This document shows positions 1 to 35,343 of a DNA stretch of 35,343 nucleotides, piece after piece. Under the pieces are notes generated by a model that saw nothing but the letters and a program-made list of their open reading frames with translations, made no database searches and had not been told where the DNA came from. This DNA is from a virus. The stretch is taken from the IMG/VR virus record IMGVR_UViG_3300045988_157753; one strand, given 5' to 3'. Position numbers and translations under genes: made by a program. Position 1 is the first letter of the stretch; every line of letters begins with the position of its first letter.

Positions 1-99
1 TTGACAACAAAATGGCAACGGAAGCTTGCAAGAAGTGAGTATTTAGGCCGCGTATACAGGTTTTTTCAACGGGTTCGACTCCCGTACCCTGCTCCAAAA
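1..99 (+). repeat. Terminal direct repeat, identical to 35245-35343 (circular closure / assembly overlap or terminal redundancy)
   Basis: Read directly: same 99 nt at both ends, covering the last 38 nt of the integrase ORF, a spacer and a tRNA-like 3' end. Confidence 0.95.
69..96 (+). other. tRNA-like 3' fragment (T-stem ACGGG/CCCGT, T-loop TTCGACT, 3' acceptor strand ACCCTGC, discriminator T, CCA): probable attP core
   Basis: GGTTCGACTCC T-loop consensus plus CCA end directly downstream of int; no matching 5' acceptor strand (GCAGGGT) upstream, so only the 3' part of a tRNA. Second copy at 35313-35340. Confidence 0.7.
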
Positions 100-103
100 C
101 CAG

Positions 104-140
104 AAACCGCCTGATTTCAACGATCAGGCGGTTTTATCTT
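104..140 (+). terminator. Rho-independent terminator following the tRNA-like fragment
   Basis: 12-bp stem AAACCGCCTGAT/ATCAGGCGGTTT (104-115 / 123-134), 7-nt loop, then TTTTATCTTT. Confidence 0.8.
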
Positions 141-184
141 TATTCACAAGGGCTTGCGGCTCGCCGTGCGTCCGAGCCAGTGCA

Positions 185-212
185 AAAGCCGTCCAGCCTT
201 GCGGACGGCTTT
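185..212 (-). terminator. Terminator for the 255-599 gene
   Basis: 10-bp stem AAAGCCGTCC/GGACGGCTTT, followed on the minus strand by TTTTGC; about 40 nt after the stop codon. Confidence 0.65.
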
Positions 213-254
213 GCGCTTGATAAAAACAGCTTTTGGCAATGAAATGACAACGGG

Positions 255-599
255 CTATCCCCACGGCCGCTGATATGTTCCGGCTGCCTGTGCCAGCAGG
301 AGGCGGAGGTAGTCGGGGCAGCTACGCACACCGCGCTCCCAGTCCTCCAGCGTGCGGGTGGGGATACAGTACCGGGTGGCAAAGGCCGCCTGGGATAGGC
401 CGGTGTGCTGCCGGATGTCGCGGATCGTCAGGTGGGCGGCGTCCCAGAGACGCGCCAGCAGGTCGATGCGGTCTGCTGGGATGTCTGCGTCCGGCGTATC
501 GCCCCAGATGGAGGACAGTGACCAGTCGGAGACGAAAGCGTCTCGGTCGGCGGAGGTGAGTGCTGCGGCGAATAGGGCGCAAAACAGTTTGTCTGTCAT
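255..599 (-). CDS. HTH DNA-binding protein (XRE/MqsA-like C-terminal HTH), last gene before attP
   Basis: C-terminal RDIRQHTGLSQAAFATRYCIPTRTLEDWERGVRSCPDYLRLLL resembles antitoxin/XRE-type HTH; ATG preceded by AAAGGA. Confidence 0.7.
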   Translation of the reverse strand: MTDKLFCALFAAALTSADRDAFVSDWSLSSIWGDTPDADIPADRIDLLARLWDAAHLTIRDIRQHTGLSQAAFATRYCIPTRTLEDWERGVRSCPDYLRLLLAQAAGTYQRPWG

Positions 600-620
600 G
601 TTAATATCCTTTCATAGCAA

Positions 621-662
621 AAATTGTAAAAAAGGAAAAGCACCGGTTTCCGGTGCTTTTCC
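621..662 (-). terminator. Strong intrinsic terminator between the 792-1121 and 255-599 genes
   Basis: 13-bp stem GGAAAAGCACCGG/CCGGTGCTTTTCC (634-662), 3-nt loop, then on the minus strand TTTTTTACAATTTTT. Confidence 0.8.
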
Positions 663-750
663 TGCGTTTGAAGGGTTTGTCCTTCTCACCATTTCAATCC
701 ACGGCGGCGGGATCGCGCCGCACCAGATGCAAGCGCCTCTTGCATCCGAC
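621..750 (-). ncRNA. Candidate structured leader / small RNA (about 130 nt) between an internal promoter and the terminator
   Basis: Promoter 757-785, hairpin 726-746 (8-bp stem), GC hairpin GCGGCG/CGCCGC, then terminator 621-662, all upstream of the HTH gene RBS. Confidence 0.35.
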
Positions 751-756
751 AAAAAT

Positions 757-785
757 AGTTTATCACGCTGCGCAGGAAATGTCAA
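757..785 (-). promoter_or_regulatory. Sigma70-type promoter: -35 TTGACA (785-780), 17-nt spacer, -10 TAAACT (762-757)
   Basis: Read on minus strand: TTGACAtttcctgcgcagcgtgaTAAACT, immediately after the stop codon at 792. Confidence 0.55.
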
Positions 786-791
786 GCACCA

Positions 792-1121
792 TCATGACCA
801 TGCTCCGCCCGCCAGATATGCGGCGTTCTCGCGCTCGGTCCGCTCGTCCTCTGCCAGGGCATTGTCGATCATGTCCGCGATCTGCTGCTGGGTCTTGTAT
901 CGTACCGCAATACCAACCTTCGTGACGTCAGCGTCGTGGTAGACCGCCCATTCCTCGCGATCCCAGTGGTACTTGCACCAGACATCGCCGGTAGACTTGT
1001 CGTAAAAAATCTCCACATACTCCCCCGTGCGGGAGCCGAGGCCCTTGGTGGAGTTGGAGGCGTTGGCCAATGTCTCCTTGTTGATGTTCCGTCCGTGGGT
1101 GTTGATCTCCATGTTTTTCAT
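792..1121 (-). CDS. Hypothetical protein (moron cassette)
   Basis: 109-aa ORF, ATG preceded by GAGGGAGGAG; no recognisable motif. Confidence 0.65.
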   Translation of the reverse strand: MKNMEINTHGRNINKETLANASNSTKGLGSRTGEYVEIFYDKSTGDVWCKYHWDREEWAVYHDADVTKVGIAVRYKTQQQIADMIDNALAEDERTERENAAYLAGGAWS

Positions 1122-1134
1122 GACAACTCCTCCC

Positions 1135-1671
1135 TCAGTCCCAAAGGTGGGATTCGCAGTGTGTCGCCCAGTCGCTGTTCATGGCGGCGATGGCCTGTTC
1201 GTAGTTTTCGCCGTTGATGATGGCGTCCAGCGCCTTCTTGCCAGCTGCGGATTTTGCGTCGTTTTCGGACGCCGCGAACTCCTGCGCGTCCAAATACGCC
1301 TTGGCGCAGGGGTACTGGGCGTACATGGCATCCATGTCATACTTCGGCTTGGGACGGACACCCACGCCGCCGCCGTTCTCGCTGTCAAAACTGGCGTCAA
1401 ATTCCAGTTTCCAATTTACCAAATCGGCACGGGCGGCTTCGATTTCCCGCAGTCCGGGGATGGCGGCGATTTTCTTCTGTCGCTCCTGCTCTGCGCGGAC
1501 ACCGGCTTCGCGCCGCTCCAGCAGCATGGACACGATCTCCGGCTTTGCGGCTTTGATAGCGGCAAGAGCCGCTTTGTCGGCGCGGTACACAACCAGATTT
1601 CCGGTGGGCTGGCCGTGTTCGTCGATTTTCAGGGAAATCCTGTACCGCAAAATCAGTTCCTGTGCGTTCAT
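1135..1671 (-). CDS. Hypothetical protein (moron cassette)
   Basis: ORF track starts at 1701, but the ATG at 1671 is preceded by AAGGAGG plus 8 nt; coiled-coil-like middle (ERREAGVRAEQERQKK). Confidence 0.65.
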   Translation of the reverse strand: MNAQELILRYRISLKIDEHGQPTGNLVVYRADKAALAAIKAAKPEIVSMLLERREAGVRAEQERQKKIAAIPGLREIEAARADLVNWKLEFDASFDSENGGGVGVRPKPKYDMDAMYAQYPCAKAYLDAQEFAASENDAKSAAGKKALDAIINGENYEQAIAAMNSDWATHCESHLWD

Positions 1672-1746
1672 GTTATGTTCCTCCTTTTCAAAATTTTTCA
1701 TGGGGTGGGGCTGATGCGCTCAACCCCGCCAGAAGCGGTACTGCTA

Positions 1747-1953
1747 TCAGGCGATCAGCTCTGCGGCCGTAGCGGCCACGCGATCCTCGGCGGCGCGGAT
1801 GCTGTCCGCCTTGCTGTAGGTGCGGGCCACAGGGTCGTCCCGGTAATCGTGGGCGGCGAAGGCGTCCGCCGCAGCCTTGCTGTCAAACCACGCCTCCCGG
1901 CAGAAGCTGGATCCCCATACTGCGTAGGTGACGGAATAAAAAGTCTTTTTCAT
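1747..1953 (-). CDS. Hypothetical small protein (moron cassette, first gene)
   Basis: 68-aa ORF, ATG preceded by GAAGGGG, directly downstream of promoter 2004-2032. Confidence 0.6.
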   Translation of the reverse strand: MKKTFYSVTYAVWGSSFCREAWFDSKAAADAFAAHDYRDDPVARTYSKADSIRAAEDRVAATAAELIA

Positions 1954-2003
1954 AATGTTTCCCCTTCTGCCGCTGTGCGGCTACCCTTTCTTGATCTGTC
2001 TAT

Positions 2004-2032
2004 ATATTACCACGCAATGCGTGGTATGTCAA
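2004..2032 (-). promoter_or_regulatory. Near-consensus promoter with operator palindrome in the spacer: -35 TTGACA (2032-2027), 17 nt, TGg-TAATAT (-10 at 2009-2004)
   Basis: Minus strand reads TTGACAtaccacgcattgcgtggTAATAT; spacer holds the 17-bp palindrome ACCACGCA-A-TGCGTGGT (2009-2025). Confidence 0.65.
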
Positions 2033-2052
2033 GAGAAAATCGTAATTTTTAG

Positions 2053-2093
2053 CAAAAAATATCCCGCACCGTTTCGGTACGGGATATCTTTTT
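2053..2093 (-). terminator. Terminator at the end of the late/lysis operon (hairpin flanked by A and T runs)
   Basis: ATATCCCGCACCG-TTT-CGGTACGGGATAT (2059-2087, one mismatch), A6 before and T5 after on plus, so T-run on both strands. Confidence 0.75.
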
Positions 2094-2097
2094 CACG

Positions 2098-2898
2098 TTA
2101 CTCCCCCAGCAGCTTGCCCCAGGTGCCGCGGCCTGCGATGCCGTCCGCGCCAAGGCCGTACTTGGTCTGGAACTTCTTCAGCGCCGTCTCCGTGCCGCTG
2201 CCGAAGTCGCCGTCCGCACCGGCCGCGCCGCAGGAGAACCCGTAGGCGATCAGCGCCGCTTGCAGGGTCTTCACGTCCGCGCCCTTCATGCCGCGCTTGA
2301 GCATCCGTACCTGCATGGGCAGCGTCGTGTCCTTCTCCGCAGGCACCGGCACCGGCGCGTTGGCGCTCTCCACAAAGGGCACGCCCAGCGCCGCGCACAG
2401 GCCCTTGGCGATGGTCTCGCCGATCAGGGTGGTGTTGTCAATGATCCACTGTGCAACACTGGGAACATCGTGGAAGTCCACCTCGATATACACCGTCGTA
2501 GCGGCAGGGTGCTTCACCTCGTACAGTGCGGGATACGCCCGGATGACATCCGGCGCACCCGGCGTCACAGGCCCCAGCACATTCAGCACCGCCTGACACG
2601 CCTTGTACCCGGCGCTGTTCCGGTCACCGCTGTAACAGAACAGGTGCGTACCGCTGGCCTTGCCGTTGCAGGCATTGGAATGAATAGGGACGTGCAGGTC
2701 AGCCTTGAAGCGGTTGGACGCCGCCACACGGTTCTGCATGGTGTCGTACTGCCCCAGCATCACTTCCACGCCGGAGCGCTCCAGAGCAGTCTTACAAGCC
2801 CATGCAATACGCCCGCACTGGATGGCCTCGGTGGTGTCGCCCACCGCGTAGGTGTTCCGACGCTGGTCGCTGGGGGACAGATACACCCGCTTAGGCAT
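2098..2898 (-). CDS. Endolysin: N-acetylmuramoyl-L-alanine amidase (Amidase_3-like) with C-terminal PG_binding_1 domain
   Basis: N-terminal YLSPSDQ...HVPIHSNA amidase motifs; C-terminal GMKGADVKTLQAALIAYGF...DGDFGSGTETALKKFQ...GLGADGIAG peptidoglycan-binding repeat. Confidence 0.9.
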   Translation of the reverse strand: MPKRVYLSPSDQRRNTYAVGDTTEAIQCGRIAWACKTALERSGVEVMLGQYDTMQNRVAASNRFKADLHVPIHSNACNGKASGTHLFCYSGDRNSAGYKACQAVLNVLGPVTPGAPDVIRAYPALYEVKHPAATTVYIEVDFHDVPSVAQWIIDNTTLIGETIAKGLCAALGVPFVESANAPVPVPAEKDTTLPMQVRMLKRGMKGADVKTLQAALIAYGFSCGAAGADGDFGSGTETALKKFQTKYGLGADGIAGRGTWGKLLGE

Positions 2899-3106
2899 CG
2901 TTCTTCGCCTCCTTGTGGTACTGCGCCGTGCTGATGCACAGCACCGCGCCGAGGAACGTGTCCACGGCGGTGATGGTGGTCACCACCTCGTCGGCGTAGG
3001 GCCACGCCCACACCGCCGCCAGCGCCGCGTACAGCGTAGCCACGGCGGGCATAACGATGATGACCAGCCATTTCATAATGTCGTATACCTTGTTGTTCAG
3101 CTTCAT
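2891..3106 (-). CDS. Holin (Dp-1/phage_holin_1-like, two TM helices)
   Basis: 71 aa, YDIMKWLVIIVMPAVATLYAALAAVWAWPYADEVVTTITAVDTFLGAVL; immediately upstream of the endolysin, overlapping it. Confidence 0.8.
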   Translation of the reverse strand: MKLNNKVYDIMKWLVIIVMPAVATLYAALAAVWAWPYADEVVTTITAVDTFLGAVLCISTAQYHKEAKNDA

Positions 3107-3151
3107 AACAAATTCCTTTCCGGCGCGTCTGCGCCTGTTCCATTTTATGCC

Positions 3152-3481
3152 CTATCGTATGGGCAGCTTCCGCACTTCCTCCATGACGCGCCGTGCGCTG
3201 CCGTTGCCGCCCATCTCCTCATACGGCTCGTAGAGGTACACCTGCAAATTCTCATACTCGTCCTGTGTGATGCAGCCCCGCTCGATGTACACCATGCCGA
3301 GGTGAATGATGCGGTCGTGGGCCAGTCCCACCAGCATCTTCCGCTGCGCCTCGTCCGCCTTGCTGCGCTTGGCCGTCAGCTCCATCCGCTTGAGGATTAC
3401 CTTACTCACCACGCCCCACAGGGCGGTGGAGGTCAGCAGCGCCACGATCAGCGGCACGCCGACATTCGTCCATGCTTCCAT
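3152..3481 (-). CDS. Membrane-anchored lysis-cassette protein (holin-like, single N-terminal TM)
   Basis: 109 aa, N-terminal VGVPLIVALLTSTALWGVV TM then charged tail; AGGAGGTG RBS; lies between fibre and holin. Confidence 0.6.
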   Translation of the reverse strand: MEAWTNVGVPLIVALLTSTALWGVVSKVILKRMELTAKRSKADEAQRKMLVGLAHDRIIHLGMVYIERGCITQDEYENLQVYLYEPYEEMGGNGSARRVMEEVRKLPIR

Positions 3482-3492
3482 CCGGTCACCTC

Positions 3493-4692
3493 CTACAAGT
3501 CAGCGGTGGCCGTATAACTACAATAAGCAATGGCGTCATTCTCATCGCCACCCGAAAGCGTTACTGCCGGAAAAGCATCCTGGCGTGTATCAAATGTATT
3601 GATTTCGTGCATTTCCGTGCCGGTCTCAAAAGACCTAAAACCTGTATATACAACAGATGGCGTTGTTCTCATAGGCGGCTGAATGGCCGCAACGGGGACA
3701 AACATTCGAGAGCCAGCTAATTGCTTGGACTGCACAAAGCGTAATGTCCCGACGCGGTAGTACCGCTGACACCTCTGCAGCTGCTCCCCATAATCGGGGA
3801 TCTCGTTGAGCACCCACGCGCCGTTGGCGTCCTGATGGGCGAGGGTCTGCACGCTGCCCAGCTCCAGCTTCACGGCTTTAACAGTCATGTCTGTGTTGCC
3901 ACTCCCCCCTAAACTGGCGTGTTGCCCCCATGCAAGCATCACAGAATCGCCAGCATCATCCGGGATTACCATTGTAAACGTGTGCAGCCCCACACTTTCA
4001 ATAATGCACGATCCTATTGGGGTGCCATCGCTCTTACATAAGAACAAACGAGGGGATGCACCATTCGCACCCAACGCTGTAACCAAGATTGATGCAGTGA
4101 CTACTGCCCCCGCTGCAAAAGATAGCAGTTGTGTGTATTCTTGCAGTTGTGCAGAGTTTGCAGAATTGGAAGTCCCAATAAGGCGTACTCCATCCGCCTC
4201 AACGCTCATCGTAATAGAATTAGCGTTCCAGACAGCCAATTCCCAGCGATCAATCGTATACCCGATTCCCGTATAGCCGCGGACTACGTCGGAAGCTTTG
4301 ACATAATAAGTACCTCCGTCTACACTATAAGTGTAGTTTCCAGTGCTTACCGGCGTAACCTGTCTATATGCATCAATTGTTCCACCAGATATCAGTGATG
4401 TGCACGCTGCATCGCTATACAGGTGGCCTGCACCCTTCGGAGGAGCAACATGGCCATTCCTCTGATTGACCGGATTCGGGAAATACCAGTTGTCCAGCAG
4501 GTTGGGGCTGCACGGAAACGCCTTGGTGTCGATGACGTTCCCGGTGATGGAGATGTTCTGCCCGGCGGTCAGCTTGGGCTGCAAACCCCCGATCCCCGCC
4601 AGCAGTTCGCAGAAATCGTCATAGGTGCCAGTGTATCCGCCCCGCTTGGCGTCCGCATAGGCGCTGACAATGCCGAGATTCAAGCTACTCAT
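3493..4692 (-). CDS. Tail fibre / receptor-binding protein
   Basis: ATG at 4692 in ATGA overlap with the upstream gene; last structural gene before lysis; C-terminal two thirds visibly AT-richer. Confidence 0.7.
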   Translation of the reverse strand: MSSLNLGIVSAYADAKRGGYTGTYDDFCELLAGIGGLQPKLTAGQNISITGNVIDTKAFPCSPNLLDNWYFPNPVNQRNGHVAPPKGAGHLYSDAACTSLISGGTIDAYRQVTPVSTGNYTYSVDGGTYYVKASDVVRGYTGIGYTIDRWELAVWNANSITMSVEADGVRLIGTSNSANSAQLQEYTQLLSFAAGAVVTASILVTALGANGASPRLFLCKSDGTPIGSCIIESVGLHTFTMVIPDDAGDSVMLAWGQHASLGGSGNTDMTVKAVKLELGSVQTLAHQDANGAWVLNEIPDYGEQLQRCQRYYRVGTLRFVQSKQLAGSRMFVPVAAIQPPMRTTPSVVYTGFRSFETGTEMHEINTFDTRQDAFPAVTLSGGDENDAIAYCSYTATADL

Positions 4693-5876
4693 ACTATCAC
4701 TCCTTCCACGTTTTCGTTCGTTAGGTAGGTGCCGAAGAGCATGCTCGCTCCAGCCGGAAAGACGTCTTGGTTGCAATTGATCTGCGCGCTTTCCGCGTTA
4801 ACGAAGAAGACATTGTTGCCCAACGTCGAGGCGAACCACGCCCGCGTGTTGGCGATGCGGGGCAGTGTTGCTATCCAGCCGTAGTTTACCGGAATAGCCT
4901 CGCTCGCAACTATCTGAAGTACGACCTGGACTAAGCGCCCCCATCTCGAGGCCTGCGCTACCTGTATCGTCATCTTCTCCGGATACCGGACTGATATTCC
5001 GCTGCTCTCATCATAGATCTCGCCTACGCCCGCAGAGACCGATGCCGCTTCCCACTTGATGGGGCGCCCGTCAGAATCTACCTCCTTCACCCGAGCAACC
5101 TGTCCGACAGACGCGCCGGTGATGTTAAGCGTGGTGTCACCGTCCGCGCCCTTGACCACGCCGATGTCCACGCTCACGTCGGGGGACAGCTTGTAGATCA
5201 GGTGTCCGGCAGCGTCGATGCTGAAATCAGGCGGCGTGTCGCCGGTGTAGTACAACCGCAGTTGGCCGGTGTCAGGATCGACGTCAAAGCCAAACAGGCC
5301 GTCTGCTACGATGGTAGAGCCGTCTTTGCCCGGAGGGCCTTCCGGACCGACCGCAGACACGCCGGTGTCCTTAAACGTATCCGTGGCGGTGTCCCACGCG
5401 TACCAGTGATTGTTCTCGCCGATATAGGGTGCGTTGATGATGCCCTTGTAGTAGTCGCTGGAGATGATCTGCGCATCTGTGTAGGTGTCGGGCTGCACCG
5501 CGATGCGGAAGGCAAAGGTCGCCAGTCTCATCGCGGCAGTGCTGCCCGCTCCCACAAATACATCCACCTGCGCCAGGACAACGCCCGCCACGGCCAGAAC
5601 CTGCGCGGCGACCGGGATTTCTACGTCGCTGCCGCTCCAGGTGATCTTGTCACCGGCCTCGCTCTCGGCGTATAGGCCGCCGGTGCCGTCCGGTTTCCGG
5701 AAACGGAGCATCACCGAGGCCCCGGTGGGGACATTGTACGGCACCGCGCCGGCCCAGAGCGCCGCAGAGATGGTCCGGGAATTGGTGTCGCCCTGTACCA
5801 TGTGCAGAGTAGGCGGCACGCCATTCAGGGCCGTGTTAAGCTGTATGGGCTGCTTGATCGCCAAACTATCTGCCAT
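4689..5876 (-). CDS. Baseplate upper protein-like (BppU N-terminal Ig-like domain) with short collagen-like stretch
   Basis: MVQGDTNSRTISAALW...VMLRFRKPDGTG matches the BppU_N pattern; GPEGPPGKDG; start ATG 5876 preceded by GGAGGTG. Confidence 0.7.
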   Translation of the reverse strand: MADSLAIKQPIQLNTALNGVPPTLHMVQGDTNSRTISAALWAGAVPYNVPTGASVMLRFRKPDGTGGLYAESEAGDKITWSGSDVEIPVAAQVLAVAGVVLAQVDVFVGAGSTAAMRLATFAFRIAVQPDTYTDAQIISSDYYKGIINAPYIGENNHWYAWDTATDTFKDTGVSAVGPEGPPGKDGSTIVADGLFGFDVDPDTGQLRLYYTGDTPPDFSIDAAGHLIYKLSPDVSVDIGVVKGADGDTTLNITGASVGQVARVKEVDSDGRPIKWEAASVSAGVGEIYDESSGISVRYPEKMTIQVAQASRWGRLVQVVLQIVASEAIPVNYGWIATLPRIANTRAWFASTLGNNVFFVNAESAQINCNQDVFPAGASMLFGTYLTNENVEGVIV

Positions 5877-5889
5877 AAAAGCACCTCCG

Positions 5890-7968
5890 TCAGAAGTTGT
5901 TGATGGCCACAACGGAATCTACGGTTCCGCTGCCGCCGGTTTTTGTCGCACCGCCAGACCCATCAAAGGAGAAGGCGCAGTACCAGTCGTTGGATGCGCA
6001 CTGGAAGCTCCCGGACTGCCCCACAGGAATAAAGCAGCTGGCCTTGTTGCTGCTCCCTCCGGTGCAGTAGACCGCATAGCCGATGACCTCCGACTCCGGG
6101 AATGTGATAACCTTGCCACCCTGCTTATAGCTGCCTGCGTCCACGGAGCCACCCACCGAGAGATCCTTGGAGATGTCTCCGTACTGCGCACCGATGGTGT
6201 TGGCGGACGCCCGGCCGAAGCCCACGGAGAAAACGACGTTCTCCGTGTCTGCTCCCGTCTGGTTGTTGTGGTACACACGGTAGATCTTCAGCAGATTGTT
6301 GCCGTCGGCAGGATCAATGCGCAAGCGCCACCGCGTGGTAAAGTTCACCGTCCGCGTTCCGTTGATGATCTGCTGGATCTGCACAGTGTCGGTGATACTG
6401 ATGGTGCCGTCACCGTTGACGTCCAGCTTCTCATAGTCGGCCAGCGTCGGCGTGACGGCCTTAATGTTGATCTGGTTGATCCGGTCCAGATCCGCCTGCG
6501 AGTAGTCAGAATTCTTGTAGGTCGCGCCGGTGGCGCTGGTGTCGATAGTCCCGCCGTCCAGATTGATCAGGAAATTGCCCTGCTCGCTGGCGATGGTGCC
6601 GGCAATCAGATGCGCGGCCGTGATCATCCACGCCTGAATGCCGCCGGCGATGGTAGCGCCCATTGTATAGGGGCCGTTGTAGCCGGTGCTGCTGGCCGCC
6701 CAGCCTTCGTAGTTAAATCGCCACACCTTATTGGCCTTGGTGGGATCCGGGTCGTCGGCAATGTACAGCTCATCCGGCTCGCCATCGCCGTTCGTGTCGA
6801 GCAGACGGACAGAACCGCCATTCGCCCCCAGAAGCGCGCCCGCCAGGCTGGAGGAGATCTGCTCCACCAGGGAGACAGACGGCTTGGCGTCGATCTCCTT
6901 CTGCTGCCCGGCGATGGTGGCCGCGATGTTGGCCTTGACGCTGCCGAGCGCTACGCTGTCATACCGCTCCAGCAGGCAGTCCCAGACGATCCGATTCACT
7001 CGCGCCTTGGCATCCACGCCCAGCCGCTGGAAGTAGACGCCCACGGTGTCGCCCAGATAAATCTGCTCCAGGAAGGCGACGTCCTCATAGCCGGAGGCCT
7101 GCGACAGCAGCGCCAGCTTCACGTCCCAGCTCACCGCCGGGACGCCGATCTGGTTCCGTTCAATGCAGGCGGCAGCCTCCGCCTGCAGCTGAGCCTGCGT
7201 GGGCTGCTGTTTGAAACTGGAAGACAGATCCAGCGGCATAAGCCGCGTGTACCCAAAGTCACCCTCTGCGTACACAGGCGCGGCCGTAACAGTAACATCG
7301 TTGCTCCGCCAGTATGGCACCACACCCGTGTAGCAGCTGGCGCAGTTGGCGTCCTGCGTCAGATCTGTCAGATTCTTCCCGTACCGGACCGATACACCGC
7401 GGTCCGCGCCTCTGCGGGTCAGCAGCTGCACCGCCCAGCCGTCAAACTCGTACTCGCCGCCGTACACATCCAGCAGGCTACCCTGCTGGCCGCCAAGCAG
7501 GCTCCACGCGCTGGTGGGGACCGTCGCGGACATGGTGGCCACGGTGGTCTTGTCGGTCGTCAGCGCAAAGGGAAAATCTGTCGGCAGCGCGTGGCTTTTG
7601 ATGGCCGCCACGGCGGAAGGTGCATCCGCCGCCGTAAACGGCGATACCACATAGCCGCCGAGATCATAGGCGATATGCCGGGCGTAGACGGCAGCTGTGC
7701 CGCTCATGCCCGGCACGATGCGGTACACCCGAAAGGGCTGCAGGCCGCCGCCAGGGCCTACTGTGGCCCGCAGAATGGAGCGCAGCGCGATCTCGCTATA
7801 GTGGATGCCCGCCACAGGGTAGTGCAGCTCCAGCTCGTACTGGCCGTTCAGCTCCTGCGTCACCTTGCAGGAAAGGGCATCCGCCAAGATGCCCATGCCG
7901 TTGTCCGCACCCGCTGGGAAGTTGGTGCGGTCGGCGTCATACAAAATCGGTCTCACAGTGTCCACCAC
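5890..7968 (-). CDS. Tail-associated protein Tal (prophage tail endopeptidase-type N-terminus) with dockerin-like Ca-binding loops
   Basis: Position after Dit; N-terminus ILYDADRTN...QELNGQYELELHYP typical of siphovirus Tal; GTG start region (7968/7965/7956 ambiguous). Confidence 0.75.
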   Translation of the reverse strand: MVDTVRPILYDADRTNFPAGADNGMGILADALSCKVTQELNGQYELELHYPVAGIHYSEIALRSILRATVGPGGGLQPFRVYRIVPGMSGTAAVYARHIAYDLGGYVVSPFTAADAPSAVAAIKSHALPTDFPFALTTDKTTVATMSATVPTSAWSLLGGQQGSLLDVYGGEYEFDGWAVQLLTRRGADRGVSVRYGKNLTDLTQDANCASCYTGVVPYWRSNDVTVTAAPVYAEGDFGYTRLMPLDLSSSFKQQPTQAQLQAEAAACIERNQIGVPAVSWDVKLALLSQASGYEDVAFLEQIYLGDTVGVYFQRLGVDAKARVNRIVWDCLLERYDSVALGSVKANIAATIAGQQKEIDAKPSVSLVEQISSSLAGALLGANGGSVRLLDTNGDGEPDELYIADDPDPTKANKVWRFNYEGWAASSTGYNGPYTMGATIAGGIQAWMITAAHLIAGTIASEQGNFLINLDGGTIDTSATGATYKNSDYSQADLDRINQINIKAVTPTLADYEKLDVNGDGTISITDTVQIQQIINGTRTVNFTTRWRLRIDPADGNNLLKIYRVYHNNQTGADTENVVFSVGFGRASANTIGAQYGDISKDLSVGGSVDAGSYKQGGKVITFPESEVIGYAVYCTGGSSNKASCFIPVGQSGSFQCASNDWYCAFSFDGSGGATKTGGSGTVDSVVAINNF

Positions 7969-8660
7969 CTCGGAATGATCTCCACGCTCGTGATGCCGCC
8001 CGTCCAGCGGACGACGCTCTCTCCGGCCGGCAGCGTGGGAAACTCCGGTGCGGAGATGGTGCTGTTGAGGTTAAATGCCCCGTAGTAGGCGTTCTGCGTG
8101 CCCGAATCGAGCACGACCACGCCGCGGGGCATGCTGTTGATGGTGACGGTCACACCGCCCACCGTCAGGGTGCCGGCCCCCGTGCCGGTGACGGTGATCG
8201 TCGGCAGAGCCGTGAACGCGGTGGGGTTTCGCAAAACTTCCCCCTGCGCGGCCTGCACCGGCACATCTCCGATACGGAGGAACCTCTGCGGCTGGCAGTT
8301 AAACTCAATCGTCGCGCGGCCAAACCGGTGCATGACGCTCTCCACGTCCAGCGGGCCGGCAAAATAGGCTTTGCGGTAGGTCTCTACGTCGTAGCTGTCC
8401 TCCAGCTTCTGGTACCCACGCGGGCCGCAGAGCCAGTCAGCCACCGCGCGCATAGCGCGGGGGAGCCGCATCCGCTCCGCGCTGATGTAGATGCTGTACG
8501 CCTGCACGTAATTCTGGTAGGCGTCCTGGAGAAACAGCAGGTCGCCGTTTCGCCCGGGGACGGCCTGTGTGTCCAGCTTTCGCGCAGAAAGCTCCACATC
8601 CGGATAGCGCTCAACGACAACGTGGACGTCATCAGACGATACTCCCGCCCAGAAGATCAT
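7953..8660 (-). CDS. Distal tail protein (Dit)
   Basis: 235 aa directly after the tape measure (ATGA overlap), before Tal. Confidence 0.75.
   Translation of the reverse strand: MIFWAGVSSDDVHVVVERYPDVELSARKLDTQAVPGRNGDLLFLQDAYQNYVQAYSIYISAERMRLPRAMRAVADWLCGPRGYQKLEDSYDVETYRKAYFAGPLDVESVMHRFGRATIEFNCQPQRFLRIGDVPVQAAQGEVLRNPTAFTALPTITVTGTGAGTLTVGGVTVTINSMPRGVVVLDSGTQNAYYGAFNLNSTISAPEFPTLPAGESVVRWTGGITSVEIIPRWWTL
8098..8114. repeat. Copy A of dispersed 17-bp palindrome (GTGCCCGAATCGAGCAC)
   Basis: One mismatch from the perfect copy at 33384-33400; lies inside dit. Confidence 0.8.
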
Positions 8661-10714
8661 GCAAACACCGCCTCTCTGCGCTCCACCGCGTGCTGCAGAT
8701 TATACATGACAGCATCCGCCAGTGCGTTGACGTCCTGCCCCTCCGCGCCGTAGACGTTCAGCACTACGCCGCCCATGTTAGTGGTCGTGCCGCCGCCTAT
8801 GGGCAGCGCCGACAGCGCGGACAGCTCCTCGCCCATGTCGCGCATAGCTCTCGGCATGGCCTGCTCTACGCCCAGCGTGATGCCGGGCGGGATAAATTTT
8901 CCGACTTCATCGGCAAAAACCTTTGAGGGGGAGTGGATGCCAAAGAAGTCCTTGATCCAGCCGACAACACCATCAACCCAGCCCCGGAGCTTATCGTAAA
9001 GCCATGCTCCGGCATTCTTTATGCCGCTGAAAATGCCTTTAACAATATTTGACCCCAGGCTGATTGCACGACCGGGAAGCTCCCGCAGCCAGTCTATGGC
9101 AGACTGCACGCCATCGCGGACAGCTCTGACTATATCGCGAGCTTTATCCGAAACAGCTGTACCTACATTGGTAAAGAAAGACCGTATGTTCTCGCCGGCA
9201 GTGGTGAACCAGGATACAATGCTTTCCACGGCACCGGCTATCCAGTCTTTGACGCTGGTCCAAATCTCAATAACGCCATTGCGAAAGTCCTCGTTGGTGC
9301 TCCAAAGTGTGATAATTGCCGTAACTAGCCCTGCCACGAGGGTGATGATTATCCCTATAGGGTTGGCGTTCATAGCGGCATTAATAGCCCACTGAGCAAC
9401 TGTAGCCCCTTCGTTTGCCGCCTTAAAAGCGTTGATGGATGTAACCGCCGCGTTTATGAGAGACGCAACATTCCAGGTGATGAATCCGGCACCGATTCCC
9501 GCAATCAGAGAGACGATGTATTCGCCATTCTCCAAAATGCTGGAGACAAAGCTTGCAATGGTCGCCGAAAACGATTCCCAGTCTACGCTTTCCGTCCATG
9601 CCACGAACTCGGTCGTAATATCCTGGAGAACAGGGGTAATTGCCTCAAGAAACGGCTCACCAACTGCGGCCTTGAATTGCTTCCATGCCTCTTTGGCGTT
9701 ACCCGTAACATTTTCCCAGCCGTCCATCTCTCGGCTTGCCTGGCCATAGGCTCCGGACAGCTTTTGCGCCGCAACAATCTGATCAAGCAGTACCTGTGTG
9801 GTCTCGCCTGCCGTAACATCAAGGTCTTTGTACTCCTTACCCAGGCTTTTCATTGCCTGCGCGTTTCGGGTTGCTTCCGTACTTGCGAAGCCCAAAGCGG
9901 CGTCGTTTGCATAGTTTCCCTTAGTATATGCCAACACCTGTTCAGTGGCCTCTTCGAGGCTCCTGTCGTAGTATGCGGCTGCATCAGCGGCCGCATAGGT
10001 CGCTTCGGTGGCAAACTTCAAAGCCGCCGCGCTATTCATTCCGCTGGACTTTGCGTAGGCATATAGCTGGGTATAGGCCGATTTCAAACGCGAAGGCAGG
10101 ATACCTGCCGCATCACCAATAGTATTCAGCTCCTTGGTGGCGCTGGATGCAAGGTCTCCGAAGGTCTGCGCGAATTGTGCATTCGTTGCTTTGACCTCGG
10201 CTGCAGCATCAATCATACCGGATGCAAAGCCTTTTACCGCATCAGCCATTTTTTTAAGCCCATCCACCGCGAGCTCAGACAAAATATTCGCCTTCAGGAC
10301 ATCGCCGAAGGACAAGACCTTCTCGCCGCCCTCACGCATGTCATCGCCCAACTCCTCTACGCCGCTGGAGGTGTTGCGCAGCTCGCTTTGCATCTTGTTC
10401 AGCGTGGCAGTGGCTTCATTCAGCGCCTGCTGCCACTTCTGGGTCTTTTCGTCGCTCTCGCCGTACTTGGCGGCCGCCTTGCCGGTCTGCTCCGCCAGAA
10501 GCTTCACGCGCTCGCGCTGCACATCGATCTGCTTGGACAGCACGGAGGCGGTCTTGGCATTTCTTTCCTCCGCCGACGTGGCAGCGGTAAACTGCGAAGC
10601 CACCAGCTTCATCTGGCTCTCCAGTGTCTTGGACTGCTGGATGATCTGGTTAATCTGCCGGCGATACTCTGCCTCGCCGTCTACGCCGATCTTGGGGCCA
10701 ATGTTTACAGCCAT
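8657..10714 (-). CDS. Tape measure protein
   Basis: 685 aa, coiled-coil N-terminus, central hydrophobic segments, position after the G/GT chaperones. Confidence 0.9.
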   Translation of the reverse strand: MAVNIGPKIGVDGEAEYRRQINQIIQQSKTLESQMKLVASQFTAATSAEERNAKTASVLSKQIDVQRERVKLLAEQTGKAAAKYGESDEKTQKWQQALNEATATLNKMQSELRNTSSGVEELGDDMREGGEKVLSFGDVLKANILSELAVDGLKKMADAVKGFASGMIDAAAEVKATNAQFAQTFGDLASSATKELNTIGDAAGILPSRLKSAYTQLYAYAKSSGMNSAAALKFATEATYAAADAAAYYDRSLEEATEQVLAYTKGNYANDAALGFASTEATRNAQAMKSLGKEYKDLDVTAGETTQVLLDQIVAAQKLSGAYGQASREMDGWENVTGNAKEAWKQFKAAVGEPFLEAITPVLQDITTEFVAWTESVDWESFSATIASFVSSILENGEYIVSLIAGIGAGFITWNVASLINAAVTSINAFKAANEGATVAQWAINAAMNANPIGIIITLVAGLVTAIITLWSTNEDFRNGVIEIWTSVKDWIAGAVESIVSWFTTAGENIRSFFTNVGTAVSDKARDIVRAVRDGVQSAIDWLRELPGRAISLGSNIVKGIFSGIKNAGAWLYDKLRGWVDGVVGWIKDFFGIHSPSKVFADEVGKFIPPGITLGVEQAMPRAMRDMGEELSALSALPIGGGTTTNMGGVVLNVYGAEGQDVNALADAVMYNLQHAVERREAVFA

Positions 10715-10718
10715 AGGC

Positions 10719-11263
10719 TCACCTCACTCTCATAGCTTCGTCAAATGTCCAGTGTTTCTGTTTTTTCTTGGGGGTAGCCCCGTTATAAATGGCGAGGCAG
10801 GCGATCATGTCCAGCATTTCACCGTATCGCGTGACCATGATCTCCTGCCTCCCCATATTCAGCTTTCGCCCGTAAAACAGGAGCCAGGCAAGGTTCAGCT
10901 GGACGCCTGCGCCTCGCCGCTTTCTTTTTTTTCGGGCTCTACCTCCACCGTGGGCTTGCTGTCCTCCGCCCAAGCGGTCAACGCCGCCTGCTGCAACTGG
11001 GCGAACTCGCCCATCCGCAGGGTCAGGACTTCCTCCATCGTCAGGGGCTGCGGCTTATAGCTAGGAGCCTCGAAGGAGCGCGCTTGCTCGTACCCTTCGC
11101 TCAAGGCCACCATAATGGCTGCCGTGTCGCGGGTGATCTGCCCATACTGACCCTCCAGCACCTCCCCCAGACGGGTGATGTCGCCGTCCGGGCAAAGGTC
11201 GGAGATCTTAGCGGAGGCGCCCACCGTGAAGCGGAAGCCTACTTCTCTGCCATAGATCTGCAT
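10719..11263 (-). CDS. Tail assembly chaperone frameshift product (gpGT-like), -1 shift at 10925-10931
   Basis: In the G frame ..CCC GAA AAA AAA GAA..; a -1 slip on A AAA AAA joins exactly the 10719-10973 ORF frame (..RKRRGAGVQLNLAWLLFYGRKL..). Confidence 0.7.
10895..11263 (-). CDS. Tail assembly chaperone (gpG-like)
   Basis: 122 aa between major tail and tape measure; contains the slippery heptamer near its 3' end. Confidence 0.8.
   Translation of the reverse strand: MQIYGREVGFRFTVGASAKISDLCPDGDITRLGEVLEGQYGQITRDTAAIMVALSEGYEQARSFEAPSYKPQPLTMEEVLTLRMGEFAQLQQAALTAWAEDSKPTVEVEPEKKESGEAQASS
10925..10931 (-). promoter_or_regulatory. Programmed -1 ribosomal frameshift heptamer A AAA AAA
   Basis: X XXY YYZ pattern in the zero frame of the G chaperone; T8 run on plus strand at 10925-10932. 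Confidence 0.7.
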
Positions 11264-11275
11264 AGACGCCTCCTC

Positions 11276-11884
11276 TTACGCCGCGCCGCCCAAAATCGCC
11301 TTAAGGACGGCCTCAGCGGCTGCCTCAGTGGGCTGATCAGCGCCCACCATCTTCCAGTCGTGGTTGGTGGTGTCGTCGCGCATTAGCGTGGCTGTCAGCT
11401 CCTGCGTCTGCCAGTCGATGGACTCTTCCTGCGTAGCAGCATCCAGACCGGGCTGCTGGAAACGCGCCTTCGTCAGCACCACAGGCGCGTAGGTCACTAC
11501 GCCGCCGCTCTGGTAGCGGACGACAAAGCCGATGCCCACGTAGGGGATCTCCATGCCGTCGCCGTAGTGGGAGACCTGCACCGCACTGCCGCCCGCCTGG
11601 ATCTCGGTGGCCTCGGGCAGGCCGAGGACGAACTTCTCCGCCGCCGTCAGAAGCCCGTCAACGGTCAGCGTGGCGGTGCCGTCTGCAAATACAGCCGCTG
11701 CGGTCTCTGCGGAGATGTTGTCAGCGTAGAATGTGTTGTCGTCCGTGGTATTCAGGGACAGGGAAACGCTGACGCCCCGCGCCAGCAGCATGACGCCGCT
11801 GTAGGTGACCGCGCCGCCATCGTTGGAATACTTGGCCACGTAGGGCTTGCTGAAGCCCGTACAGACCTTTCCTGCTGCGCTCAT
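11276..11884 (-). CDS. Major tail protein
   Basis: 202 aa directly upstream of the chaperone pair. Confidence 0.8.
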   Translation of the reverse strand: MSAAGKVCTGFSKPYVAKYSNDGGAVTYSGVMLLARGVSVSLSLNTTDDNTFYADNISAETAAAVFADGTATLTVDGLLTAAEKFVLGLPEATEIQAGGSAVQVSHYGDGMEIPYVGIGFVVRYQSGGVVTYAPVVLTKARFQQPGLDAATQEESIDWQTQELTATLMRDDTTNHDWKMVGADQPTEAAAEAVLKAILGGAA

Positions 11885-11895
11885 AGCAGCACCTC

Positions 11896-12381
11896 CTATT
11901 TCATGATTTTTTCAATTTCGCGGCTGCACGCCGCGTCCATTGCCGCTTCCGCCGCCTTCTTGGCGGAGTTTACGGCCTTGTCCACAAACTTCGTCTTCTT
12001 CCGGAAGGTAGTGCCGCTGTTGACAGATCTGGCGATCAATGCGTTGGGCTGTCCTCGCGGGTACTTTTCCGTCCGGGTGGAGTTGTACCCATCAAAGCCA
12101 AGTTTGACGTTGACAAACCCGTCATCATCCTTCATGCGGCTGATGCCAAAGCCATCCAGAAGCCCCGCCTTCTGCGGCAGGGTGACGGTGTCAACCAGGC
12201 CGCCGCCCTGAGCGCGGCCGTCGCCTACAGGAAGAGCCTGTATCGCGCGCCGCACCGAATCAGCCACGACCGCGGCACCGGCATAGACCGTCTTACCCAC
12301 CACGCCGTCCTTGGTGGACTGCTGCAGCTTGTTCAGCCGCTTGATGTAGTTGTCGATGCCGGAGAACTCGAACCGCGCCAT
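11896..12381 (-). CDS. HK97 gp10-family head-tail joining / tail completion protein
   Basis: Start ATG 12381 (TGATG junction); MARFEFSGIDNYIKRLNKL...GKTVYAGAAVVADSVRRAI pattern. Confidence 0.7.
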   Translation of the reverse strand: MARFEFSGIDNYIKRLNKLQQSTKDGVVGKTVYAGAAVVADSVRRAIQALPVGDGRAQGGGLVDTVTLPQKAGLLDGFGISRMKDDDGFVNVKLGFDGYNSTRTEKYPRGQPNALIARSVNSGTTFRKKTKFVDKAVNSAKKAAEAAMDAACSREIEKIMK

Positions 12382-12743
12382 CAGGCAAACACCTCCCAGT
12401 CCCACTCGTGGTGCCAGAAGCCGGTTTCTTCCTCGAACTGGCAGCTGTTCAGGCTCCAGACGATCTCCGCTGCGTCGAAGGCGGCCTCCAGCTCATCCCG
12501 CCAAGGGTCGAACTCCTGTTTCGTGAACAGGTCCGTAGAGCCGGTGACCGCCTTTTCCGCATGGATGCCGCCGGCTTCGAAGTCGTTCGCGCCGTCCTCC
12601 TGCCAGACGAAGTAGCGGTCGGACTGGATACGCCCGCCGTGGCTGACAGCATCGGTCACGGCCAGGTGCGCCGCGATGATCCGCTGCGCCCACAGGGGCG
12701 TCCTGTCGGTGCCCGAATTGGGCACATTCCGTCTCCTACTCAT
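12381..12743 (-). CDS. Head-tail joining protein (unassigned family)
   Basis: 120 aa, ATG 12743 preceded by GAGGTG; located between head-closure and gp10-like genes. Confidence 0.65.
   Translation of the reverse strand: MSRRRNVPNSGTDRTPLWAQRIIAAHLAVTDAVSHGGRIQSDRYFVWQEDGANDFEAGGIHAEKAVTGSTDLFTKQEFDPWRDELEAAFDAAEIVWSLNSCQFEEETGFWHHEWDWEVFA
12709..12725. repeat. Copy B of dispersed 17-bp palindrome (GTGCCCGAATTGGGCAC)
   Basis: One mismatch from the perfect copy; lies in the 5' end of the 12381-12743 gene. Confidence 0.8.
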
Positions 12744-13119
12744 GGGGCACCTCGTACTTCTGCTCGATCCAGACAAGCGTCAAGTCCATGGACGGCGGGT
12801 GAACATCCTGCAGCTGCTGCACCAGCTCGATGCCGTACTGCGTGCCGTCCTCTGTGACAGCGATGCACTGGGGGTTCACCGACGGGCGCGTCTGCGTCCG
12901 GATCACGCGCTCCACCTGCACCTGCGCCTGCTTGCCACTGTAATACCGTTGCAGACCAACGCGCCGTTCCGCGTAGAACAGCGTTTCCACCAGCGTGGGC
13001 GTAGGCTTGGGCTGGTATCCGGGCTGGGCGGCGTCCGTTATGGTGTAGATCTTAACCACGCCGTCCCGGTAGGGCTGCGTGATCTGCCGGTCTTCAGGGC
13101 GAAACGGTAGCTTCCGCAT
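12736..13119 (-). CDS. Head closure / head-tail adaptor protein (SPP1 gp16-like)
   Basis: PYRDGVVKIY...LFYAERRVGLQRYYSGKQAQVQVERVIRT pattern; position. Confidence 0.75.
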   Translation of the reverse strand: MRKLPFRPEDRQITQPYRDGVVKIYTITDAAQPGYQPKPTPTLVETLFYAERRVGLQRYYSGKQAQVQVERVIRTQTRPSVNPQCIAVTEDGTQYGIELVQQLQDVHPPSMDLTLVWIEQKYEVPHE

Positions 13120-13405
13120 AGTTCTTCACCTGCCTGTCGTTCTGCATGGCCAGCAGCCGGTGCAGATAGTTCGTCTCGAATACATCCAGCGCGTCGCTTA
13201 AGCCGTACCGGACGTATTCCTTCAACAGCGTCAACGGCTCCCCGGGGTTCTCATAGTCGCCAGCCTCGCCGAGCTTCGCGTCAATATAAGCCTCCCCGGA
13301 GGCGATGAGGTCGGACACTTTAGTGTCCGTTGCCTCATCGCTCCAGGTGATGTTACAGGCGATCTTGACGGACGACAGCAGCTCGGCGTTCACCGCGCCC
13401 GCCAC
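13094..13405 (-). CDS. Head-tail connector (gp6-like DNA packaging protein)
   Basis: 103 aa after the capsid gene; LSSVKIACNITWSDEATDTKVSDLIASGEAYIDAKLG pattern; GTG start, exact start uncertain. Confidence 0.7.
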   Translation of the reverse strand: MAGAVNAELLSSVKIACNITWSDEATDTKVSDLIASGEAYIDAKLGEAGDYENPGEPLTLLKEYVRYGLSDALDVFETNYLHRLLAMQNDRQVKNYAEATVSP

Positions 13406-13407
13406 CG

Positions 13408-14883
13408 TTAAGACTTGGTGACGGTGACCTTGTAGGTCTTAGTGGTGGTGCCGTCAGCGGCAGTCACAACGATCTGCAGGGTGTTGCTGCCGGTCCTCCA
13501 CGTTGCGGCAGTGCCGTTGTCGATCTCGGTGCCGTTCACGGTCAGCTTCATGGCAGCCGCAGCGTTGCCAGGTACAGCGGTCACCACATCAGACGCGTTG
13601 GTGGCGGTCGCGGTGTAGGTCAGCGTGCCGGAGGCAAACGCGGGTGCCAGAGCCAGATTTCCCACGGTCAGAGCGGTCAGCGTAGCGTCAGTAGATGCTG
13701 CGGGAGGATCCACCTGCGTCACCTTGTAGGTGGCGGGCGTCAGGCCGGAGATGTCCAGCACCAGGAAGGCGTTATTATCCAGCGGCATACCGTTGGCGTA
13801 AGCCTTGATCAGATAGACGCGCTCATCCTCCAGGAAGCGGTAGTGGTCGCTGTACTCGATGCGCCCCTCGGGGGAGGTGCCCGCCATCGCCAGATAGCGA
13901 TAGGCGATGCCGATGACAGCCTTGCCGCGGGGCAGCGCGTGGGTCTGGATGATGTCCATGGGATAGGGCAGGACGTCGTTCCGGTAAGTGCCGTCCGGAG
14001 CCATCAGCGTGGTGGCGGGCATGACCTTCTGCAGGTAGTCCTGGGGGTTCACCAGCAGGATCACATCCCGGACCTGGCGAGATTTACCGTTGGGATCAGC
14101 CGCCACGATGGACAGCAGGTTGCCCACGGTATGGGGAGACAGGTCGTCCACCTTGACGGCGGCCTTCTCGGGGTATGCGCCGCCGGTGACGGTGACGCCG
14201 TCGCCGACCTGACGGATCATGCCGATGGGCTTCTTGTTGCCGTCTCCGGCAACGAAGCCTGCTTCCATTCCGTTGCTCAGGGCCTCGAAGAGGGTCTGGC
14301 GGATAAAGCTGTCCAGCCACTCCGGACCCAGCTCCAGCATTGCCTTACAGACAGGCAGGAAAGCGGACAGTTTCAGCAGCGTGGTGGGGATTTTCTTAAT
14401 GCCAGCGGTCAGTTCTTTGACGATGTCGTCGCACAGCTCGCCCCACACGGCCTCCTCGTAGCCGTTGGTGTTCACCATGATCTCGACCGCACCGCCGGTG
14501 GCGCGGAAATTGATGCGGCTCAGCAGGGGATGCGCCGTCTGCAGCTCGTCAAAAACGGAGTTGATGACGGTGGTGGGCAGCGTCTCATCCATGCCGGTGA
14601 CAGCCTGCCGGGGGTCGATAGAGCGCATAGCTGCGGCCAGCTTCTGGTAGTAGCTGCGCTCCTCGCTGGTCAGCTGGTGGACGCCGCGCTGGGCAAGGAT
14701 GCGGGAATCGACTTCCTGCCGCAGGTCATCAAACCGCTGCTCGTACTCGGCCTGGATGTCCAGACCGATACGCTGCATCATCTCATCCAGGGCGGAAGAG
14801 AACGCGCCGGTGTCGCCGGAGACGGCAGCCTGCTGGAGAGCCTGCCGCAGTTCCTCGCGGGTGCGAATGTCATTGTTGTTCAT
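13408..14883 (-). CDS. Major capsid protein (HK97 fold) with C-terminal cadherin-like/Ig-like beta-sandwich domain
   Basis: Start ATG 14883 preceded by AAAGGAG; follows the protease; C-terminal about 90 aa TLTALTVGNLALAPAFASGTLTYTATA...TKTYKVTVTKS. Confidence 0.9.
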   Translation of the reverse strand: MNNNDIRTREELRQALQQAAVSGDTGAFSSALDEMMQRIGLDIQAEYEQRFDDLRQEVDSRILAQRGVHQLTSEERSYYQKLAAAMRSIDPRQAVTGMDETLPTTVINSVFDELQTAHPLLSRINFRATGGAVEIMVNTNGYEEAVWGELCDDIVKELTAGIKKIPTTLLKLSAFLPVCKAMLELGPEWLDSFIRQTLFEALSNGMEAGFVAGDGNKKPIGMIRQVGDGVTVTGGAYPEKAAVKVDDLSPHTVGNLLSIVAADPNGKSRQVRDVILLVNPQDYLQKVMPATTLMAPDGTYRNDVLPYPMDIIQTHALPRGKAVIGIAYRYLAMAGTSPEGRIEYSDHYRFLEDERVYLIKAYANGMPLDNNAFLVLDISGLTPATYKVTQVDPPAASTDATLTALTVGNLALAPAFASGTLTYTATATNASDVVTAVPGNAAAAMKLTVNGTEIDNGTAATWRTGSNTLQIVVTAADGTTTKTYKVTVTKS

Positions 14884-14903
14884 TCTTTTTCTCCTTTCGA
14901 TTC

Positions 14904-15674
14904 TCAAGAAAACAATCCGAGAACTTTGTTATTTTTTTCAGGGCTTCCGCCGCCCTGGGGATTCTGAGCGGGCGCAGGCACCGAGGGTGCCGCTGCCAGG
15001 TCGCGGAGCTGCGCTGCCAGCGACTTCTGATACTGGAGATGCTGTTCCATGCCGGCATTCATCTTCTGCAGGATAGTGGACGCGCCGCTCATGTCGGCGT
15101 CGGTGTCGGCAAGGCGATCCGCGAGACCGAGCTCAACACACCGCTCAGCGGTCAGCCACGTTTCTGCGTCCATCATCTCCGACAGACGCTCCTCCGTCAG
15201 CTTGTCGCCGGCCTTCTGCAGATACGCCTGCCGCCCCGCAGCATTGATGACGTCCAGATCATCTGCCGCCTTCCGCAGCTCCGCGGCATTGCCGCAGGCA
15301 CACATCCACATGTTGTGGATCATCATCAGGGTGTTGCGCGGCATGATCACCTCGTCGCCCGCCATGGCGATCACGGAGGCGATGGAGCAGGCAAAGCCGT
15401 CCACGTGCACCACTTTCCGCGCCGGGTGGCGCTTCAGCTGGTTGTAGATCGCCGTGCCTTCAAAGACGCTGCCGCCGTAGCTGTTGATGTAGATCTCGAT
15501 GCGCGACACGTCGGGATGCTTCGCCAACTCCTCGCGGAAGTGTTCCGCGCTGTTGTCGCTCTGGACATACCGCCAGTTCTCCCAATCGAACTCCTCGCCT
15601 TCTACGTCACCGTAGATGTAGAGCTGCAGGACGCCCTCCGCAGCCTGCTTGATTTCCCAAAGGGGTTTCCTCAT
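14904..15674 (-). CDS. Head maturation protease (ClpP/S14-like)
   Basis: IYINSYGGSVFEGTAIYNQL and CSIASVIAMAGD motifs; ATG 15674 in ATGA overlap with the portal stop. Confidence 0.9.
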   Translation of the reverse strand: MRKPLWEIKQAAEGVLQLYIYGDVEGEEFDWENWRYVQSDNSAEHFREELAKHPDVSRIEIYINSYGGSVFEGTAIYNQLKRHPARKVVHVDGFACSIASVIAMAGDEVIMPRNTLMMIHNMWMCACGNAAELRKAADDLDVINAAGRQAYLQKAGDKLTEERLSEMMDAETWLTAERCVELGLADRLADTDADMSGASTILQKMNAGMEQHLQYQKSLAAQLRDLAAAPSVPAPAQNPQGGGSPEKNNKVLGLFS

Positions 15675-16855
15675 GCGTTTCCTCCTTCCGCACCGCCGAG
15701 CACAGAGGCCTCCGAACCCAGCGTTGCAATATTTTTCGTGAGATAGTGTTTGTCCGCCCAATCCTCCGCGATGGCAGGCAGGCCCGCCGCCCGCAAGACC
15801 TCGTTGATGGAGAACACGCCGGAGCCGACCAGTTTCTCTACGTTCGCCGCGTTGGCGAACATATCGAAGTGGCGGATGCTGCTGGTATCAATACGGAGAT
15901 AGTCGCCGCGCTGGATCCGGTCGTAGCCGTACCGCTTGCGGTTGATCTCCTCCTGCAGCTGATCGCAGATGGGGTCGATGCAGCCGGTCAGGAACCTGCC
16001 CTGCGCATCCTCCGTGCCTTGGATGCTGCCATCCACCAGCACCGCCGGGATCTGGAACGCCTTCGCTGTGAACGCGAAGATGTCCTTCATCTGGCTCTGG
16101 ATGTCCGACAGCTCTACAGCAGCCTTACCGCCCTCGTTCGTGTAGGCGTAGCCCTCAAACTCCGGCAAGACCGCTCCATCAGAGTCGAGGAAGGTTTTCA
16201 CCTGCTCCTCGATCATCTGCGAGAACTTCTGCGTGAAGTCATCCGCGCCGGAGGCCAGCTGACTCACGTGGACTTTCCAGTGCTGCCCCTTGTCCCACGC
16301 ATACCGCCGCATGGCGGCATTGATGAGCCGCACGTAGGAGCCGTACAGGCCATCCAGCACCGGCTTGATGTTCACGTGGTTCAGCGTAAGATGCAGGACT
16401 TCCCGCTCGCGGAAGGTCTTCTCGTAGGACACATCACCCACCTGCACGCTCGTGTACTCGTTCTGCTTGCTGGGATAGCTGCCGCCGGTCATATAGCTGT
16501 CCGCCACGGCCAACGCGTCATAGCCCTCCCGCTGCCGGGTGCCGATGACCAGCACCTCGTTGTCCACCAGCAGCTTTGCCACCAGCTTGTGCAGGAACGC
16601 CGTGGAGTTCTGGTTTACGTTCGGCTCCACATTCCAGAGGTAGTGTTCGCGCTCTCGAACCTCCTTGCCATCCCGGAACGTCCGGAATTCGCAACGCCCG
16701 ACGGCGTTGGCGATCATGTTCGCGCAGATCCAGAAGCAGGTGTCCCGCAGCTGGAATTCCTGCGCCGCCGCCAGAAGATCGCGGCACGTGATCTCCACCG
16801 TGGTGGGAGAACGAGCCTTACCTCCGGCGAGCCACTTCCAAAAATTAAGTGCCAT
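15671..16855 (-). CDS. Portal protein (HK97 family)
   Basis: 394 aa between TerL and protease; AGGAGGTG RBS. Confidence 0.9.
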   Translation of the reverse strand: MALNFWKWLAGGKARSPTTVEITCRDLLAAAQEFQLRDTCFWICANMIANAVGRCEFRTFRDGKEVREREHYLWNVEPNVNQNSTAFLHKLVAKLLVDNEVLVIGTRQREGYDALAVADSYMTGGSYPSKQNEYTSVQVGDVSYEKTFREREVLHLTLNHVNIKPVLDGLYGSYVRLINAAMRRYAWDKGQHWKVHVSQLASGADDFTQKFSQMIEEQVKTFLDSDGAVLPEFEGYAYTNEGGKAAVELSDIQSQMKDIFAFTAKAFQIPAVLVDGSIQGTEDAQGRFLTGCIDPICDQLQEEINRKRYGYDRIQRGDYLRIDTSSIRHFDMFANAANVEKLVGSGVFSINEVLRAAGLPAIAEDWADKHYLTKNIATLGSEASVLGGAEGGNA

Positions 16856-16865
16856 TGCCCACCTC

Positions 16866-18551
16866 CTATAGCCGGATCGCGCCGATGGGCGGCAGCTTCA
16901 CCGGCTCGCCGGTGCCAAGCACCGCCTCCTCGGTCATAGATGCCGCCAGAGCCATGAACGGGTCCGTTTTCCGGCTCTTCGGTTCGATCTTGGCGTAGTA
17001 AAAATTTCCTGTATTTGTACCGGCACGTTGGCCGCTGCGCACTCTCTTGGTGTTGTTCACTCCCCAGCGCAGGGGTGGGTTGTCACCCCATGTGAACAGG
17101 TCGCGGTCAAAGCATTCCTGAATTACCGGGTCGACTTGCATAATGTCGCTGGGTCGAACCAACTTCACGCGGTTCTTGTCCCTGGCGTCAAAGCCGATGC
17201 GCCGCATGGCGTCGCTCACCAGCGTCCAGCGGAAGTGGTCCATTGCCAGCTTGACGATGTTGTACTTTAAGCCCATCTCCTTCAGGTAGTCCGCCAGGAG
17301 GTTGGGGTCAATACTCACATCGTCCACCACCGTCAGCTTTCCCATCTCCGCCCAAGCTCGCCACGGGGCGACGATGCGGGAGAGCGACCGGCTCTGCAGG
17401 CAGACCCACGAATGGTTGATGTCAAAGCGCTGCGCTCCGATGCGGAAGTGCAGATTGACGCTCGCCCAGTCGTTGATCTCCGCGTAGTCGAGGCCGGCCA
17501 CGCAGGACTTCCCGCGGAGATTCGGCAGCGGCCGGTTGGTCGCCTTGACCTTGGCATAGTCCGTTACGCTGATCTCCAGCTGGCCGGCGCGGATGCCCAT
17601 CCGCTTCGTCAGAAAGTCTCCGTTCTGTTCTGGGTTGACCAGCCAGTCCGCGTATTCCTCTTCGATCTCCTGACGCAGGTGCGGGACATAGGGCAGCGAC
17701 GGGTTCGCCATGAACCAGTTCTCCGGATCGTTGACCTGCTCCCGATTTTCAAGACAGCAGATGAACGGAAGATAGCCGCCCTCCGGCTCCGCTTCGTTCT
17801 CGAAGAGGATCCGCCGCCCCTGGGCTATGAAGTCGTCCAGCGGGCCATCAGACACGTCGCCGTTGGATGTGAACATCCCGATGCGCGGCTGTCCGACCTT
17901 ACCCAGACCGGTGACGAAAACCTTGTAGTTGTTGTAGTTCTCAAAGGCGTGGACTTCGTTAAATACAACTTTTCCGGAGCGCATACCGTCTCGCCCCTTT
18001 GGGTTGTTGGTGCGCCCCTTCATCACGCCCTTGTTCTTCCGGCCCTGCACCATCTCTTTGGTGTGGTAATAGTGCCGGTTGAGCTTCGACTCCCACTTGG
18101 GGGATTCGAGGACTTCGGAAAGATCCTTCACCGGCGTGACCGCCTGCTCCTCGTTGTTGGCGCACACGTCCACGTTGTAGTTCTTCACGGGATTGTAAGG
18201 GGAGATGGAGCACGCGCCATCAAAGGCGATGAAGCCGTCCTTTCCTGCGCCGCGCCCCACCATGCAGAGCAGCTTCTTCCACCGCGGCCGCCCGTCGGCG
18301 CGGTAGGTGCAGTCCCACAGCGCGAGGAGGAACTCCTCCCAAGGGAACAGCCGTTCATAGGGGAAATAGCGCAGCAGGCTCAGGTACCGGCGCAGCTGCT
18401 CTGTGTCCACATAAATGTCCTCCGTGTCGAACACGCGGCGGATCATCGCCACCAGCGCGTGCTGCTCTGGACAGGCGCGTGGATTATTGGACTCGACGAT
18501 CTCGATATAGCGCAGAACTTCCCCGGGGATCTCACAGCTCATCGTCATCAT
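16866..18551 (-). CDS. terL: Terminase large subunit
   Basis: 561 aa, Walker A-like VGRGAGKDGF; position before the portal; start among ATG 18551/18548/18542. Confidence 0.9.
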   Translation of the reverse strand: MMTMSCEIPGEVLRYIEIVESNNPRACPEQHALVAMIRRVFDTEDIYVDTEQLRRYLSLLRYFPYERLFPWEEFLLALWDCTYRADGRPRWKKLLCMVGRGAGKDGFIAFDGACSISPYNPVKNYNVDVCANNEEQAVTPVKDLSEVLESPKWESKLNRHYYHTKEMVQGRKNKGVMKGRTNNPKGRDGMRSGKVVFNEVHAFENYNNYKVFVTGLGKVGQPRIGMFTSNGDVSDGPLDDFIAQGRRILFENEAEPEGGYLPFICCLENREQVNDPENWFMANPSLPYVPHLRQEIEEEYADWLVNPEQNGDFLTKRMGIRAGQLEISVTDYAKVKATNRPLPNLRGKSCVAGLDYAEINDWASVNLHFRIGAQRFDINHSWVCLQSRSLSRIVAPWRAWAEMGKLTVVDDVSIDPNLLADYLKEMGLKYNIVKLAMDHFRWTLVSDAMRRIGFDARDKNRVKLVRPSDIMQVDPVIQECFDRDLFTWGDNPPLRWGVNNTKRVRSGQRAGTNTGNFYYAKIEPKSRKTDPFMALAASMTEEAVLGTGEPVKLPPIGAIRL

Positions 18552-19146
18552 CGCCCCGGGCGGCAGCCGCCAGAGCGTCCTCCTTAAAGCCCAGCGTGGT
18601 GAAGATCGCCAGCATCTGGCGGGAGACCTGGATCTCCAGCGACACGCTGCGGTTTTCCATCAGCCGTCCCCGGTCATCCGTGACGGTCAGCCCGCGCCGG
18701 GCGATGTCGTCCCGCAGCTCCTGCCGCCTCACCCAGAAGTCCATATATTCCTGCACCTTATCCCGGTACACATCACCGTCGAGATCCCTTTCAACCAGGT
18801 TTTGCAGCATCGACTGCCGGAGTTCCTTATAGGCGTCCGTCAGGCGGTAGTTCTTCCTCTTCTGCGGCGGCGCGTCATGGCACGCCCGCTGCGCCTCCAG
18901 ATGCCGCGCCATGGACACGTTCTTCTTCGCTGCGGCGACCTGCTCGCCGCGCAGAACAATGCGCCCCATCATAGCCAGCCGGTCAAACGCGCTCCGGAAG
19001 CCCTCGCCGTAGGTGTCCAAGCACCAAGCATTCAGAGCCGCCTCGTCGCAGCCAAACCAGCCACACAGCTCCTCCACGGAGCACTGCATACTGCACAAGC
19101 TCTCAAATTGCTTTCGGTCAAATTCACGCTGCCCGGTCACTACCAT
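18532..19146 (-). CDS. terS: Terminase small subunit (P27-like)
   Basis: Start ATG 19146 preceded by GTGAGGTG; 204 aa directly upstream of and overlapping terL; acidic C-terminal tail DDDDEL. Confidence 0.75.
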   Translation of the reverse strand: MVVTGQREFDRKQFESLCSMQCSVEELCGWFGCDEAALNAWCLDTYGEGFRSAFDRLAMMGRIVLRGEQVAAAKKNVSMARHLEAQRACHDAPPQKRKNYRLTDAYKELRQSMLQNLVERDLDGDVYRDKVQEYMDFWVRRQELRDDIARRGLTVTDDRGRLMENRSVSLEIQVSRQMLAIFTTLGFKEDALAAAARGDDDDEL

Positions 19147-19150
19147 CACC

Positions 19151-20485
19151 TCACTTAAACGGTTTGCCCCACAACTTTTCAACTTTTGCATACGTCCGTA
19201 AATACCTGCTGGGGAGCGTTTCCGGACTGAATCGCCCGAATAGGGTATCCACATCGAAGTAGCGCTCCAACGTGGCGACCCGGACTGCCGTTGACGCAGA
19301 CCAGAACTTACGAGACCGCGAAACTTTCATAATCGCGTCCGTGTCCGCAGATGACCCACGATGACAGATAGCCGACAGAATGACCGTGGGAAGAGATTCC
19401 GTTCCCATGCTTTCTACTGCCCAAAGGTTACGCCCTTGATAGATCAGGTTACCTTTAAGCCCAGCTCCAAGAACGCGCCCGATCTCTCCACGATAATTGC
19501 GGTAGCTCATAGGCTCACACGCCATGGGCGTGGCAGGCATAGCGCGGAACGGGGTACAGTGCAGAACGATAGACCAAGGCCTGTCTATTAATGCAGAATC
19601 CCTATCCGCTTGACCGATAACATCAACAATCTCATACCAGTCCGCCTCTGTCTCCGTCGGATACCCCACGATGCTGTATAGCTTAACCTGGTGCGGCTTG
19701 CCTTGATAGCGAAGCATTGCTCCCAAGAAGTCCAGCAGCACAGCCTTGGTAATTGGCTTATTGACCATCCGCCTAAGGCGCTCGCTCATTCCGTCAATAG
19801 AGGTCGTTCGTAGGCGCGAAAAATTTACTTCAGCAAGATTCTTGTGTAAGTCCAGCAACGCGCGTTCCTTCTCTGCAATCCCGCCAAACAGAGAATCCTG
19901 CATGTAGTAAAAGTTATCAGGGGAAACGAAGCGACGCTGCCAGGTGTAACCACAGAACATGCACCTATGATTGCAACCGATAGGTCCTTCACGGAAGTCG
20001 CGGGTCTCGCTTAGTGAAATCTTGTGAGGATACGGGCTGGAAGCCTGAGCAATCTTGTAAATACGATCCGGCGAGAATGTTTTACTGCACGCCACGCTCT
20101 CGTGCTCCCATCCTCCATCTCGCTCAATCCCGCGAACCAGCGGCACGATCAGATTCTCGCCACGACCAAAAATGAAGAAGTCGCCAAACGGCAGGAACGG
20201 CGCAATGTGGAGCAGACCCGCGCCGCCGATGACTACCTTGTAATTTCCCGGCTGCCACTTTGTTCGCTCCGAAATAAAGCTCCACCAATCGCAATCACTG
20301 GTTAAAGACACAAGCACCACATCGTAATTGTGAACCGTAGCCGCGCCCGCATACTCAACCTCATACCCGGCACGCTCCAGACAGTCCACAATGACACGAA
20401 GTCCGGCAAACTGACGCGTCTCCATGCACTCGTTCTTATAGTTGACTTTGGCATAAGCTTCTTGGACATAAGCACATATCTTCAT
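19151..20485 (-). CDS. Radical SAM enzyme with N-terminal B12-binding-like (Rossmann) domain
   Basis: GCNHRCMFCGY = CxxxCxxC cluster motif about 180 aa in; N-terminal VVLVSLTS...KVVIGGAG flavodoxin-like segment; ATGA overlap with the upstream ParB-like gene; AT-richer than its flanks. Confidence 0.85.
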   Translation of the reverse strand: MKICAYVQEAYAKVNYKNECMETRQFAGLRVIVDCLERAGYEVEYAGAATVHNYDVVLVSLTSDCDWWSFISERTKWQPGNYKVVIGGAGLLHIAPFLPFGDFFIFGRGENLIVPLVRGIERDGGWEHESVACSKTFSPDRIYKIAQASSPYPHKISLSETRDFREGPIGCNHRCMFCGYTWQRRFVSPDNFYYMQDSLFGGIAEKERALLDLHKNLAEVNFSRLRTTSIDGMSERLRRMVNKPITKAVLLDFLGAMLRYQGKPHQVKLYSIVGYPTETEADWYEIVDVIGQADRDSALIDRPWSIVLHCTPFRAMPATPMACEPMSYRNYRGEIGRVLGAGLKGNLIYQGRNLWAVESMGTESLPTVILSAICHRGSSADTDAIMKVSRSRKFWSASTAVRVATLERYFDVDTLFGRFSPETLPSRYLRTYAKVEKLWGKPFK

Positions 20486-20946
20486 GCGTCCACCTCAAAG
20501 GCAAAGCCGCACTTAGGACAGTGCAGCAGCTGACGGTTGCCGCCATCGGTTGGTTCGTCATCATCCAGATCAAGCGGAGATTTATCCGGCAAACCCCACT
20601 CGAAATCAAACGCCGACAGATCCAGCTCCGGCAGCTCGGCGGCCAGCAGGTCGAGATCCCACGGACTCTCGTTGGTCTTGTTGTCCACAAGACGAAGGGC
20701 ATTCACCTGCTCCGGCGTCAAATCATCGACGCAGACGCAGGGCACCTCAGCCATGCCCAGCTTCTCCGCCGCCAGGGCGCGGCAGTGACCAATGACGATC
20801 ACGCCGCCCCGGTCTACCACGACCGGCTGCACAAAGCCGAACTGGCGGATGCTCTCCGCCACGTTAGCCACCTGCGCGGCGTCATGCCTCTTGGCGTTGG
20901 CGCGATACGGCGTCAGCTCCACCAGCGGCCTGTTCTCGATTCGCAT
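20482..20946 (-). CDS. ParB N-terminal (ParB/Srx-fold) domain protein with C-terminal zinc ribbon
   Basis: LTPYRANAKRHD...SIRQFGFVQPVVV...VIVIGHCRALAAEKLG; C-terminal LLHCPKCGF; ATG 20946 preceded by GGGAGGTG. Confidence 0.8.
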   Translation of the reverse strand: MRIENRPLVELTPYRANAKRHDAAQVANVAESIRQFGFVQPVVVDRGGVIVIGHCRALAAEKLGMAEVPCVCVDDLTPEQVNALRLVDNKTNESPWDLDLLAAELPELDLSAFDFEWGLPDKSPLDLDDDEPTDGGNRQLLHCPKCGFAFEVDA

Positions 20947-20959
20947 AAAGTCACCTCCC

Positions 20960-20976
20960 GTGCCCGATTCGGACAC
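20960..20976. repeat. Copy C of dispersed 17-bp palindrome (plus strand GTGCCCGATTCGGACAC, exact reverse complement of copy E)
   Basis: Sits immediately 5' of the RBS of the ParB-like gene. Confidence 0.8.
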
Positions 20977-21287
20977 CGCGCCCGCCTCAGGCCAGCCAGC
21001 CTACGTCAATACCCCGCGCATCCAGCGCAGGCCTTCGGCTGACCAGCCTGAGACATTCTTCTGCGGCTTTGCGGGACGGGCGGACGAGCCGCCCGAACCG
21101 AGGAAAAAGGAGAAGAGTACTTCCGGGGCTGCCCGCCCCGCAAAACCGCAGTTTACTCTGGAATTGCCCGGCGATTCTCGCGCCCACGCGCAGCGCGGCG
21201 ACGCGCAGACGCGGAAATCGCTGGAATGTCCTGGACCCCCACGCGCAGCAACAAAGACGCGAGAGGCGTTTTTTCGAGGGGGGGGTG
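20977..21287. other. 310-nt non-coding tract between HNH and the packaging-proximal genes: candidate cos/packaging or late regulatory region
   Basis: No credible ORF; direct repeats CCCACGCGCAGC (21183-21194, 21238-21249) plus GACGCGCAG (21200-21208); GGGCGG/CCGCCC hairpin near 21078-21094; G8 run 21278-21285. Confidence 0.4.
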
Positions 21288-21635
21288 TCAATCCCACCGC
21301 TCCGGCGTCAGAGGCGGCGCAGACGGCGCGTATTGCCGCTGGCTATCCGGATGCAACTCCTCGTGACAACGCTTGCAGACGGCCTCCAGCTGCCGGGAAT
21401 CGCCATCGTAGACGGACAGCGCCAGGTCGGGACGATCGCGCAGATGCCTGACGTGATGGACGATACTGGCCTTGGAGTACACGCCGCGCCGCTTGCACTC
21501 CTGGCACTCGCAGTTATCAACCGCGAGCACCTCCCGGCGCAGCCGCCGCCACTCCGGCCAGGAGTAAAACTCATGCTCCGATCCGGCCTCGAGAAGCCCG
21601 CGCAGTTCCGCGAGCCTGCTTGCTGAAATTCCCAT
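21288..21635 (-). CDS. HNH endonuclease (packaging-associated type)
   Basis: CECQECKRRG...HHVRHL...CKRCHEELH; ATG 21635 preceded by GGAGGA. Confidence 0.85.
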   Translation of the reverse strand: MGISASRLAELRGLLEAGSEHEFYSWPEWRRLRREVLAVDNCECQECKRRGVYSKASIVHHVRHLRDRPDLALSVYDGDSRQLEAVCKRCHEELHPDSQRQYAPSAPPLTPERWD

Positions 21636-21736
21636 GCGTTCCTCCCGTCTTCGTCTCCGGCGTTCCGGCTCGCGGCTATCACCTCGCGGCAAAACAAAAA
21701 CGCCGGAGACCATGACGCAGCACCAACGTGTGGTGT

Positions 21737-21946
21737 CTAATCATGGGCTCCGGCGTTCAACGCTCCGGCCTCTTGCTCGATATGCAGGATGATCTCCGTT
21801 TTACAGTCCCGGCAGTACACAGGAAGCTCCGTGGCGGATGTGCCGGGCAGCACCCGCAGGAAGTGTCGATTGCGGTTGCACCTGGGACAGGTCAACCACC
21901 CATCGCTCCTTGGGGATATTGTACCGTATTCGGATGTGATACGCAA
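21737..21946 (-). CDS. Cysteine-rich KTR-type zinc-ribbon protein
   Basis: WLTCPRCNRNRHFLRVLPGTSATELPVYCRDCKTEIIL matches the CPxC..KTR-like..CxxC pattern; TTG start after AGGAGG. Confidence 0.65.
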   Translation of the reverse strand: MRITSEYGTISPRSDGWLTCPRCNRNRHFLRVLPGTSATELPVYCRDCKTEIILHIEQEAGALNAGAHD

Positions 21947-21976
21947 GGGGTTTTCCTCCTTTTCGTGATTTATTCA

Positions 21977-21985
21977 ACTATATCA
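21977..21985 (-). promoter_or_regulatory. Possible extended -10 promoter (TGaTATAGT) in the AT-rich gap before the KTR gene
   Basis: Minus strand reads cttgTGATATAGTtg; no good -35. Confidence 0.3.
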
Positions 21986-22002
21986 CAAGTTACATTTACT
22001 AT

Positions 22003-22791
22003 TTAGTACATACCAAGGCCGCCTTGATGCGGCATACGTTTCCCATCTATCACAGTCGGATGAAGAGGATCCTGCTCGATGTACCAGCCGTACTGGTAGT
22101 GGCCAAACCCGTTATCCACCGTATACCGGCCGCACACCCGGCAATCGTCCGGAATCTCAATGCGGCCCGAATCAGATCGGAAGTACTCAGGCGGCGGCAA
22201 CTGCCGCGCAAGACTGCGCGACGCCACCCACGTCCTGGCATCGATCGGAATGACAATGCCGTCGCTGCGCTCCTTGCAGTAGTATCTGGCAGTGCGCCGA
22301 TAGCTGTCAAATGCACCCAGCAGCAGGGGCTGCGACGAGATAATATACCCCTGTTTCCAGAGATCTTCCATAGTCATGGGCGGGAAGTCATTGTATCGCA
22401 CCGTAAGATGCATGTGATACCGATGATCCCCATGGCGCCCCTCGATAAGATAAACATAGTCAGGCGTCACACCATCATGCCACTTCTTCATCTGGTAAAG
22501 CAATCGGCGCCAACACAATCGGACCTCTGCGAAGCTGAGTGGCAGATGCGCCTCGTCAAAAGTCAGCGTGTAGCTCCATCCATCAAAGCCGAAAAGCGCC
22601 AGCAATAGCTCCAAGCGATCCATGCGCGTCCGGCAGACGCCGGAGTCCCGAGGCGGGCGGAGAATACGATTCTTCTCCGCCCGCTCGTAAGGGCTGTCAT
22701 ACTGGCTGAGTCGCGGACGTATGGCGCGCTGCTCCTTCACCAGCGGGCCGGCGCGCTGCCGCACGCAGATCCAGCGTCCTTCACCTTTCAT
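22003..22791 (-). CDS. HUH-superfamily rolling-circle Rep-like protein
   Basis: Motif 1-like SYTLTFD, motif 2 HGDHRYHMHLTV (H-U-H-U-U-U), motif 3-like TARYYCKE; start ATG 22791 (the ORF track's longer start is less likely). Confidence 0.55.
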   Translation of the reverse strand: MKGEGRWICVRQRAGPLVKEQRAIRPRLSQYDSPYERAEKNRILRPPRDSGVCRTRMDRLELLLALFGFDGWSYTLTFDEAHLPLSFAEVRLCWRRLLYQMKKWHDGVTPDYVYLIEGRHGDHRYHMHLTVRYNDFPPMTMEDLWKQGYIISSQPLLLGAFDSYRRTARYYCKERSDGIVIPIDARTWVASRSLARQLPPPEYFRSDSGRIEIPDDCRVCGRYTVDNGFGHYQYGWYIEQDPLHPTVIDGKRMPHQGGLGMY

Positions 22792-22996
22792 CACGTTTCT
22801 CCACATGAGTAGGGACTTCGGCAATAGCCGACGCGTGGGCGGACACCGCGGCGTTAACCGCCACATCCAGCGCCTCGCCGAAAGCATCCATCACGACCAC
22901 TGCCGTGGATATGGCTCCGTAGACCTTAGGCGAAACACGCGCAGCAGACTCATCCAGATACGCCCTCAAGACTCCTACCGACTCCATAATACTCAT
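22781..22996 (-). CDS. Hypothetical early protein
   Basis: 71 aa, ATG in TGATG junction with the upstream gene. Confidence 0.55.
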   Translation of the reverse strand: MSIMESVGVLRAYLDESAARVSPKVYGAISTAVVVMDAFGEALDVAVNAAVSAHASAIAEVPTHVEKRDER

Positions 22997-23265
22997 CACA
23001 CCAACTCCACCTCCACGTTGTATTCCTTCAGCATGCGCCGCACGCCGGCCCAGGTGACGTACCCCTCCGCCACGCACTCGGCGGCGTGGTTCAGCTCCGC
23101 GGCCAGCTGCTGTACGTCCTCCATCGGCGCGGCGTGCTTGTCGATCAGCACATACAGCATCAGCTCGATGCCGCGATTCAGACCCTCGGTGACGCCCTTT
23201 GCGTAGGCGGCCGCCACGTCGGCCTCTGTCCGAGGTACCCGCCGCGGGTTCACCTTAGCGCTCAT
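22996..23265 (-). CDS. Hypothetical early protein
   Basis: 89 aa, ATG 23265 preceded by GGAG. Confidence 0.55.
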   Translation of the reverse strand: MSAKVNPRRVPRTEADVAAAYAKGVTEGLNRGIELMLYVLIDKHAAPMEDVQQLAAELNHAAECVAEGYVTWAGVRRMLKEYNVEVELV

Positions 23266-23452
23266 CACGGTACTCCATGACGCTGCTGGGCCTGTCCTCT
23301 GCCAGCGCCTTCTCCAGCCATGCGATCGTTTTTCGCAGAATTGCGCATCCATGAACGCCGCAGTTGTGCTCATAGCCGCAGCCTACGCACGCCAGACTCC
23401 CGGTCTCCACCTTCAGCCGCCGCAGCGCGGCGATCAACTCGCGGTCACTCAT
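23255..23452 (-). CDS. Hypothetical Cys-rich small protein
   Basis: 65 aa, CVGCGYEHNCGVHGC; overlapping start/stop with neighbours. Confidence 0.55.
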   Translation of the reverse strand: MSDRELIAALRRLKVETGSLACVGCGYEHNCGVHGCAILRKTIAWLEKALAEDRPSSVMEYRDER

Positions 23453-23648
23453 TACAAAGCGCCTCGTTCACGCGGCGGCACCCCAAAACGGATTGAGACT
23501 TGCCGTCGGCGCCTCTCACCATGTCGACGATTCCCCAATATGGGCACCGTTTTCCGTAACAGTCCGAAAACGCCATCACGCGTCCGCCGTCATCACTCAC
23601 CAAAGTAGACGGGAGCCATGGACAGACCAGGTCGCTCTTCGCTATCAC
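23445..23648 (-). CDS. Hypothetical small protein
   Basis: 67 aa, GTG start in GTGA overlap, preceded by AAGGAGG. Confidence 0.55.
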   Translation of the reverse strand: MIAKSDLVCPWLPSTLVSDDGGRVMAFSDCYGKRCPYWGIVDMVRGADGKSQSVLGCRRVNEALCNE

Positions 23649-23875
23649 GTCGCTTCCTCCTTTTCGGCGGCGAAAACAGCACCGCCGCGAACGAATTTCT
23701 CAAATTCCTCCATACATGCAGGACAAAAATCGTAGCTCTTTCTCGACCAATACTTCTTATCCAGATCGCGATCGATCAGGATCAAAGCATTCGCCCTCTC
23801 CCCGTTCTTGAACTGCTGGCTCCCATCATAATGGTCGTAGAACTTGCCGCAGCGGTCACACTTTTTCGCTCGCAT
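23645..23875 (-). CDS. Zinc-ribbon small protein
   Basis: MRAKKCDRCGKFYD...DFCPACMEEF (two CxxC pairs); start ATG 23875. Confidence 0.6.
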   Translation of the reverse strand: MRAKKCDRCGKFYDHYDGSQQFKNGERANALILIDRDLDKKYWSRKSYDFCPACMEEFEKFVRGGAVFAAEKEEAT

Positions 23876-24102
23876 CACCCCACCCCCAGTGCTTGCTGCA
23901 AGATTGTGACGCACCGAGAAAGCTCCTCAAGACCTTCATTCGTCCGTTTGAATGCCCTCTTACACCGAAAAACTCTCAGCCAGTCCTCCATATCTTCTCG
24001 ATAAGAGCATTCAGTCACCCTCACGGCCTGAGCCGCCTCCTGGCAGTCGTTTCGCGGAAAACCGCAGGCCATCAGCAGCTTAACATATCGCTTCCGGGTC
24101 AT
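23875..24102 (-). CDS. Hypothetical small protein
   Basis: ATG 24102 in ATGA overlap, preceded by GAGGAGG. Confidence 0.55.
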   Translation of the reverse strand: MTRKRYVKLLMACGFPRNDCQEAAQAVRVTECSYREDMEDWLRVFRCKRAFKRTNEGLEELSRCVTILQQALGVG

Positions 24103-24548
24103 AACTTCGCCTCCTCTGGTTTGGCGGGCAACGGCATCCATGCGAGCACCCGTGCATCGCGACCGTTAGAAACTTCTCCCATCCAATGGCCGTTCCAAAA
24201 ATATCCGATGCCAAAATCTTCATACATGCAGTTAAAATTTCCATATCGATAATATTCATACCAGCATAAGACGGTTTTGCCAGCCTGAGGCAGGTATTCC
24301 GATGCAGATATCCACGTTCTTTGTTTATGCAGCACCGCGATCTCCTCGGCGTACCGGGCGCAGCGGTCTACCAGCTCCTCGATTTTGTCGGCGGCGTCCA
24401 TCACCATTCGATCACAGTCGCAGCCCGTGTATTCCTTTCCATCAAGCGTCTCGACCACACGATAGGCACACGTCGTGCAGGGTGGGGAAGACGTAGGTGC
24501 CTGAGATGAGCACCGCATTGCAGCCACCAGATCAGTCGTCATTACCAT
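24099..24548 (-). CDS. DUF551-like protein with N-terminal Cys cluster
   Basis: C-terminal WISASEYLPQAGKTVLCW...VLAWMPLPAKP is the DUF551 pattern; start ATG 24548 (24554 GTG or 24542 ATG possible). Confidence 0.65.
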   Translation of the reverse strand: MVMTTDLVAAMRCSSQAPTSSPPCTTCAYRVVETLDGKEYTGCDCDRMVMDAADKIEELVDRCARYAEEIAVLHKQRTWISASEYLPQAGKTVLCWYEYYRYGNFNCMYEDFGIGYFWNGHWMGEVSNGRDARVLAWMPLPAKPEEAKL

Positions 24549-25017
24549 CTGCACCCGCTCCTTTCTTCCGCTCCATCTTGTCCAACGCGGCGGACACCCC
24601 CCGCCAGATCGCCACCGGGAAGCGCTCCCGGTTCAGCATCCGCGCCAGCAGCTCCGCGCTGATCACCTTTTCGTCCACCTTGCCGCAGGCCGCTGCCAGC
24701 GGCGCCAGACTGTTCAGGCCATTCTTCTGCCGGTAGGCCGTCAGGCGCTCCAGCGTGTTGCGCTTCAGCTGCGCCGCCGCCGAGACCGGAGAGCCGGCCG
24801 CCGAGGCGTCTTCCGGCTGCTGCTTCCGCGTGGCCGGGGAGTTGGCGGCAACAGAGGGCGCCTCGGGCAGTTCCTCCGCAGCCGCCAAGGCGCGGCGGGC
24901 CAGCACGAGCATTTCAATCTTGTCAAAGCTGCCTGCGCCCATGCCGTTATTCAGGACGCCTCGCAGGTAGTTCGCCAGCTCGGCGCACTGCGCCTTGGTC
25001 AGATCAACTCTCGTCAT
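24532..25017 (-). CDS. Hypothetical early protein
   Basis: 161 aa, ATGA overlap with the upstream gene. Confidence 0.6.
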   Translation of the reverse strand: MTRVDLTKAQCAELANYLRGVLNNGMGAGSFDKIEMLVLARRALAAAEELPEAPSVAANSPATRKQQPEDASAAGSPVSAAAQLKRNTLERLTAYRQKNGLNSLAPLAAACGKVDEKVISAELLARMLNRERFPVAIWRGVSAALDKMERKKGAGADGNDD

Positions 25018-25313
25018 GCTGCCGCCCCCTCAGAGCGTCTCAAGCGCTCCGTCATAGCTGCCGCCGCATCGCCTTCCAGGAAGAAAGAATACCCCGCGTT
25101 CTTGTCCAGATTCACATCCCACACAGGAGAATCCTCTCGGGCCAGCACATCCAGCATAACTCCCTTGCAGCCCTTCGCTATCGCAGGGCCGGCGCGGTGG
25201 TACAGCTGCGTATACAGCCCGTAAACCATCGCACAGATTTCAGCGGCAACCTCCATCCCACTTCCGGCAAACGTCATGGTTCTTACGCCCTTGTCAATCT
25301 TCACGTTAATCAT
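25014..25313 (-). CDS. Hypothetical early protein
   Basis: ATG 25313 lies 9 nt after AGGAGG (ATG 25322 abuts the RBS). Confidence 0.55.
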   Translation of the reverse strand: MINVKIDKGVRTMTFAGSGMEVAAEICAMVYGLYTQLYHRAGPAIAKGCKGVMLDVLAREDSPVWDVNLDKNAGYSFFLEGDAAAAMTERLRRSEGAAA

Positions 25314-26808
25314 CGTTACCATCCTCCTTTTCCACTTCCGGCAGCGCCAGCCACCGGACGACACGCACCTCGATCTTGTCTTTGCCTTTCCCAAACCGGA
25401 ACGCTTCGCCGTCCCACCGGCAGAGCGTGCGGGACACTACCTTACCGTCCCCGCTCAAGTCGAACTCCGCCACCACGTCACACGGTTCTGCCGGCGTTGT
25501 GCCGCCGGGCATCCACGCGGCAAGTGAGGTTTGACCGGACACTGCGGCCGTGGAGTTGATCTCGTCCGTCAGACCCAGCAGATAGTCCACGGAGCAGTGC
25601 AGCGTCTTGGCGTTCTTCGCGACATCATCAGCTCGCCATGGCAAAATACCCCTGCTGTAGCATTTGACTGCGCTGTCGAGTGCCGTCCCATCACTAAGCG
25701 ACCTCAAGAGCCCAACGGTTAAACTGCCGCCATAGTCATAGTGCAGTTTTACCTCGTCGCCCAGCCCCGCGGCGTCTGCCGCCCGCACAACGCGCCGAGC
25801 TTCGCTCCGAACCCTGCGGACAGCTTCGCTCTGCGCTTTCATTTCAGCCGCAGCATCGGACGCTTTCTTTTTTTCCTTCGCCTTCTCGTATTTTTCCCGC
25901 GCCTTGCTGCACATCTCCGCACAAGCAGCTCCGCAGTAGCCTGACGGGTCGTGCGCTCCGCCAGCGCGGCACTTCAGGCAGCATTTCTCACCGCCGCAGG
26001 CTTCCCAACTTTGCGCCTTGAGATCATGCCTGAAAAACTTGTCCATGTGTGTACAGGTCGACCCATCGGGGCACTTGAAAGAAACTGCAAGATATTCTCC
26101 GCGCTTAGCAGTATCGCGAATACGACCGGCGCTCGGTGTAGTCTTCGGGCAAACCCTCTTGATACGCCCCTGCACATACTCCGGGAGGCTGGACAGCGCG
26201 TCCGCCGTGTCCTCCGGCAGCGTCCCAGCCTCCCATGCGTCGCGGTAGCACGAGGCCAGCCCCTTCTGGATCTTCTCCAGCCGCGCCAGCTTGCTCTTGC
26301 TGATTTTACAAGCCTCCGCCACATGATCCCGCATCCGTCCGGGGAACTCATGCCCCTCCTCCTGCAGCTGATACAAAAGCTCACGTACCTTCTCAGCCTG
26401 CCGGGAGATCTCTGCCGAGGACAGGTCGCGGGTGCTGCTGTTGGCGTAGATCAGGCGCAGCTCCTGCAGCGCCGGGGACGCCTCGCCCCGTTCCCGGATG
26501 CAGGGCACATCCCGCAGATCCGTCCGCCCTTCCTCCACCAGCTTTCGGATGGCCGCCGTGCGCCGATGGCCGGAGACGATCACCACATGGCCGTTCTCGC
26601 CGTCACGTACCCGAATAGGCTGCTGCAGGCCGACGGTGGCGATATTGTCCGCCAGCGCATCCAGATCACTGAGCTGATAGAAGTTGTTCTGGTCTTTGTC
26701 CAGCAGATCCACGTCTATGTACTCGATCTGCTCTCGCCCGGTGTCCGGATTGGACACCGGCTGCGCCAGTGTCTTGAGGTAGTCGCCCATTTCAAACTTC
26801 TTCGCCAT
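25306..26808 (-). CDS. parB: Large ParB-family protein (ParB N-terminal domain + Cys-rich region + XRE-like HTH + DUF551-like tail)
   Basis: IEYIDVDLL...GLQQPIRVRD...VIVSGHRRTAAIRKL; later LHCSVDYLLGLTDE (HTH_3 ending); overlaps parA by 17 nt. Confidence 0.8.
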   Translation of the reverse strand: MAKKFEMGDYLKTLAQPVSNPDTGREQIEYIDVDLLDKDQNNFYQLSDLDALADNIATVGLQQPIRVRDGENGHVVIVSGHRRTAAIRKLVEEGRTDLRDVPCIRERGEASPALQELRLIYANSSTRDLSSAEISRQAEKVRELLYQLQEEGHEFPGRMRDHVAEACKISKSKLARLEKIQKGLASCYRDAWEAGTLPEDTADALSSLPEYVQGRIKRVCPKTTPSAGRIRDTAKRGEYLAVSFKCPDGSTCTHMDKFFRHDLKAQSWEACGGEKCCLKCRAGGAHDPSGYCGAACAEMCSKAREKYEKAKEKKKASDAAAEMKAQSEAVRRVRSEARRVVRAADAAGLGDEVKLHYDYGGSLTVGLLRSLSDGTALDSAVKCYSRGILPWRADDVAKNAKTLHCSVDYLLGLTDEINSTAAVSGQTSLAAWMPGGTTPAEPCDVVAEFDLSGDGKVVSRTLCRWDGEAFRFGKGKDKIEVRVVRWLALPEVEKEDGNDD

Positions 26809-27583
26809 CGTTCACGCCTCCTTCCCGCAGGTACTCCCACACCCACGCCCGATAGTCCAGCGACGCCGCGCTCCGCGGGCTGTAATCCATGACCGGCCGC
26901 CGCCGGAAGGTGCTCTCCGGCACCTTTTCCGTTCGGCGTATCACCGTGGTAAACACCGGTAAGCTCAGGCCCCGCAGCAGCGCCTCGCCCTGCCGCACCA
27001 CTTCGCTGTTGTGCCACTGGCAGATCAGGACACCCGCCACTCTGATGGCGGGGTTGGCAGACCTCATGCTGTTGATCTGCGCCGCCATGTCGCTGACGCC
27101 CCAGACGGAGAAGCCATCCACCACCATGGGGACGACCACCTCGTCCGCCGCCATCAGCGCCGCACAGCTCGCCGCCGTGAAGCCGGGAGGACAGTCAAAG
27201 ATCATGTAGTCCATGCCGTCGACCGCCGCCGCGTCACGGAAGTCCCGCAGGGAGCTGATGCTGTGGATGCTGCTTTTCAGCGCCCGCACATCCAGCCCGT
27301 ACAGGGCGCTGGATGCCGGCAGCAGCTGCACAAGGCCGCCGGCGTCCACGGGGATGGTGCTGTCGCTCCACACGGGCTCCGCCTCGCCCTCCAGCACATC
27401 CGCCACCGTGGCAGTGTTGTCCGGGTCGAGATCCGGGAAGTAGAACCGCGTCAGGCTCATCTGCCCGTCGCAGTCCACCAGAACCACCCGTCTGCCGGCC
27501 CGCCGCAGAGCGTCCGCCAGGTTGATGGCCGTGACGGTTTTCCCCACGCCGCCCTTCAAGTTCATGATCGCTATGGTTTTCAT
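26792..27583 (-). CDS. parA: ParA/Soj-family partition ATPase
   Basis: MKTIAIMNLKGGVGKTVTAINLA deviant Walker A; 263 aa. Confidence 0.9.
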   Translation of the reverse strand: MKTIAIMNLKGGVGKTVTAINLADALRRAGRRVVLVDCDGQMSLTRFYFPDLDPDNTATVADVLEGEAEPVWSDSTIPVDAGGLVQLLPASSALYGLDVRALKSSIHSISSLRDFRDAAAVDGMDYMIFDCPPGFTAASCAALMAADEVVVPMVVDGFSVWGVSDMAAQINSMRSANPAIRVAGVLICQWHNSEVVRQGEALLRGLSLPVFTTVIRRTEKVPESTFRRRPVMDYSPRSAASLDYRAWVWEYLREGGVNDGEEV

Positions 27584-27595
27584 GTTGCTCGTACC

Positions 27596-27787
27596 TCACT
27601 TTTTCGTTTTTCTGCACGGGATGCATTCCCGATACCTGTACCGTCCCGTGCTGCGTTCCACCACCGCAAAGCGGCCCTCCGGATGAACCCAGACCACCGG
27701 CGCCGCGACGCTGGGCGCCCGCAGCTCCGTGTCCTTTGCGTAACGCAGCACAAAAGGAACATATGTAACCTTGTCGCCGACCTGCAT
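27596..27787 (-). CDS. Hypothetical small protein
   Basis: 63 aa, ATG 27787 preceded by GAGGAGGG; the longer 257-aa ORF in the track overlaps dnaB out of frame and is rejected. Confidence 0.55.
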   Translation of the reverse strand: MQVGDKVTYVPFVLRYAKDTELRAPSVAAPVVWVHPEGRFAVVERSTGRYRYRECIPCRKTKK

Positions 27788-27798
27788 AGGCCCTCCTC

Positions 27799-29133
27799 TC
27801 AGAACGGCACGTCGCCGTCTTCTTTGATTTCGTGAAAGCTGACCTGCGCCGGAAGCGGCGCCGCCTTTGCCACCGGCTTCGGCATGGGGCGGAAGCTCTG
27901 GATGCGGCCCTGAAACTGCATCACCTTGTACCAGCCAGCCTGTCCGTCCTTGTTCTTGTCGCATTTCAGGACGCGCGCCCCGGAGCGGTCCTCCGGATCC
28001 TCCAGATACAGCAGGAAAATGGCGTCCGCGTCCATGGCGATCTGTCGACTCTCTCGCAGGTCGTACATGGTCGGCGCCTCGGTCTTCTTCCGCCCGGCGT
28101 CCGGCGTCAGCTGGGACAGCACCACCGCCGTGATGCCGTGCTCGTGGCTCATCCGCTGCAGGCCGCGGCTGATGGAGCTGACCTCCTCCGGACGGCTCCA
28201 GCCCCTCCGTCCGTCCGCCTCGATGAGCTGCAGGTAGTCGATGAACACCACGTCGTAGTGCCGGGACAGAGCTACGGACTGGATGTCTGCCACGGTGAAG
28301 CCGCTGCACTGCATGATCTGCAGGCCCGTCCTGCTCAGACTGGACGCCGCGTAGGCCAGCTCCTCCCACTCCTTTTCGCCCAGCTTGTTCTGCTTGATGT
28401 CGCTCAGGTCGATCATGGCCTTGGCGGACATGATGCGGTCGGCCAGCTTGGCCTTGTCCGTCTCAAAGGAGAAAAAGCCCACCCGGTACCGCTCGGCCAT
28501 CTTCATGGCCATGCCCAGAGCCAGACACGTCTTTCCGGCGCTGGGGTATCCGCCGATGACGCAGTAGTCGCCTCGGGTGGTGTATACCCGCTCGTCGATA
28601 AAGTCATAGCCCCAGCGGATGTACTCCGGCTTCTCTGTCTCCTCATGGCGGGCGGAGAAGTTCTCCCACATCTGGGTCATGTCCCAGACCTCCACGCCGG
28701 ACTTCAGACTCATGGCGGCGTTGGCCTTCTCCATCAGCTTTTCCGCCGCCGGAAGATCTTCCGTCTCCGCCAGCGCCGCGCCGATGCTCCGCAGCCGCCA
28801 CACGATGCTCTCCCGCTTGAGGATCTCCACGTAGGAGCCCACGTTGGCGCTGGTGGGCGTCACGTCCATCAGCTGCACCAACAGCTCGCCGTAGTCCTGC
28901 CCAGCGCGTTCCTTCAGCGCCGCGCCCACCGTCACGGGGTCGACCGGCTGCGCCGCCTGAAACAGCTGCCGGATGCAGCCGTACACCGTGCGGTAGACCG
29001 ACGACACGAACATAGTCTCCGACGTATCCGCCAGCACATCGGCAATGCAGTCCGCGTCGATCAGCATCGCGCCCAGCACGGCGGCCTGCGCCGTCGCCAG
29101 CCGCTGGGACTGGATCGGGGCGTCAATCGTCAT
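27799..29133 (-). CDS. dnaB: Replicative DNA helicase (DnaB family)
   Basis: N-terminal AQAAVLGAMLID; Walker A GGYPSAGKTCLALG; ATGA overlap with the initiator gene. Confidence 0.9.
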   Translation of the reverse strand: MTIDAPIQSQRLATAQAAVLGAMLIDADCIADVLADTSETMFVSSVYRTVYGCIRQLFQAAQPVDPVTVGAALKERAGQDYGELLVQLMDVTPTSANVGSYVEILKRESIVWRLRSIGAALAETEDLPAAEKLMEKANAAMSLKSGVEVWDMTQMWENFSARHEETEKPEYIRWGYDFIDERVYTTRGDYCVIGGYPSAGKTCLALGMAMKMAERYRVGFFSFETDKAKLADRIMSAKAMIDLSDIKQNKLGEKEWEELAYAASSLSRTGLQIMQCSGFTVADIQSVALSRHYDVVFIDYLQLIEADGRRGWSRPEEVSSISRGLQRMSHEHGITAVVLSQLTPDAGRKKTEAPTMYDLRESRQIAMDADAIFLLYLEDPEDRSGARVLKCDKNKDGQAGWYKVMQFQGRIQSFRPMPKPVAKAAPLPAQVSFHEIKEDGDVPF

Positions 29134-29909
29134 ATCTCGTAGTCACCCTTCCTTTCCTGCACACGGCTATCCGGGCGCGGCTGCGTCTCCTGCGGAATCT
29201 CCGGCATTTCCAGCACGCCGCCGTTACGGCGGATGCCGTTGAGCCAGACAGAGACCGTCTTGACGCCGTAGCCTCTGGCGTACTGATTGTCGTATTTCAG
29301 TTTCGCCTTGAGCCACACACCCATGGTATCGATCAGCTCGGGGGAAGGCCTCAGCGCGTTCCATGCGCGCCGGGCTTCGCTCTTGTCGCCCTTGCTGGTA
29401 GACGTGCCGTCCGCCTTCCGGATCTCCGGGTAGAACTTCCAGAGCCCCTCAAACCGTTCCGGCTCCCATTCCGCCTTTTTCCGGGTCTTTCCCCCTTGGG
29501 GGGTAAGGGGGGTATTATTATAATTATCTGTTCTTATATTGTGGGGGGTCGACTTTTTTGCCGACACCCCCCCGACTTTTTTGCCGAGAGGGGTCTCGGC
29601 ATTTTTGCCGACACCCCTTGTGCAAACACCGGCGAAAATCCGCCGCTCGCTGCCGGTGGCCGTAGGAACCATCTCCACCGTCAGATAGCCCGCGTCCCGG
29701 AGCTTCCGGATCAGCCGCGTCACCGTGTCCGCCGACCATCCGTACAGCTCCGCGAAGTAGTCGTTCTTCGCCCAGCAGAAGCCCTTCCGGTCGCACAGCG
29801 CGGAGATCTCGCCGTACAGCAGCTTCGCGTTGGCAGGGAGGCGGTCGTCGTACCGCACGGGGGCCGGGATGACGCCCCAATAGGCGGGCTGTTCAATTTT
29901 TTTGCTCAT
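29130..29909 (-). CDS. Replication initiator / replisome organizer (winged-helix N-terminus, DnaD-like C-terminus)
   Basis: NDYFAELYGWSADTVTRLIRKLRDAGYL; FEGLWKFYPEIRK...ARRAWNAL; ATG 29909 preceded by AAGGGGGTAAGGA (29957 is an alternative start); iterons inside the gene. Confidence 0.75.
   Translation of the reverse strand: MSKKIEQPAYWGVIPAPVRYDDRLPANAKLLYGEISALCDRKGFCWAKNDYFAELYGWSADTVTRLIRKLRDAGYLTVEMVPTATGSERRIFAGVCTRGVGKNAETPLGKKVGGVSAKKSTPHNIRTDNYNNTPLTPQGGKTRKKAEWEPERFEGLWKFYPEIRKADGTSTSKGDKSEARRAWNALRPSPELIDTMGVWLKAKLKYDNQYARGYGVKTVSVWLNGIRRNGGVLEMPEIPQETQPRPDSRVQERKGDYEI
29513..29617. other. Candidate origin of replication inside the initiator gene: AT-rich block + three TTTTTGCCGA iterons
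   Basis: 29513-29542 TATTATTATAATTATCTGTTCTTATATTGT; GACTTTTTTGCCGA at 29551 and 29574, TTTTTGCCGACACCCC at 29602; flanked by G/C runs; CCGAGA-GGGG-TCTCGG hairpin 29584-29599. Confidence 0.55.
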
Positions 29910-29925
29910 GGCAGTCCTTACCCCC

Positions 29926-29954
29926 TTGTAAAAGCCTCCAGGCTCTGGTATAAT
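29926..29954 (+). promoter_or_regulatory. Near-consensus plus-strand promoter inside the minus-strand early operon: -35 TTGTAA, 17 nt, TGg-TATAAT
   Basis: TTGTAA 29926-29931, spacer 29932-29948, extended -10 TG at 29946-29947, TATAAT 29949-29954. Confidence 0.65.
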
Positions 29955-30109
29955 CATCTTGCTCGTATGAAGCGCGTGCGCTTCAACTCACTGAACCGCT
30001 TTCTGGCTCCACCCAGAGGGCGGTTCTTTTTTTGCGCCTTGCCGCAGCCGTCCACCCAGCGGACGACGGCCGCCGCACCGGCTGCCGCGCAGATGTACTG
30101 CACCGCCAT
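29954..30109 (-). CDS. Possible 51-aa small protein upstream of the initiator gene (weak)
   Basis: ATG 30109, MAVQYICAAAGAAAVVRWV... then basic tail; weak RBS; fully antisense to the candidate sRNA; may simply be 5' UTR. Confidence 0.25.
   Translation of the reverse strand: MAVQYICAAAGAAAVVRWVDGCGKAQKKNRPLGGARKRFSELKRTRFIRAR
29961..30033 (+). ncRNA. Candidate antisense small RNA (about 73 nt), OOP-like
   Basis: Starts about 7 nt after the TATAAT; hairpin GAAGCGC-GT-GCGCTTC (29970-29985); terminator stem GAACCGC/GCGGTTC (29993-29999 / 30020-30026, inner TCTGG/CCAGA) followed by T7 (30027-30033). Confidence 0.55.
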
Positions 30110-30116
30110 TGCCCAG

Positions 30117-30392
30117 CTATCCACAGATCACACCTCCCTCCGGCGTATCCAGCGGCATGAAGCGGATATCGGTGTAATATTTCTTCCAGCGGGCGGGATC
30201 CTCGATGCCGCCGCCCGAGCGGAAGAAGTAGAACTTCTTGGTGGAAGGATCCGTCGGATCCGTGTCGAAGCACCCAACCCGGTAAGTGGCGTCCTTGTAG
30301 AAACTCAGCGTGCCTGTCCGCACCACCACCAGCTCGCCCGCCTTGGGCCGCGAATCGGCATGCCGAAGATCTAACCAGTGCCATGTTGTCAC
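30117..30392 (-). CDS. Hypothetical early protein
   Basis: GTG 30392 preceded by GAGGAGGTGG; 91 aa; the longer 133-aa ORF start overlaps the upstream gene and is rejected. Confidence 0.6.
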   Translation of the reverse strand: MTTWHWLDLRHADSRPKAGELVVVRTGTLSFYKDATYRVGCFDTDPTDPSTKKFYFFRSGGGIEDPARWKKYYTDIRFMPLDTPEGGVICG

Positions 30393-30405
30393 GCTCGCCA
30401 CCTCC

Positions 30406-30654
30406 TCAGCACGCCTTTGCCCAGACCGCGAACAGCTCGTCCTTGGGGATGCGCGCCGCCTTGGCGATAGCCGCGATCTCCTTTCCGGAGCAGCTGGGCA
30501 GGTCCTTGATCCGGGCATAGATGGTGCTGCGGCTCATGCCCGCCGCCCGCGCCATGCCGTCCAGACCGCCGTGCAGGGCGTAGGCCTGCGCCTTGATGCG
30601 GACCGCCATGTCCTTGGCGGCGTCCTTCTTCGCGCTCAAAATCGTCCGGGGCAT
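30406..30654 (-). CDS. Small HTH protein
   Basis: GMSRSTIYARIKDL HTH-like segment; ATG 30654 in TGATG junction, 7 nt after GAGGAGG. Confidence 0.6.
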   Translation of the reverse strand: MPRTILSAKKDAAKDMAVRIKAQAYALHGGLDGMARAAGMSRSTIYARIKDLPSCSGKEIAAIAKAARIPKDELFAVWAKAC

Positions 30655-31103
30655 CACTGCACCTCCTCTGCGTACTGCAAGGCCAGTGCGGCCTGCACGA
30701 TATCCCCCAGCTCGCAGGTGATCTCCTCGAAAAGCGCCCGCTCGCCGTCGCTGATGACGCCGTCCTCGGCGATCTCCATCAGCTGGTCACTGCGGTGCGC
30801 CTCCGCGAAGCGCATCACCCGCCGCACCAGCTTGATCACCGCCACCGGCAGCGGCTCCGGCCGCGCCTCCTGCACGCAATCCGGCAGCAGCGCCGTCTTG
30901 AGCTGCAGGTGCTGCAAGCCCAGATACTGCACGTTGTACACCGCGCACATCCGCGCCACGATGTCGTCGCCCGGCAGCCGCTCTCCGGACTCGTAGGCGC
31001 GTATGCTGGTGTCGCTGACCGCCAGCCGCTCCGCTGCGGCCTCCTGCGTCAGACCCGCCGCTTTCCGGGCGGTCTGGTAGATGTTTCCGCCGTCCCTTGC
31101 CAT
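30654..31103 (-). CDS. XRE-family transcriptional regulator with C-terminal helical domain
   Basis: ARKAAGLTQEAAAERLAVSDTSIRAYESGERLP; ATG 31103 preceded by AAAGGAGGAG (the track's TTG start at 31109 is less likely). Confidence 0.8.
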   Translation of the reverse strand: MARDGGNIYQTARKAAGLTQEAAAERLAVSDTSIRAYESGERLPGDDIVARMCAVYNVQYLGLQHLQLKTALLPDCVQEARPEPLPVAVIKLVRRVMRFAEAHRSDQLMEIAEDGVISDGERALFEEITCELGDIVQAALALQYAEEVQ

Positions 31104-31135
31104 GGACAACTCCTCCTTTCTCCGCTATGCTGGTC

Positions 31136-31327
31136 TTAGTGAGCAGCGTCGCTCATCAGCTCCGTCTCTGTACACTGCAAGATCGCGCACAGCATGGCGC
31201 GGTGCTTCTTGCAGGGCGTCGCCTTGCCTCGCTCCCAATAGCTGATCGCAGACCGGTCGACGTTCAGCTTGTCCGCCAGCGCCTCCTGCGTCATGCCGGT
31301 GCGCTCGCGGTACTCCTTGATCCGCAC
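31136..31327 (-). CDS. Cro-like XRE-family HTH regulator
   Basis: IKEYRERTGMTQEALADKLNVDRSAISYWERGK; first gene of the leftward operon; GTG 31327 preceded by GAGGTG (GTG 31336 is an alternative). Confidence 0.8.
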   Translation of the reverse strand: MRIKEYRERTGMTQEALADKLNVDRSAISYWERGKATPCKKHRAMLCAILQCTETELMSDAAH

Positions 31328-31344
31328 TTGATTCACCTCTGTTC

Positions 31345-31356
31345 GTGAAATTTCAC
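31345..31356. promoter_or_regulatory. Operator-like perfect palindrome GTGAAATTTCAC in the divergent control region
   Basis: Lies between the cro-like start and the -35 of the plus-strand promoter; shares the GAAATTTC core with sites at 32010-32027 and 32038-32055. Confidence 0.55.
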
Positions 31357-31357
31357 C

Positions 31358-31386
31358 TTGCGCGCCGGAAAAAAGGGTGGTATAGT
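31358..31386 (+). promoter_or_regulatory. Plus-strand promoter of the lysogeny module: -35 TTGCGC, 17 nt, TGg-TATAGT
   Basis: TTGCGC 31358-31363, spacer 31364-31380, TATAGT 31381-31386 with TG at 31378-31379. Confidence 0.55.
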
Positions 31387-31488
31387 GTTCATGTCAGCAA
31401 ACAACTACACACCCGTTTTTCCGAGGGGGATACAACCTGCGCAAGACCCAGTGGAAACCCTCAACTTTTTGAACGCAAAGGGAAAGAC

Positions 31489-31881
31489 ATGAAAAACGAC
31501 AGTCAGATCACCGCCTGCGACGCCAAGGTGCTGCGCTACTTCCGCAAGCATGGCCCCGCGCCAACCGCTGACGCTAAAAAGGCGCTTGCAGATGTCAGCT
31601 CAGTCGGACACCGCATCGTCGCGCTGGCTCATCCCGATGCCGCGCTTCTCTCCGAAGACGTGGACACCGATCTGTCGGCAACGCGGGCGCTCCATCAGGG
31701 CCTCGGCGTCTACCGCATCACGCCCAAGGGCGAGATTGCGCTGGACGACTACCTTGCGGAGCGAAAGCGGTACTGGAAGGAGCTTCTGCTGAAAAGCCTG
31801 TGGTTCCCTATCGCAGTATCGTTTGCAACTGCCTTACTAACAACACTGTTAACACTGATGTTAACAAGGCAGTTACGATAG
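31489..31881 (+). CDS. C-terminally membrane-anchored protein (lysogeny module, function unknown)
   Basis: ATG 31489 after GGGAAAGAC; 130 aa; soluble N-terminal domain, C-terminal TM WFPIAVSFATALLTTLLTLML. Confidence 0.65.
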   Translation: MKNDSQITACDAKVLRYFRKHGPAPTADAKKALADVSSVGHRIVALAHPDAALLSEDVDTDLSATRALHQGLGVYRITPKGEIALDDYLAERKRYWKELLLKSLWFPIAVSFATALLTTLLTLMLTRQLR

Positions 31882-31963
31882 AAAGCGCGATCTGGACGAC
31901 AAGGATCATCCACACGTCGCAGTCTTCCAGCTTCTCGACCAGCCAGTCCGAAAACCGTCGCAT
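31808..31963 (-). CDS. Unannotated 51-aa membrane peptide (MRRFSDWLVEKLEDCDVWMILVVQIALSIVTALLTSVLTVLLVRQLQTILR)
   Basis: ATG 31963 preceded by GAGGGAGGTGG plus 4 nt; own promoter 32004-32032; below the 60-aa cutoff of the ORF track; 3' 74 nt overlap the convergent 31489-31881 gene. Confidence 0.5.
   Translation of the reverse strand: MRRFSDWLVEKLEDCDVWMILVVQIALSIVTALLTSVLTVLLVRQLQTILR
31827..31874. repeat. 48-bp imperfect palindrome centred on GTTAAC (20 of 24 positions pair)
   Basis: AACTGCCTTACTAACAACACTGTTAAC / GTTAACACTGATGTTAACAAGGCAGTT; encodes TM helices in both convergent ORFs; possible bidirectional terminator/processing hairpin. Confidence 0.7.
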
Positions 31964-32003
31964 TTTTCCACCTCCCTCTCGTTCTCACCTGAGGGACAAG
32001 CCA

Positions 32004-32032
32004 ATCATAAATGAGAAATTTCTCATTGTCAA
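32004..32032 (-). promoter_or_regulatory. Near-consensus minus-strand promoter: -35 TTGACA, 17 nt, -10 TATGAT, operator in the spacer
   Basis: Minus strand reads TTGACAatgagaaatttctcattTATGAT (32032-32004). Confidence 0.7.
32010..32027. promoter_or_regulatory. 18-bp perfect palindrome AATGAGAAATTTCTCATT (operator candidate)
   Basis: Fills the spacer of promoter 32004-32032. Confidence 0.65.
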
Positions 32033-32037
32033 TACAA

Positions 32038-32055
32038 AATGCGAAATTTCTTATT
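32038..32055. promoter_or_regulatory. Degenerate second copy of the operator (AATGCGAAATTTCTTATT)
   Basis: Two differences from the 32010-32027 site; centres 28 bp apart. Confidence 0.5.

Positions 32056-35343: not shown

Follow-up and report, generated by a model that had tools for sequence, protein, structure and literature searches.

Organisation of the locus

The window analysed here, the whole 35,343-nt stretch of DNA from a phage of gut bacteria, carries on its minus strand an HNH endonuclease gene (21288-21713; Pfam HNH, phrog_119), a pair of overlapping genes, and the terminase genes terS (18532-19146; Terminase_4, phrog_5110) and terL (16866-18551; TerL_ATPase and TerL_nuclease matches), in that order. 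The first gene of the pair (20482-20946, minus strand) encodes a 154-aa protein with a ParB N-terminal domain; its open reading frame extends to 20976, and the likely start is ATG 20946, which is preceded by GGGAGGTGA. The second (19151-20485, minus strand) encodes a radical SAM (rSAM) protein of 444 aa. The two are translationally coupled through an ATGA on the minus strand (20482-20485), in which the TGA of the ParB gene overlaps the ATG of the rSAM gene; in most loci carrying such a pair the junction is likewise a -4 overlap, or else a gap of +1/+2. The terS gene probably starts at ATG 19146, 4 nt past the rSAM stop and with GAGGTG as its Shine-Dalgarno sequence, rather than at 19254. A separate ParA and a 500-aa ParB are encoded elsewhere in the same phage (25306-27583).

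This layout agrees with an earlier sequence-only reading of the same DNA, which had placed a stand-alone ParB N-terminal domain and an ATGA-coupled 444-aa protein between HNH and terS. That reading had also called the rSAM gene AT-richer than the packaging genes, and its composition is indeed distinct, with a GC of 0.523 and a GC3 of 0.58 against a GC3 of 0.73-0.89 in the flanks (GC and GC3 are 0.619 and 0.755 for ParB, 0.62 and 0.80 for terS, and 0.60 and 0.81 for terL). A dispersed palindrome, one copy of which was said to lie 5' of the pair, was not recovered: the HNH-ParB spacer holds a local 21-nt inverted repeat (21061-21081 / 21131-21151; 90% complementary, 49-nt spacer), with no further copy in the window. 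This repeat is a candidate packaging or regulatory site. A distinct motif, AACGCCGGAGMC, forms a cluster some 700 nt off, at 21653-21757. Scanning 18400-22100 for promoters and terminators gave nothing above shuffled expectation; two terminator-like matches both fell within the ParB coding sequence.

The ParB-fold protein and its C-terminal tail

Residues 1 to ~121 of the first protein (20585-20946, minus strand) form a ParB/Srx-fold domain. It matches ParB_N above the Pfam cut-off (PF02195; E 4.2e-7, 30.3 bits against 26.3) and phrog_620 at 2.3e-43, and its AF2 model resembles CTP-bound ParB, Noc and sulfiredoxin in Foldseek searches (7bnr, 1.5e-7; sulfiredoxin 6ky4, 9.8e-6). The GHxR P-motif and the NPR and DNK boxes are conserved among the ParB partners of rSAM genes: G63 and N27 are invariant, H64 and R66 nearly so, and N99 of the DNK box is conserved. 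The score for canonical partition ParB (TIGR00180), a type marked by an HTH, a C-terminal dimerisation domain and a ParA-binding motif, was 29.2 bits, below its cut-off of 58.45, and the protein consists of N-domain, linker and hairpin, with neither an HTH nor the canonical dimerisation domain. By similarity the N-domain stands closest to ParB-methyltransferase fusions (phrog_498, 3.5e-36; PADLOC MTase_II, 2e-25). The PADLOC match is confined to the ParB part of MTase_II, and a Pfam search of the window protein turned up no methyltransferase domain.

The remainder of the gene (20482-20584, minus strand) encodes an acidic flexible linker, which contains PLDLDDDEPTDGG, followed by a C-terminal β-hairpin and the stop codon. 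AF2 predicts the linker to be disordered and the hairpin strands to lie at 138-142 and 149-153. The turn between them is a C-P-K-C-G knuckle (residues 143-147; codons at 20506-20520, minus strand). CPKCG is invariant in 35 partners that are only 23-54% identical overall, and a conserved acidic φ-DLDD motif lies about 20 residues ahead of the tail peptide. In 73 pairs the knuckle amino acids are likewise fixed (72 have K and a single one R), yet every synonymous codon occurs, which indicates that selection acts on the protein. We also considered whether the tail is conserved as the ribosome-binding site of the rSAM gene or as a recombination joint, and rejected this for CPKCG in view of its full synonymous variation. 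The last Glu-Val codons (GAG-GTR) do double as a Shine-Dalgarno sequence, and for those codons the ribosome-site caveat is kept.

The sequence-only reading had described this region as a CPKC zinc ribbon. It is instead a single CxxC knuckle on a flexible acidic linker, not a four-Cys ribbon: the chain has no second knuckle, C153 and C156 (numbered from GTG 20976) are its sole conserved cysteines, and Pfam Zn_ribbon_4 gave 0.093. The linker has a net charge of -7, and the median pI is 4.7 for the partner proteins against 8.5 for the rSAM proteins. The two are complementary in charge, which counts in favour of the function proposed below.

The radical SAM enzyme

The second protein carries the [4Fe-4S]/SAM motif CxxxCxxC as CNHRCMFC (19952-19975, minus strand; C171, C175 and C178). 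These residues, picked out already from the sequence, do not vary across 55 diverse homologues, with identities as low as 25%, and in the alignment of these 55 sequences they are the only cysteines conserved family-wide; C4, C20, C65 and C323 are conserved in the close clade only. Foldseek matched the AF2 model (pLDDT 79.5) best to MgmA (7.6e-9) and also to MiaB, AprD4 and OxsB. The cluster motif and the predicted barrel fold together place the protein in the radical SAM superfamily. The Pfam radical SAM profile PF04055 gave 23.5 bits for the window protein, below the cut-off of 29.5, and many of its homologues have a precomputed PF04055 match.

A Rossmann or B12-binding-like N-terminus had also been proposed, and profile and structure comparisons support this assignment. 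The rSAM profile matched the cobalamin-dependent methylase MgmA (9ccb) at E 3.6e-8, placing residues 29-181 on the cobalamin domain and cluster motif of MgmA. S60 and G87-G88 are conserved and spaced as in the SxL…GG motif; the Pfam B12-binding match of the window protein (1e-3) falls short of the gathering cut-off. Cobalamin binding would be predicted from this homology. However, AprD4 and MiaB have such a domain and do not use cobalamin.

The enzyme fits no established family. It scored 31 bits against 462.3 for TIGR03960 and 18.6 against 251 for TIGR04013 in NCBIfam, and these two were the best models for 43 and 38 of the 55 members, all far under the cut-offs. Pfam and NCBIfam searches detected no SPASM, twitch or RRE domain, and no further conserved cysteine was present; nor did we find an N-terminal three-Cys auxiliary cluster, a TRAM domain, or similarity to the viperin or QueE families. 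An auxiliary Fe-S cluster, or a metal site to which tail and enzyme both contribute, was also weighed up and rejected, since beyond CxxxCxxC the rSAM family has no conserved Cys or His pair. The protein had no match in PHROGs, in the plasmid collection or in a single-sequence search of the PDB, no informative match in the cultured-phage collection (one weak hit over 72 residues), and nothing meaningful in PADLOC (PDC-M51A at 7e-4 only). Judged from these searches, it founds an undescribed and unnamed phage family, which comprises 565 clusters at 50% identity.

The tail and the enzyme travel together

An ORF ending in CPKCG precedes about 90 of 92 distinct rSAM family members, down to ~30% identity. 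Counted by source, an upstream ORF ending in C-P/G-K/R-C-G was found for about 77 of 79 viral and 13 of 13 genome-derived rSAM genes, mostly with a -4 nt overlap. Chance adjacency is rejected, because some 90 of 92 independent loci keep the pairing. The ORF at position -1 is ParB-like in 69 of 77 loci, and no other neighbour is conserved. In genomes L020, L022, L054, L060 and L187 the rSAM gene is preceded by a mini-ORF of 71-72 aa with linker and tail only; in L020 and L022 the ~35-aa linker-tail unit stands alone in this way, and the L020 clade has no ParB domain nearby. It follows that the constant companion of the enzyme is the tail and not the ParB fold. The converse association is looser. 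Tailed ParB proteins occur without rSAM in L096, in L107 and in the L089 clade (there beside a C5 methylase), and in the first two they lie directly ahead of terS, whereas rSAM almost never occurs without the tail. Such asymmetry is typical of an adaptor and its client enzyme.

Two sister phages (L197 and L199) share the synteny of the window and carry an N6_N4_Mtase domain in place of the linker-tail and rSAM. Window positions 21149-20585 are 95.6% identical in nucleotide sequence to L199, 20584-19132 have no counterpart in the sister phages, and similarity resumes at 19131, at terS. The ParB N-domain is thereby the constant part, common to the ParB-methyltransferase genes of the sister phages and 93-97% identical to them in amino acid sequence, and the drop in GC3 coincides with the swapped block. 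The block therefore begins with the linker-tail, continues with the rSAM gene, and travels as one unit. The earlier proposal that a radical SAM partner replaces the usual methyltransferase is confirmed by these genomes. Its expectation that the pair would recur near terminases of other phages also holds, in about 90 distinct loci and with several terminase types; the cassette lies before at least three unrelated terminase lineages (TerL of PF03354, GpA-type and Terminase_3). That reading missed the key coupling element, the invariant CPKCG tail, and the DNA modification or anti-restriction that it suggested would still rest on analogy. Overall it is partly supported: it holds for the replaced methyltransferase and the conserved pair and fails on the details of zinc ribbon and palindrome.

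Proposed function and alternative explanations

We propose that the two genes form a mobile effector cassette carried by tailed phages that infect anaerobes. The first protein consists of a short ParB/Srx nucleotide-binding domain, an acidic linker and a CPKCG metal-knuckle hairpin, and the second, translationally coupled to it, is a basic rSAM enzyme of ~445 aa with a cobalamin-type Rossmann N-domain and a single CxxxCxxC. Most likely the tail would serve as an obligatory docking or activating element in a 1:1 complex with the enzyme, and the ParB N-domain would link this complex to phage DNA, in the role it has with methyltransferases fused to it and with ParB-dependent thymidine dioxygenases. 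A radical modification of the DNA would then follow, probably a cobalamin-dependent methyl transfer by the enzyme, late in infection and shortly before packaging, and it would shield the DNA from host restriction. The exchange with a methyltransferase on the same N-domain is easier to explain if the block is an alternative DNA-directed effector.

Two precedents make such a role plausible by analogy. A phage post-replicative dioxygenase acting on dsDNA needs a ParB-like activator that has a nucleotide-binding and a C-terminal domain and no DNA-binding domain, and such pairs co-occur with terminases (PMC13229309). Phage thymidine hypermodification involves radical SAM enzymes (PMC5889632, PMC8989533). 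Because it occupies the site of a methyltransferase domain in the sister phages, the linker-tail and rSAM cassette probably represents a novel type of DNA-modification module in phages. To the specific proposal of a ParB-coupled rSAM that modifies phage DNA before packaging we give roughly an even chance. Several observations weigh against it. The closest solved structures include those of protein-modifying (MgmA, RimO) and RNA-modifying (MiaB) enzymes and none of a DNA-modifying one, and cobalamin binding is a prediction from homology to a fold that AprD4 and MiaB employ without cobalamin. Since no ParB domain lies near the rSAM genes of the L020 clade, the enzyme cannot depend on ParB for its targeting to DNA; and because the tail is kept in this clade, where a tether alone would be dispensable, it must do more than tether.

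An upstream gene with an invariant C-terminal peptide also marks peptide-maturase systems, and the constant presence of the overlooked CPKCG tail beside the enzyme raises a serious rival, namely that the tail may be its substrate. The rSAM protein would then be a protein or peptide maturase that methylates or cross-links the tail at Pro, Lys, Cys or aromatic residues. This would yield a post-translationally modified ParB or, in the mini-ORF phages, a free peptide bearing the modification, with φ-DLDD as a leader-like recognition element. Such a role would account for a peptide encoded right before rSAM with an acidic motif ~20 residues ahead of it, for its survival as a 72-aa mini-ORF where the ParB domain is lost, and for the invariance of Pro and Lys as well, which is more than a simple metal knuckle needs; the best neighbours, MgmA and RimO, modify proteins. 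Yet the enzyme has one cluster motif, with neither SPASM or auxiliary-cluster cysteines nor an RRE-like domain, and 1:1 translational coupling is commoner for the subunits of a complex than for an enzyme and its substrate. Tailed ParB moreover persists without rSAM in several phages, and the unmodified tail must therefore have a function of its own. Nor does a maturase sit easily with the swap, in which a DNA methyltransferase domain takes the place of the block behind the same ParB N-domain. We judge this explanation improbable, though far from negligible.

The pair might also act on nucleotides, with the ParB/Srx protein binding an NTP (CTP, ATP or GTP) and the enzyme converting it in a viperin-like or pool-modifying reaction, which could supply a modified precursor or disturb host nucleotide signalling. 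NTP binding is a general property of the ParB fold (PMC12704722), and the conserved GHxR, NPR and DNK residues and the resemblance of the model to CTP-bound ParB are in keeping with this. We nevertheless regard it as very unlikely: the mini-ORF clade can dispense with the ParB domain, the enzyme lacks viperin or QueE similarity, no polymerase, kinase or transferase is conserved among the neighbours, and the methyltransferase found in the swapped position modifies DNA after replication.

An equally slim probability attaches to the rSAM protein as an auxiliary MiaB/RimO-like modifier of host RNA or of a host or virion protein, with the tailed protein as a mere electron-transfer or stabilising subunit and no connection to DNA. 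In its favour, the CPxCG knuckle resembles that of rubredoxin, and the reduction of radical SAM clusters by small proteins with a Cys knuckle has a precedent in Dph3, which serves Dph1-Dph2. Profile searches also gave weak matches to MiaB/RimO and MtaB, and Foldseek one to complexes of MiaB with RNA. Against it stand the missing three-Cys auxiliary cluster and TRAM domain, family matches far under the cut-offs, the strict pre-terminase position and the exchange with a DNA methyltransferase domain.

Least probable of all is that the tailed ParB is a packaging accessory (for cos/pac recognition, or as a clamp) in which two knuckles share a metal like the Rad50 zinc hook and rSAM is a passenger that regulates or matures ParB; one knuckle per chain, the inverted repeat in the upstream spacer and the rSAM-free tailed ParB right before terS in L096 and L107 would suit it, but related phages have ParB-methyltransferase, or no ParB, at the same position, and it leaves unexplained why rSAM keeps the tail without the ParB domain.

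In the strongest form of our proposal, dsDNA would here for the first time be the target of a radical SAM enzyme that has a cobalamin-type domain. The enzyme would be turned on and delivered by a ParB-fold NTP switch via a 10-residue CPKCG metal-knuckle peptide, and would install a mark that no SN2 methyltransferase can make. We put this forward tentatively, as a possibility that we think rather doubtful. If it is true, the mark could be, for example, a methylated unactivated carbon of a base or sugar, and many phages of strict anaerobes, with hosts ranging from gut Clostridia to Planctomycetota, would carry it. To our knowledge a DNA-directed class B radical SAM enzyme would be unprecedented. 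The rSAM family is large and phage-specific, has no name in any library searched and is missing from cultured phages, and it could therefore hide a novel DNA modification in the viromes of anaerobes and of the gut. This would be of relevance to restriction evasion, to the sequencing of virome DNA and the calling of its modifications, and to radical SAM enzymology. The natural swap on a near-identical phage backbone offers a ready pair of constructs, with controls, for experiments.

Comparison with known systems

We found no description of the ParB/CPKCG-rSAM cassette in the literature, in line with the earlier remark that it is not a described phage system. Its closest relatives are the fusions of ParB_N with N6/N4 methyltransferases (PF02195+PF01555; phrog_498; PADLOC MTase_II), which share the ParB N-domain, the HNH-terS locus and the late-operon position. 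In the window, an acidic linker, the CPKCG tail and a separate rSAM protein replace the methyltransferase domain, so that the coupling would be non-covalent and the chemistry radical instead of an SN2 methyl transfer.

The 5mYOX176/ParB176 pair (PNAS 2026, PMC13229309) likewise sets a stand-alone ParB without a DNA-binding domain beside a DNA-modifying enzyme that needs it; both the N- and the C-terminal part of ParB176 are required, and such pairs often adjoin terminases (PMC13229309). There, however, the enzyme is an Fe(II)/2-oxoglutarate dioxygenase and not a radical SAM protein, ParB176 has a helical dimerisation domain in place of the CPKCG knuckle, and the function is demonstrated, whereas here we infer it.

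On the side of the enzyme, class B methylases such as MgmA (9ccb) and the uncharacterised TIGR03960/TIGR04013 families have the same layout, a Rossmann B12-type N-domain ahead of a radical SAM barrel with CxxxCxxC. In contrast to these, the window family is phage-specific, has an obligatory peptide partner and scores far under the membership cut-offs. MiaB and RimO also combine a flavodoxin-like N-domain with a radical SAM core and show local similarity at GxSE / IVGYPGET, but possess the N-terminal three-Cys cluster and the TRAM domain that the window protein lacks. The arrangement of a small upstream gene with an invariant extreme C-terminus followed by a radical SAM gene recalls mycofactocin MftA/MftC and PQQ PqqA/PqqE. 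Unlike those systems, the present one has no SPASM, RRE or chaperone, its peptide usually sits at the end of a ParB-fold protein, and it lies in a phage packaging operon.

ParB partners of phage DNA-modifying enzymes have been recognised only recently, as fused methyltransferases and, in 2026, as partners of thymidine dioxygenases. The cassette described here would add a third and chemically very different client enzyme for the ParB fold, and with it a new mode of coupling, in which the invariant knuckle peptide, carried on a tether, travels with its enzyme.

Gene organisation

The ~35-kb window covers nearly the whole genome of a temperate siphovirus, and the minus strand carries most of its genes. 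In the order of transcription, a REP_ORF2/G2P-like replication protein (22003-22887) and a Cys-rich KTR protein (21737-21946) are followed by HNH (21288-21713, minus strand), a GC-rich spacer of 310 nt, a ParB N-domain protein (20482-20946, minus strand), a radical SAM protein (19151-20485, minus strand), and then terS, terL and portal. The ParB stop and the radical SAM start overlap in an ATGA, as seen in the sequence-only reading. The probable terS start is ATG 19146, 4 nt past the radical SAM stop, with GAGGTG as ribosome-binding site. The longest terS ORF (18532-19254, minus strand) overlaps the radical SAM 3' end by 104 nt; the context TGA GGTG ATG and the terS lengths of relatives (165-205 aa) indicate ATG 19146 as the true start. 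terS in turn overlaps terL. Since these junctions overlap or nearly abut, the ParB, radical SAM, terS and terL genes form one tightly coupled late operon. By GC3 the radical SAM gene is compositionally foreign (0.58; the ParB gene has 0.755 and terS/terL have 0.80-0.81), and it is indeed AT-richer than the flanking packaging genes, as first noticed by eye.

Several repeats lie near the pair. At 21646-21757, around the HNH gene start and the KTR gene end, AACGCCGGAG(A/C)C occurs three times in alternating orientation and forms two overlapping hairpins (arms of 17-19 nt, 89-94% complementary); the window contains four matches to this motif, where 0.66 would be expected. The HNH-ParB spacer holds a 21-nt inverted repeat (21061-21151, 90% complementary, 49-nt spacer) accompanied by further short direct repeats: CCCACGCGCAGC occurs twice, and CGCG(C/G)C(C/G)ACGCGCAG in tandem at 21179-21208. 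The spacer repeats may mark the cos or terminase-recognition region.

Elsewhere, genes for a separate ParA (263 aa) and for a ParB-like protein of 500 aa lie at 25306-27583 (minus strand); both are also found in the related loci L001, L004, L005 and L197, which suggests plasmid-like maintenance beside the tyrosine integrase (34122-35282, plus strand). The product of a plus-strand gene at 31800-33038 joins an RNase_T-type exonuclease to a BRCT domain. An imperfect 46-nt palindrome (72% complementary, abutting arms) and a second inverted repeat, of 19 nt, lie at the 5' end of this gene (31805-31896 and 32009-32056), where the window is richest in AT (GC 0.47).

The two proteins

The ParB partner scores above the Pfam ParB_N threshold. 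In the AF2 model, residues 1-91 form a confidently predicted N-domain that matches structures of CTP-bound ParB, Noc and sulfiredoxin. A helix (97-107) comes next, then a strongly acidic, disordered linker and finally a predicted C-terminal β-hairpin with C-P-K-C-G at its turn. The protein was earlier said to end in a zinc ribbon; having a single CxxC knuckle, it does not contain a complete one.

The Rossmann, B12-like N-terminus and radical SAM motif read from the sequence were both upheld by profile and Foldseek matches. The N-domain is a homologue of the cobalamin domain that class B radical SAM enzymes carry, and the family profile aligns with MgmA (9ccb; E 3.6e-8) over the GCxxxCxFC motif and the segments DVVLVS, VGGAG and FGRxE. 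The top Foldseek matches of the protein, which contains a radical SAM barrel, were MgmA, MiaB, AprD4 and OxsB. As the CxxxCxxC cysteines are the only ones conserved across the family, MiaB-type and SPASM-type auxiliary clusters are excluded. No curated family fits, all Pfam and NCBIfam scores being under their cut-offs, and PHROG and defence-system searches gave no match. An exhaustive search yielded 565 representatives at 50% clustering, 115 of them at E<=1e-30; homologues are full length down to ~27% identity, and all are unnamed. No member was found in cultured phages or plasmids, and among predicted viral structures the single close one is that of a protein labelled "Fe-S oxidoreductase", from an uncultured gut siphovirus.

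Exchange with a methyltransferase

Many homologues of the window ParB are 93-97% identical over the first ~120 residues and then continue into N6/N4-methyltransferase motifs, without the tail. Their contigs include L197 and L199, sister phages of identical synteny. Window 21149-20585 matches L199 at 95.6% in DNA, 20584-19132 has no similarity to the sister phage, and similarity returns at terS (19131) and runs on, at ~85%, through the capsid gene. The block without a match comprises exactly ParB residues ~122-154 (linker and tail) and the entire radical SAM gene; the sister phages have the methyltransferase domain in its place. The suggestion that a radical SAM partner had replaced an ordinary methyltransferase is thereby confirmed. 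This swap explains the drop in GC and assigns the tail to the radical SAM module, not to the ParB N-domain.

In the sister phages the ParB-methyltransferase (L197:6001-7222; L199:174-1360) is consistently read as two overlapping ORFs (197+221 aa or 223/233+162/173 aa), split by a frameshift within the methyltransferase past the DPPY motif. Up to 95 sequences belong to a cluster of the 197-aa product, so the split is no isolated assembly error; it could reflect a pseudogene, a programmed frameshift, or a site of slippage or phase variation.

The CPKCG tail

The ParB partners are 23-54% identical overall, and every one ends in C-P-K-C-G-(F/H/Y)-x-(F/W/Y), placed 3-7 residues from the C-terminus after an acidic linker containing phi-D-L-D-D/E. 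Of 79 distinct viral radical SAM genes whose upstream DNA could be used, ~77 start where such a tail ORF ends, most commonly with a 4-nt overlap; a tail ORF likewise precedes the enzyme in 13/13 genome-derived loci. In 73 pairs the knuckle amino acids are invariant while every synonymous codon is in use, indicating that selection acts on the peptide. The final Glu-Val codons double as the radical SAM Shine-Dalgarno sequence, so their conservation is confounded.

One clade (L020, L022, L054, L060, L187) has no ParB domain. Its cassette is flanked by a terS-terL fusion on one side and the portal gene on the other, and a 71-72-aa mini-ORF of linker and tail overlaps the radical SAM start. In the reverse direction, 2.9 million viral contigs were searched with a DNA pattern for the tail; of the 43 stretches found, 31 have the enzyme directly after. 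Tailed ParBs without the enzyme occur directly before terS in loci L096 and L107, and in L086 a radical SAM stub remains from a recent deletion. The dependence is asymmetric: the tail is needed by the enzyme, and the enzyme is not needed by a tailed ParB.

In the clade of L089, which lacks the enzyme, two tailed ParBs precede a C5 cytosine methylase (L089:7170-8219). The second, a short ParB_N protein (L089:6597-7061) directly before the methylase, ends in a variant knuckle, …YECPCCGLKFN*. The tethered CPxCG knuckle may thus serve DNA-modifying enzymes more generally as an adaptor. In loci L059 and L066 the ParB ORF (4502-5542) has no stop codon just past CPKCGFEF and runs on for ~180 codons over the radical SAM gene in another frame; a genuine overlap or a sequencing error could explain this.

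Distribution

IMG/VR, GTDB genomes and metagenome assemblies together supplied ~180 loci. By metagenomic binning the hosts are mostly Clostridia (Oscillibacter, Onthomonas, Anaeromicropila), with distant members binned to Planctomycetota, Dissulfurispiraceae, Hydrogenedentota and others. Neighbour clustering placed a ParB-like ORF at -1 in 69/77 loci, the only universally linked gene. The terminases downstream belong to at least three unrelated lineages (TerL PF03354/PF20441, GpA-type, Terminase_3) and the portal genes to two families. The pair recurs near terminases in other phage genomes; it is a mobile two-gene cassette whose insertion position is conserved, not the trait of one phage lineage.

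At equivalent early-region positions relatives carry differing DNA-modification genes, namely a weak Mom-like match in L004 (3120-3560) and a stand-alone N6_N4 methyltransferase in L001-L003 (L001:2149-2835). Several modification functions are stacked within this phage lineage.

Possible function

In the simplest reading, the ParB N-domain would be a constant platform on which alternative DNA-directed effectors are mounted, the methyltransferase covalently and the radical SAM protein via a tethered knuckle peptide. We give an even chance to modification of DNA by the enzyme. The 1:1 translational coupling, the opposite charges (median pI 8.5 for the enzyme, 4.7 for the partner) and the precedent of a ParB-like activator fit a stoichiometric complex acting on DNA late in infection. 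A phage DNA dioxygenase depends on that activator, which has no DNA-binding domain, for its action on dsDNA; the N- and the C-terminal part of the activator are both needed, and it is often encoded beside terminases (PMC13229309). Phage thymidine hypermodification offers a precedent for radical SAM chemistry on phage DNA (PMC5889632, PMC8989533), and the B12-type domain would point to methyl transfer to an unactivated carbon.

The main rival, that the tail is the substrate and the enzyme its maturase, has in its favour the placing of an invariant C-terminal peptide just before a radical SAM gene, the retention of that peptide in the absence of ParB, and the closest structural relatives of the enzyme, which modify proteins. 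However, the enzyme has no SPASM or RRE features, tailed ParBs occur without it, and the module is exchanged for a DNA methyltransferase; we consider this rival unlikely. The remaining probability is split among chemistry at the nucleotide level, RNA or protein as targets, and a role in packaging.

Comparison with known systems

Full-text literature searches found no description of a radical SAM-ParB pairing. Three papers dealing with ParB on mobile elements make no mention of radical SAM: a 2025 survey of the ParB-CTPase fold (PMC12704722), the 2026 paper on ParB-dependent dioxygenases (PMC13229309) and a 2017 analysis of polyvalent proteins. If DNA is the substrate of the enzyme, the chemistry would be unprecedented. 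ParB-coupled DNA-modification modules of phages are already known; what is new here is the radical SAM enzyme family and the mode of its coupling.

Follow-up and report, generated by a model that had tools for sequence, protein, structure and literature searches.

A predicted tail-anchored micropeptide gene overlapping the gene of a membrane-anchored winged-helix protein in the early-lytic region of temperate phages

A 51-aa open reading frame (ORF) on the minus strand of the virus record IMGVR_UViG_3300045988_157753 reads, from its sequence, as a real gene encoding a tail-anchored membrane peptide. It belongs to a family of small single-pass peptides that are promoter-proximal in the early-lytic operons of many temperate phages of Clostridia-like hosts. 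The gene runs convergently into that of a 130-aa partner and overlaps its 3′ end, and this hitherto unstudied pairing recurs across many phages. On balance, we lean slightly toward the view that the early-lytic micropeptide is a mimic antagonizing the partner, which would be switched off at both the RNA and the protein level. The window hereafter means the whole analyzed stretch of 35,343 nucleotides.

Early promoter, operators and first-gene slot

The preliminary description reported a consensus promoter with a palindromic operator ahead of the 51-aa ORF, and both elements are present. The features of this region are as follows.

32004..32032, minus strand: early-lytic promoter (P_R equivalent), with −35 TTGACA at 32032-32027, a 17-nt spacer, and −10 TATGAT at 32009-32004
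32010..32027, either strand: operator O1, a perfect 18-bp palindrome in the promoter spacer
32038..32055, either strand: operator O2, AATGCGAAATTTCTTATT, 16/18 identical to O1, beside the putative lysogeny-direction promoter
32062..32089, plus strand: putative lysogeny-direction promoter, TTGTAT-16-TATATT, beside O2, proposed from position only
33059..33379, plus strand: 106-aa Xre/CI-type repressor gene (Pfam HTH_26/HTH_3), the presumed binder of O1 and O2
31964..31997, minus strand: conserved leader, with the Shine-Dalgarno sequence (SD) GGGAGGTGG at 31976-31968, 4-5 nt before the ATG
31136..31327, minus strand: cro-like 63-aa Xre HTH gene, next in the putative early operon
30654-31109, after the cro-like gene: 151-aa HTH regulator gene (phrog_6499)

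The promoter matches the consensus at 11/12 positions, and nowhere else in the 35 kb of the window does a site come this close (at most 1 mismatch) to TTGACA-N17-TATAAT; 0 were expected from 100 shuffles. The early transcript probably starts near 31997. Across 46 related loci, the −35, the spacing and the −10 are constant, and the spacer sequence is variable. In the window, the spacer is occupied by the perfect palindrome AATGAGAAATTTCTCATT; the second operator O2, absent from the preliminary description, lies upstream of the early promoter at a distance of 28 bp from O1. Two operator copies were matched in the window versus 0 expected, and every immunity type holds a second copy at the same position. 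Furthermore, over at least 4 immunity types the operator sequence and the divergent repressor's recognition region co-vary one to one, with −35, −10 and leader held constant. This co-variation across relatives supports the earlier proposal of a repressor-gated promoter.

The repressor gene is directly divergent from the early promoter in most relatives, and in the window the two are separated by an inserted exonuclease-BRCT gene. A positional counterpart of the putative promoter at 32062-32089, TTGTCG-16-TATAGT, stands ahead of the repressor gene in L002-type loci. CII-like, HTH_36 and DnaB (replication) genes lie further downstream in the early region. The locus thereby exhibits the elements of a CI/Cro-type switch, namely a divergent repressor, at least 2 allele-specific operators, and downstream cro-like, regulatory and replication genes, into which read-through is putative. 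The promoter at 32032-32004 is best read as the general early-lytic promoter of the prophage under repressor control. As the repressor presumably binds the two immunity-specific operators, this promoter would be silent in the lysogen and fire on induction or infection. A terminator-like hairpin before the cro-like gene makes the transcript architecture uncertain.

The leader contains a small CCCUC/GAGGG hairpin and is near-identical in 46 unique loci. The SD and start noted earlier, GAGGGAGGTGG-AAAA-ATG with the ATG at 31963-31961, were located ahead of the ORF. Four alternative first ORFs follow the leader in relatives, all from the same ATG. The promoter is not one dedicated to a toxin: in sister phages, the first genes behind this promoter and leader are unrelated and encode soluble proteins.

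The micropeptide, its partner and their overlap

The convergent pair and its surroundings comprise the following features.

31808..31963, minus strand: 51-aa micropeptide gene, encoding a charged N-terminus (residues 1-17, conserved), a transmembrane (TM) segment at ~19-43 and the tail RQLQTILR
31489..31881, plus strand: 130-aa partner gene, encoding a MarR-like winged helix (~9-77) and a long C-terminal helix leading into a TM anchor (~104-127)
31808..31881, both strands: dual-coding overlap, with two TM helices on opposite strands and codon position 1 opposite position 1
31358..31386, plus strand: putative promoter of the 130-aa gene, convergent to the early promoter, TTGCGC-17-TGgTATAGT (extended −10)
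31366..31423, minus strand: long terminator-like hairpin with U6 after it, separating the cassette from the cro-like gene, in all relatives
31345..31356, either strand: 12-bp palindrome GTGAAATTTCAC, unique in the window

The single-TM ORF of the preliminary description is confirmed in the ORF table. Its charged N-terminal segment is MRRFSDWLVEKLEDCD, and a Kyte-Doolittle mean of ~2.4 was calculated by hand for residues 20-38. Near-identical ORFs are called hypothetical proteins in public metagenome/nr data. Conservation in relatives, which had been proposed as a check on the ORF, was found in 38 clusters (90% identity) with zero frame disruption, the length variants being in-frame indels. The TM segment changes to hydrophobic residues only: of the 151 accessible options, 45 would give a polar residue, Pro or a stop, and 0 of the 26 variants observed were of this kind (P 3.5e-5); the non-overlapped TM part alone gave P 0.006. 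In loci with a deletion or frameshift in the partner (L009-16, L030, L053), the small ORF remains intact. Conservation is highest in the N-terminal 17 residues, with an entropy of 0.25 versus 0.78. For the proposed comparison of synonymous and non-synonymous changes, a rough hand count over codons 1-27 gave 6 versus 10. Variable sites of the 51-aa type spread evenly over the codon positions (11/12/11), which makes that test uninformative. The hand count suggests that purifying selection is weak or that the peptide evolves fast. The peptide is very probably made, as judged from the conserved SD and ATG, the hydrophobic-only changes, the survival after partner deletion and the dual-coding codon skew described below. 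Phages that have lost the 130-aa partner yet keep the peptide are abundant, and in one locus (L041) a natural deletion removes both. Each gene occurs without the other in some relatives, an observation that goes against strict pairing.

The 130-aa protein, a member of a broad uncharacterized family, is predicted to combine a MarR-like winged helix with an anchor at its C-terminus. Its AF2 model (pLDDT 82) consists of a minimal winged helix and a single long helix (79-129), which ends in the TM segment and takes the place of the N- and C-terminal dimerization helices of MarR. Nearly all of the top 50 Foldseek matches were MarR, MepR or MexR, although these matches are weak (E ~7e-3, TM-score ~0.55). 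The protein matched phrog_12206 and gave no Pfam match. The family comprises 113 clusters, or 243 representatives at 50% identity. Species-representative genomes scanned with the partner profile and the leader pattern gave no match, and among annotated phage records only unannotated faecal contigs matched.

The reported 3′ overlap of the two genes spans 74 nt (31808-31881), and the gene layout supports the earlier point that the peptide mRNA is necessarily antisense to the convergent transcript. The relative frame is identical in 9 lineages. The third codon position of the partner is A at 13/23 codons in the overlap versus 10/107 elsewhere in the window gene (P 2e-6), and this enrichment reaches P 1e-16 when pooled over the 9 lineages. 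In the non-overlapped sister variant, which served as a control, A was found at only 1-2/23 third positions. A convergent, SD-preceded TM ORF of 27-103 aa occurs in 15/17 lineages, overlapping the 3′ end of the partner by 53-104 nt. Such pairing persists down to ~25-30% partner identity and always in the same relative frame; these broad-family loci were found with a back-translated WLKNAWIPI pattern. In two of them (L068 and L071), which have a divergent CI/Cro pair, the convergent TM ORF comes immediately after cro. An open antisense frame was dropped as evidence, as 2/3 antisense frames are open in nearly all loci, controls included. A tandem duplication of the cassette in L004/L008 was also rejected; L008 instead has an extra inserted HTH gene.

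The preliminary description held that the two proteins end in similar TM sequences, TALLTTLLTLMLTRQL and TALLTSVLTVLLVRQL, which is correct (local alignment z 9.7). Peptides scored z 3.7-9.7 against shuffles when aligned with the C-terminus of their own partner in 8/13 lineages. Profile-profile comparison by hhalign matched the peptide to the partner C-terminal helix at 96.6% (E 4.9e-10), versus 1.3% and 0.3% for holin controls. Composition can inflate the similarity of TM segments, an effect that the shuffles and holin controls argue against. In deep lineages, an offset of ~50 nt separates the homologous arms and few of their third positions are identical, which indicates that the similarity there lies at the protein level and is not a by-product of a hairpin. 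These alignments point to a peptide homologous to the partner's own juxtamembrane/TM helix, that is, a paralogue or mimic in inverted orientation.

The plus-strand promoter is conserved as TTGACC-17-TGgTATGAT in a diverged group, and it is retained where the body of the 130-aa gene is deleted. The 3′ arm of the terminator-like hairpin at 31366-31423 is the antisense of the −10 of this promoter; in one locus (L060) the hairpin lies on the opposite side of the cassette. No convincing separate promoter for the cro-like gene was seen downstream of the hairpin in a search by eye. The palindrome GTGAAATTTCAC is centered at about −42 from the inferred start of the plus-strand promoter and ~10 nt upstream of the cro-like SD, and it follows the cro-like allele, not the immunity type.

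The palindrome within the overlap

31827..31874, either strand: 48-bp imperfect palindrome with two TGTTAACA units in it, the core of a long hairpin at 31805-31896

This palindrome has the 20/24 pairs and the GTTAAC center given in the preliminary description. It is alone of its kind in the window, and 0 were obtained in 200 Markov resamples. When folded against shuffles, the minus strand gave −46.2 kcal/mol (z −5.6) and the plus strand −39.1 (z −5.0). Such stability on both strands, and the absence of any other terminator between the two units, are what one would expect if the palindrome were a bidirectional terminator or 3′ stabilizer between convergent units and the small ORF an untranslated by-product, as the preliminary description had allowed. 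A U-tract is missing on both strands, however, and the terminator scan makes no call. The hairpin is lineage-specific: it erodes among members of the 51-aa type, is only weakly formed in the 46-aa type and is missing from the 33-aa type, while the gene pair persists. For the 51-aa type, the covariation term from RNAalifold was −0.17; several pairs were broken and one was compensatory, which lends no support to a selected hairpin. In L048, the convergent genes lie 1 nt apart with no hairpin at all. Together with the multiple coding signatures in the small ORF and the overlap, these observations make the terminator reading highly improbable. The palindrome instead reflects two similar helices that are read in register from opposite strands: here the homologous coding arms lie nearly on top of each other, which generates the 48 bp of palindromic DNA and lets both proteins end alike.

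Comparison with known systems and proposed role

The preliminary description likened the locus to type I toxin-antitoxin (TA) or holin-like logic, for which no support was obtained. The 51-aa peptide matched nothing in Pfam, NCBIfam, PHROGs or PADLOC even at permissive E-values, PADLOC gave no match for either protein of the pair, and an Rfam scan returned chance matches only, with no antitoxin RNA family. A holin was ruled out once the lysis cassette had been located ~29 kb away, the small ORF having no holin match.

2891-3106: holin gene (phrog_881, E 1.8e-25)
2098-2898: amidase endolysin gene, adjoining the holin gene

The locus does share with the Firmicute type I TA systems txpA/RatA, bsrG/SR4, yonT/SR6 and C. 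difficile CD2517.1-RCd8 a hydrophobic prophage peptide of <60 aa with a single TM domain, as well as convergent transcripts that overlap at their 3′ ends (PMC6563280, PMC5848175, PMC3834814). A polycistronic mRNA is also known for yonT (PMC6563280, PMC5848175, PMC3834814). In a TA-like or abortive-infection module, the peptide would damage the membrane and the convergent plus-strand transcript, coding or not, would be the antisense antitoxin; the deletion variants, which keep the plus-strand promoter, leader and overlap, would then leave a short antisense RNA. The convergent promoter is conserved. Here it would yield an mRNA that encodes a conserved protein, and only in those deletion variants would the RNA be non-coding. 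The position of this promoter within a conserved hairpin could alone be sufficient to explain the retention. Described type I toxins carry an N-terminal TM segment ahead of a charged tail at the C-terminus, in many cases rich in Lys (PMC6563280), whereas the 51-aa peptide has the opposite polarity, with a charged N-terminus, a C-terminal TM segment and no Lys-rich tail. Furthermore, it is placed behind a general early-lytic operon promoter that would be off in the lysogen, so that each lytic cycle would produce the "toxin" and superinfection by a heteroimmune phage never would. With toxin families, defence models and Rfam antitoxins all unmatched, a type I TA-like module is unlikely.

As in the lambda switch (O_R/P_R/P_RM), a repressor gene is divergent to a multi-operator early-lytic promoter. 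Antisense elements of lambda include the P_RE transcript and OOP RNA. A lysogeny-direction promoter that opposes the early-lytic transcript is shared with lambda and with coliphage 186, whose pR and pL promoters are face-to-face (PMC5423467, PMC7708051), and it gives scope for interference and antisense pairing. Unlike in lambda and 186, the convergent promoters here are ~600 bp apart with a dual-coding pair between them, and unlike in lambda the first lytic cistron is a membrane peptide, not Cro. Beyond generic HTH, no protein here is homologous to the lambda or 186 counterparts.

The short ORF laoB of E. coli O157:H7 likewise lies antisense to the gene of a membrane-anchored, CadC-like winged-helix regulator (PMC5810103). 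Antisense overlapping genes such as laoB are young, lineage-restricted de novo ORFs embedded in a mother gene (PMC5810103, PMC9927249, PMC7457138), whereas the present pair is conserved over deep divergence and overlaps at the 3′ ends only. The small protein resembles a segment of the mother protein itself, which points to inverted duplication rather than de novo birth.

The peptide could also be an independent early accessory membrane protein, acting in superinfection exclusion, host takeover or a division block. The overlap would then be compaction, and the likeness of the helices would stem from palindromic DNA and TM composition, not from functional mimicry. This is what the mosaic first-gene slot would suggest, with its unrelated small proteins behind the same leader in sister phages, and so would the abundance of partner-less phages that keep the peptide and the two loci (L035 and L048) that keep the partner with a non-overlapping soluble first gene and no peptide. 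The strong conservation of the N-terminal 17 residues also suggests that the peptide has a specific cytoplasmic contact of its own. Pairing and overlap in 15/17 lineages across partners of ~25-30% identity are hard to reconcile with independence, however, as is a likeness that is order-specific, with the hhalign controls negative, and that persists where arms are not superimposed and no stable palindrome exists. We therefore regard independent action as rather improbable.

The mimicry reading has a parallel among microproteins. In the SinI-SinR pair of Bacillus subtilis, a small, adjacently encoded homologue of the regulator's C-terminal oligomerization helix inactivates the regulator by forming a heteromer. 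Here too, the peptide is profile-homologous to the C-terminal juxtamembrane/TM helix of the product of an adjacent gene. The module shared here is a membrane anchor, in which it differs from SinI-SinR, and the genes overlap on opposite strands with opposing promoters of lytic and lysogenic direction. By analogy, the partner would be turned off at two levels at lytic onset. On the RNA side, the strong early promoter would drive transcription against the partner gene, interfering with its transcript and pairing with it. At the protein level, the micropeptide may bind the C-terminal helix of the partner and so poison or sequester pre-existing protein, as SinI does with SinR; in the AF2 model, this helix appears to be the only available dimerization element beside the minimal winged helix. 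In the lysogen, the partner may serve in regulation or in the exclusion of incoming DNA at the membrane. A more ambitious version, which we offer tentatively and consider possible but not likely, is a two-level lysis-lysogeny toggle in a wide group of gut temperate phages, in which ~70 bp encode, on opposite strands, a membrane-tethered DNA-binding protein of the lysogenic phase and a lytic decoy of its anchor/dimerization helix, born by inverted duplication. Once the early promoter fires, antisense collision would silence the partner mRNA while helix mimicry neutralizes the protein already present.

Well-supported, evolutionarily old antisense protein-coding pairs are rare in bacteria and phages, and this one carries an internal control, the sister phages with a non-overlapped partner, as well as a clear codon signature. 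Genes of 27-51 aa and their overlaps are mostly missed in annotation or left as "hypothetical". The partner family, which combines a winged helix with a membrane anchor, counts ~240 representatives at 50% identity, and the pair sits at the lysis-lysogeny core of many uncultured temperate phages of the human gut. It would exemplify the birth of a gene from a transmembrane segment duplicated in inverted orientation. Should the peptide act as a decoy for the anchor helix, it would provide a new phage route to erase a lysogeny-phase function at induction, and if the toggle holds, it would constitute a previously undescribed commitment or anti-exclusion device.

Early promoter and operators

The window is a siphovirus-like prophage of ~35 kb. 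Its relatives (loci from other phages, numbered L002 to L071) came solely from human-gut metagenomes and viromes, and none was found in the species-representative genomes scanned. The gene layout is as follows.

Minus strand: lytic genes, from gene annotation
Right end, plus strand: lysogeny module with exonuclease-BRCT, 106-aa Xre repressor, lipoprotein, and integrase genes
2891-3106: holin (phrog_881), in the far-left lysis cassette
2098-2898: amidase endolysin, in the far-left lysis cassette
Downstream of the small ORF, minus strand: 63-aa cro-like HTH gene, then 151-aa CII-like regulator; in relatives, DnaB also lies here

The minus-strand promoter TTGACA-17-TATGAT (32032-32004) and the 18-bp perfect palindrome AATGAGAAATTTCTCATT filling its spacer, both proposed in the preliminary description, were recovered in the sequence. 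Nowhere else in the 35-kb window does a site match the sigma-70 consensus with at most one mismatch, and none is expected in shuffled sequences. A second operator copy that the first reading had overlooked lies 28 bp upstream (32038-32055) and is identical at 16 of 18 bases. A scan for the conserved leader gave 46 unique loci, and the -35, 17-nt spacing, -10, leader, SD, and ATG were kept in 46/46. The spacer palindrome and its upstream copy vary as one unit, in step with the recognition region of the divergent repressor.

Repressor recognition region SGVGTSFITDINKGT: operator AATGAGAAATTTCTCATT
Repressor recognition region SGVGSSFINDLERGK: operator AATCCGCAATTGCGGATT
Repressor recognition region AGVGVSFINDIERGQ: operator ATTTCGTGATTACGAAT
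Repressor recognition region AGVGTSFITDINKGQ: operator AATGAGTAATTACTCATT

Such co-variation is what immunity-specific operators would show. In most relatives no gene separates the early promoter from the divergent repressor gene, and the exonuclease-BRCT gene standing between them in the window, which is missing from L002, L003, L005-8, L013, and L018, is evidently an insertion. Immunity type (the operator/repressor allele class) and first-gene type assort independently, and the common leader and ATG precede one of four first genes, namely the 51/50-aa peptide, a 46-aa variant, a 33-aa variant, or unrelated soluble 53/60-aa proteins. This indicates that 32032-32004, the predicted early-lytic promoter of the phage, is part of the switch and does not serve the peptide alone; promoter and operators alike are of a known, ordinary kind.

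The soluble first genes (L021, L029, L035, and L048) encode 53 aa (M[EV]DLR...) or 60 aa and gave no Pfam, PHROG, or NCBIfam match. They share the promoter, leader (31964-31997 in the window), SD, and ATG, and the mosaic junction falls exactly on the start codon.

Further observations concern the lysogeny module. The RNase_T exonuclease plus BRCT gene (32121-33038, plus strand), an optional insertion between switch and repressor gene, matches the PADLOC candidate-defence models DEDDh (E 1e-34) and PDC-S48 (E 8.5e-33). The 106-aa repressor (33059-33379, plus strand) is similar to the HTH protein that regulates CBASS operons, CapH (PADLOC capH, E 1e-6), and no adjoining CapP/ImmA-like protease gene was seen in the window. 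A terminator-like hairpin with a perfect 12-bp stem (33379-33405) lies 3' of the repressor gene, and a 36-aa minus-strand ORF (33407-33517, MNEWEEDLLALFDSLDEAAQAEALAAALKIISGEIL) is a gene call in every relative examined. Between repressor and integrase, a 147-aa lipoprotein-like gene (33640-34083, plus strand; signal MKKISVFLMAAVLALSICAC) occupies the usual place of Ltp/Sie-type exclusion genes; L019 has a bPH-domain protein in its stead, and L013 has a 299-aa TM2-domain protein beside it.

Coding signatures of the small ORF

The 51-aa ORF (31963-31808, minus strand), opened by GAGGGAGGTGG-AAAA-ATG, was confirmed, as was the overlap of its last 74 nt with the 3' end of the convergent 130-aa partner gene (31489-31881, plus strand). 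A profile search with the peptide gave 38 clusters (90% identity); every one is full length, and some are already labelled "hypothetical protein". Its length variants are in-frame indels, and conservation is highest over the N-terminal 17 residues. The 26 distinct single-step TM variants included no polar, charged, Pro, or stop change, against 45 of 151 accessible (P 3.5e-5), and the non-overlapped TM part alone gave P 0.006. Loci that have lost the partner body (L009-16), or carry it truncated and frameshifted (L030, L053), retain an intact small ORF. Within the overlap, 13 of 23 partner codons have A at the third position, compared with 10 of 107 outside (P 2e-6; pooled across nine lineages, P 1e-16). 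This position pairs with the second position of the peptide codon in an identical frame relation in all nine lineages, so that A in the partner is T in the peptide and yields hydrophobic residues. Sister phages with a non-overlapped partner gene have such A at 1-2 of 23 codons. This skew is, in our reading, the strongest evidence that the small ORF is a gene. However, its variable sites are spread evenly over codon positions, and a natural deletion in L041 takes out the peptide TM. Taken together, the small ORF appears to be a real gene encoding a translatable, selected micropeptide as the first cistron of the early promoter.

The L041 deletion (sense coordinates ~75-125) joins the peptide N-terminus to the antisense of the partner 5' end, and this locus also has a 24-nt tandem duplication, CTGCAAGCGCCTTTTTAGCGTCAG.

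Partner gene and likeness of peptide to anchor

The 130-aa partner gave no Pfam hit and matches phrog_12206, of unassigned function. In its AF2 model (pLDDT 82), a minimal winged helix leads into a single long helix (residues 79-129) that ends in a TM; the best structural matches, MarR, MepR, and MexR, are weak. The family is broad, with 113 clusters of close members and, at 50% identity, 243 representatives; its C-terminal motif RELWLKNAWIPILVS precedes the TM. When DNA of distant members was taken without prior knowledge of downstream content, a convergent SD-preceded small TM ORF overlapped the partner 3' end by 53-104 nt in 15/17 lineages, by exactly 74 nt in three of them, and always in the same relative frame.

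L060 convergent peptide: MRRFWEWLRRNWELIVFSIIVPIIVSAATTILSMPLLEALFRALQA
L065 convergent peptide: ...YMKEYGVTIAVSVLASVLGNLLIMWLQKTL
L071 convergent peptide: MPMKRFWKEYWRPIVVSAVASAVCNWLLLR

The L060 peptide bridges the MRRFSDWL type of the window and the 33-aa IAVSAATT type, which makes these one family. The cassette of small ORF and partner precedes the cro-like gene in the window's clade; in L068 and L071 it comes right after cro, with a divergent CI/Cro pair ahead of it. No convergent small TM ORF was found at the partner 3' end in L058, and the soluble first genes of L035 and L048 end 1-10 nt from the partner stop. Each gene thus occurs in some phages without its counterpart, which would suit an independent early accessory membrane protein, a reading we consider unlikely.

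Three deletion variants of the 130-aa gene (L009, L013, and L030) have a common left junction (...CCGC, ~31798-31801), 8-10 nt beyond the small ORF stop, and different right junctions, suggesting that the border of the dual-coding region is a hot spot for recombination or deletion. In L021 (sense ~200-365), a different small gene of ~55 aa, not a winged helix, lies downstream of the convergent promoter and overlaps the first lytic ORF at its 3' end, as the partner does. Carrying convergent "cargo" would thus be a general feature of this promoter.

The peptide resembles the anchor of its partner, as shown by sequence comparison. Against its own partner's juxtamembrane/TM segment, it scored z over shuffles of 9.7 in the window, 9.3 in L071, 7.9 in L067, and 7.7 in L070. 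Profile-profile comparison of 13 peptides with 14 partner C-termini gave 96.6% probability (E 4.9e-10), pairing FxxEYW..I.VS of the peptides with ELWLKNAWIPI.VS of the partners; against the phage's own two-TM holin, the two profiles gave 1.3% and 0.3%. The homologous coding arms are mutually inverted. In deep lineages they are offset by ~50 nt, with third-position identity of only 0.33-0.58; in the window the offset is only 13 nt, with identities of 0.65, 0.87, and 0.74 at the three codon positions. The reported 48-bp palindrome (31827-31874, 20/24 pairs) held up, being unique in the window and found in 0 of 200 resamples, and the overlap region folds with z of -5.6 and -5.0 against shuffles on the two strands. 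Because the arms are inverted and so little offset, the palindrome is best read as two similar helices encoded nearly in register on opposite strands. The alternative offered earlier, a plain bidirectional terminator with no peptide produced, is very improbable: no strong hairpin forms outside the window's lineage (the 46-aa type has a weak one, the 33-aa type none), neither covariation nor a U-tract was found for the hairpin, and the ORF bears coding signatures.

At the centre of this palindrome, the 8-bp perfect palindrome TGTTAACA occurs twice (31847-31854 and 31859-31866), 12 bp apart, each copy containing a GTTAAC/HpaI site. The pair could be a protein-binding site, e.g., for the winged-helix partner.

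Convergent transcription and proposed action

Two further features lie between the partner and cro-like genes.

31358-31386, plus strand: inferred promoter of the 130-aa gene, TTGCGC-17-TGgTATAGT, with extended -10
31366-31423, minus strand: conserved hairpin then U6, just ahead of the cro-like gene, enclosing the -10 of that promoter

The plus-strand promoter, which reads TTGACC-17-TGgTATGAT in diverged relatives, was found in every locus, including those without the partner gene body. It and the early promoter point at each other across ~600 bp with no canonical terminator between them, and the two transcripts should therefore collide and pair, as likened to the opposed transcripts of lambda P_R/P_RE-OOP and 186 pR/pL (PMC5423467, PMC7708051). 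Early transcripts could be attenuated at the 31366-31423 hairpin before they reach the cro-like gene, and this module may act as a terminator, a promoter, or both. The palindrome GTGAAATTTCAC (31345-31356), ~42 nt ahead of the predicted start of the plus-strand transcript, follows the cro-like allele and not the immunity type. In L060, the hairpin/promoter module is instead found on the opposite flank of the cassette, within the small ORF 5' UTR.

The comparisons thus show a putative repressor-gated early promoter driving a selected micropeptide, in conserved antisense overlap with a membrane-anchored winged-helix gene. The type I toxin logic suggested at first, with an antisense antitoxin, shares this architecture, but the peptide polarity is reversed, no family match was found, and the promoter is an operon-level, general lytic one; we regard a toxin as improbable. 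Our tentative proposal, held at somewhat under even chances, is that at lytic onset the peptide would bind the partner C-terminal helix and inactivate the partner, much as SinI inactivates SinR, while convergent transcription would silence the partner mRNA. No description of this micropeptide/partner pair was found in the family libraries or literature searched. As judged from sequence, the pair appears to join known ideas, namely an antisense-overlapping gene, a microprotein mimic, and convergent switch promoters, in a new arrangement.
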